In this document: in pieces, positions 1 through 11,361 of the stretch | Position numbering within the stretch: position 1 is the stretch's first letter | Layout: the number at the start of each line of letters is the position of its first letter | UHGV virus genome: UHGV-0806597 | Length of the DNA stretch: 11,361 nt | Strand: one strand, 5' to 3' | Source of the DNA: a virus | Made by a program: the position numbers and the translations under genes | Notes under the pieces: generated by a model | Seen by the model: the letters and a program-made list of their open reading frames with translations, nothing else | The model's database searches: none | What the model was told of the DNA's origin: nothing

Positions 1-99
1 ATTAGACATCAAGTATATACCCCGTTCCATCGTTGAAAAATTTCCTATCACCAACGATGCTAACCACAGTTCGACCAGGCGTTCGACATCGAAGCGTAT

Positions 100-558
100 A
101 TGCAGGATTATCAGGGCTTCAACACCCAGATGTGGGAGAAGTTTGGGGGTATCCAATTGCAAGACGAAGTGACGTTCTCTATCTCACGCCGCCGATTTGC
201 CGAGGTGATAGGCAACGGTGTTGGGATTGAACAACAACCTCAGGAAGGTGACCTGATCTATCTACCACTGGCGAACAAGATCTTCAAGGTCAACAACCCG
301 AACAACGATGAAGACTTCATGCAATTTGGCAAATGGTATACGTTCTCTCTGCCGTGCACGTTGTTCCAGTACGGCAACGAAAACTTCGATACGGGTGTTC
401 CGGAGATCGACGATATCGACAAACGTCTGTCCATCTTGGACGAAGAGAACGAACCGGACGTGTACAAGGATTCTTCTCTACAGACTGACAATGCTTTAGC
501 AGATGATCTTGAGAAGGGGCTTGCAACAGACAAGATGAAGATCGACTTTGGAGAATAA
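100..558 (+). CDS. hypothetical virion protein (152 aa), acidic C-terminus; possibly a neck-protein (gp14-like) homolog by position upstream of the gp15-like gene
   Basis: ATG at 100 follows in-frame stops at 34-36 and 61-63. The TAA stop at 556-558 sits inside the RBS region of the next gene (tGGAGaataatcATG). No motif I recognise; assignment is by synteny only. Confidence 0.45.
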   Translation: MQDYQGFNTQMWEKFGGIQLQDEVTFSISRRRFAEVIGNGVGIEQQPQEGDLIYLPLANKIFKVNNPNNDEDFMQFGKWYTFSLPCTLFQYGNENFDTGVPEIDDIDKRLSILDEENEPDVYKDSSLQTDNALADDLEKGLATDKMKIDFGE

Positions 559-560
559 TC

Positions 561-1088
561 ATGGCCAGACCATTTGAAAATTACTTCTACCATGATTCAT
601 TGATGAAATACATCAATCTGTTTGCCACCATTATGTCTGATCTGAAGGTGAACACAGAGCGTGGTCTTATGGAAGTCCCATTACACATGGCCATCGGGAG
701 ACGCAATGACCTCAACAGGAACGTGCCGTCCAACATGCTTCCATTTGCGACCTTCTCTTTTGGTCAGTTTGAGATCAACAAACAGGTGACGAAGACGTAC
801 CACAATCGACAATCGACACCAACAGCAGGGGCGAAGCAGCGAATCCCCCTGATTATCGATTTTGAGTACAATATCCGAACCAAGAAATTGGTTGAGATGT
901 TACAGGTGCTAGAGCAGGTTTATTCGGTATTCACTCCCTCTCTAGACTGTGGTATCAAGGACAACGATACACTACAGCAAGACCAGAAGATCAAGATCCA
1001 ACTGATCAAGCCTACCAGATGTCCGATAACTGGGAAGGGGATGCTTCTGATTCACCACACGTCGACTGCTCCTTCATGTTCCAGCTGA
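561..1088 (+). CDS. tail sheath stabiliser / tail completion protein (gp15-like), N-terminal portion; reading frame appears to break near 1015-1030
   Basis: GGAG lies 7 nt upstream of ATG 561. The N-terminus MARPFENYFYHDSLMKYINLF resembles my recollection of the T4 gp15 N-terminus (MFGYFYNSSFRRY...), and the gene sits immediately upstream of the small terminase as in T4. The last ~22 residues in this frame (CPITGKGMLLIHHTSTAPSCSS) look non-native. Confidence 0.5.
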   Translation: MARPFENYFYHDSLMKYINLFATIMSDLKVNTERGLMEVPLHMAIGRRNDLNRNVPSNMLPFATFSFGQFEINKQVTKTYHNRQSTPTAGAKQRIPLIIDFEYNIRTKKLVEMLQVLEQVYSVFTPSLDCGIKDNDTLQQDQKIKIQLIKPTRCPITGKGMLLIHHTSTAPSCSS

Positions 1089-1258
1089 GCGGCTTCATCT
1101 ACGGGTATGACTATTGGGTGGACAACGGTGGAGGCGGGGATCCTAACGGGATCAAAGAGATAATTATCGAAATGTCTAATGATTTGAAAACACCGTGGAC
1201 GGAACTGCCGGAGTGGTTCCGTGTTGACAAAGACGGTGTACATCATCCTGGAGATTGA
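1019..1258 (+). CDS. gp15-like C-terminal portion in the -1 frame (probable continuation of 561-1088 after a frameshift)
   Basis: Overlaps the previous ORF by 70 nt in another frame. Its translation (DCSFMFQLSGFIYGYDYWVDNGGG...) is globular-looking. No Shine-Dalgarno precedes ATG 1019. Its TGA stop at 1256-1258 abuts the small terminase start. Confidence 0.4.
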   Translation: MSDNWEGDASDSPHVDCSFMFQLSGFIYGYDYWVDNGGGGDPNGIKEIIIEMSNDLKTPWTELPEWFRVDKDGVHHPGD

Positions 1259-1260
1259 TT

Positions 1261-1968
1261 ATGAGTGCTATGTCAGAACGCCTATTATCCACCCTCAGTG
1301 CTATCCAAGCGCGGGATGAGGTCGCTCAAGAAGTCATGGAGAAGACCTCGCCTGTGGCTGGAAAGGATTACGATCCGGATACAGGCTTGTGGTTGGGTGA
1401 AAAGCCTGTGGGGTATGAGCCTGTGGTGTTTCCTCCTTCATTGGACCCAGAAGAGCTGAAGCCCAAGGAGTCTAAGGTTCCAGACTTCGAAGACACTGAT
1501 GCCACCACCGACTACAAACGCATCCGTGACACGACTTATGCCATGCAGGAAGCCACGATGTTCATGATGGGACAGGCAGCCAAACTTGCGACGACGACTG
1601 AAGCACCCCGCGCTTTCACAGTCTTCAAGGAGTTGGGTGAACTCATGCGCGGTCTGAACAAAGACCTGATGGAGAACCAGAAAACTATCAAGGCGGTCAC
1701 GGGCGACAGAGAGCCACCTCCTGGAGACGAAACAACCGTCGAGGTCACCACGTCCCCTGATGGCACAACCACGGTCAACGTCGGTAAACAGGCCAGGTCT
1801 TCTCGTGATCTACTGAAGACCATCGAAGACGCCCGTAAACGTGCTGAAGAACGTACTGCAGCGAAAGCTGCATCCAAAGGACCTGATCCCGAAGAAGATG
1901 TAATCGACGTTCAGGCGGAGCCACAGCCGAAGGAAGAAGGTGAAGACGATGGCGTATCAGAAACGTGA
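1261..1968 (+). CDS. terminase small subunit (gp16-like) with an extended acidic C-terminus
   Basis: GGAG at 1250-1253 lies 7 nt before ATG 1261 (the ORF track starts at TTG 1255). The central region (...YKRIRDTTYAMQEATMFMMGQAAKLATTTEAPRAFTVFKELGELMRGLNKDLMENQK) matches the pattern I recall for T4 gp16. It overlaps the large terminase start by 29 nt, as genes 16/17 do in T4. Confidence 0.65.
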   Translation: MSAMSERLLSTLSAIQARDEVAQEVMEKTSPVAGKDYDPDTGLWLGEKPVGYEPVVFPPSLDPEELKPKESKVPDFEDTDATTDYKRIRDTTYAMQEATMFMMGQAAKLATTTEAPRAFTVFKELGELMRGLNKDLMENQKTIKAVTGDREPPPGDETTVEVTTSPDGTTTVNVGKQARSSRDLLKTIEDARKRAEERTAAKAASKGPDPEEDVIDVQAEPQPKEEGEDDGVSET

Positions 1969-4159
1969 TGTAGAATACGCCCCGCTCAAGACGGGGTTTA
2001 AGACAGAAGACGTCAGACTGCGTATGGACCAAACGTTCATGCGCAAGCCGTCTGTGCGCGCTCCTCGAGTGGAGTTGATGCTAACAGATGAGCAGGAATC
2101 GGAGTTCGTCGAGTGTGCGATGGACGCCCATTACTTCGCCGCCAACTACTACAAGATCACGACCATCGATAAAGGCTTCATCCTCTTTGACATGCACGAT
2201 TATCAGAAGCAGTTGTTCCATGACTTCCAGGACTATCGATTCAATGTGGTCGTCCAGGCTCGTCAGTCTGGGAAATGTGTAAAAGGTGACACGCTTGTCA
2301 CAGTTTACGATACTCTCAGCCAAGAGGAGTTGATCCTGACCATAGGGGAGCTTCACAGCCGCTTTGAGGACGTCAACCACGCTGTGCCGCTGAATACCAT
2401 TGGCAACCATGACAAGTTCGTGGACAGCCGCTTCGGCAAACGTTACTTTGTACAATCCGATAGTGGCTGGGTTCCGGTTATCGCAGCGCATAAGACGAAG
2501 AAATATGCGGAATTCGTTATTGTGACTGTTACTGGGCGGCGAATTAACGTGGCCGATGAACATATGTTCTTCACTCCGGAAATGAAGGAGATATTTGCCA
2601 AAGACCTGAATGCTGGGTCATACATCATGACGTCAGAAGGTCCAGAAGAAATCCGTGAGATTTGGCAGACTGGTGAAATGCATCACATGTATGACCTACA
2701 GGTGAAATCTAGTGATCAGCGCTACTACACCAACGGCTTCCTCAGCCACAACACGACAGTTGTGGCAGCGTTCCTGCTCTGGTATGCAATGTTCCACTCC
2801 GACAAAGAGATCGCAGTACTGGCGAACAAAGAGAAGCAGGCGATTGAAATCCTAGATCGTATTCGCAAAGCATATCAAGATTTGCCATTCTTCCTCCAAC
2901 AGGGTTGTGAGAAGTTCGGTTCCACGCTGATAGAGTTCGAAAACGGATCAAAGATCTACGCCTATGCGACATCTTCCGACTCCATCCGTGGTCGATCTGT
3001 ATCGCTCCTGTATGTGGACGAAGTGGCGTTCATCGAAAACGACTTTGAGTTCTGGGAGTCTACATTCCCGGCGATTGCATCTGCGGATACTTCACGTTGT
3101 ATCTTGACCAGTACGCCGAAAGGTCAGCGCGGGTTGTTCTACGACATCGTCACCAAGGCGAATCCAGAACATCCACAATACAACGACTTCAAACTCACAG
3201 AGGTTCCATGGTATCGTGTTCCAACATACACCAAGGATCCGAACTGGGAATCCAAACAGAGGGCGAAGCTGGGCGATGCACGTTTCGATCAAGAATTTGG
3301 CATTAAGTTCCGTGGTTCTGTAGGATCGCTGATACCTGCCAAGTGTCTAGACAAGATGACCTCGAAACTCTATCAGGAGCCGAACGAGTTCACCAAGATC
3401 TACCACGATTACGATCCGAAGCGCATCTACATGGGTATCGCCGATACAGGCAAAGGTGTGGAGGGGGATTACTCTGTTCTGACCATCTTGGATATCACAG
3501 ACTATCCTCACAAGATTGCAGCCAAGTATCGGAACAACACGATACCTCCAATGATGTACGCGTACACAATCGCCGATATGGGCGAGAAGTATGGAACGTG
3601 TCCGATGCTAGTCGAGACCAACAACGACGTGGGTGGTCAGGTAATCACAATTCTATACCAGGAAATTGAATATCCCGAGATCATATTCACTACAACAGAT
3701 ACCAAGGGTACAGGCAAGAGAATCGGTGGTCGCCGCCCTGAGCCTGGTATCAATACCAACAAGAAGGTGCGCACAAACGGCTGCGCCAACCTGAAAGCCC
3801 TGATTGAACGTGAAATGCTGGTGATAGATGACCAGGACACGATAGATGAACTCAGTACATTCGTATGGACTGGGACAAGGTATGAAGCCGATGATGGTTG
3901 TCATGATGACTGTGTAATGCCTCTTGTGCTGTATGCATGGGCGGTGAAACAAGAATGGTTTAGTGACCTCACCAACTCCAGTATCTCAGTTGACATGAGA
4001 GGACGGTTGTCTGCGATGGAAGAATCACAGATGCTACCATTTGGAGGTATGATGTCGACGCCAGATCCTCACTCTGTGGAGAACATCCCAGGGTTCGGTG
4101 GAATTCAGGTTTATGATGAACGCTCTGGTATGTCTATGGAAGAATGGCTGAGACGGTGA
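1940..4159 (+). CDS. terL: terminase large subunit (gp17-like ATPase/nuclease), 739-aa precursor containing a 159-aa mini-intein; predicted spliced product 580 aa
   Basis: With the intein removed, the Walker A reads VVQARQSGK|TTVVAAFLLW (T4: SRQLGKTTVVAIFLAHF). Walker B is LLYVDEVAFI, the coupling motif is ILTSTPKG, the nuclease motifs are IADTGKG...DYSVLTILD and HDDCVMPLVLYAW (T4: HDDLVMSLVIFGW). Collinear with T4 gp17 as I recall it. Confidence 0.95.
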   Translation: MKTMAYQKRDVEYAPLKTGFKTEDVRLRMDQTFMRKPSVRAPRVELMLTDEQESEFVECAMDAHYFAANYYKITTIDKGFILFDMHDYQKQLFHDFQDYRFNVVVQARQSGKCVKGDTLVTVYDTLSQEELILTIGELHSRFEDVNHAVPLNTIGNHDKFVDSRFGKRYFVQSDSGWVPVIAAHKTKKYAEFVIVTVTGRRINVADEHMFFTPEMKEIFAKDLNAGSYIMTSEGPEEIREIWQTGEMHHMYDLQVKSSDQRYYTNGFLSHNTTVVAAFLLWYAMFHSDKEIAVLANKEKQAIEILDRIRKAYQDLPFFLQQGCEKFGSTLIEFENGSKIYAYATSSDSIRGRSVSLLYVDEVAFIENDFEFWESTFPAIASADTSRCILTSTPKGQRGLFYDIVTKANPEHPQYNDFKLTEVPWYRVPTYTKDPNWESKQRAKLGDARFDQEFGIKFRGSVGSLIPAKCLDKMTSKLYQEPNEFTKIYHDYDPKRIYMGIADTGKGVEGDYSVLTILDITDYPHKIAAKYRNNTIPPMMYAYTIADMGEKYGTCPMLVETNNDVGGQVITILYQEIEYPEIIFTTTDTKGTGKRIGGRRPEPGINTNKKVRTNGCANLKALIEREMLVIDDQDTIDELSTFVWTGTRYEADDGCHDDCVMPLVLYAWAVKQEWFSDLTNSSISVDMRGRLSAMEESQMLPFGGMMSTPDPHSVENIPGFGGIQVYDERSGMSMEEWLRR
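2276..2752 (+). other. mini-intein (Hint domain only, no homing-endonuclease domain) inserted between Lys and Thr of the terminase Walker A motif
   Basis: Begins with Cys (CVKGDTLVTV, block A-like) and ends ...MHHMYDLQVKSSDQRYYTNGFLSHN followed by Thr at +1 (blocks F/G-like, terminal His-Asn). Excising residues 113-271 restores a canonical GKTT P-loop. At 159 aa it is too short to carry an endonuclease domain. Confidence 0.85.
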
Positions 4160-4160
4160 T

Positions 4161-4169
4161 CACTAAATA
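4161..4169 (+). promoter_or_regulatory. candidate late-promoter -10-like element CACTAAATA upstream of the tail sheath gene
   Basis: CACTAAATA lies 42 nt upstream of ATG 4212 in the terminase-sheath intergenic region. The same 9-mer recurs upstream of the scaffold gene on the - strand. It resembles the T4 late-promoter core TATAAATA. Confidence 0.35.
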
Positions 4170-4211
4170 TCTTTCAAATTGAGCGAAACTCTACAGAGAA
4201 GGAATAAGATT

Positions 4212-6107
4212 ATGGCAACTCAAAGCTTCAGCGTTGCGCCGTCCGTACAGTGGACTGAGCGTGATGCCACGCTTCAGACGTCTCCATCCGTTGTTGTTCA
4301 GGGTGCGACTGTCGGCAAATTCCAATGGGGTGAAGCAGAACTCCCTGTGTTGGTCACTGGTGGTGAAACTGGTCTGGTGAAGAAATTCTTCAAGCCAAAC
4401 GATGCAACTGCCACCGACTTCTTGGTGATTGCTGACTTCCTGTCTTACAGCTCTGTTGCATGGGTGACCCGTGTGGTCGGTCCGGCGGCACGCAACGCTG
4501 TAACCAAAGGTCAGACTGCAATCCTTATCCGCAACAAACTAGACTTCGAAACTGCGTCCCCATCTGCGTCTATTACTTGGACAGGCCGCTATGCTGGCTC
4601 TCTGGGTAACGACATTGCTGTGAACATCTGTGACGCTGCGCTGTTCCCGACCTGGGAATTCCGTAACAACTTCGCATATGCTCCGCAGGATGGCGAGTAC
4701 CACATCGCCATCGTTGACAAAGTAGGTCGCATCACCGACTCTTCTGGCGCTGTTAGTCAGGTTGATCGTATCTCTGTATCCGGTACTGCCACCGCTGCTG
4801 GTTCCATCTCTGTTGCTGGGGAAGCCGTGGCGTACACTGACGCTGACACCCCGGCGACTCTGGCGACAAAGATCGGAACTGCGCTGACGTCTCTGTCTAG
4901 CGTGTATTCTTCTGTTGTCGTGAAGTCCAACACCGTCACCGTCACTCACAAAGCAATCGGTCCTCAGGCTGCGACTGCGATTGTTCCAGACGCGAATGGC
5001 CTGACTGCTACCGCTGCCGTCACCACTGTTGGTGCTTCCGGTACGATCATCGAGAAGTATGAACTGGTGCAGACCACTCAGGGTTCTAAGAAATCTGATG
5101 GATCCAATGCGTACTTCAAAGACGTGATCAACAGCACCTCAAATTGGGTGTACACCTTCGCCACTACCCTGGCTGCTGGTGTCATTGAACTCGAAGGTGG
5201 TGTAGACGATTACACTGGGAACCGTGTTGCGGCTATCCAGGCACTGAACAACGCCGAAGCGTATGATGCCAAGCCAGTGTTCGGTTTCTGTGAAGAACTG
5301 ATTGAGCAGCAGGCACTGATCGACCTGTCCACTGAGCGTAAAGACACAGTGTCCTTCGTGTCTCCTCTTCGCGATGCGGTCGTCGGAAACCGTGGCCGTG
5401 AGATGGAAGATGTTGTGGCCTGGCGTGAAAGCCTTGTTCGCGACTCCTCCTACTTCTTCATGGATGACAACTGGGCGTATGTGTACGACAAGTACAACGA
5501 CAAAATGCGTTGGATTCCGGCTTGTGGTGGCACCGCAGGTGTTTGGGCGCGAAGCATTGAAATCGCGGGTATCTACAAATCTCCGGCGTTCCACAACCGT
5601 GGTAAATACAACAACTATAATCGAATGGCGTGGTCTGCGTCTTCTGATGAGCGTGCTGTGCTATATCGCAACCAGATCAACAGCATCGTCACCTTCTCCA
5701 ACGAAGGCATCGTGTTGTACGGCGACAAGACTGGCCTGACCCGCCCATCTGCGTTCGACCGCATCAACGTTCGTGGTCTGTTCATTATGGCAGAACAGAA
5801 CATCGCAGCCATCGCCAAATACTACCTTGGTGAGAACAACGATGCATTCACTCGTGGGTTGTTCAGCAACGCTGTCCGCCCATATATCCGCCAGTTGGCC
5901 AACATGGGCGCGATCTATGACGGGATGGTGAAGTGTGACGAGGACAACAACACTGCGGAAGTTATCGCTGCGAACCAGATGGTCGCGGGTATTTGGCTCA
6001 AGCCGGAATACTCAATAAATTGGATATTTTTAGATTTCGCCGCCGTCCGCCCAGACATGGAGTTCTCCGAGATCGAATCCGGTGGTGGTATCGTTGCAGC
6101 CTCCTAA
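4212..6107 (+). CDS. contractile tail sheath protein (gp18-like)
   Basis: AAGGA lies 8 nt before ATG 4212 (the ORF track starts at in-frame TTG 4179). VGKFQWGEAE near the N-terminus matches T4 AGKFQWGPAF. The C-terminal block DKYNDKMRWIP...VLYGDKTGLTRPSAFDRINVRGLF...NNDAFTRGLF...SINWIFLDFAAV is collinear with T4 gp18 (DKYNDVNRWVP...VLYGDKT...PFDRINVRRLF...NNAFTRSSF...SINYITLNFVA). Confidence 0.9.
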   Translation: MATQSFSVAPSVQWTERDATLQTSPSVVVQGATVGKFQWGEAELPVLVTGGETGLVKKFFKPNDATATDFLVIADFLSYSSVAWVTRVVGPAARNAVTKGQTAILIRNKLDFETASPSASITWTGRYAGSLGNDIAVNICDAALFPTWEFRNNFAYAPQDGEYHIAIVDKVGRITDSSGAVSQVDRISVSGTATAAGSISVAGEAVAYTDADTPATLATKIGTALTSLSSVYSSVVVKSNTVTVTHKAIGPQAATAIVPDANGLTATAAVTTVGASGTIIEKYELVQTTQGSKKSDGSNAYFKDVINSTSNWVYTFATTLAAGVIELEGGVDDYTGNRVAAIQALNNAEAYDAKPVFGFCEELIEQQALIDLSTERKDTVSFVSPLRDAVVGNRGREMEDVVAWRESLVRDSSYFFMDDNWAYVYDKYNDKMRWIPACGGTAGVWARSIEIAGIYKSPAFHNRGKYNNYNRMAWSASSDERAVLYRNQINSIVTFSNEGIVLYGDKTGLTRPSAFDRINVRGLFIMAEQNIAAIAKYYLGENNDAFTRGLFSNAVRPYIRQLANMGAIYDGMVKCDEDNNTAEVIAANQMVAGIWLKPEYSINWIFLDFAAVRPDMEFSEIESGGGIVAAS

Positions 6108-6112
6108 CGCGC

Positions 6113-6132
6113 ATGCCCTCTTCGGAGGGCAT
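6113..6132 (+). terminator. stem-loop with UUCG tetraloop (ATGCCCTC-TTCG-GAGGGCAT) just after the sheath stop; possible terminator or mRNA-stabilising hairpin
   Basis: Perfect 8-bp stem with a TTCG loop, 5 nt after the TAA at 6105-6107, followed by TTTCAAT. Only a weak U-tract, so terminator function is uncertain. Confidence 0.35.
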
Positions 6133-6186
6133 TTCAATGGTCTCTCGCGGGTTAAAATGGAACGATTTTACTGAGAGAGCATCGAA

Positions 6187-6885
6187 ATGATCGGAAGTGT
6201 TTACAAAATTACAAATCTAGTCAATCAGAAAGCCTATATCGGTATCACCACAAGAGACCCAAGCCATAGGTGGTGGGAACATTGTAACAGCGCTCGAAAT
6301 GGTTCCGACTACGGTATCCATCAAGCTATTCGCAAGCACGGTGAAGAATCATTCTCGTTCCAAGTGATTGCCCAGACCAAGTCCATAAAAGATCTTAAAG
6401 AATTAGAGATCATCCTGATCAAGCAGCATGACACCCACATGTCAACTCAGAAAGGGTACAACAAAACTTGGGGCGGTGATGGTGCAACATTCACTGGCAA
6501 GACCGGCGCTATTGATGCATCGACCGGAGAGCGTATCGGCCTCGTAGACTGTGATGACCCTAGATGGTCGACAGGAGAGATAATACACTGCAAGGTCGGG
6601 GTCAAGCGTTCTTTCTCAAAGAGCCTGTCTGAATTCGCCAAAGCAAGAACCGGATCCAAGAACTCCAACGCCAAGCGATTCAAATTAGTATCTCCTTCCG
6701 GCGAAGAACACGAAATCCACGGGAACTGTCGTGAATATGTGGAGAGGTTGGGACTTAAATATTCAGCACTCTATGATTACATCGACAAGGGTATTCCAGT
6801 TCCACCACCGTCTGTGTATCATAGGAAAACTGCGACCGCAGAGCGTTTGAATACGACGGGTTGGCAGCTAATTAGAATTGTGTAA
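6187..6885 (+). CDS. free-standing GIY-YIG homing endonuclease (Seg / I-TevI-like)
   Basis: The N-terminus GSVYKITNLVNQKAYIGITTRDPSHRWWEH...IHQAIRKHGEESFSF...LKELEIILIKQH...YN has the GIY-(10-11 aa)-YIG spacing and the conserved Arg, Glu and Asn of the GIY-YIG fold. The C-terminal region (CDD...HCKVG; EHEIHGNCREYVERLGLKYSALYDYI) looks like a DNA-binding extension. It is inserted between the sheath and tube genes and has only a weak RBS. Confidence 0.85.
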   Translation: MIGSVYKITNLVNQKAYIGITTRDPSHRWWEHCNSARNGSDYGIHQAIRKHGEESFSFQVIAQTKSIKDLKELEIILIKQHDTHMSTQKGYNKTWGGDGATFTGKTGAIDASTGERIGLVDCDDPRWSTGEIIHCKVGVKRSFSKSLSEFAKARTGSKNSNAKRFKLVSPSGEEHEIHGNCREYVERLGLKYSALYDYIDKGIPVPPPSVYHRKTATAERLNTTGWQLIRIV

Positions 6886-6905
6886 CTCTTTCTGGAGAAT
6901 CTATA

Positions 6906-7439
6906 ATGGCTACAGTTAATGAATTCAGAGCAGCTATGTCACGCGGGGGCGGCGTTCAGCGCCAACACCGTTGGCGTGTAACTGTTAACTTCCCTTCCTT
7001 CGTGGCTGGAAGCGATACTATCCGTGATGTTTCGCTGTTGGCAGTGACCACAAATACCCCAACAGGCCAGCTCGGGGAAATACTCGTCCCATGGGGTGGT
7101 CGTGAACTTCCATTCCCAGGTGACCGCCGCTTCGAGGCTCTGCCTGTGACGTTCATCAACGTCGTGGACAACGCCCCGTATAACGCATTCGAAGTCTGGC
7201 AGCAGTATATCAACGGCAGCAACAACAACCGTGCGTCTGCTAACCCAGATGATTATTTCCGTGATGTAATCATGGAACTGCTGGATGCGAATGACAACGT
7301 CACCAAGACTTGGACCCTTCAGGGCACCTGGCCTCAGAACCTCGGTCAGCTGGAACTGGACATGTCTGCAATGGACTCTTATACTCAGTTCACTGTTGAC
7401 CTGCGTTACTTCCAGGCCATCTCAGACAAGTCTCTCTAA
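6906..7439 (+). CDS. tail tube protein (gp19-like)
   Basis: GGAGA lies 7 nt before ATG 6906. The C-terminal TWTLQGTWPQNLGQLELDMSAMDSYTQFTVDLRYF parallels T4 gp19 IEIKGLWPTNVGELQLDWDSNNEIQTFEVTLALDYWE as I recall it. Position between sheath and portal genes is as in T4. Confidence 0.85.
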   Translation: MATVNEFRAAMSRGGGVQRQHRWRVTVNFPSFVAGSDTIRDVSLLAVTTNTPTGQLGEILVPWGGRELPFPGDRRFEALPVTFINVVDNAPYNAFEVWQQYINGSNNNRASANPDDYFRDVIMELLDANDNVTKTWTLQGTWPQNLGQLELDMSAMDSYTQFTVDLRYFQAISDKSL

Positions 7440-7440
7440 T

Positions 7441-7498
7441 GTCCTCAGTGCTGGGGGATCTTATTCCCCCTCACTAATTACAAGAAAATGTTGAGGAC
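7441..7498 (+). promoter_or_regulatory. nested hairpin in the tube-portal intergenic region; the outer stem overlaps the portal Shine-Dalgarno
   Basis: Inner stem GGGGGA (7453-7458) pairs with TCCCCC (7465-7470) around a 6-nt loop. Outer stem GTCCTCA (7441-7447) pairs with TGAGGAC (7492-7498), which contains the GAGGA SD of the portal ATG at 7505. Confidence 0.3.
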
Positions 7499-7504
7499 TT
7501 AATC

Positions 7505-8317
7505 ATGGCATTCGGTAATGGTGCATTCGGAAATGGGTTCTTCGGCCTGTTCGGTAGAGGCGGCAAAGTAGAAGCGCCGATTGATACCGACAAGATGGTC
7601 ACGAACCAAGAAGAGAAGTTGCTTTCAAAAGCGACTGTTGTTGCGCTGGACGATTCTCAGGATGGTTCCATCATCCTCCAGGGCGGCGCGAACACATTCA
7701 ATTTCGTTGGTGTTGAGAATGAGTTGCTCAACGTCAAACAGCTGGTCGAAGAGTACCAGTCTATGGCTCAGCAGCCTGAGATTCGTAAGGCTGTGGATAT
7801 CATTGTCAACGATATCGTCACCTGTGAAGAGGATGAGACTCCTGTAACCATCAACCTGGAAAAGGTAGATGGCATCACAAACGAAGTCAAAGAAAAGATC
7901 ACTGACGCATTCAAAGAGATCATGCATCTCCTTGACTTTGACAACACGGCGTATCAGAAGATCCGCAAATGGTATATTGAAGGCCGTCAGGCATTCCACG
8001 TTGTAGTGGACCCGAAGAACAAGAAAGCGGGTATCGCCAAACTCATCATGATGGACTCACGCTGTATCCGCCCAGTGTACATCGTTCAAAAGGCGATGCG
8101 CGACGGTATCGAAGTCATCAATGACGTAAAACTTCAATACTACTACAACCCGAACTACAACCGCAACCAATTCACTGGCCAGTCCGGAACGTCTCAGAAC
8201 TTCCAACCGTCACAGCAAGAGCTGGTGTTTGATGATGAGAGCATAGTGTATCTGGACAGTGGTGAAGAGCCTCTGGCGAATGGGGTTGTGCCAAGCCTGC
8301 CGAAGCGACGATTATAG
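7505..8317 (+). CDS. portal protein (gp20-like), N-terminal fragment only (~265 native residues, then 5 foreign residues PKRRL and a stop)
   Basis: NTAYQKIRKWYIEGRQAFHVVVDPKNKKAGIAKL matches T4 gp20 [32 protein letters not shown] as I recall it. The frame ends 17 nt past the inverted-repeat boundary at 8300; the rest of the portal is on the - strand at 10386-11361. Confidence 0.85.
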   Translation: MAFGNGAFGNGFFGLFGRGGKVEAPIDTDKMVTNQEEKLLSKATVVALDDSQDGSIILQGGANTFNFVGVENELLNVKQLVEEYQSMAQQPEIRKAVDIIVNDIVTCEEDETPVTINLEKVDGITNEVKEKITDAFKEIMHLLDFDNTAYQKIRKWYIEGRQAFHVVVDPKNKKAGIAKLIMMDSRCIRPVYIVQKAMRDGIEVINDVKLQYYYNPNYNRNQFTGQSGTSQNFQPSQQELVFDDESIVYLDSGEEPLANGVVPSLPKRRL

Positions 8318-9138
8318 TCGGCCAACTGACGCTTGATAGATTCTTTCAGCTCTTTGTCTGTTTCATCTTCATCGTCATCTTCATCGCCTTCTTTCTTAGG
8401 CTTTTTGCCTTCGGCTTTAACATCTTTGTTGTCGTCATCGCCGTCTTTACCGCCGACTTTGTCCTGGAAGTCATCGTCATCGTCATCACCTTCTTTCTTC
8501 ACGGACTTACCTTCTACCAGGTTGCGGAAGGTGTGTACGCGGGAAGCGAATTCGCTTTCGGTGGTGAACTGCACAGCTTCCAGCAGATTGACAACCGTTG
8601 CTTTCTTGGTGTCGACCATACCTTCACAGACACGGGCGATCACAGAGTCACGCAGAGTCGCATTCGCGGCTTCTTTGATTTGACGGTTTTCGCTTTCGGC
8701 AATCGCAGCACGTCGTTCTGCTTCGGTCAGGCGGGCAGTCAGCGCAGCGATCTGGCCGTTTTCGTCGGTGGCAAAGTTAATACCAGCTTCTTTCAGAACA
8801 CCAGTCAGGCCAGTCAGCAGATTTTCAGCCGCTTCACGTTTGATCTGAGCATCGATTGCAGGAGCGTTCTTGTTAGCCCACTCTTCTACAACAGCATTCA
8901 GGAAGCCATCGACTTTGGTCGCGATTTCCATCAAGTGAGACTCTTTCAGCTGAGCAATCTCAGCCTGATGAGCTTCAACCAGACGCAGGCGCTCAATATT
9001 GGCAGCGTTTTCGGTTTCTTGAATAGCGGTCAGGCGAGCGGCTTCTACTTTAGATTCCAGCAGACCAGACACTTTATCCAGGAAGTCGGTGCTGAGGCCG
9101 TTAACGCCCTCAAACAGTTTTTGCAATTCAGGTTTCAT
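8194..9138 (-). CDS. prohead core scaffold protein (gp22-like); the C-terminal ~36 codons run antisense through the portal fragment and are probably not native
   Basis: AAGGAAA lies 6 nt before ATG (9138-9136). The protein is highly charged and helical-looking with a poly-Asp/Glu tract (EGDDDDDDFQD...GDEDDDEDETDKE). It follows the protease gene as gp22 follows gp21 in T4. After ...KRQLADYNRR the frame crosses the repeat junction at 8300/8301 and gives unrelated sequence (FGRLGTTPFARGSSPL...). Confidence 0.7.
   Translation of the reverse strand: MKPELQKLFEGVNGLSTDFLDKVSGLLESKVEAARLTAIQETENAANIERLRLVEAHQAEIAQLKESHLMEIATKVDGFLNAVVEEWANKNAPAIDAQIKREAAENLLTGLTGVLKEAGINFATDENGQIAALTARLTEAERRAAIAESENRQIKEAANATLRDSVIARVCEGMVDTKKATVVNLLEAVQFTTESEFASRVHTFRNLVEGKSVKKEGDDDDDDFQDKVGGKDGDDDNKDVKAEGKKPKKEGDEDDDEDETDKELKESIKRQLADYNRRFGRLGTTPFARGSSPLSRYTMLSSSNTSSCCDGWKF
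8224..8300 (+). repeat. left arm of a 77-bp perfect inverted repeat (portal codons ...VFDDESIVYLDSGEEPLANGVVPSL)
   Basis: Base-by-base comparison: 8224-8300 equals the reverse complement of 11285-11361 at every position. Identity ends at 8301 (c, versus t expected). Confidence 0.95.
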
Positions 9139-9165
9139 GATTGTTTCCTTCTGAACGATTTTCAG

Positions 9166-9174
9166 TATTTAGTG
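9166..9174 (-). promoter_or_regulatory. candidate late-promoter -10-like element CACTAAATA upstream of the scaffold gene
   Basis: The - strand reads CACTAAATACTGAAAATCGTTCAGAAGGAAACAATCATG, placing the 9-mer 27 nt upstream of the scaffold ATG. It is identical to the 9-mer upstream of the sheath gene. Confidence 0.35.
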
Positions 9175-9183
9175 AGGCTGAAT

Positions 9184-9852
9184 TCAGCCCAGATGTTTCA
9201 ATGCGATATCGAGGCGGCGCAGGAAGTCGTCTTCTAACTGAATATTGGTTTTCACCAATGAATCGACCACATGCCCCTTAATGTCCTTAGGAACCCAAAT
9301 TCCTGAAGATTCATCAAGCTGCCATTCCACAGATTCGCTCACAGCCTTTACATAACAAACTTGTCCAGAAGGACGGTCGACTGCATCAACAGCAGTGAGC
9401 ATAAAGCCGGGTTGAACGTCATCATAGCCGTTCACTGACTTGGTCTCACCAAGGCCACGTGTAGACACGGCCAGGTTGAAGTCTGCTTCAGCCAGAGCAC
9501 GAATGATCTGACCTTTCGGTGTATTCAGGATCCGCGCTCGACCGATAGCGTTGGTGCCTTCCCAGCGCAAAGATTCGGTTTTGAGTGCAGCGTGTTCGAT
9601 ATCGGGGAAAGGATAATCCGGATGCTTGAGTTCACCGATTGCACGACGATCCTGGATATACTCTTTGTCGTATGCTTCGACAGCAGGGATACCCACCTTT
9701 TGGAGATCGTAGTTGCGACCATTACGGTTCACCTGGTTACACATCACGAATGGACCTTCGATGTACATGGCTTTGCCGCCAGTAGCCGTGGCCGCTTCAC
9801 CAATCTGAAGGTCTTTCCCTATCGCAGTGATCTCACGCAACAGTTTCATCAT
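9184..9852 (-). CDS. prohead protease (gp21-like)
   Basis: AAGGAG precedes tandem ATGs at 9852 and 9849; the second has the better spacing. Motifs GELKHPD and LAVSTRGLG match what I recall of the T4 gp21 / prohead-protease family. Position between gp68-like and scaffold genes is as in T4. Confidence 0.8.
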   Translation of the reverse strand: MMKLLREITAIGKDLQIGEAATATGGKAMYIEGPFVMCNQVNRNGRNYDLQKVGIPAVEAYDKEYIQDRRAIGELKHPDYPFPDIEHAALKTESLRWEGTNAIGRARILNTPKGQIIRALAEADFNLAVSTRGLGETKSVNGYDDVQPGFMLTAVDAVDRPSGQVCYVKAVSESVEWQLDESSGIWVPKDIKGHVVDSLVKTNIQLEDDFLRRLDIALKHLG

Positions 9853-9859
9853 TCGCTCC

Positions 9860-10165
9860 TTAACTCAGCCCCATCATACGACGGAACTTCATTGCTTTTT
9901 TCTTACGACGCTCGATTTTGCGCTGGTATCCCATACCCATGCGTTTCTTGGCTCGGATCGCCTTGCGGTTGCCCAGCTTGCGAGTACGGCGCTCACTGGC
10001 GACCATCACCTCACAACGGGAACCATCCGCAGACAGTTTGAAACCAGGAGCACACTGCAGACGGCGACGGCGTTTGCCTTTTGCGTTCACCTTGTCAATG
10101 ACTTTCTGCTCATCCATGCGGGAAGCCAGGAAATCAGCGAACGTTGCAACTTCTTCGATTTCCAT
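9860..10165 (-). CDS. prohead core protein (gp68-like), very basic C-terminal half
   Basis: GAGGAA lies 6 nt before ATG (10165-10163). 101 aa with an Arg/Lys-rich tail (KGKRRRRL...RKKKAMKFRR). Its TAA stop sits immediately upstream of the protease SD. Assignment rests on size, composition and the T4 order 67-68-21. Confidence 0.55.
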   Translation of the reverse strand: MEIEEVATFADFLASRMDEQKVIDKVNAKGKRRRRLQCAPGFKLSADGSRCEVMVASERRTRKLGNRKAIRAKKRMGMGYQRKIERRKKKAMKFRRMMGLS

Positions 10166-10177
10166 GATACATTCCTC

Positions 10178-10348
10178 TTACTGGTCGTCGCCGAAAGGAC
10201 CCATGTCTTGGCTCAGGGAGTTCAAGACATATTCAGTACCCTGCTGGACCAGTTCTTGGGCGCGAGCGGACAGCTCCATTTCGCATTCAGCAGCAGCGGC
10301 ATCAGTATCACCAGCGATGATTGCTTTTACCAGATCGATAGCAGCCAT
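10178..10348 (-). CDS. small acidic prohead core protein (gp67-like)
   Basis: GAGGA lies 7 nt before ATG (10348-10346). The ORF track extends it to a GTG at 10399, which would overlap the portal stop. Small, acidic (ends ...MGPFGDDQ), directly downstream of the portal C-terminal fragment as gene 67 follows gene 20 in T4. Confidence 0.5.
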   Translation of the reverse strand: MAAIDLVKAIIAGDTDAAAAECEMELSARAQELVQQGTEYVLNSLSQDMGPFGDDQ

Positions 10349-10385
10349 GTTCATATCCTCTAAATGTTTTCTATACTTAGTCGAA

Positions 10386-11361
10386 TTATTCTTCACCACC
10401 AGGAGGGTTAGTCGCTGGGATGACGTTAGGTCTGAATTTCAGTGGACTGACTTCCCCGCTGCCGAAGCCGCCGGACTCATCTGCCTGTACTTCAGGATAT
10501 TTGCCTTCTTTCTTCTCTTTCGCGATCTTCTCTTGCTGGTCTTTGATGTCTTCATCGGACATACGCAGCAAATTGCGTTGAGCAAAATCGATAGAGAAGA
10601 GAGTGCCGATATATGGTTCGATCTGACCGAGAGCCGCCATACGCTGTGACAAGATTTCGTTCTCTTGTTGTTCACGGATGAAGCTGTCAGAAGTGAATTC
10701 GAACTTGACGAACGGCTTGATCTTCTCATTCCAGTCAGCCTGATCTGTAATGCCTTTCAATATCAGCTGACGGCGCAGAAGTTCCAGGAAAATACCAGAA
10801 GAATAACGACGGCGCAGGCTCGCACAGAACTTGTTGAAGCGCAATTCTTCCTGTGTGATTTCAGCAAGATTGGAACCACCGATGTTGATGGAACCTTCCT
10901 CTTGCAGGCGGCTCTTAGGGATCATCAGAGCCTCGTAGAGCTTCTCGCGGAAGTATACCACATGATCCATTTGACCCAGTTGATCGCCACCGCCTACGTT
11001 GGAGATCTCGGTTGCGTTCTGCCCTTCGCGACGTGGTAGCCAGTAGTCCTCAGCGATACCCATCAAATGAGTGTTACCAGCCACCTTACCAGTGGTGCGA
11101 TCATACGCCAGACGGTTCTTGAATTTGCCCATCATGGCTTGCATGTATTCTTCGGCCGACTTCTTACCCAGCGTACCCACGTCGAGATAGAACGCTCGCT
11201 TCTCAGGAGCACGTGTGATCGCATAGATTACCGTTGCATCTTCAGTTGTAACAAGGTTGTTCAGGGGACGGATAGCCGGGTTCAGCAGGCTTGGCACAAC
11301 CCCATTCGCCAGAGGCTCTTCACCACTGTCCAGATACACTATGCTCTCATCATCAAACACC
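10386..11361 (-). CDS. portal protein (gp20-like), C-terminal portion; 5' end runs off the window
   Basis: ATVIYAITRAPEKRAFYLDVGTL...NRLAYDRTTGKV...EDYWLPRREGQNATE...LILKGITDQADWNEKI is collinear with T4 gp20 [23 protein letters not shown]...NRVVYDASTGKI...EDYWLQRRDGKAVTE...LLLKGIITEDEWNDEI as I recall it. The first 25 codons in the window are the inverted-repeat copy of the end of the + strand portal fragment. The 'M' at 11360 in the ORF track is just a GTG at the window edge. Confidence 0.85.
   Translation of the reverse strand, partial: VFDDESIVYLDSGEEPLANGVVPSLLNPAIRPLNNLVTTEDATVIYAITRAPEKRAFYLDVGTLGKKSAEEYMQAMMGKFKNRLAYDRTTGKVAGNTHLMGIAEDYWLPRREGQNATEISNVGGGDQLGQMDHVVYFREKLYEALMIPKSRLQEEGSINIGGSNLAEITQEELRFNKFCASLRRRYSSGIFLELLRRQLILKGITDQADWNEKIKPFVKFEFTSDSFIREQQENEILSQRMAALGQIEPYIGTLFSIDFAQRNLLRMSDEDIKDQQEKIAKEKKEGKYPEVQADESGGFGSGEVSPLKFRPNVIPATNPPGGEE
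11285..11361 (-). repeat. right arm of the 77-bp perfect inverted repeat (truncated by the window end, may be longer)
   Basis: The reverse complement of 11285-11361 is identical to 8224-8300. The match is still perfect at the last base of the window. Confidence 0.95.

What the first reader, a model, noticed from the sequence alone, without database searches (positions are those of the whole stretch)
561..1258. gp15-like tail gene is split by an apparent -1 frameshift near 1015-1030
Two overlapping ORFs (561-1088 and 1019-1258) together span ~232 codons, close to the size of a single gp15-type protein (T4 gp15 is 272 aa as I recall). The tail of the first ORF looks non-native while the second frame looks globular. 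ATG 1019 has no Shine-Dalgarno, and I see no slippery heptamer in the overlap (...ATCAAGCCTACCAGATGTCCGATAAC...). An indel from sequencing error, a pseudogenising mutation, or an unusual recoding event are all possible.
Basis: inference. Interest (0 to 1): 0.45.

Follow-up and report, generated by a model that had tools for sequence, protein, structure and literature searches.

The report
Tail gene split by sequence errors
The split in this phage tail gene is real in the sequence as given, but it comes from two stray extra bases that are missing from an otherwise identical public copy of the same phage, so it is almost certainly a sequencing or assembly error and not biology.

Summary
ORF 561-1088 and the frame-2 ORF 1019-1258 (that frame is open from 896) match contiguous parts of one T4 gp15-type tail sheath stabiliser (Pfam PF16724, profile positions 1-157 and 158-211).

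The cause is two single-base insertions four bases apart, A1009 and T1013. Native ATC AGC CAC (I-S-H) became ATCAAGCCTAC. Deleting both bases restores a 696-nt gene identical to gp15 on two public contigs, Logan ERR975170_138 and GenBank CYGL01000920.1.

Those contigs match the window with no substitutions. Logan ERR975170_138 covers window 44-11361. The differences are these two insertions, a 1-nt deletion at 68 that also frameshifts neck gene gp14, and an inverted chimeric junction at about 8300.

All 24 related loci, 30 homologue clusters and the GenBank Ackermannviridae records examined carry one intact 231-243 aa gene.

The overlap has no slippery heptamer and no downstream structure (z = +1.09). 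ATG1019 has no ribosome-binding site.

Verdict: a sequencing or assembly artefact in a low-quality contig of an Agtrevirus (Ag3-like) phage, probably from an amplified gut virome. A genuine defective variant is the minor alternative. Programmed recoding is effectively excluded. Interest is low.

The parts
561..1258 (+). gp15-type tail sheath stabiliser / tail terminator gene, 698 nt here against 696 nt in every relative; disrupted
   Evidence: Pfam PF16724 and PHROG 227 hits on both halves. Annotated as a single 696-nt CDS in GenBank relatives. Removing A1009 and T1013 gives a 696-nt ORF identical to the gp15 of L021.
1008..1009 (+). inserted A (native ATCAGC became ATCAAGC; A to AA)
   Evidence: The only differences from L007/L008/L021/L024 in this gene are an inserted A at 1009 and an inserted T at 1013.
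1013..1013 (+). inserted T (native GCCACC became GCCTACC)
1008..1088 (+). out-of-frame tail of ORF1 (26 non-native residues, KPTRCPITGKGMLLIHHTSTAPSCSS, then stop)
   Evidence: The Pfam alignment of ORF1 stops at residue 148.
1019..1258 (+). 3' part of gp15 in frame 2. ATG1019 is the internal Met153 of the intact protein, not a start site. Encodes native residues 153-231.
   Evidence: no GGAG/GAGG/AGGA in the 25 nt upstream
1..558 (+). 3' two-thirds of neck gene gp14, itself frameshifted by a 1-nt deletion at 68/69 (native CACAGGTTC became CACAGTTC)
   Evidence: Pfam PF11649
8298..8304 (.). Inverted chimeric junction inside portal gene gp20. Upstream is collinear with relatives. Downstream is the reverse complement of DNA 2.98 kb further along (gp22, gp21, gp20 C-terminal part). 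Microhomology is TGC, or an imperfect 7 nt.
11281..11361 (-). 81-nt inverted duplicate of 8224-8304 (80/81 identical) at the window end, a consequence of the foldback

Best explanation
The locus is the ordinary, essential gp15-type tail terminator / sheath stabiliser gene of an Agtrevirus (Ag3-like Ackermannviridae) phage. It sits in the conserved order gp13-gp14-gp15-gp16-gp17-gp18.

In the real phage it is one 231-aa ORF. In this copy, two spurious single bases (A1009, T1013) were introduced four bases apart. They turn ATC AGC CAC (I-S-H) into ATCAAGCCTAC and shift the frame.

The extra bases are technical errors: base-calling or assembly errors in a poorly supported contig end, or some other non-biological alteration of the record. 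The same contig carries a third single-base error (a deleted G at 68 in gp14) and an inverted chimeric join at about 8300, of the kind produced by multiple displacement amplification.

What is shown: the indels, the identity to an intact copy, and the absence of any recoding signal. What is inferred: that the cause is technical, and that the library was amplified or sequenced on an indel-prone platform.
For: 1. **An intact twin exists.** Logan ERR975170_138 (L007/L021) and GenBank CYGL01000920.1 (L008/L024) match the window with zero substitutions. Logan ERR975170_138 covers window 44-11361 and CYGL01000920.1 covers 157-8304 plus 10941-11361. The only differences are the deleted G at 68, inserted A at 1009, inserted T at 1013 and the foldback. 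Deleting the two bases reproduces their gp15 exactly.
2. **The changes are indels only.** There are three frame-breaking indels and no substitutions. Against the natural relative L019 the window differs by 186 substitutions and no further frame-breaking coding indel. Fisher p = 9e-7. This is the signature of indel-prone sequencing, not of divergence.
3. **Two essential virion genes are hit within 1 kb of the contig end.** The other two assemblies also break within 160 nt of that end.
4. **The same contig contains an inverted join.** It has an intervening 2.98-kb deletion and short microhomology. This matches the dominant MDA chimera type: more than 85% are inverted with a deletion, and more than 70% have 2-21 nt of complementarity (PMC1855051). 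CYGL01 is named 'Assembly HumMal, Ma_F259...' (PMC10888812). Nearly all gut virome studies of that period used MDA (PMC6895007).
5. **Every relative is intact.** All 24 related loci have a 9-nt in-frame patch (I/V-S/N-H). All 30 homologue clusters down to 42% identity are single 231-243 aa proteins with a nearly invariant His at this spot, which neither window frame encodes. The 15 best-matching GenBank phage records each span 84 nt against the 86-nt query, so they lack the two extra bases.
6. **The variant is not seen elsewhere.** The junction 29-mer is absent from viral contigs, metagenome contigs and genome contigs. The 175-aa product is not on record.
Against: - No reads were available, so the technical origin is inferred and not observed.
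- One of the three indels (T1013) is not in a homopolymer.
- Two insertions 4 nt apart make an unusual random error. They could be a single complex event.
- The sequencing platform and library method of the window's source are not known to me. The link to an MDA-amplified virome rests on a contig name plus my own recollection of the Malawi twin virome study (Reyes et al. 2015, which I could not read).
- ERR975170 and GCA_001292545.1 may be the same sample, so the intact twin may be one observation and not two.
Confidence: 0.85

Rival explanations
1. Genuine inactivating mutations. The contig samples a defective phage genome, or a sub-population variant, in which gp14 and gp15 are knocked out. 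It would persist only by complementation from co-infecting wild-type phage, or be a dead-end molecule.
For: The indels are in the sequence as given. T1013 is not a homopolymer error. An intact genome that is otherwise identical exists and could complement it.
Against: - Three frame-breaking indels with zero substitutions across the compared length is far from the natural spectrum.
- Both genes are essential virion parts in T4 (established knowledge of gp14 and gp15).
- Ackermannviridae are virulent, so there is no prophage state in which pseudogenes could drift.
- The variant is absent from every collection searched.
- A chimeric join in the same contig shows the assembly is unreliable.
Confidence: 0.12
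2. Programmed ribosomal frameshifting (-1, or a +2 hop) joins the two ORFs into a full-length gp15-like protein of 232 aa.
For: The two frames overlap over 896-1088, so a shift between 1005 and 1016 would yield a near-native protein.
Against: - There is no X_XXY_YYZ heptamer in any frame, and no homopolymer of 4 or more in the shift zone.
- The 94 nt downstream fold no better than shuffles (-21.2 kcal/mol, z = +1.09; 174 of 200 shuffles fold at least as well).
- The downstream sequence is the same in relatives that need no shift.
- None of 24 loci and none of 30 clusters has the two-ORF layout.
- The product would lack the nearly invariant His.
Confidence: 0.015
3. A functional split gene: the 175-aa and 79-aa products are made separately and assemble into a working terminator.
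For: ORF2 begins with ATG and holds the conserved C-terminal block.
Against: - ATG1019 is the internal Met153 and has no Shine-Dalgarno, unlike the starts at 561 and 1261.
- It lies 67 nt upstream of ORF1's stop, so termination-reinitiation coupling is unlikely.
- The break falls inside the conserved core, aligned to T4 gp15 'VLMSAAI', and not between domains.
- No split homologue exists.
Confidence: 0.01

Closest known systems
gp15 of Agtrevirus / Ackermannviridae phages (e.g. Shigella phage Ag3 YP_003358655.1, Escherichia phage AV101 WJJ54134.1, Salmonella phage vB_CECAV_050 XIF73293.1)
   Same: All residues outside the 3-codon patch are identical to CECAV_050 and Ag3 gp15. The flanking genes gp14 and gp16 are the same. 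After removal of two bases the gene is 100% identical in DNA to gp15 of ERR975170_138 and CYGL01000920.1.
   Different: Two extra bases (A1009, T1013) break the frame. The relatives have a 696-nt uninterrupted CDS.
Bacteriophage T4 gp15 tail terminator / tail completion protein (PDB 4HUD, 4HUH, 3J2M; 272 aa)
   Same: It belongs to the same Pfam family, PF16724. There is a weak but significant direct sequence match, E = 2e-4, residues 77-180 against T4 94-199. Its position between neck gene gp14 and terminase gene gp16 is the same.
   Different: Sequence identity is low over the aligned core, and the protein is shorter (231 aa against 272 aa). The function in this phage is inferred from homology and synteny and was not tested.
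MDA / indel-type sequencing artefacts in amplified viromes (Lasken & Stockwell 2007, PMC1855051)
   Same: The contig has an inverted join with an intervening deletion and short microhomology. Its differences from a clean assembly are indels only.
   Different: The library method and platform of the window's source are unknown to me, and T1013 is not a homopolymer error.

Membership tests
T4-gp15_tss (PF16724) tail sheath stabiliser / tail terminator | Significant match to the family profile above the curated cut-off | tested here: met
   ORF1 scores 138.2 bits and the frame-2 part 39.2 bits against a cut-off of 25. The profile positions are contiguous, 1-157 and 158-211. PHROG 227 gives E = 7e-39 and 1.5e-15.
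T4-gp15_tss (PF16724) tail sheath stabiliser / tail terminator | Conserved position in the neck-tail-packaging module (gp13-gp14-gp15-gp16-gp17-gp18) | tested here: met
   Window ORFs and Pfam hits. The same order is annotated in relatives.
T4-gp15_tss (PF16724) tail sheath stabiliser / tail terminator | One uninterrupted ORF of about 230-270 aa | tested here: not met
   It is split into 175-aa and 79-aa ORFs in the window as given. The criterion is met once A1009 and T1013 are removed.
T4-gp15_tss (PF16724) tail sheath stabiliser / tail terminator | Hexameric ring capping tube and sheath and binding the neck | not testable with these tools
   Known for T4 gp15 (PDB 3J2M/4HUD entries listed). 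No structure or virion data exist for this phage here.
Programmed -1 ribosomal frameshift site | Slippery heptamer X_XXY_YYZ in the zero frame within the overlap | tested here: not met
   None in any frame in 896-1088.
Programmed -1 ribosomal frameshift site | Stable stimulatory structure just downstream | tested here: not met
   Window 1017-1110 has an MFE of -21.2 kcal/mol against a shuffle mean of -24.8, z = +1.09.
Programmed -1 ribosomal frameshift site | Two-frame arrangement conserved in relatives | tested here: not met
   None of 24 loci, none of 30 protein clusters, and no GenBank record with the 2-nt insert among the best matches.
Sequencing / assembly artefact | An otherwise identical independent sequence lacks the lesion | tested here: met
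   L007/L021 and L008/L024 show 0 substitutions. The only differences are 3 single-base indels and the foldback.
Sequencing / assembly artefact | Other signs of poor quality in the same contig | tested here: met
   A gp14 frameshift at 68. An inverted chimeric junction at 8298-8304 with an 81-nt inverted duplication.
Sequencing / assembly artefact | Reads do not support the extra bases | not testable with these tools
   No read data are accessible.

The most novel reading that the evidence does not exclude
The three indels are real. The contig would then represent a naturally circulating defective 'cheater' genome of an Agtrevirus in a human gut, lacking functional gp14 and gp15 and propagated by complementation from the co-resident intact phage. 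Alternatively, gp15 would be rescued by an unconventional ribosomal shift that needs no slippery site.
Probability: 0.03. Interest if true: 0.4.

Novelty: not a real feature. Interest (0 to 1): 0.05.

Why it matters
It matters mainly for quality control. Annotating this contig as it stands would produce a false pseudogene or split-gene call for gp15 and gp14, and a false inversion in the head-gene module. A scan for recoding events would log a false candidate. The underlying gene is a well-known, highly conserved tail terminator of Ag3-like phages, so there is no new biology here. The case does show a useful pattern: differences from an identical twin sequence that are indels only, together with a foldback join in the same contig, are a reliable flag for artefacts from amplified libraries.

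Tried and rejected
- **Exact look-up of the 175-aa ORF1 product:** not on record.
- **Exact scans for the junction 29-mer:** nothing in viral contigs, metagenome contigs or genome contigs.
- **Exact scans for the foldback junction 37-mer:** nothing in the same three collections. The window's own source contig could therefore not be located.
- **An ancestor with an extra codon here, which would make the lesion a 1-nt deletion from a 12-nt patch:** rejected. No homologue has an extra residue at this site, and the identical twin has 9 nt.
- **Programmed frameshift:** the heptamer scan and the downstream fold were both negative.
- **Templated or quasi-palindromic origin of the patch:** the only similar 10-mer, CAAGCCTGCC, lies at 8292-8301 next to the chimera junction. 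Eleven of 200 shuffles give two or more matches, so this is treated as chance.
- **Literature on ERR975170 / GCA_001292545 / CYGL01:** this only gave the assembly name 'HumMal, Ma_F259'.
- **Reyes et al. 2015 (PNAS):** not held, so the library method for that study remains my recollection.
- **One literature search was wasted:** the term 'hummal' matched unrelated author names.
- **Structure prediction and deep homology searches:** not run, because the question was settled at the DNA level.

Full report
**What the window is.** The 11.4-kb window is the neck, tail and packaging module of an Ag3-like phage (Ackermannviridae, Aglimvirinae, Agtrevirus). Megablast gives 98-99% identity to Salmonella phage vB_CECAV_050, Enterobacter phage fGh-Ecl02, and Escherichia phages A221 and AV101. 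It gives about 95% identity to Shigella phage Ag3. The genes, placed using the ORF list, Pfam hits and the annotation of relatives, are:

| Gene | Window coordinates |
|---|---|
| gp14 neck protein (3' part) | 1-558 |
| gp15 | 561-1258 |
| gp16 small terminase | 1261-1968 |
| gp17 large terminase | 1949-4159 |
| gp18 sheath | 4212-6107 |
| GIY-YIG endonuclease | 6187-6885 |
| gp19 tube | 6906-7439 |
| gp20 portal (start) | from 7505 |

**Checking the observation.** The two ORFs exist as described: 561-1088 (175 aa) and 1019-1258 (79 aa), and the second frame is open from 896. ORF1 residues 8-148 match positions 1-157 of Pfam PF16724 (T4-gp15_tss) at 138 bits. The frame-2 translation matches positions 158-211 at 39 bits. 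The pieces are therefore adjacent parts of one protein, and PHROG 227 agrees. ATG1019 has no Shine-Dalgarno sequence, whereas the real starts at 561 and 1261 both have GGAG 9-10 nt upstream. The overlap contains no X_XXY_YYZ heptamer in any frame.

**What the lesion is.** In every GenBank relative examined, gp15 is a single 696-nt CDS. In the window the span is 698 nt. Alignment shows a small patch where relatives read GTCAGCCAC, ATTAGCCAC or ATTAACCAC (V/I-S/N-H) and the window reads ATCAAGCCTAC. The rest of the protein is identical residue for residue to CECAV_050 and Ag3 gp15.

- ORF1 therefore holds 149 native residues plus 26 out-of-frame residues.
- ORF2 is native residues M153-D231.
- ATG1019 is simply the internal Met of the conserved motif Q-M-S-D-N-W-E-G-D.

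**The decisive comparison.** A look-up of the window's gp16 and GIY-YIG proteins found two public contigs, Logan ERR975170_138 (28.8 kb) and GenBank CYGL01000920.1 (assembly GCA_001292545.1). Neither shows any substitution against the window. Logan ERR975170_138 covers window 44-11361, and CYGL01000920.1 covers 157-8304 plus 10941-11361. The only differences are listed here:

- a deleted G at window 68;
- an inserted A at 1009;
- an inserted T at 1013;
- a rearrangement at about 8300.

Removing A1009 and T1013 gives a 696-nt ORF identical in DNA to gp15 of those contigs, coding I-S-H at the patch. The closest other relatives differ by about 2%. For example, the window differs from L019 by 186 substitutions, with no further frame-breaking indel in coding sequence. 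Three frame-breaking indels against zero substitutions, compared with 0 against 186, gives Fisher p = 9e-7. These changes did not arise by the process that separates viable relatives.

**Breadth of conservation.**

- All 24 loci fetched have a 9-nt in-frame patch. They comprise GenBank phages and ENA, JGI, Logan and NCBI contigs.
- All 30 homologue clusters down to 42% identity are single proteins of 231-243 aa with no length variation at this site. They have a nearly invariant His, which neither window frame encodes.
- A sensitive blastn of window 975-1060 against 50,697 phage records gave best matches that differ only by the two gap columns, 84 nt in the record against 86 in the query.
- The junction 29-mer is absent from the viral, metagenome and genome collections. 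The 175-aa product is not on record.

**Other defects in the same contig.**

1. The deleted G at 68 frameshifts the neck gene gp14. Frame 2 reads …ITNDANH and frame 1 continues (R)FDQAFDIEAY…, against the intact …ITNDANHRFDQAFDIEAY….
2. Window 3-8304 is collinear with relatives. Window 8298-11361 is the reverse complement of DNA that lies 2.98 kb further along (gp22 end, gp21, C-terminal part of gp20). The two are joined at TGC|CGAA with short microhomology. This leaves an 81-nt inverted duplication, 8224-8304 against 11281-11361, that is 80/81 identical. The ERR975170 contig is collinear through this region.
3. An inverted join with an intervening deletion and 2-21 nt of complementarity is the dominant chimera type of multiple displacement amplification (PMC1855051).
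4. CYGL01 is named 'Assembly HumMal, Ma_F259_Contig_…' (PMC10888812). From the name and my own recollection, this is the Malawian twin gut virome project. Nearly all gut virome studies of that time used MDA (PMC6895007). I could not read the original paper, so this link is an inference.
5. All three assemblies end within 160 nt of the window's start. That suggests weak read support there, next to the three indels.

**Recoding and split-gene alternatives.**

- There is no slippery heptamer and no homopolymer of 4 or more at the shift zone.
- The 94 nt downstream fold at -21.2 kcal/mol against a shuffle mean of -24.8 (z = +1.09; 174 of 200 shuffles fold at least as well).
- That downstream sequence is unchanged in relatives that need no shift.
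- By alignment to T4 gp15, the break falls inside the conserved core (T4 'VLMSAAI', residues 94-199 aligned, E = 2e-4) and not at a domain boundary.
- ORF2 has no ribosome-binding site, and its ATG lies 67 nt before ORF1's stop.
- No relative has two genes here.

**Mechanism and verdict.** The gene is the ordinary tail terminator / sheath stabiliser. By homology to T4 gp15, it forms a hexameric cap on the tube and sheath that provides the docking surface for the neck; this function is inferred and was not tested here. The split is best explained as a technical artefact: two spurious bases in a poorly supported stretch of a chimeric contig (confidence about 0.85). A genuine defective variant carrying all three indels cannot be excluded without reads (about 0.12). 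It would be non-viable alone and is unsupported by any other sequence. Programmed frameshifting and a functional split gene are each at about 0.01. Novelty: not a real feature. Interest: low.

Noticed in passing
A 1-nt deletion (native CACAGGTTC became CACAGTTC) breaks the neck protein gene gp14. It is absent from the otherwise identical contig ERR975170_138.
   Followed up: yes
window 8224-8304 and 8298-11361: A foldback chimera inside portal gene gp20. The rest of the window is the reverse complement of the gp22-gp21-gp20C region, skipping 2.98 kb, with TGC microhomology and an 81-nt inverted duplication at the window end. The identical public contig is collinear here. The form fits an MDA chimera.
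   Followed up: yes
window 2276-2752 (within gp17, 1949-4159): The large terminase carries a 159-aa intein-like insert (C110…SHN268, followed by T) inside the Walker A motif (RQSGK|C…HN|TTV). Pfam Intein_splicing scores 30 bits, below the 35.8 cut-off. All relatives have the same 736-aa protein.
   Followed up: partly
window 6187-6885: A GIY-YIG homing endonuclease sits between the sheath (gp18) and tube (gp19) genes. This slot varies among close relatives: it holds the same GIY-YIG, a reverse-strand GIY-YIG, a DUF7487 gene or small ORFs.
   Followed up: partly
window 1007-1016 and 8292-8301: The frameshift patch CAAGCCTACC resembles CAAGCCTGCC, which lies directly at the chimeric junction (9/10 identical). 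Eleven of 200 shuffles give two or more matches, so this is probably chance.
   Followed up: partly
window 1-160: The first two bases (AT) differ from all relatives (GA). The two identical public contigs also start or end within 160 nt of the window start. This points to a shared coverage gap or graph break in gp14.
   Followed up: no

What the first reader, a model, noticed from the sequence alone, without database searches (positions are those of the whole stretch)
2276..2752. Mini-intein inserted inside the Walker A P-loop of the large terminase
The terminase ORF reads ...VVQARQSGK | CVKGDTLVTV ... YYTNGFLSHN | TTVVAAFLLWYAMFH. The 159-aa insert starts with Cys, ends with His-Asn and is followed by Thr, which is the required intein chemistry. 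Removing it yields SGKTT, a canonical P-loop. The packaging ATPase cannot work until splicing occurs, so virion assembly depends on intein excision. It is too short for a homing-endonuclease domain, so any mobility would depend on a trans-acting nuclease; a free-standing GIY-YIG endonuclease lies 3.4 kb downstream.
Basis: partly seen in the sequence, partly recalled or inferred. Interest (0 to 1): 0.7.

Follow-up and report, generated by a model that had tools for sequence, protein, structure and literature searches.

The report
Known mini-intein in phage terminase P-loop
The phage's DNA-packaging motor gene really is interrupted, in the middle of its ATP-binding loop, by a small self-splicing protein element, but this same intein has been annotated and published in closely related ViI-like (Ackermannviridae) phages since 2013, so it is an ordinary member of a known kind.

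Summary
Window 2276-2752 (+) encodes a 159-aa insert (Cys1 ... His-Asn, then Thr) inside the T4-type large terminase gene (ATG 1949 to stop 4159). It passes the curated Pfam and NCBIfam intein thresholds and folds with high confidence (pLDDT 95) into a HINT domain whose best PDB matches are all inteins. Deleting it gives a gap-free match to T4 gp17 across SRQLGK|TTVVA. Intein-free, syntenic relatives carry exactly RQSGK|TTVVAAF.

It is not new. The same 477-nt intein is annotated in Salmonella phages Maynard and Marshall and Klebsiella phage Magnus, and is mentioned in four genome announcements. Lys|Thr in the P-loop is described as the "classic" intein site. Nearly every sequenced enterobacterial Ackermannviridae isolate has it.

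Two additions. Catalytic residues are invariant across a wide family of terminase P-loop inteins, and dN/dS is 0.04-0.18. The first ~400 nt of the intein is a recently exchanged patch: 97% identical to Kuttervirus CBA120, dS 0.10, against flanks with dS above 1.

The downstream GIY-YIG gene is real, but its presence and allele are independent of the intein. No evidence links the two. Splicing itself is inferred, not shown.

The parts
1949..4159 (+). Large terminase (TerL, T4 gp17-type) precursor gene, 736 aa plus stop. The true start is the ATG at 1949, which overlaps the end of the small-terminase ORF (1255-1968).
   Evidence: Pfam Terminase_6N 63 bits and Terminase_6C 28.3 bits. 97.4% nt identity to the annotated terminase large subunit of Salmonella phage vB_CECAV_050 and 96% to Agtrevirus-like AV101. 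All relatives start MAYQKRD.
1949..2275 (+). N-extein (109 aa), ending in the first half of Walker A: ...QARQSGK
   Evidence: Aligns to T4 gp17 ...NLSRQLGK. Identical junction in intein-free homologues P0015-P0019.
2276..2752 (+). Class-1 mini-intein, 159 aa, 18.3 kDa, a single HINT domain with no endonuclease domain
   Evidence: The same 477-nt element is annotated as mat_peptide 'intein' in Klebsiella phage Magnus and in Salmonella phages Maynard and Marshall.
2276..2278 (+). Block A: Cys1, nucleophile for the N-S acyl shift
   Evidence: Invariant in 24 of 24 family members at 26-79% identity and in all 33 inteins extracted.
2552..2563 (+). Block B: Ala93-Asp94-Glu95-His96. His96 is the conserved block-B histidine. 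The usual Thr of TxxH is Ala in the whole family.
   Evidence: A93, D94 and H96 are invariant in alignment A2.
2687..2704 (+). Block F: MYDLQV, with the conserved Asp140
   Evidence: M138 and D140 invariant, L141 nearly invariant.
2741..2752 (+). Block G: Leu-Ser-His158-Asn159 (penultimate His, terminal Asn that cyclises)
   Evidence: L156, S157, H158 and N159 are invariant.
2753..4156 (+). C-extein (468 aa), starting with the +1 nucleophile Thr, which is also the Walker A Thr (GK|TT), followed by the rest of the ATPase and the RNaseH-like nuclease domain
   Evidence: The +1 residue is Thr in 31 and Ser in 2 of the 33 inteins extracted.
2233..2677 (+). Recently exchanged patch: about 43 nt of N-extein plus the first about 400 nt of the intein. 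It is shared at about 97% identity with Kuttervirus CBA120/PhaxI-type phages of another subfamily. The 3' breakpoint is sharp at 2677/2678. The 5' edge lies somewhere in 2198-2273.
   Evidence: Segment identities and sliding window. dS 0.10 inside the patch against 1.37 (N-extein) and saturated (C-extein). Mismatch positions. Protein-level outlier P0005.
6187..6885 (+). Free-standing GIY-YIG homing-endonuclease gene (232 aa) between the tail sheath and tail tube genes. It is a separate selfish element and is not shown to be linked to the intein.
   Evidence: Pfam GIY-YIG 35.6 bits. PHROG homing-endonuclease families, E 7e-37. Present, absent or allelic independently of the intein.

Best explanation
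The window comes from an Ackermannviridae (Agtrevirus/AV101-like) phage. Its T4-type large terminase is made as an 84.6-kDa precursor. In this precursor a 159-aa class-1 mini-intein separates Lys and Thr of the Walker A motif (RQSGK|TT). The inferred pathway is the canonical four-step splicing reaction. Cys1 makes a thioester at the N-junction. The +1 Thr attacks it to form a branched ester. Asn159, assisted by His158, cyclises to release the 18.3-kDa intein. An O-N shift then leaves a normal peptide bond, recreating the contiguous P-loop of a 577-aa TerL. Only the spliced protein can bind ATP and package DNA. The intein has no endonuclease domain and is essentially fixed in sequenced enterobacterial members of the family. 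It is therefore inherited mostly vertically as a tolerated, selection-maintained passenger. Its variable central part is occasionally swapped between co-infecting phages by homologous recombination, which can use the conserved intein 3' end and the exteins as homology arms. Shown here: the insertion, the fold, residue conservation, empty-site alleles, purifying selection and the recombinant patch. Inferred: actual splicing, its kinetics and the recombination mechanism.
For: Profile hits above curated cut-offs. High-confidence HINT model (pLDDT 95.1) whose 50 best PDB matches are all inteins or BIL domains (VidaL E 6e-11, Npu DnaB, gp41-1, RadA at TM 0.79). The spliced sequence aligns gap-free to T4 gp17 across SRQLGKTTVVA. 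Intein-free homologues of 575-581 aa have RQSGK|TTVVAAF on fully syntenic 118-kb contigs. At least 33 of the 120 listed TerL cluster representatives carry an intein at exactly this site, all starting with Cys and ending SHN|T or SHN|S. C1, H96, D140, H158 and N159 are invariant at 26-79% identity. Intein dN/dS is 0.04-0.18. There are 279 phage records with this intein at 60% identity or more, against 277 records with a junction peptide at 80% identity or more, so it is fixed among isolates, and these are viable plaque-forming phages. The same element is annotated and published in Maynard, Marshall, Mooltan and Magnus. K|T is called the 'classic' P-loop intein insertion, and TerL inteins from five other insertion sites (TerL1-b, -c, -e, TerL6-f, Pham3880-g) were shown to splice in mycobacteriophages.
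Against: No splicing experiment on this intein family was found in the literature searched. The canonical block-B Thr is Ala and the block-F His is Gln in this lineage, and the +1 nucleophile is Thr, so kinetics could be slow or conditional. The TerL gene is mosaic elsewhere too: the window/Ag3 N-extein has dS 1.09 against 0.42 for the C-extein. The intein patch may therefore be one ordinary recombination tract rather than anything specific to the intein.
Confidence: 0.93

Rival explanations
1. The mini-intein is still actively mobile. Its spread and allele replacement would be driven by a trans-acting free-standing homing endonuclease that cuts at or near the TerL P-loop site ('collaborative homing'). 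Candidates are the GIY-YIG gene at 6187-6885, or the HNH gene found between terS and terL in some relatives.
For: The intein lacks its own nuclease. A roughly 445-nt patch centred on the intein 5' part is shared between two subfamilies at dS 0.10, against more than 1 in the flanks. Empty-site alleles exist in nature. Free-standing homing-endonuclease genes cluster in this module: GIY-YIG between sheath and tube, and HNH between terS and terL in Ds25CZ and KFM-TASP06. The general concept is established for introns and split inteins (discussed).
Against: GIY-YIG presence does not track the intein: Ag3 and VAP7 are intein-positive but have no GIY-YIG at the sheath/tube locus. The same intein allele sits with GIY-YIG alleles only 42% identical, 232 aa against 152 aa. 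There is no HNH gene next to terL in the window or in CBA120. The patch has one end inside the intein rather than co-converting both exteins. Other parts of TerL are mosaic as well. The GIY-YIG gene lies 3.4 kb away.
Confidence: 0.08
2. The intein is retained because it acts as a post-translational switch. Conditional splicing, responsive to temperature, redox state, DNA or partner proteins, would delay activation of the packaging ATPase/nuclease until late in infection.
For: The position in the catalytic P-loop makes activity strictly dependent on splicing. The element is fixed across a whole clade and under purifying selection. A slow Thr+1 nucleophile and a non-canonical block B (AxxH) are family-wide. 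Conditional splicing of P-loop inteins has been proposed and partly shown for other proteins (discussion quoted; P. horikoshii RadA from my own knowledge).
Against: Close syntenic relatives and most T4-like phages do without it. The intein has only one Cys, so no disulfide trap is possible. Fixation plus purifying selection is equally expected for a nuclease-less parasite that cannot be deleted imprecisely from an essential site. There are no experimental data.
Confidence: 0.07
3. The insert is not a splicing element but a degenerate or domesticated HINT-like insertion that stays in the mature terminase.
For: The block-B Thr and block-F His are not canonical. No direct splicing evidence exists.
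Against: An unspliced 159-aa domain between Lys and Thr of Walker A would destroy the ATP site, which is essential in T4 gp17 (established knowledge). Every residue needed for the chemistry is invariant across distant members. Intein-free alleles have an uninterrupted P-loop.
Confidence: 0.02

Closest known systems
TerL intein of ViI-like / Ackermannviridae phages, as annotated in Salmonella phages Maynard (NC_022768) and Marshall (NC_022772) and Klebsiella phage Magnus (MN045230), and mentioned for Mooltan
   Same: Same gene, same GK|TT site, same length (477 nt, 159 aa) and same phage family. 75-78% aa identity to those annotated copies. 100% identity to the unannotated copy in Enterobacter phage fGh-Ecl02 and 97-98% to CBA120, PhaxI and GG32.
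   Different: The differences are an allelic sequence difference and a mosaic 5' part. The published notes do not state the P-loop position, the mini-intein status or any splicing test.
Mycobacteriophage TerL1-a intein (Kelley et al. 2016, PMC5050341)
   Same: [quoted passage not shown] Splicing is argued to be required for ATPase activity and pentamer assembly.
   Different: The host protein is Terminase_1, not the T4-type Terminase_6. In that study the only Terminase_6 intein sat in the C-motif (site f). No significant sequence relationship was tested here. Endonuclease domains were identified, and cleavage shown, for the TerL1-b and TerL1-c inteins of that study.
Related P-loop inteins in other T4-type terminases: Vibrio phage VAP7, Campylobacter phages CP20/CP21 (and vB_CcoM-IBB_35, cited by the Maynard paper), Agrobacterium jumbo phage Atu_ph07, and many metagenomic TerLs
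   Same: For VAP7 and the metagenomic TerLs, the same site and a homologous intein: 26-43% identity, shared ...MYDLQV...RYYTNG(F/I)LSHN|T motif and invariant catalytic residues. For the Campylobacter and Agrobacterium phages, only similarity of the intein within the terminase gene was seen; their junctions were not examined.
   Different: Sizes of 150-183 aa, with a few of 422-447 aa that have no recognisable endonuclease. Different phage lineages.
Structurally characterised mini and split inteins: VidaL (6vgv), Npu/Ssp DnaB, gp41-1 (6qaz), P. horikoshii RadA (4e2t/4e2u)
   Same: HINT fold, TM 0.66-0.79, Foldseek E down to 6e-11. Weak direct sequence hits to the Cat consensus intein, VidaL and gp41-1. 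From my own knowledge, RadA is also a P-loop GK|T insertion with Thr+1.
   Different: 12-27% sequence identity. Different host proteins. Two extra short helices (residues 23-43) in the N-lobe of this intein.
Seg-type free-standing GIY-YIG homing endonucleases of T4-like phages
   Same: The 6187-6885 gene has the GIY-YIG catalytic domain, matches SegE-like and PHROG homing-endonuclease families, sits in an intergenic slot between essential genes, and is present or absent among close relatives.
   Different: No target site is known, and nothing ties it to the intein.

Membership tests
Intein (HINT-domain protein-splicing element), class 1 | In-frame insertion in a host protein whose precise removal restores a contiguous conserved host sequence | tested here: met
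   The spliced sequence aligns gap-free to T4 gp17 over SRQLGKTTVVA. Intein-free homologues P0015-P0019 read RQSGK|TTVVAAF, and the nucleotide junctions were compared.
Intein (HINT-domain protein-splicing element), class 1 | HINT fold / intein profile match | tested here: met
   Pfam PF14890 36.2 bits (cut-off 35.8) and TIGR01445 25.9 bits (cut-off 24.5). AF2 pLDDT 95.1. The 50 best PDB matches are all inteins or BIL domains.
Intein (HINT-domain protein-splicing element), class 1 | Residue 1 is Cys or Ser (block A nucleophile) | tested here: met
   Cys1, invariant in the family.
Intein (HINT-domain protein-splicing element), class 1 | Block B TxxH motif | tested here: inconclusive
   His96 is present and invariant, but the Thr is Ala (ADEH) in all 24 members. 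This is a family-wide variant, and its functional consequence is not tested.
Intein (HINT-domain protein-splicing element), class 1 | Block F Asp, and block G penultimate His plus C-terminal Asn | tested here: met
   D140, H158 and N159 are invariant.
Intein (HINT-domain protein-splicing element), class 1 | The +1 extein residue is Cys, Ser or Thr | tested here: met
   Thr at 2753-2755. Thr or Ser in all 33 inteins extracted.
Intein (HINT-domain protein-splicing element), class 1 | Actual self-catalysed excision with extein ligation | not testable with these tools
   The only support is indirect. About 280 viable phage isolates carry it in an essential P-loop, and dN/dS is 0.04-0.18.
Mobile (homing) intein with its own endonuclease | LAGLIDADG, HNH or other endonuclease domain between blocks B and F, or a nested endonuclease ORF | tested here: not met
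   Only 36 residues lie between blocks B and F. The model is a single HINT domain. There are no other Pfam hits, and the overlapping antisense ORFs 2081-2563, 2443-2628 and 2742-2972 have no Pfam hit at E of 1 or less.
Classic P-loop (GK|T/S) intein insertion site | Insertion between the invariant Walker A Lys and the following Thr/Ser, which serves as the +1 nucleophile | tested here: met
   QSGK|TT aligned to gp17 QLGK-TT. The definition is quoted from PMC5050341.
T4-type large terminase (Terminase_6, gp17-like) | N-terminal ATPase plus C-terminal RNaseH-like nuclease, homologous to gp17 | tested here: met
   PF03237 63 bits and PF17289 28.3 bits. 3ezk/3cpe E 3e-72 over residues 28-517.
Collaborative homing (nuclease-less element mobilised by a free-standing homing endonuclease) | Endonuclease gene co-distributed with the element | tested here: not met
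   Ag3 and VAP7 are intein-positive and GIY-YIG-negative at the sheath/tube locus. The same intein allele occurs with 42%-identical GIY-YIG alleles.
Collaborative homing (nuclease-less element mobilised by a free-standing homing endonuclease) | Endonuclease cleaves the element-free allele at or near the insertion site | not testable with these tools
   This needs a cleavage assay on an empty-site allele such as L009:7001-8746 or L011:1660-3390.
Free-standing GIY-YIG homing endonuclease | GIY-YIG catalytic domain, intergenic position, and presence/absence polymorphism among close relatives | tested here: met
   PF01541 35.6 bits. phrog_314 E 7e-37. Absent in Ag3 and L009/L010, and a 152-aa allele in CBA120, Vi01 and Magnus.

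The most novel reading that the evidence does not exclude
A nuclease-less mini-intein that is fixed in a phage family may nevertheless behave as a swappable cassette. Its variable first ~400 nt moves between subfamilies (Agtrevirus-like and Kuttervirus) much more recently than the surrounding terminase gene. This could be because double-strand breaks made by free-standing homing endonucleases of the packaging/tail module (GIY-YIG, or the HNH next to terL in some relatives) are repaired from a co-infecting phage. That would be trans-mobilisation of an intein.
Probability: 0.08. Interest if true: 0.55.

Novelty: already known. Interest (0 to 1): 0.2.

Why it matters
It matters mainly for annotation. 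Most of the roughly 280 Ackermannviridae records label this gene simply 'terminase large subunit', and a 2024 family review held in the library does not contain the word 'intein'. TerL is a standard phylogenetic marker, and here 22% of it is an element with its own, partly horizontal, history. That history would distort TerL trees if the intein is not removed. Biologically, the intein makes packaging-motor activity strictly dependent on protein splicing. It is also a compact (159 aa), Cys1/Thr+1, block-B-variant phage intein that has not been characterised experimentally and could interest protein engineers. None of this is conceptually new.

Tried and rejected
(1) The intein alone as query in the big protein database gave only 2 hits, because of the word-index limit. 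The full precursor had to be used instead.

(2) Klebsiella phage KFM-TASP06 looked like a possible intein-free or variant allele, with only 12% coverage. It is a partial record with runs of N and does contain the intein.

(3) I checked for a nested or antisense endonuclease ORF of the kind described for non-canonical actinophage inteins. ORFs 2081-2563(-), 2443-2628(-) and 2742-2972(-) have no Pfam hit, so this was rejected.

(4) I checked whether the large (422-447 aa) inteins at the same site in metagenomic TerLs carry a homing endonuclease that would reveal the family's original nuclease. Pfam finds none, so this is inconclusive.

(5) I looked for a compositional signature of recent foreign origin. 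GC is 0.47-0.51 in the intein and 0.49-0.51 in the flanks, so there is none.

(6) The link between the GIY-YIG gene and the intein was rejected on distribution.

(7) PHROGs has no family for the intein.

(8) The first two Python attempts to read L002 failed because loci are stored in grouped files.
Full report
**Observation.** ORF 1940-4159 (+) is the only long ORF over the region. They begin with Cys, end with His-Asn, are preceded by ...VVQARQSGK and are followed by TTVVAAFLLWYAMFH. All relatives begin at the ATG at 1949 (MAYQKRD...). The precursor is therefore 736 aa (84.6 kDa), the insert is residues 110-268 (18.3 kDa), and the spliced product is 577 aa (66.3 kDa).

**Is it an intein?**
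- On its own the insert passes the curated thresholds of Pfam Intein_splicing (36.2 bits against 35.8) and TIGR01445 intein_Nterm (25.9 against 24.5). It has sub-threshold hits to the intein C-terminal model and to PT-HINT.
- Direct sequence search of the PDB gives weak hits, and only to inteins: Cat consensus intein, Pab CDC21-1, VidaL and gp41-1.
- An AlphaFold2 model built on a 24-sequence family alignment has mean pLDDT 95.1 and pTM 0.87. It is an all-beta HINT horseshoe with two short extra helices at residues 23-43.
- Foldseek against the PDB returns 70 matches at E of 0.001 or less. The top 50 are all inteins or the related BIL domain (VidaL E 6e-11; Npu and Ssp DnaB, gp41-1, RecA, RadA at TM up to 0.79).
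- There is no room for an endonuclease domain, with only 36 residues between blocks B and F, and no other Pfam domain. The antisense ORFs overlapping the intein have no Pfam match. It is a mini-intein.

**Is the insertion clean and in the P-loop?**
- With the insert removed, the protein aligns to T4 gp17 structures 3ezk/3cpe at E 3e-72. The alignment has no gap across vqaRQsGKTTVVAaFL / nlSRQLGKTTVVAIFL. The intein therefore sits between the Walker A Lys and Thr.
- A database search with the precursor found 763 homologues. Among the 120 listed cluster representatives, 43 have an uninterrupted ...GK|T... site. These include five close relatives (P0015-P0019, 575-581 aa, 73-85% identical over the aligned 60-64% of the query) that read RQSGK|TTVVAAFLLW.
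- At least 33 representatives have an intein of 150-447 aa at exactly this site. Each starts with Cys and ends SHN, followed by Thr (31) or Ser (2).
- P0016 lies on 118-kb contigs with the same gene order as the window (gp13, gp14, gp15, TerS, TerL, sheath, tube, portal...). Intein-free Ackermannviridae-like phages therefore exist in nature. The empty-site DNA is 71-73 of 90 nt identical to the window's joined flanks.

**Conservation and selection.** In a 24-member alignment (26-79% identity to the window intein) the invariant positions are C1, A93, D94, H96 (block B), M138, D140 (block F), T152 and L156-S157-H158-N159 (block G). The usual block-B Thr is Ala throughout the family. The block-F His seen in distant members is Gln in the enterobacterial clade. 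Pairwise dN/dS for the intein is 0.04-0.18, weaker constraint than the exteins (0.00-0.07) but clearly purifying. Base composition is not distinct from the flanks.

**Whose genome, and is it known?**
- The TerL gene is 95-97% identical to AV101-like Aglimvirinae phages (vB_CECAV_050, LHE287, A221, AV101, fGh-Ecl02). It is 76-89% identical to Agtrevirus Ag3, Limestonevirus, Kuttervirus, Taipeivirus and Serratia phages. Of 247 records, 243 cover at least 80% of the gene in one piece and so include the intein.
- tblastn with the intein finds 310 phage records, 279 of them at 60% identity or more. A junction-spanning extein peptide finds 277 records at 80% identity or more, and the 40 best are all split by exactly 477 nt. 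The intein is thus essentially fixed among sequenced isolates of this clade.
- It is already annotated. Klebsiella phage Magnus has 'terminase large subunit precursor' with a 477-nt mat_peptide 'intein' at the homologous position. Maynard and Marshall carry an 'intein' feature, and their intein protein is 78% identical to the window's.
- Kelley et al. [quoted passage not shown] They show that several TerL inteins splice efficiently and argue that splicing is needed for ATPase activity and pentamer assembly.
- None of these reports gives the P-loop position or a splicing test for the Ackermannviridae intein. A 2024 family review in the library has no occurrence of 'intein'.

**What the tools add: a mosaic intein.**
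- A seven-genome alignment of TerL shows three divergent intein alleles: window/AV101/CBA120, Ag3/Limestonevirus and Vi01/Magnus. These alleles do not follow the extein relationships.
- Window against CBA120 (a different subfamily): 97.2% identity over intein nt 1-393, but 84.7% in the N-extein, 79.8% in the last 84 nt of the intein and 72-82% in the C-extein.
- Window against Ag3 (same subfamily): the mirror image, 74.6% in the 5' intein and 96% in the 3' intein.
- Synonymous divergence between window and CBA120 is 0.10 inside the patch, against 1.37 in the N-extein and saturation in the C-extein.
- The 3' breakpoint is sharp at alignment column 729/730 (window 2677/2678). The 5' edge lies 3-78 nt upstream of the intein. 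At protein level PhaxI (P0005) is the only outlier among twelve cluster representatives.
- The simplest reading is recent homologous recombination between co-infecting phages. The conserved block F/G region and the exteins would serve as homology arms.
- The rest of TerL is also patchy: window/Ag3 dS is 1.09 in the N-extein against 0.42 in the C-extein. I therefore do not claim an intein-specific mechanism.

**The GIY-YIG gene.** ORF 6187-6885 is a genuine GIY-YIG homing-endonuclease gene between tail sheath and tail tube (Pfam 35.6 bits; PHROG homing endonuclease E 7e-37). Its distribution is independent of the intein:

| Phage | Intein | Between sheath and tube |
|---|---|---|
| Ag3 | yes | nothing |
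| VAP7 | yes | nothing |
| Limestonevirus Ds25CZ | yes | an unrelated reverse-strand ORF |
| CBA120, Vi01, Magnus | yes | a 151-152-aa GIY-YIG gene |
| L009/L010 | no | nothing |

The CBA120 GIY-YIG protein is 42% identical to the window's 232-aa protein, although CBA120 shares the window's intein allele. Nothing therefore links this nuclease to the intein. It is a second, separate selfish element, as the Mooltan note already says.

**Mechanism.** The best-supported explanation is canonical class-1 splicing: Cys1 thioester, attack by Thr+1, Asn159 cyclisation, O-N shift. This regenerates the Walker A loop of a T4-type packaging ATPase. The element is maintained by purifying selection, because any imprecise loss or splicing defect is lethal. 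That packaging depends on splicing follows from the position in the P-loop and from established knowledge that the gp17 Walker A residues are essential. It is inferred here, not shown. Rivals are given with low probabilities: trans-mobilisation by a free-standing nuclease, a regulatory conditional-splicing switch, and a non-splicing HINT remnant.

**Verdict.** The finding is real and correctly interpreted, but it re-discovers an element already annotated and published for this phage family, at an insertion site already described as classic. Novelty: already known. Interest is low (0.2). It is raised slightly by the cassette-like exchange of the intein's 5' part between subfamilies and by the absence of any biochemical characterisation.

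Noticed in passing
window 8224-11361: The window is not colinear with its relatives. The portal (gp20) gene starts at 7505 (+) and is broken at about 8304. From there to the window end the DNA is the reverse complement of the downstream region of AV101 (99% identity). As a result the scaffold (8194-9138), the prohead protease (9184-9852) and the C-terminal two-thirds of portal (10386-11360) lie on the minus strand. The last 81 nt (11281-11361) are an inverted copy of 8224-8304. This looks like an assembly or chimera artefact, or a deliberate rearrangement, because it disrupts an essential gene.
   Followed up: partly
window 6187-6885; L003:9891-10349; L005:9168-9247: The GIY-YIG homing-endonuclease slot between tail sheath and tail tube is polymorphic. 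It holds 232 aa (with a C-terminal extension) in the window and AV101, and 151-152 aa (CBA120's is 42% identical to the window's protein) in CBA120, Vi01 and Magnus. It is empty in Ag3, VAP7 and the intein-free L009/L010 contigs.
   Followed up: yes
L007:4809-5687 (Dickeya phage Ds25CZ); L002:4024-4956 (Klebsiella phage KFM-TASP06): Some relatives have an HNH-type homing-endonuclease gene (phrog_655, E about 1e-59) inserted between the small and large terminase genes, about 330 nt upstream of the intein site. It is absent from the window and from CBA120.
   Followed up: partly
P0052, P0056, P0059 (Vibrio phage VP-1), P0085: In these TerL homologues the ORF runs from the ATPase domain, after the motif FDQE(F/Y)xC, straight into a GIY-YIG endonuclease domain instead of the nuclease domain. 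The terminase gene is therefore interrupted or split by a homing-endonuclease gene (an intron or genes-in-pieces). Three of the four also carry the P-loop intein.
   Followed up: no
P0050 (838 aa, metagenomic TerL): This TerL carries two inteins. One is at the P-loop (RQAGK|C...SHN|TT). The second is just before Walker B (IRGKS|CVVGDT...VSHN|CALLYLDE) (read from the sequence).
   Followed up: no
P0054, P0060, P0061 (and probably P0063, P0069): These have 422-447-aa inserts at the same GK|T site. The extra, partly low-complexity sequence lies in the N-lobe, before the KF(V/I)DS motif, rather than between blocks B and F. Pfam finds no endonuclease domain. This could be read-through of a nested element.
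   Followed up: partly
phage collection record OR844942.1: A record named 'Enterococcus phage Efm 3-10' (111 kb, unannotated) carries an Ackermannviridae TerL with the intein, 83% nt identical to the window. It is probably a mislabelled or contaminated record.
   Followed up: no
window 1940-1951: The mechanical ORF starts at GTG 1940, but all relatives start at ATG 1949 (MAYQKRD). This start overlaps the 3' end of the small-terminase ORF (1255-1968) by 20 nt.
   Followed up: yes

What the first reader, a model, noticed from the sequence alone, without database searches (positions are those of the whole stretch)
4161..4169. Recurring CACTAAATA motif upstream of the sheath and scaffold genes: candidate late promoter variant
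The identical 9-mer occurs twice in the window, both times in short intergenic spacers immediately upstream of genes that are abundant late products in T4 (sheath, 42 nt before ATG; scaffold at 9166-9174 on the - strand, 27 nt before ATG). It follows the orientation of the downstream gene in both cases. It resembles the T4 gp55-dependent late promoter TATAAATA but with a C at the second position, as reported for some distant T4-like phages. I found no exact TATAAATA in the window.
Basis: partly seen in the sequence, partly recalled or inferred. Interest (0 to 1): 0.5.

Follow-up and report, generated by a model that had tools for sequence, protein, structure and literature searches.

The report
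Known late-gene promoter motif, ViI-like phage
The repeated CACTAAATA is real and is very probably the late-gene promoter (core CTAAATA) of a ViI-like (Ackermannviridae) phage, read by the phage's own T4-type sigma factor; the motif has already been published for this phage group, so it is a sound but ordinary finding.

Summary
Observation confirmed. CACTAAATA is at 4161-4169 (+), 42 nt before the sheath ATG, and at 9166-9174 (-), 27 nt before the scaffold ATG. There is no exact TATAAATA. A repeated 9-mer alone means nothing here (about 750-800 recur in the window); position and comparative data carry the case.

The window is an Ackermannviridae (Agtrevirus-like) phage, about 98% identical to phage AV101. 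In the complete AV101 genome, CTAAATA is the most enriched 7-mer upstream of genes. All 18 copies are co-oriented with transcription. Thirteen lie 23-42 nt before a start codon, mostly of structural genes. There is no -35 element, and A is enriched at the predicted start. AV101 encodes gp55, gp33 and gp45 homologs.

The motif is conserved upstream of gp14/18/19/20/67/22/23 in seven genera, including a Vibrio phage with otherwise unrelated spacers.

The functional core is (a)CTAAATA; the leading C of the 9-mer is incidental. The window holds three more sites: CTAATTA before tube and portal, CTAAGTA before the gp67-position ORF.

Interpretation supported, but already known: CTAAATA for Aeh1 (2006) and CTAAATAcCcc for ViI-like phages. 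No start-site mapping was found.

Side notes: the window is an inverted chimera at 8304/8305, and some family promoters sit inside hairpins that mask the ribosome site.

The parts
4163..4169 (+). By analogy with T4 it spans -12 to -6, with the predicted start near 4175-4176.
   Evidence: Exact match. It lies 42 nt before ATG 4212, in the 52-nt TerL-sheath spacer. The same motif at the same place occurs in 7 genera, including Vibrio phage GR28A where the flanks are unrelated. The spacer has no significant RNA structure (z=+0.33).
9166..9172 (-). Predicted start at 9160 (A).
   Evidence: Exact match. It lies 27 nt before ATG 9138. It is conserved upstream of gp22 in all 7 genera at 27-29 nt. There is no significant RNA structure (z=-0.66).
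7474..7480 (+). Predicted start at 7486 (A).
   Evidence: (I2). It lies 24 nt before ATG 7505. The orthologous site is canonical CTAAATA in MAM1 and Ea2809 and CTAAGTA in GR28A.
6868..6874 (+). CTAATTA variant inside the 3' end of the GIY-YIG endonuclease ORF: candidate late promoter of the tail tube gene (gp19).
   Evidence: It lies 31 nt before ATG 6906. The orthologous site is CTAAATA in MAM1 and Ea2809. It is weaker than the others because CTAATTA is also its own near-palindrome.
10374..10380 (-). CTAAGTA variant: candidate late promoter of the small gp67-position ORF (10348-10178, - strand) downstream of portal.
   Evidence: It lies 25 nt before the start. The orthologous site is CTAAATA in CBA120 and MAM1.
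4212..6107 (+). Tail sheath gene (gp18), the gene served by the first site.
   Evidence: phrog_23 tail sheath, E=2.7e-112. Annotated as such in relatives.
8305..9138 (-). Prohead scaffold gene (gp22), the gene served by the second site. It is cut about 11 nt before its stop by the chimeric joint.
   Evidence: phrog_237 head scaffolding protein, E=2e-65. The joint was mapped by blastn against AV101.
7441..7498 (+). Structured tube-portal spacer: a GC-rich hairpin (7453-7470) plus pairing of GUCCUCA (7441-) with the portal Shine-Dalgarno UGAGGAC (-7498). The pairing encloses the portal promoter variant.
   Evidence: dG -24.3 kcal/mol, z=-3.05. Similar anti-SD/SD pairing is predicted in CBA120, MAM1 and Ea2809, with one compensatory change. 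It is absent in KN2-1 and GR28A.

Best explanation
The two CACTAAATA copies are T4-type late promoters of an Ackermannviridae (ViI-like, Agtrevirus-type) phage.

The functional element is a single -10-like box, (a)CTAAATA, corresponding to T4 TATAAATA at -13..-6 with C instead of A at -12. There is no -35 element.

Inferred mechanism, by homology with T4. Host RNA polymerase core carrying the phage's gp55-like late sigma factor, helped by the gp33-like coactivator and the gp45 sliding clamp loaded on replicating DNA, melts the box. It then starts transcription about 6 nt downstream (about 4175 for sheath, 9160 for scaffold). This gives short 5' UTRs of about 22-37 nt ahead of abundant virion genes.

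In this family position -12 is C>A>T and position -8 tolerates A>>G,T. That accounts for three further sites in the window, before the tube, portal and gp67-position genes.

Shown here: occurrence, genome-wide enrichment, orientation, spacing, gene class, conservation, absence of a -35 element, and presence of the machinery in a ~98% identical relative. Inferred: that gp55-RNA polymerase actually initiates there, and when.
For: The window is Ackermannviridae, 97.5-99.4% identical to AV101.

AV101 whole genome:
- CTAAATA is the most enriched 7-mer in -70..-1 of all 199 genes, ahead of Shine-Dalgarno words.
- There are 18 copies, none antisense, and 13 lie 23-42 nt before a co-oriented start (p=4e-20).
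- Downstream genes include gp48, gp22, gp18, gp14, VriC, three tailspikes, gp6 and uvsW.
- Sites are associated with structural/lysis-type genes (OR 13, p=9e-9).
- The single-substitution scan shows T-11, A-10, A-9, T-7 and A-6 are strict, while -12 and -8 are relaxed.
- There is no information content from -57 to -14, and A occurs at the predicted +1 in 22 of 32 sites.

Other genera: six loci show 32 copies on the coding strand against 1 on the other, with 24 lying 15-50 nt before annotated starts. Orthologous conservation is seen upstream of gp14/18/19/20/67/22/23 even in a Vibrio phage.

Machinery in AV101: gp55 (phrog_234, 2.6e-52), gp33 (Pfam Trans_coact, 64 bits against a cutoff of 25) and gp45 (phrog_223).

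Literature: Aeh1 late consensus (a/g)CTAAATA (PMC1524935; PMC2988020). CTAAATAcCcc is listed as a characteristic regulatory motif of these phages (PMC7283392). T4 late promoter architecture and gp55 recognition (PMC7892883; PMC2988020).
Against: No transcript 5'-end data for any Ackermannviridae phage were found in the searched library, so promoter activity and timing are inferred.

gp55, gp33 and gp45 lie outside the window and were seen only in a close relative.

The two reported sites lack the 'cCcc' tail of the published motif (they have tCtt and cTga).

Four to five of the 18 AV101 copies lie inside coding sequence, away from starts. A few sites precede genes not expected to be late (DNA polymerase with TTAAATA, regA, mobD.6).

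In T4 the -12 A is flipped into a gp55 pocket. How a C is accommodated here is unknown. T4 and AV101 gp55 are too diverged for BLASTP to align.
Confidence: 0.86

Rival explanations
1. Chance repeat: two copies of an A/T-rich 9-mer that happen to fall in two A/T-richer spacers, with no function.
For: About 750-800 distinct 9-mers recur in the window. With only ~300-400 nt of true spacer, a shared 9-mer between two spacers is not vanishingly rare. TAAATA alone is not over-represented in the window (4 against 2.1 expected).
Against: Genome-wide enrichment, strict strand bias, a narrow distance band and gene-class association in AV101. Replication in six other genera. Conservation in otherwise unalignable spacers.
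Confidence: 0.01
2. A host sigma-70 (or other non-gp55) promoter whose -10 box happens to read TAAATA, driving early or constitutive transcription.
For: The box is A/T-rich and lies where a -10 element would lie. The family does have a separate sigma-70-like motif, TTCAAT[N14]TATAAT (PMC7283392; TTCAATA is also enriched upstream of genes).
Against: No sigma-70-type prediction overlaps any of the sites in the window. There is no information content at -35, and best TTGACA matches are mostly 1-3 of 6. TAAATA lacks the near-invariant final T of TATAAT. The downstream genes are overwhelmingly virion genes. The distinct TTCAAT...TATAAT motif already accounts for sigma-70-type promoters.
Confidence: 0.04
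3. An RNA-level signal in the 5' UTR (a processing or cleavage site, a translational operator, or one arm of a regulatory hairpin) rather than a DNA promoter. It would also be strand-specific and at a fixed distance from start codons.
For: Strand specificity and fixed spacing fit an mRNA element as well as a promoter. In about 8 of 32 AV101 sites, and in CBA120 TSP2-4 and gp6, the 3' half of the motif is the 5' arm of a strong hairpin reaching the start codon.
Against: The two reported spacers show no significant structure. No Rfam family matches. The invariant bases are those of the T4 late box, not of the hairpin arms, which vary. The sequence match to the T4/Aeh1 late promoter plus the presence of gp55/gp33/gp45 gives a direct reader for a DNA signal. 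The hairpins are better explained as an added layer on top of the promoter.
Confidence: 0.06
4. Binding site of some other phage-encoded DNA-binding regulator (for example the FmdB-family zinc-ribbon protein encoded next to gp33 in AV101), acting as activator or repressor at late genes.
For: An FmdB-family regulatory protein is annotated adjacent to gp33 in AV101. Nothing here excludes an additional factor.
Against: A 7-bp asymmetric A/T box without dyad symmetry or a repeat is atypical for a regulator site. Its position and sequence coincide with the -10-like late box. No evidence links that protein to the motif.
Confidence: 0.03

Closest known systems
Bacteriophage T4 late promoters (TATAAATA at -13..-6; gp55 sigma, gp33 coactivator, gp45 sliding clamp)
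   Same: A single -10-like A/T box with invariant T-A-A-(A)-T-A, and no -35 element. The box is co-oriented and close upstream of virion genes. There is a purine at the predicted start. The same three-protein machinery is encoded by the relative (PMC2988020, PMC7892883).
   Different: C (less often A or T) at -12, where T4 has a near-invariant A that is flipped into a gp55 pocket. A is preferred at -13 instead of T. Position -8 tolerates G or T. The gp55 homolog is 263 aa against 185 aa and is not alignable to T4 gp55 by BLASTP. The phage family is different (Ackermannviridae, not Straboviridae).
Aeromonas phage Aeh1 predicted late promoters, consensus (a/g)CTAAATA (Nolan et al. 2006, PMC1524935)
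   Same: The same sequence, including C at -12 and a/g at -13. It was likewise found by motif search upstream of orthologs of T4 late genes. The gp55 is likewise noted as strongly diverged.
   Different: Aeh1 is a T4-like (Straboviridae) Aeromonas phage, so this may be an independent lineage. Both are in silico predictions. Whether the two gp55 proteins share the change that accepts C was not tested.
'CTAAATAcCcc' conserved regulatory motif of ViI-like phages (genus 'Viunalikevirus', now family Ackermannviridae)
   Same: The same core in the same phage family. The AV101 position matrix reproduces it. It is cited as one of two characteristic motifs in PMC7283392. From my own recollection it originates from Adriaenssens et al. 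2012, Arch Virol 157:2035, which could not be opened here.
   Different: The two sites in the finding lack the cCcc tail (tCtt, cTga). The tail seems to belong to a subset of sites where it forms a hairpin arm complementary to the ribosome-binding region.
T4 genes translated only from late transcripts (e, soc, 49, I-TevI): the late promoter sits inside a hairpin that masks the ribosome-binding site in read-through early transcripts
   Same: In AV101 and CBA120 tailspike, gp6, gp14 and PG-binding genes, the box lies in the 5' arm of a hairpin whose 3' arm abuts the ATG. The predicted start would remove the 5' arm. In the window's portal spacer, an anti-SD upstream of the box pairs with the SD.
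   Different: This comparison rests on my own knowledge of the T4 cases, not on a paper read here. It applies only weakly to the two reported sites (dG difference -4.9 and -2.9 kcal/mol).

Membership tests
T4-type gp55-dependent late promoter | A -10-like box matching TATAAATA (invariant TAAATA part) about one helical turn upstream of the start | tested here: met
   CTAAATA matches 7 of the last 7 positions except -12 (C for A). T-11, A-10, A-9, T-7 and A-6 are strict in the substitution scan.
T4-type gp55-dependent late promoter | No conserved -35 element | tested here: met
   Information content is <=0.28 bit at every position from -57 to -14 across 32 AV101 sites. No sigma-70-type prediction overlaps the window sites.
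T4-type gp55-dependent late promoter | Located upstream of, and co-oriented with, late (virion/lysis) genes | tested here: met
   The window has sites before sheath, tube, portal, the gp67-position ORF and scaffold. In AV101, 18 of 33 structural/lysis-type genes carry a site against 14 of 166 others (p=9e-9). The same holds in six other genera.
T4-type gp55-dependent late promoter | The phage encodes the gp55 late sigma factor, gp33 coactivator and gp45 sliding clamp | tested here: met
   This was tested in the ~98% identical relative AV101, not in the window, which does not contain these genes. gp55 hits phrog_234 at 2.6e-52, gp33 hits Pfam PF16805 at 64 bits, and gp45 hits phrog_223 at 1e-64.
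T4-type gp55-dependent late promoter | Primary transcript 5' ends about 6 nt downstream, appearing late and dependent on gp55 and DNA replication | not testable with these tools
   No start-site data for the family were found. The only indirect support is A at the predicted +1 in 22 of 32 sites.
T4-type gp55-dependent late promoter | A at -12 recognised by the gp55 pocket (Y97 in T4) | tested here: not met
   -12 is C in 19, A in 7 and T in 6 of 32 sites. A tentative alignment pairs T4 H95/Y97 with F/W in AV101 gp55, but BLASTP finds no significant similarity. This makes it a variant of the T4 consensus, as in Aeh1.
Ackermannviridae 'CTAAATAcCcc' motif | CTAAATA core | tested here: met
Ackermannviridae 'CTAAATAcCcc' motif | C-rich tail cCcc directly downstream | tested here: not met
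   The window sites read CTAAATAtctt and CTAAATActga. In AV101 the tail is present at about 7-11 of 13 sites per position.
Sigma-70 promoter | TTGACA-like -35 and TATAAT-like -10 at 16-18 nt spacing | tested here: not met

The most novel reading that the evidence does not exclude
In Ackermannviridae the late promoter doubles as a translational gate. At a subset of late genes (tailspikes, gp6, gp14, a PG-binding protein, and probably portal) the box and its 'cCcc' tail form the 5' arm of a hairpin. The 3' arm of that hairpin covers the ribosome-binding region. Only transcripts that start at the late promoter, inside or after that arm, would then be translatable, while read-through transcripts would be silent. 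This would explain why the published family motif carries a C-rich tail that the sheath and scaffold sites lack. A second, weaker strand: the C at -12, shared with Aeh1, may be matched by changes in the gp55 base pocket (T4 H95/Y97 to F/W).
Probability: 0.4. Interest if true: 0.4.

Novelty: already known. Interest (0 to 1): 0.15.

Why it matters
It matters mainly for annotation. It marks the transcription units of the virion-gene block of a ViI-like phage. It also shows that late-promoter searches in this family should use (a)[C/A/T]TAA[A/G/T]TA rather than T4's TATAAATA. The Ag3 paper searched with TATAAATA allowing one mismatch and found few convincing sites (PMC3121705). The CBA120 paper stated the signal was unidentified (PMC3184105). 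These phages are used for biocontrol and as reporter and engineering chassis, so a reliable late promoter is practically useful. Scientifically it adds no new principle: a C at -12 was already described for Aeh1, and the motif was already listed for this family.

Tried and rejected
- The Adriaenssens et al. 2012 'Viunalikevirus' paper could not be opened by DOI or PMC id. The attribution of CTAAATAcCcc to it, and whether it calls the motif a late promoter, rest on my memory and on the citation in PMC7283392.
- The 2024 Ackermannviridae review contains no mention of promoters or transcription.
- Three literature searches for transcriptomics or start-site mapping in the family found nothing relevant.
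- Pfam has no hit for the gp55 and gp45 homologs; PHROGs was needed.
- A PDB sequence search with AV101 gp55 found nothing. BLASTP of T4 against AV101 gp55 gave no alignment, so the pocket-residue comparison is only a lead.
- The Rfam scan found nothing at the sites.
- The idea that the full 9-mer, with its CA prefix, is the unit was rejected. Only the A is preferred.
- The idea that the two reported spacers carry a structured RNA was rejected.
- I ran no further search on gp55. That question is peripheral to the finding.

Full report
**1. Observation**

CACTAAATA occurs exactly twice, at 4161-4169 (+) and 9166-9174 (-). The first copy lies in the 52-nt spacer between the large terminase and the tail sheath gene, 42 nt before ATG 4212. 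The second lies in the 45-nt spacer between the prohead protease and scaffold genes, 27 nt before ATG 9138 on the - strand. Gene identities come from PHROGs and from annotated relatives. There is no exact TATAAATA, and the 1-mismatch hits are in coding sequence.

The shuffle test for this specific word gives 0 of 200 shuffles with two copies. However, 749-809 different 9-mers recur in this window. Recurrence alone is therefore no evidence, and the case must rest on position and on comparison.

**2. What the window is**

The window is not T4. It is an Ackermannviridae (ViI-like) phage of the Agtrevirus type. It is 97-98% identical over 3-8304 to Salmonella phage vB_CECAV_050, Enterobacter phage fGh-Ecl02 and Escherichia phage AV101.

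The window is also chimeric. Bases 3-8304 match AV101 forward (97.5%). Bases 8298-11361 match the reverse complement of AV101 from the middle of the portal gene to 11 nt before the scaffold stop (99.4%). There is a 7-nt overlap at the joint, and the last 81 nt are an inverted copy of 8224-8304. In every relative examined the whole gp13-gp23 block is co-directional. The second copy being on the - strand is therefore a by-product of this inversion.

**3. Genome-wide test in AV101**

It used the complete AV101 genome (156,759 bp, 199 annotated CDS).

- CTAAATA occurs 18 times on both strands together. All 18 copies are co-oriented with local transcription and none is antisense (p=8e-6).
- Thirteen copies lie 23-42 nt upstream of a co-oriented start codon. 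Only 1.6% of genome positions fall in the 20-45 nt band (p=4e-20).
- In an unbiased ranking of all 7-mers by enrichment in the 70 nt upstream of genes, CTAAATA comes first (13 of 18 copies, p=6e-15). It ranks ahead of the Shine-Dalgarno words.
- The genes served are gp48, gp22, gp18, gp14, VriC, three tailspikes, gp6, uvsW, mobD.6 and two hypotheticals.

When the tolerated variants are included there are 32 sites. Eighteen of 33 structural/lysis-type genes carry a site, against 14 of 166 other genes (odds ratio 13, p=9e-9).

**4. Anatomy of the element**

A scan of all single substitutions of CTAAATA shows which positions are strict.

| Word | Copies in the 20-45 nt band |
|---|---|
| CTAAATA | 13 of 18 |
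| ATAAATA | 7 of 12 |
| TTAAATA | 6 of 15 |
| GTAAATA | 2 of 13 |
| CTAAGTA | 3 of 7 (gp23, gp67-position ORF, regA) |
| CTAATTA | 3 of 8 (portal, tube, one hypothetical) |

Changes at the other five positions fall to about background. With T4 numbering this gives -12 = C>A>T, -8 = A>>G,T, and strict T-11, A-10, A-9, T-7 and A-6.

The base before the C is A in 8 of 13 sites. The base before that is C in only 4 of 13. Downstream, the position matrix reproduces the published 'cCcc' tail. There is no information content anywhere from -57 to -14, so there is no -35 element. An unselected position, the predicted +1, is A in 22 of 32 sites.

In the window itself, five CTAA[A/G/T]TA sites precede a co-oriented start, and all lie 24-42 nt from it:

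| Coordinates | Strand | Gene served |
|---|---|---|
| 4163-4169 | + | sheath |
| 6868-6874 | + | tube |
| 7474-7480 | + | portal |
| 9166-9172 | - | scaffold |
| 10374-10380 | - | gp67-position ORF |

**5. Conservation**

Loci were taken from six other genera: CBA120 (Kuttervirus), 0507-KN2-1 (Taipeivirus), phiMAM1 (Miltonvirus), phiEa2809 (Nezavisimistyvirus), Ds25CZ (Limestonevirus) and Vibrio phage GR28A (Campanilevirus).

The box is present at the orthologous place upstream of gp14, gp18, gp19, gp20, gp67, gp22 and gp23. In the Vibrio phage nothing else in the spacers is alignable. Where the window's lineage has CTAATTA or CTAAGTA, MAM1 and Ea2809 have canonical CTAAATA at the same spot. 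This shows the variants are orthologous to canonical sites.

Counting with those records' own annotations, CTAAATA occurs 32 times on the coding strand and once on the other. Twenty-four copies lie 15-50 nt before an annotated start (p=8e-9).

**6. Mechanism**

AV101 encodes homologs of the T4 late-transcription proteins:

- gp55: phrog_234 'late sigma transcription factor', 2.6e-52.
- gp33: Pfam Trans_coact, 64 bits against a cutoff of 25.
- gp45 clamp: phrog_223.

T4 late promoters consist only of TATAAATA at -13..-6, without a -35 element. They are read by gp55-RNA polymerase and activated through gp33 and the DNA-loaded clamp (PMC2988020; PMC7892883). The simplest reading is that (a)CTAAATA is the equivalent box for the Ackermannviridae gp55.

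In T4 the A at -12 and the A at -8 are each flipped into gp55 pockets (Y97 and T99). These are exactly the two positions that differ or are relaxed here. A two-sequence alignment pairs T4 H95 and Y97 with F and W in AV101 and keeps N13, R57, F86 and T99. BLASTP finds no significant similarity, so this is only a lead.

**7. Rivals**

- *Chance* is excluded by sections 3 and 5.
- *A sigma-70 promoter* is not supported. No prediction overlaps the sites, there is no -35 signal, and the family has a separate sigma-70-like motif, TTCAAT[N14]TATAAT.
- *A purely RNA-level signal* would also be strand-specific and distance-constrained. But the two reported spacers have no significant structure (z=+0.33 and -0.66), and no Rfam family matches. 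The invariant bases are also those of the T4 box.
- *Another DNA-binding regulator* cannot be excluded, but nothing points to one.

**8. Comparison with what is known**

- CTAAATA with C at -12 was reported as the predicted late consensus of Aeromonas phage Aeh1. That paper also notes that Aeh1 gp55 is strongly diverged (PMC1524935). The T4 review summarises the consensus as a/gC at -13/-12.
- For ViI-like phages, the CBA120 paper said the late signal was not yet identified.
- The Ag3 paper searched with TATAAATA allowing one mismatch.
- The LIMEstone paper predicted 33 late promoters without giving a consensus.
- The EspM4VN paper lists CTAAATAcCcc as one of two characteristic regulatory motifs of these phages. 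By my recollection this comes from the 2012 'Viunalikevirus' genus proposal, which I could not open.
- No transcription-start mapping for the family was found.

The motif and its likely role are therefore already in the literature. Its promoter function remains a prediction.

**9. Side finding**

In about 8 of the 32 AV101 sites, the 3' half of the box plus the cCcc tail forms the 5' arm of a 10-16 bp hairpin (dG -16 to -22 kcal/mol). The 3' arm (GGGGTATTT) abuts the start codon. From the predicted +1 onward the structure is lost.

The same arrangement is found at CBA120 TSP2, TSP3, TSP4 and gp6. The loops differ but the stems are preserved (z about -4 to -6.6).

In the window, the tube-portal spacer folds significantly (dG -24.3, z=-3.05). 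An anti-SD upstream of the box pairs with the portal SD. A similar pairing is predicted in CBA120, MAM1 and Ea2809, with one compensatory change. It is absent in KN2-1 and the Vibrio phage.

This resembles the T4 arrangement at e, soc, 49 and I-TevI (my own knowledge). It would explain the C-rich tail of the published motif. It applies only weakly to the two sites of the finding.

**10. Verdict**

The finding is already known in kind and in this family, so interest is low. The most novel reading still open is the promoter-in-hairpin translational gate, together with possible gp55 pocket co-variation.

Noticed in passing
window 8224-8304 and 8298-11361 (joint at 8304/8305; inverted repeat 8224-8304 / 11281-11361): The window is an inverted chimera. 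The right-hand 3 kb is the reverse complement of portal-middle to scaffold-end, joined to the portal N-half through a 7-nt overlap. The window ends in an 81-nt inverted copy of portal sequence. Both the portal and scaffold ORFs are truncated and read through into antisense sequence. In all relatives the block is co-linear. It looks like an assembly or amplification fold-back artefact, or a rearranged defective genome.
   Followed up: partly
window ~1007 and ~1013 (gp15, ORF 561-1088; continuation in another frame 1019-1258): Two 1-nt insertions relative to AV101 shift the frame of the tail-sheath-stabilizer gene (gp15). The apparent 166-nt 'spacer' 1089-1254 is really the gp15 C-terminal coding region. 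This is either a sequencing error or a pseudogene.
   Followed up: partly
window 1940-4159 (large terminase), roughly residues 113-270: The large terminase carries a mini-intein-like insert in the Walker A loop (...QSGK|CVKGDTLV...FLSHN|TTVV...). Pfam Intein_splicing scores 30 bits, which is below the 35.8 cutoff. The Erwinia phage Ea2809 homolog is annotated about 156 aa shorter.
   Followed up: partly
window 6187-6885: A free-standing GIY-YIG homing endonuclease gene sits between the sheath and tube genes (Pfam GIY-YIG 35.6 bits; phrog_314). Occupancy of this slot differs among genera: a different or double endonuclease, an opposite-strand ORF in Ds25CZ, and none in Ea2809 and GR28A. The candidate tube promoter CTAATTA lies inside its 3' end.
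   Followed up: partly
window 7441-7498: The tube-portal spacer folds significantly (dG -24.3, z=-3.05). It has a GC-rich terminator-like hairpin plus an anti-SD (GUCCUCA) pairing with the portal SD (UGAGGAC), and the candidate portal promoter lies between them. The pairing is partly conserved, with one compensatory change (Ea2809 UCCUCU/AGAGGA).
   Followed up: partly
AV101 genome (L002-L005), e.g. record 143794-143840, 146280-146325, 149862-149910, 71990-72030; CBA120 L013 upstream of orf211, orf212, orf213, orf217: A promoter-in-hairpin arrangement. AAATAcccc... from the late box pairs with ...ggggtattt directly before the ATG of tailspike, gp6, gp14 and PG-binding genes (dG -16 to -22). 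It is conserved between two subfamilies, with different loops. It may explain the 'cCcc' tail of the published motif.
   Followed up: partly
AV101 L003:34935-35726 (-) versus T4 L012:3601-4158 (-): The Ackermannviridae gp55 homolog is 263 aa against 185 aa in T4 and is not detectably similar by BLASTP. A tentative alignment keeps T4 N13, R57, F86 and T99 but replaces the base-pocket residues H95 and Y97 by F and W. These pockets read -9 and -12. Position -12 is the one that is C in this family.
   Followed up: partly
window 9175-9188 (- strand) and 9151-9165 (- strand): The scaffold promoter box is flanked by two small palindromes. GGCTGAATTCAGCC overlaps the protease stop codon just upstream. 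CTGAAAATCGTTCAG lies just downstream, around the predicted start. Both are conserved across the enterobacterial genera, but the spacer as a whole does not fold better than shuffles.
   Followed up: no

What the first reader, a model, noticed from the sequence alone, without database searches (positions are those of the whole stretch)
7441..7504. Nested hairpin between tube and portal genes that could occlude the portal ribosome-binding site
A strong inner hairpin (GGGGGA/TCCCCC, 6-nt loop) is enclosed by an outer 7-bp stem (GTCCTCA/TGAGGAC) whose 3' strand includes the GAGGA Shine-Dalgarno of the portal gene. This could act as a terminator or processing site after the tube gene and also reduce portal translation, consistent with the low copy number of portal relative to tube protein.
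Basis: seen in the sequence. Interest (0 to 1): 0.35.

Follow-up and report, generated by a model that had tools for sequence, protein, structure and literature searches.

The report
Ribosome-site-masking hairpin before phage portal gene

Summary
GTCCTCA (7441-7447) pairs with TGAGGAC (7492-7498), which holds the portal Shine-Dalgarno (SD) sequence. This stem encloses the hairpin GGGGGA/TCCCCC (7453-7470). The fold is -24.3 kcal/mol, z = -3.3.

It is a one-mismatch copy of the family's late-promoter motif TCACTAAATA. That motif sits exactly upstream of the sheath and scaffold genes in this window, and at this same spot in more distant relatives.

The best reading is a T4 gene-e-type module.
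- A stem-loop follows the tube gene. It has no U-tract here but is a canonical terminator in three distant relatives.
- An internal late promoter follows the stem-loop.
- An anti-SD arm masks the portal ribosome site only on RNAs that read through from the tube gene.

The SD is predicted fully paired in read-through RNA and about 70% free in promoter-started RNA in one of three tested contexts. In the closest complete genome, the portal SD is the 6th most masked of 140.

SD pairing is kept in four lineages, with compensatory changes in the Erwinia phages, and lost in Klebsiella phages. T4 has the hairpin and promoter but no masking stem.

Nothing is experimentally shown. I rate this a new member of a known kind, of modest interest.

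The parts
6906..7439 (+). Tail tube gene (gp19-like, 177 aa). The stop codon TAA is at 7437-7439.
   Evidence: PHROG 45 tail tube, E = 4e-57. It is 100% identical to the ZQ1 tail tube protein.
7430..7438 (+). Alternative anti-SD segment GUCUCUCUA, covering the last tube codons and the stop codon. It can pair with 7492-7498 in some flanking contexts.
   Evidence: It appears as the partner of 7492-7498 in the minimum-free-energy folds of two of the five read-through contexts (7400-7540 and 7300-7650).
7441..7447 (+). 5' arm of the outer stem (anti-SD), GUCCUCA. It starts 1 nt after the tube stop codon.
   Evidence: Sequence. Paired to 7492-7498 in the minimum-free-energy fold. An in-silico arm mutant frees the SD.
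7447..7475 (+). Inner stem-loop: AGUG/CACU plus GGGGGA/UCCCCC, with the loop UCUUAU (7459-7464). It resembles a terminator or a 3'-end protecting hairpin, but no U-tract follows it.
   Evidence: Every lineage has a hairpin at this position with a different stem sequence: GGGGAGG/CCUCCCC, AGCGGGGA/UCCCCGCU, GUGGUGGGGGAA/UUUCCCCACCAC. Three distant relatives have canonical terminators here: Vibrio K469, the SD25-type Vibrio phage and L032. T4 has AUGGGGA-GAAA-UCCCCAU.
7471..7480 (+). Late-promoter-like element TCACTAATTA (core CTAATTA, 7474-7480). It lies inside the loop closed by the outer stem.
   Evidence: It is one mismatch from TCACTAAATA. That motif is exact upstream of the sheath gene (4160-4169, + strand) and the scaffold gene (9166-9175, - strand) in this window. 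It is also exact at this same intergenic position in Serratia, Erwinia and Vibrio relatives. The scaffold copy is annotated 'putative late promoter' in LIMEstone1. CTAAATA sites in ZQ1 lie upstream of genes in at least 12 of 18 cases, against 16% background. CTAATTA also precedes the major capsid gene.
7486..7486 (+). Inferred start of the late transcript. By analogy with T4, it is placed 6 nt after the promoter element. The resulting leader of about 19 nt lacks all anti-SD segments.
   Evidence: This is inference from T4 late-promoter geometry, not mapped. The short RNA has its SD 0.68 unpaired when it ends at the ATG. When coding sequence is added, the values are 0.43, 0.01 and 0.48 for ends at 7540, 7600 and 7650.
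7492..7498 (+). 3' arm of the outer stem, UGAGGAC. It contains the portal Shine-Dalgarno GAGGA (7493-7497), with a 7-nt spacer to the start codon.
7505..8304 (+). Portal gene (gp20-like), 5' part only. The window is rearranged after 8304.
   Evidence: PHROG 213 and Pfam Portal_T4. Collinear with ZQ1 up to 8304.

Best explanation
The tube-portal gap is a compound control module of the kind known from T4 genes e, soc, 49 and I-TevI. It has three parts.

1. A G+C-rich stem-loop follows the tube stop codon. It marks or protects the 3' end of tube mRNA. Without a U-tract it would let much transcription read through.
2. A gp55-type late promoter (CTAATTA, a CTAAATA variant) sits just after the stem-loop. 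It would start a short-leader portal mRNA near 7486.
3. The pyrimidine arm GUCCUCA lies upstream of the hairpin, with back-ups at 7430-7438 and 7466-7473. It pairs with the portal SD only on RNAs that come through from the heavily expressed sheath and tube genes.

On this model, portal synthesis is uncoupled from those abundant transcripts and set mainly by its own promoter. A ribosome terminating at the tube stop codon would cover the 5' arm, so some leak-through coupling is also expected.

Shown here: the sequence elements, the predicted pairing and its rank within a genome, motif placement, and conservation with partial covariation.

Inferred: promoter activity, the transcript start, read-through, and any effect on translation.
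For: Structure and SD masking:
- Fold of -24.3 kcal/mol, z = -3.27.
- P(SD unpaired) is about 0 in read-through RNA of Aglimvirinae, Kuttervirus, Erwinia Ea2809/Bue1 and Serratia Miltonvirus. It is 0.3-0.8 in RNA started after the promoter motif.
- Masking is robust to flanking context, and the arm mutant frees the SD.
- The portal SD ranks 6th of 140 genes in ZQ1.

Promoter:
- TCACTAAATA is exact upstream of sheath and scaffold in the window.
- It is exact at the tube-portal gap in Serratia, Erwinia and Vibrio relatives.
- The LIMEstone1 record annotates the scaffold copy as a putative late promoter.
- CTAAATA is strongly biased to positions just upstream of genes.
- Variants at the fifth base precede the major capsid gene: CTAATTA in ZQ1 and CTAAGTA in LIMEstone1.
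- CTAAATAcCcc is a published family motif (PMC7283392).
- ZQ1 encodes gp55 and gp33.

Same logic elsewhere in the genome:
- Several of the most masked ribosome sites in ZQ1 have the anti-SD directly abutting a late-promoter motif. The endolysin gene is one of them. This parallels T4 gene e (PMC3014915).

Evolution:
- The gap is more conserved than the flanking genes.
- Ea2809 has GAUCCUCU/AGAGGAUC, with G-C to A-U and A-U to U-A changes.
- Miltonvirus has UUCCUCA/UGAGGAA flanking only the promoter.
- T4 has the hairpin plus an exact TATAAATA between genes 19 and 20.
Against: - There are no transcript or translation data for any Ackermannviridae phage in the searchable library.
- The promoter core here carries a mismatch (CTAATTA). 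The LIMEstone1 authors annotated neither a promoter nor a terminator in this gap.
- CTAATTA is not over-represented in the genome. It occurs 8 times against roughly 18 expected by my own uniform-base-frequency arithmetic, which no tool computed.
- SD masking is absent in Klebsiella Taipeivirus phages and in IME250 (P unpaired 0.8). It is weak in Vibrio K469 and absent in T4.
- Independent compensatory events are few. The alignment-based covariation score does not beat all slid controls: 0.134 against 0.136 at slide -3.
- In one coding context (7486-7600) the short transcript also has its SD paired, 0.01 unpaired.
- Tube translation would itself open the outer stem, so read-through RNAs may not be silent.
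Confidence: 0.45

Rival explanations
1. The main purpose is translational coupling by unmasking. The closing helix starts 0-4 nt after the tube stop codon and ends at or next to the portal ribosome site. It masks the site until a ribosome finishing the tube gene melts the 5' arm. The helix also places the stop codon physically next to the portal start. Portal would then be made at a small fixed fraction of tube.
For: - The 5' arm at 7441-7447 lies within the roughly 12-15 nt that a ribosome with UAA 7437-7439 in its A site covers. This reach is established ribosome-footprint knowledge, not tested here.
- A closing helix beginning at or beside the stop codon exists in every enterobacterial lineage examined. 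This includes those where the SD itself is free: Klebsiella and IME250 have UAACGUU/AACGUUG, created by matching U-to-C changes on both strands. Miltonvirus has AUGG(U)/(A)CCAU reaching the start codon. Ea2809 has a helix that includes the last A of UAA.
- The back-up anti-SD at 7430-7438 lies inside the last tube codons.
Against: - The gap is so short that any arm placed upstream of the hairpin must lie near the stop codon. The adjacency is therefore not independent evidence.
- In Miltonvirus the real anti-SD arm lies 29 nt after the stop codon, beyond a terminating ribosome's reach.
- A conserved promoter motif inside the loop is unnecessary for pure coupling.
- Vibrio relatives and T4 have no closing helix.
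Confidence: 0.25
2. Only the inner hairpin is functional, as a weak terminator or a 3'-end stabiliser for tube mRNA, followed by a promoter as in T4. The outer stem is incidental complementarity between a purine-rich SD and pyrimidine-rich neighbouring sequence. It persists mainly by descent among close relatives.
For: - T4 and Vibrio relatives have the hairpin and promoter without an outer stem.
- Klebsiella phages lack SD pairing.
- 14.6% of upstream shuffles already give P(SD unpaired) < 0.05, because the region is C/U-rich.
- Most of the paired cells in the alignment come from closely related sequences.
Against: - Compensatory changes on both flanks of the invariant CCUC/GAGG core occur in Ea2809. 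Miltonvirus has a matched pair change, G-C to U-A, at a relocated arm.
- The non-coding 5' arm is conserved between subfamilies whose coding DNA is 67-81% identical.
- The portal SD is in the top 4% for masking within the genome.
- The family demonstrably places anti-SD arms next to late promoters at other genes.
Confidence: 0.2
3. The stacked helices (6 + 4 + 6 bp, with small internal loops) form an RNA processing site of the RNase III or RNase E type. Cleavage would separate tube mRNA from portal mRNA.
For: - The structure is a quasi-continuous 16-bp irregular helix followed by an A/U-rich single strand at 7476-7491.
- Klebsiella phages have a perfect 12-bp inner stem.
Against: - No Rfam family matches the region.
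- The helix is shorter than typical RNase III substrates.
- Nothing in the sequence data specifically supports cleavage.
- This reading would not explain why the 3' arm is the SD.
Confidence: 0.05

Closest known systems
T4 gene e (lysozyme), soc, 49 and I-TevI inhibitory leader structures (reviewed in PMC3014915)
   Same: The SD is locked in a helix on transcripts that start upstream. A T4-type late promoter is placed so that late transcripts lack the 5' strand. The phage has gp55/gp33-type late transcription.
   Different: In T4 the late promoter overlaps or abuts the 5' strand, and the control is temporal: early RNA is silent and late RNA is active. Here the promoter lies in the loop, about 27 nt downstream of the 5' arm, with a separate hairpin nested inside. 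The upstream gene is itself late, so the effect would be on stoichiometry rather than timing. None of this is tested experimentally.
T4 gene 19-gene 20 intergenic region
   Same: It is the same junction (tube to portal) with the same order of elements: stop codon, G-rich hairpin (AUGGGGA-GAAA-UCCCCAU, close to Ea2809's GCGGGGA-GAAA-UCCCCGC), late promoter (an exact TATAAATA), SD, then ATG.
   Different: T4 has no arm upstream of the hairpin that pairs with the SD. The outer stem is an addition found in some Ackermannviridae lineages.
Aeh1 mobE and T4 segB hairpins that sequester homing-endonuclease ribosome sites (cited in PMC3014915)
   Same: An RNA hairpin hides the ribosome site of a gene embedded in a highly transcribed region.
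   Different: Those hairpins regulate selfish endonuclease genes. Here the target is an essential structural gene.
Ackermannviridae motif CTAAATAcCcc (PMC7283392)
   Same: The late-promoter core is the same. In ZQ1 the trailing CCCC pairs with a GGGG-type SD downstream at the tail spike gene, the tail fibre gene and other genes.
   Different: At the portal gene the core is CTAATTA, it is followed by CAAG rather than CCCC, and the anti-SD lies upstream of the promoter.
Translational coupling through masked ribosome sites (for example the MS2 coat-replicase long-range pairing)
   Same: The downstream ribosome site is paired with sequence that the upstream ribosome must traverse or cover.
   Different: This comparison rests on my own knowledge only. 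In MS2 the masking sequence lies inside the upstream coding region, and there is no internal promoter.

Membership tests
T4-type ribosome-site-sequestering leader with internal late promoter (gene e / soc / 49 / I-TevI class) | The SD and/or start codon is base-paired in the longer, upstream-initiated transcript | tested here: met
   In silico only. The minimum-free-energy fold pairs 7493-7498 with 7441-7446. P(SD unpaired) is 0.0006 in the intergenic RNA and at most 0.08 in longer contexts.
T4-type ribosome-site-sequestering leader with internal late promoter (gene e / soc / 49 / I-TevI class) | A late promoter is positioned so that late transcripts lack the 5' strand of the helix | tested here: inconclusive
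   TCACTAATTA at 7471-7480 lies between the arms and is one mismatch from the family motif. The exact motif occupies the same site in Serratia, Erwinia and Vibrio relatives. Variants at the fifth base precede the capsid gene. Promoter activity and the transcript start are not mapped.
T4-type ribosome-site-sequestering leader with internal late promoter (gene e / soc / 49 / I-TevI class) | The phage uses a gp55/gp33-type late transcription apparatus | tested here: met
   The closest complete relative, ZQ1 (98.7% identical here), is annotated with Gp55 sigma factor, Gp33 and a sliding clamp. These genes are not inside the window itself.
T4-type ribosome-site-sequestering leader with internal late promoter (gene e / soc / 49 / I-TevI class) | Translation from the long transcript is reduced relative to the short one | not testable with these tools
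   This needs reporter fusions or ribosome profiling.
Intrinsic (factor-independent) terminator | A G+C-rich stem-loop | tested here: met
   GGGGGA/UCCCCC extended by AGUG/CACU.
Intrinsic (factor-independent) terminator | A U-rich tract immediately after the stem | tested here: not met
   The stem is followed by UCACUAAU, with 3 U in 8. The terminator scan did not list this hairpin. The feature is met in Vibrio K469 (UUUUUGUUUGUU), the SD25-type Vibrio phage and L032.
Translational coupling by ribosome-dependent unmasking | The masking strand lies within reach of a ribosome translating or terminating the upstream gene | tested here: met
   The 5' arm at 7441-7447 starts 1 nt after the stop codon at 7437-7439. 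The back-up arm at 7430-7438 lies within the last codons. The ribosome's reach is taken from general knowledge.
Translational coupling by ribosome-dependent unmasking | Downstream translation depends on upstream translation | not testable with these tools
   This needs experiments with a premature stop codon or a moved stop codon.
Any curated RNA family (Rfam 15) | A covariance-model match over the region | tested here: not met
   There is no match at 7400-7520 even at E <= 1.

The most novel reading that the evidence does not exclude
The closing helix could be a selected dual-mode device. It loops out a terminator-promoter cassette and places the tube stop codon directly against the portal ribosome site. 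Portal would then be made in two ways. The first is a steady amount from its own weak late promoter. The second is a ratio-locked trickle each time a ribosome finishes a tube protein. On this view, different lineages have rebuilt the helix with different sequences and registers: SD-masking in Aglimvirinae, Kuttervirus and Erwinia phages; SD-adjacent in Klebsiella phages; start-codon-reaching in Serratia phages. This would be a compact RNA solution to the stoichiometry problem, which is about 12 portal to about 138 tube subunits in T4 (figures from general knowledge, not tested here).
Probability: 0.2. Interest if true: 0.5.

Novelty: new member of a known kind. Interest (0 to 1): 0.3.

Why it matters
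Phage assembly needs very different amounts of neighbouring gene products. In T4, from general knowledge, a virion has about a dozen portal subunits against more than a hundred tube and sheath subunits. How Vi1-like phages set these ratios is unstudied, although they are widely used for biocontrol of Salmonella, E. coli O157, Klebsiella and Dickeya.

If the model holds, one 65-nt element combines three functions: transcript 3'-end formation, an internal promoter, and transcript-specific masking of a ribosome site. It would extend the T4 gene-e principle from timing control to stoichiometry control of an essential structural gene.

It also gives a practical warning. Engineering or refactoring these phages around the tube-portal junction, or inserting cargo there as homing endonucleases do in some relatives, could change portal dosage.

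Tried and rejected
- Rfam scan at a permissive threshold: nothing in the region.
- Metagenome scan for more diverse relatives: only 2 loci, both near-identical.
- IMG/VR scans: almost only known isolates.
- Literature searches for Ackermannviridae transcript maps or RNA-seq: nothing usable.
- One search failed on a too-short term.
- MAFFT alignment of the gaps misplaces the Serratia rows and the inner hairpin of Ea2809. The formal pair count is therefore reliable only for the outer stem of the Ea2809 row and for the close relatives. I tabulated the lineage-specific helices from per-sequence folds instead.
- RegB cleavage site: rejected, because the SD is GAGGA with no GGAG.
- Minus-strand feature: rejected, because no ORF or motif lies on that strand here.
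- Mini-ORF ATG-TTG-AGG-ACT-TAA (7488-7502): rejected as functional. It has no SD of its own, and its ATG is lost in Klebsiella phages and in Se-B.
- sigma-70 promoter: the scan's best hit (7357-7385) lies inside the tube gene, and the number of hits does not exceed the shuffles.
- One script call produced nothing. Searches failed on trivial errors and were repeated.

Full report
**1. What is there**

The window is the packaging, tail and head module of an Ackermannviridae (Vi1-like) phage. It is 98-99% identical over the tube-portal region to Escherichia phages vB_EcoM-ZQ1 and AV101 and related isolates. ORF 6906-7439 is the tail tube gene, and ORF 7505 onward is the T4-type portal gene.

The 65-nt gap between them reads: TAA-U-GUCCUCA-GUGCU-GGGGGA-UCUUAU-UCCCCC-UCACUAAUUACAAGAAAAUGU-UGAGGAC-UUAAUC-AUG.

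The inner helix is extended by AGUG (7447-7450) pairing with CACU (7472-7475). The 3' arm of the outer stem contains the portal Shine-Dalgarno (SD) sequence GAGGA, 7 nt before the ATG.

**2. Is it more than chance?**

- The 77-nt RNA folds into exactly this nested structure at -24.3 kcal/mol. Shuffles average -15.4 +/- 2.7, giving z = -3.27, and 1 of 200 shuffles folds as well.
- The SD is predicted unpaired with probability 0.0006 in the intergenic RNA. It stays at or below 0.08 in read-through contexts of 141-551 nt. In two of the five read-through contexts the pairing partner switches to a second pyrimidine segment, GUCUCUCUA at 7430-7438.
- Changing the 5' arm in silico raises SD accessibility to 0.67. 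Only 3.6% of 500 shuffles of the upstream part reach P < 0.01.
- As an internal control I folded the -80 to +20 region of all 140 ZQ1 genes with a recognisable SD. The portal SD ranks 6th (0.003; median 0.35). The capsid and scaffold genes rank 111th and 113th.

**3.

TCACTAATTA lies between the hairpin and the SD, at 7471-7480. The exact decamer TCACTAAATA occurs twice in the window. Both copies are in gaps directly upstream of late genes, and each follows a small palindrome. One is at 4160-4169 before the sheath gene, and the other is at 9166-9175 on the minus strand before the scaffold gene.

Several results support reading this motif as the family's late promoter.
- The scaffold copy is annotated 'putative late promoter' in the LIMEstone1 GenBank record. 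That record's paper reports 33 late promoters predicted by similarity to T4 (PMC3296691).
- CTAAATAcCcc is cited as a family-specific regulatory motif (PMC7283392).
- In the ZQ1 genome, at least 12 of 18 CTAAATA sites have a gene start 8-70 nt downstream. The background rate is 16%.
- The fifth base of the motif varies at sites that are clearly upstream of genes. CTAATTA precedes the major capsid gene in ZQ1, and CTAAGTA occupies the same place in LIMEstone1.
- At the tube-portal gap itself, the more distant Serratia (Miltonvirus), Erwinia (Ea2809, Bue1) and Vibrio (K469) phages carry the exact TCACTAAATA.
- ZQ1 encodes Gp55 and Gp33, the T4-type late sigma factor and its co-activator.
- T4 has the same layout between genes 19 and 20: stop codon, hairpin AUGGGGA-GAAA-UCCCCAU, an exact TATAAATA, GGAG, then ATG.

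By T4 geometry, a late transcript would start about 6 nt after the element, near 7486. It would therefore lack every anti-SD segment. This start position is my inference and has not been mapped.

**4. Comparative evidence**

I recovered about 18 distinct versions of the gap and folded each one.

| Lineage | Outer or closing helix | SD state in read-through RNA |
|---|---|---|
| Aglimvirinae (the window, ZQ1, LIMEstone1, P46FS4, YEP3) | GUCCUC(A/G)/UGAGGAC | paired (P unpaired about 0) |
| Kuttervirus (Vi01 and others) | GUCCUC(A/G)/UGAGGAC | paired (about 0) |
| Erwinia phages Ea2809 and Bue1 | AGAUCCUCU/AGAGGAUCU, 9 bp | paired (about 0) |
| Serratia Miltonvirus | UUCCUCA/UGAGGAA; the 5' arm lies after the hairpin and abuts the promoter | paired (0.01) |
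| Klebsiella Taipeivirus and Serratia IME250 | UAACGUU/AACGUUG, shifted about 6 nt | free (about 0.8) |
| Vibrio K469 | none; canonical U-tract terminator plus TCACTAAATA | partly free (0.36) |
| T4 | none | not computed |

- In the Erwinia helix, both positions flanking the invariant CCUC/GAGG core are changed in a compensatory way: G-C to A-U, and A-U to U-A.
- In Miltonvirus the flanking pair changes again, to U-A.
- In Klebsiella phages the 5' arm is GUUACAC and does not pair with the SD. The shifted helix was made by matching U-to-C changes on both strands.

The inner hairpin is present everywhere, but with different stem sequences. The gap is 94% identical between the window and Vi01, while the tube gene is 81% identical and the first 300 nt of the portal gene are 67% identical.

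The formal pair count on the MAFFT alignment gives 87.9% paired cells, against 49-66% for slid controls. The covariation score is 0.134, which does not exceed every slid control (0.136 at slide -3). The genuine two-sided changes come from the single Ea2809 lineage. Covariation support is therefore real but thin.

**5. The same logic elsewhere in the genome**

Several of the most masked ribosome sites in ZQ1 have an anti-SD directly abutting a late-promoter motif.
- TATAAATA-UCCUCGC...GCGAGGA
- The endolysin gene: TTTAAATA-CCUCUACA...UGUGGAGG
- gp14: CTAAATA-CCUUCAA...UUGAGGG
- Tail spike and tail fibre genes: CTAAATA-CCCC...GGGGU

These appear. With a start 6 nt after the element, the late RNA would lack the anti-SD. 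This is the documented T4 gene e, soc, 49 and I-TevI arrangement (PMC3014915). The family therefore appears to use transcript-specific ribosome-site masking routinely, which raises the prior for the portal case.

**6. Mechanism**

Best explanation (confidence about 0.45): the gap is a three-part module. It consists of a stem-loop after the tube gene, an internal late promoter, and an anti-SD arm that silences the portal ribosome site only on read-through RNA from the abundant sheath and tube transcripts. The stem-loop has lost its U-tract in the enterobacterial lineages, so read-through is plausible.

Main rival (about 0.25): ribosome-dependent unmasking, that is, translational coupling. The 5' arm begins 1 nt after the stop codon, so a terminating ribosome must cover it. 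A closing helix next to the stop codon is the one feature shared by all enterobacterial lineages. The two ideas are compatible.

Other rivals: the outer stem is incidental (about 0.2), or the structure is a processing site (about 0.05).

All functional steps are inferred. I found no transcript or expression data.

**7. Comparison and novelty**

It works like the T4 gene-e class. Membership is only partly testable here.
- SD pairing: met in silico.
- Late transcription machinery: met in the nearest relative.
- Promoter placement: inconclusive, a one-mismatch motif without a mapped start.
- Effect on translation: untestable with these tools.

It is not a canonical intrinsic terminator, because the U-tract test fails here. 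It matches no Rfam family.

It differs from the T4 cases in three ways. It has a nested architecture, with the promoter in the loop and the arm upstream of a separate hairpin. It acts between two late genes, so the effect would be on stoichiometry rather than timing. Its 5' arm lies next to a stop codon.

My verdict is a new member of a known kind, of modest interest (0.3).

**8. Caveat about the window**

The window is not a faithful genome segment. After 8304 it continues as the reverse complement of the downstream head genes, bounded by 81-nt inverted arms. It also carries three single-base indels relative to ZQ1 that break the gp14 and gp15 reading frames. The finding itself is unaffected. 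An independent metagenome contig (L040) has the identical gap in a normal, collinear context.

Noticed in passing
window 8224-8304 and 11281-11361; segment 8298-11361: The window is rearranged. The portal gene is cut at 8304. The sequence then continues as the reverse complement of scaffold, prohead protease, core protein, a small ORF and the portal 3' part. This segment corresponds to ZQ1 locus positions 11383 back to 8320. It is bounded by 81-nt, 99% complementary inverted arms, and the second arm ends exactly at the window end. An independent metagenome contig (L040) is collinear and normal. This looks like a fold-back assembly or read artefact rather than biology.
   Followed up: yes
window ~70, 1009, 1013: There are three single-base indels relative to ZQ1: one deletion and two insertions. 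They break the gp14 neck protein frame and the gp15 sheath-stabiliser frame. The ORF 561-1088 stops early and continues in another frame to 1258. These are probably sequencing or assembly errors.
   Followed up: partly
window 1940-4159, about residues 113-270 of the product: The large terminase is about 125 aa longer than T4 gp17. An insertion right after the Walker A motif (…QSGK|CVKGDTLV…FLSHN|T…) looks like a mini-intein. Pfam Intein_splicing scores E = 5.5e-7, which is below its gathering cut-off. Relatives have the same protein length (ZQ1, Vi01).
   Followed up: partly
window 6187-6885: A free-standing GIY-YIG homing endonuclease gene lies between the sheath and tube genes. At this spot ZQ1 and LIMEstone1 instead carry a large endonuclease on the opposite strand. 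Vi01, YEP3 and pSal-SNUABM-02 carry GIY-YIG genes. The tube gene here is preceded by CAGCTAATTA, where ZQ1 has CTAAATA.
   Followed up: partly
ZQ1 genome (L048-L050): genes at 14-1909, 2009-5131, 26304-26471, 83844-84638, 122949-123677, 141787-142437: The published family motif CTAAATAcCcc is more than a promoter. The bases right after TAAATA (CCCC, CCUC or CCUUC) pair with a GGGG- or GAGG-type SD 10-25 nt downstream. This gives the most strongly masked ribosome sites in the genome, including the endolysin site, which parallels T4 gene e. I found no paper describing this pairing in the held library.
   Followed up: partly
L046 (Dickeya phage JA15) 815-1040: JA15 has a direct duplication of about 127 bp. 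It starts inside the 5' side of the inner hairpin and runs through the promoter motif, the SD and the first ~38 portal codons. The result is a 38-aa annotated ORF followed by a second complete portal start.
   Followed up: no
window 7488-7502: A mini-ORF, ATG-TTG-AGG-ACT-TAA, overlaps the portal SD and ends 2 nt before the portal ATG. Its ATG is lost in Klebsiella phages and in Kuttervirus Se-B, so it is probably not functional.
   Followed up: partly
window 9130-9215 (minus strand) and 4120-4215: The scaffold gene is preceded by the palindrome GGCTGAATTCAGCC, then TCACTAAATA, then a second hairpin CUGAA-AAUCG-UUCAG that ends at the SD. The sheath gene is preceded by GTGATCAC overlapping TCACTAAATA. 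'Hairpin then TCACTAAATA' therefore appears to be a recurring cassette in this module.
   Followed up: partly
L027 (Ralstonia phage RSP15), L029/L030 (SD25-type Vibrio phage), L047 (Klebsiella phage TTM-TASP117): The tube-portal junction, or the portal 5' end, is a repeated insertion site for homing endonuclease genes in distant relatives. RSP15 has an endonuclease gene between tube and portal. The SD25-type Vibrio phage has one on the opposite strand right after the tube terminator. TASP117 has an opposite-strand ORF inside the portal region.
   Followed up: no

Follow-up and report, generated by a model that had tools for sequence, protein, structure and literature searches.

In phages of the Ackermannviridae, such as AV101, Ag3 and SKML-39, the head genes form a T4-type cluster in the order gp20-gp67-gp68-gp21-gp22-gp23. 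The window analysed here, which is the whole 11,361-nt stretch of the virus genome UHGV-0806597, carries genes that are 99-100% identical to those of relatives with this cluster. In contrast to the cluster, the stretch that begins with portal codon 266 and ends with scaffold codon 280 stands back to front in the window, which also lacks the scaffold stop codon, a terminator-like hairpin and the capsid gene.

Other described systems resemble this arrangement in part. Among the chimeras formed during multiple displacement amplification (MDA), more than 85% are inverted sequences with an intervening deletion, mostly intramolecular and with 2-21 nt of complementarity at the junction (Lasken & Stockwell 2007, PMC1855051). 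Like these, the window holds an inverted join of points a few kb apart, with sequence skipped and microhomology at the join, but MDA chimeras are not the sole fit, since chimeras from library ligation and from template switching in library PCR give the same picture. In the fold-back (self-conjugate) misassembly of a de Bruijn graph, a contig ends on a k-mer that it has already used in reverse; the window, with its 77-nt arms, appears to end likewise, a likeness read from the length and the position of the arms only. Finally, the invertible segments of Mu (G) and P1 (C) are bounded by inverted repeats, as is a segment of the window. We consider it very probable (about 0.88) that the window is a fold-back chimeric contig, that is, an artefact of sequencing or assembly and not biology.

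The window carries the T4-like structural module of a phage from the Ackermannviridae (Aglimvirinae, AV101/Ag3-like), which is most closely related to Escherichia phage AV101, Salmonella phage vB_CECAV_050 and Enterobacter phage fGh-Ecl02. On the plus strand lie genes for a neck protein (gp14-like) and a tail completion protein (gp15-like), for the small and the large (736-aa) terminase subunit, for the tail sheath, a GIY-YIG endonuclease and the tail tube, and portal codons 1-265. The minus strand holds the gene of the scaffold (gp22-like, T4_CASP), that of the prohead protease (Peptidase_S77), two small genes and the final 324 portal codons. The scaffold ORF belongs to the T4_CASP family (PF25623), which it matches over residues 1-258 with 147.6 bits against a gathering cut-off of 27. 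The coordinates of the features around the junction are given in Table 1.

Table 1. Features at and around the junction in the 11,361-nt window
Feature	Position	Strand	Remarks
Portal (gp20-like) codons 1-265, same as in the native 564-aa portal (L004)	7505..8299	+	Pfam Portal_T4 profile positions 2-167 of 433
Exact 77-nt inverted repeat, left arm (portal aa ~241-265); ends at the junction	8224..8300	+	
Chimeric junction; TGC, 3-nt exact microhomology between portal and reverse-complemented scaffold sequence	8298..8300		
Five foreign codons (PKRRL) and stop, antisense of scaffold codons	8300..8317	+	
Read-through tail, 34 foreign codons (RLGTT...GWKF) and stop, antisense of portal codons, without homologue	8194..8298	−	
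Scaffold (gp22-like, T4_CASP) codons 1-280 of the native 283	8299..9138	−	PF25623, E = 6e-43, residues 1-258
Prohead protease (gp21-like, Peptidase_S77), within the back-to-front segment	9184..9849	−	
Two small prohead-core-type genes (101 aa and ~56 aa) in the portal-protease interval, within the back-to-front segment	9860..10348	−	
Portal C-terminal part, native aa 241-564, inverted relative to its own 5' part	10386..11360	−	Identical to native tail; Portal_T4 profile 155-433
Exact 77-nt inverted repeat, right arm; ends on the last base of the window	11285..11361	−	

The strand on which the window aligns to AV101 switches at 8300/8301, which supports the breakpoint that an earlier sequence-only reading had placed there. 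Positions 3-8304 align to the minus strand of AV101 (locus L001, 20288-11984) and positions 8298-11361 to its plus strand (L001 9001-12064), with L001 11984-12064 covered twice by the window in opposite orientations. Bases 1 and 2 of the window align to no relative, every alignment beginning at base 3. Position 8301 is the first base that departs from the portal sequence, and the window holds nothing past scaffold codon 280. The two joined points lie 2984 nt apart in the same genome, on opposite strands. Around the breakpoint, the native portal reads CCAAGCCTGC before and TGAACCCGG after the joined position, and the native scaffold end reads CGTCGCTTCGGC before and ATCAACGGCTAA after it. With one mismatch, the microhomology grows from three to 7 nt (TGC[C/T]GAA), and the two alignments overlap at 8298-8304.

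Both 77-nt arms share one SNP relative to AV101, indicating that they come from one genome. At 11284/11285, where the right arm begins, there is no second junction, and the native portal sequence goes on for 77 more nt. Viewed from 8300/8301 alone, the locus resembles an inversion breakpoint, and a genuine reciprocal inversion, running from the portal 3' part to the scaffold and fixed in the phage, would be one way to explain it. The second breakpoint of such an event is absent, however: no join to the scaffold stop and the capsid gene is found at 11284/11285, which contradicts a reciprocal inversion. It would moreover split the essential portal gene, and a near-identical strain is collinear, all of which makes this explanation highly improbable.

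The 2984-nt segment is bounded by an exact inverted repeat, which would also suit an invertible segment with 77-bp inverted repeats that switches gene expression like Mu G or P1 C. Unlike in those elements, no invertase or other recombinase gene was found in the window, and the repeat arises from duplication of part of an essential gene and yields no functional alternative product. Neither orientation of the segment restores the native scaffold end, the 77-nt sequence is single-copy in the relatives, the same strain included, and the right arm coincides with the end of the window. A switch of this kind is just as hard to credit as a fixed inversion.

The native arrangement was read from AV101 and from six independent contigs that encode the identical GIY-YIG protein, each as far as the contig extends. 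The order is tail tube, portal (564 aa), a 56-aa gene, a 101-aa gene, protease, scaffold (283/285 aa) and capsid, all on one strand. The portal has 564 aa in AV101 and in all six GIY-YIG contigs, in two of which it is cut by the contig end, and the scaffold has 283/285 aa and lies on the same strand in those five contigs that extend as far as this gene. Scaffold and portal are thus same-strand genes about 2 kb apart in native genomes. Two of the matching assemblies are nearly identical to the window: L004 (Logan ERR975170) with 99.95% identity over the 8262 nt on the left and 100% over the 3064 nt on the right, and L007 (CYGL01000920.1) with 99.96% and 100%, respectively. At this identity, both can be regarded as essentially the same strain as the window. 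L004 is collinear across both breakpoints, and L007 is collinear across the portal breakpoint.

Searches of larger collections gave the same picture. As one collinear piece, window 1-8300 was matched by 229 phage records, and a 120-nt query spanning the junction found no phage record that covered both of its halves (0 of 26). Among the matches listed for this query, all those on the scaffold side start at query position 58, which corresponds to window 8298. A 24-mer across the junction was not found in viral, genome or metagenome contig collections, and neither the chimeric scaffold nor the portal fragment was found as an exact protein in the assembly collection. The junction region had no match in E. 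coli complete genomes and plasmids either, a search that is uninformative because the phage itself is not represented there.

The sequence-only reading had taken the junction for a rearrangement of the genome. This part of it is not supported: a fold-back that has no reciprocal junction, that ends the window with a 77-nt arm and that is absent from near-identical, collinear assemblies points instead to a chimeric read or an assembly artefact. What follows 8300 is phage sequence that is correct in itself but wrongly oriented.

The consequences for the two genes at the breakpoint can be read from their ORFs. The scaffold ORF (9138..8194, minus strand) has 314 aa and ends in KRQLADYNRRFGRLGTTPFARGSSPLSRYTMLSSSNTSSCCDGWKF followed by a stop, and the ORF of the portal fragment (7505..8317, plus strand) has 270 aa and the C-terminus GVVPSLPKRRL. 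Each crosses 8300/8301 and continues in what is merely the antisense of the other gene, as comparison with the native genes bears out, and the 124-nt antisense overlap reported earlier (8194-8317) is indeed present. So are the five codons described as foreign to the portal, since the match to the native portal runs through residue 265 and is followed by PKRRL and the stop. For the scaffold, about 36 unrelated codons had been counted; a foreign tail exists, but it comprises 34 codons and starts at R, the FG after NRR being native. In the same strain (L004) the scaffold ends in DYNRRFGING, and the window matches it through residue 280 (DYNRRFG), so that the conserved C-terminal (I/L/V)NG is missing from the ORF in the window. 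The statement that the native 3' ends of both genes had been removed was too strong: the scaffold loses only ING and the stop codon, 11 nt, and portal aa 266-564 are still in the window, inverted at 11284..10386. Portal aa 241-265 are even encoded twice.

An open frame of 34 codons might suggest that the overlap is native and that the scaffold has a true 34-residue C-terminal extension, convergent with and antisense to the portal. A run of at least 34 open codons is, however, obtained in 27% of random entries into the antisense of the portal fragment, and the length of the read-through is therefore unremarkable. The corresponding value is 59% for the most open of the three antisense frames. 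Native scaffold and portal, moreover, lie on the same strand. Among the best 120 scaffold homologues, drawn from 5.8 billion proteins, coverage of the chimeric ORF does not exceed 89%, the point at which similarity ends, and no 8-mer of the foreign tail occurs in any of them. A conserved (I/L/V)(N/K)G terminus, most often [FY]GING, is present in 118 of these 120. The sequence-only reading had named homologues sharing the C-terminal tail as what would make the overlap native, and had proposed looking for a canonical scaffold stop in related genomes; the tail was found in 0 of 120 homologues and in no phage record, and the stop follows FGING in the same strain. A tail without a homologue in 120 scaffolds is not native. 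A protein search with the last 57 residues returned no match, not even the native scaffolds that share 23 of these residues, which is an effect of the word index and not evidence. Judged by the homologue comparison, a native overlap is refuted, and it is the least probable of all the explanations considered. The extended ORFs and their overlap are a mechanical consequence of the junction and not proteins that the phage makes.

The fold-back that we favour as the explanation can be traced along the window. The contig tracks the genome forwards up to portal codon 265 (window 8300) and then jumps, via the chimeric junction, to a point on the opposite strand that is 11 nt short of the scaffold gene's end. 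From there it walks backwards through the scaffold, the protease, the two small genes and the 3' part of the portal, and it halts on re-entering, as reverse complement, the 77-mer (8224-8300) that it had left at the junction. The junction itself probably goes back to a single or a few chimeric molecules or reads. The best fit would be an inverted template-switch chimera as produced by phi29 MDA, and a chimera from library preparation is equally possible. A de Bruijn assembler of the SPAdes type with k=77 would have followed the chimeric edge, passed along the genuine portal-to-scaffold edge in reverse and stopped at the vertex formed by this 77-mer, the assembler and its k being suggested solely by the arm length of 77. 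SPAdes uses 77 as its final default k for reads of about 150 nt, and neighbouring edges of its graph overlap by exactly k. That an arbitrarily cut window should end exactly 77 nt beyond the junction has a chance of roughly one in several hundred to a thousand.

Several features of the junction agree with this mechanism. As in a de Bruijn fold-back, its two sides map to the same neighbourhood on opposite strands, and the 77-nt arms lie at the junction and at the window end, with k and the contig end taken from the window alone. As in the MDA chimeras described in PMC1855051, it is inverted and intramolecular, with an intervening deletion and short complementarity (3 nt exact). L007 is part of a human gut virome assembly from Malawi ('Assembly HumMal, Ma_F259…'), and MDA, a method noted for chimera formation, was used in about 96% of the gut virome studies gathered for one database (PMC9968284). 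The gut-virome origin of L007 would fit the MDA mechanism, and the window may come from the same virome study or a related one.

Outside the junction, only three indels separate the window from L004 and L007. A missing G at ~69 shifts the frame of the gp14-like neck gene, and an additional A at 1009 and an additional T at 1013 shift that of the gp15-like tail completion gene, whose product is native in the window only through aa 149 of 231, the remainder lying in the ORF 1019..1258. Every relative that covers each of these sites has an intact version of the gp14-like or gp15-like gene. Three private indels in essential genes indicate that the contig is error-prone.

The same frameshifts could also mark a defective lineage, and they enter the case for a real fold-back (inverted-duplication) defective genome, produced in vivo by a template switch between portal and scaffold and faithfully assembled up to the repeat. 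The topology and the 3-nt microhomology suit template switching in vivo as well as in vitro, and an identical contig would result if such a fold-back molecule really existed as a minority among the phages. Such a genome would, however, have no intact portal and a scaffold without its conserved C-terminus, and would be unable to propagate alone; two other assemblies of the same strain are collinear, and the junction has been seen nowhere else. An in vivo origin also leaves unexplained why the arm has the length of a standard assembler k and stops at the window end. We consider it unlikely. Slightly less likely still is that the junction records an in vivo snap-back genome of an Ackermannviridae phage that is packaged, depends on a helper and persisted in a gut virome.

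Other sequence features of the module were considered in relation to the fold-back or recorded beside it. A GC-rich, terminator-like hairpin of the native genome (AGCCCTCGAAAGGGGGCT, then a T-rich tail; L004 11268-11285) is absent from the window; it lies 14 nt past the native scaffold stop, in the interval between the scaffold and the major capsid gene, with the breakpoint about 25 nt upstream. As a cause of the fold-back, a local hairpin was rejected, this one being about 25 nt beyond the breakpoint and the joined points being 3 kb apart.

The large terminase (1949-4159, 736 aa) contains a 159-aa intein-like insert at 2276-2752, extending from Cys110 (CVKGDTLV) to LSHN and followed by Thr. 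Its match to Pfam Intein_splicing reaches 30 bits, which is under the cut-off of 35.8, and the collinear relatives carry the same 736-aa terminase. A free-standing GIY-YIG homing-endonuclease-like gene occupies 6187-6885, between the sheath and the tube genes, and an identical protein is encoded at the same position in six independent assemblies. Neither element is a candidate for having made the junction, as each is far away from it and is also conserved in relatives that are collinear.

A motif, CCTCACTAA(A/T)TAC, occurs at 7469-7481 on the plus strand and at 9165-9177 on the minus strand, in each case some 25 nt ahead of the start codon, of the portal and of the scaffold gene, respectively. 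These are two matches where 0.01 would be expected by chance, and the pair explains the inverted repeat I2. A related sequence, CACTAAATA, is found upstream of the sheath gene. The motif may be a late-promoter-like element that resembles the T4 TATAAATA box.

The main value of the finding is one of caution. Annotation of this contig would yield three spurious products: a 'scaffold' of 314 aa, of which 34 residues form a spurious tail, a truncated 'portal' of 270 aa and a further portal fragment of 324 aa. An annotation pipeline might then go on to describe the two genes as overlapping in antisense, or the genome as rearranged. The signature of the artefact is an exact inverted repeat of assembler-k length with its arms at the breakpoint and at the contig end, and its recognition would allow such contigs to be trimmed, in this case at 8300, or discarded. 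For phage head assembly the junction is without biological significance; it stands instead as a clear example of this assembly-artefact signature.
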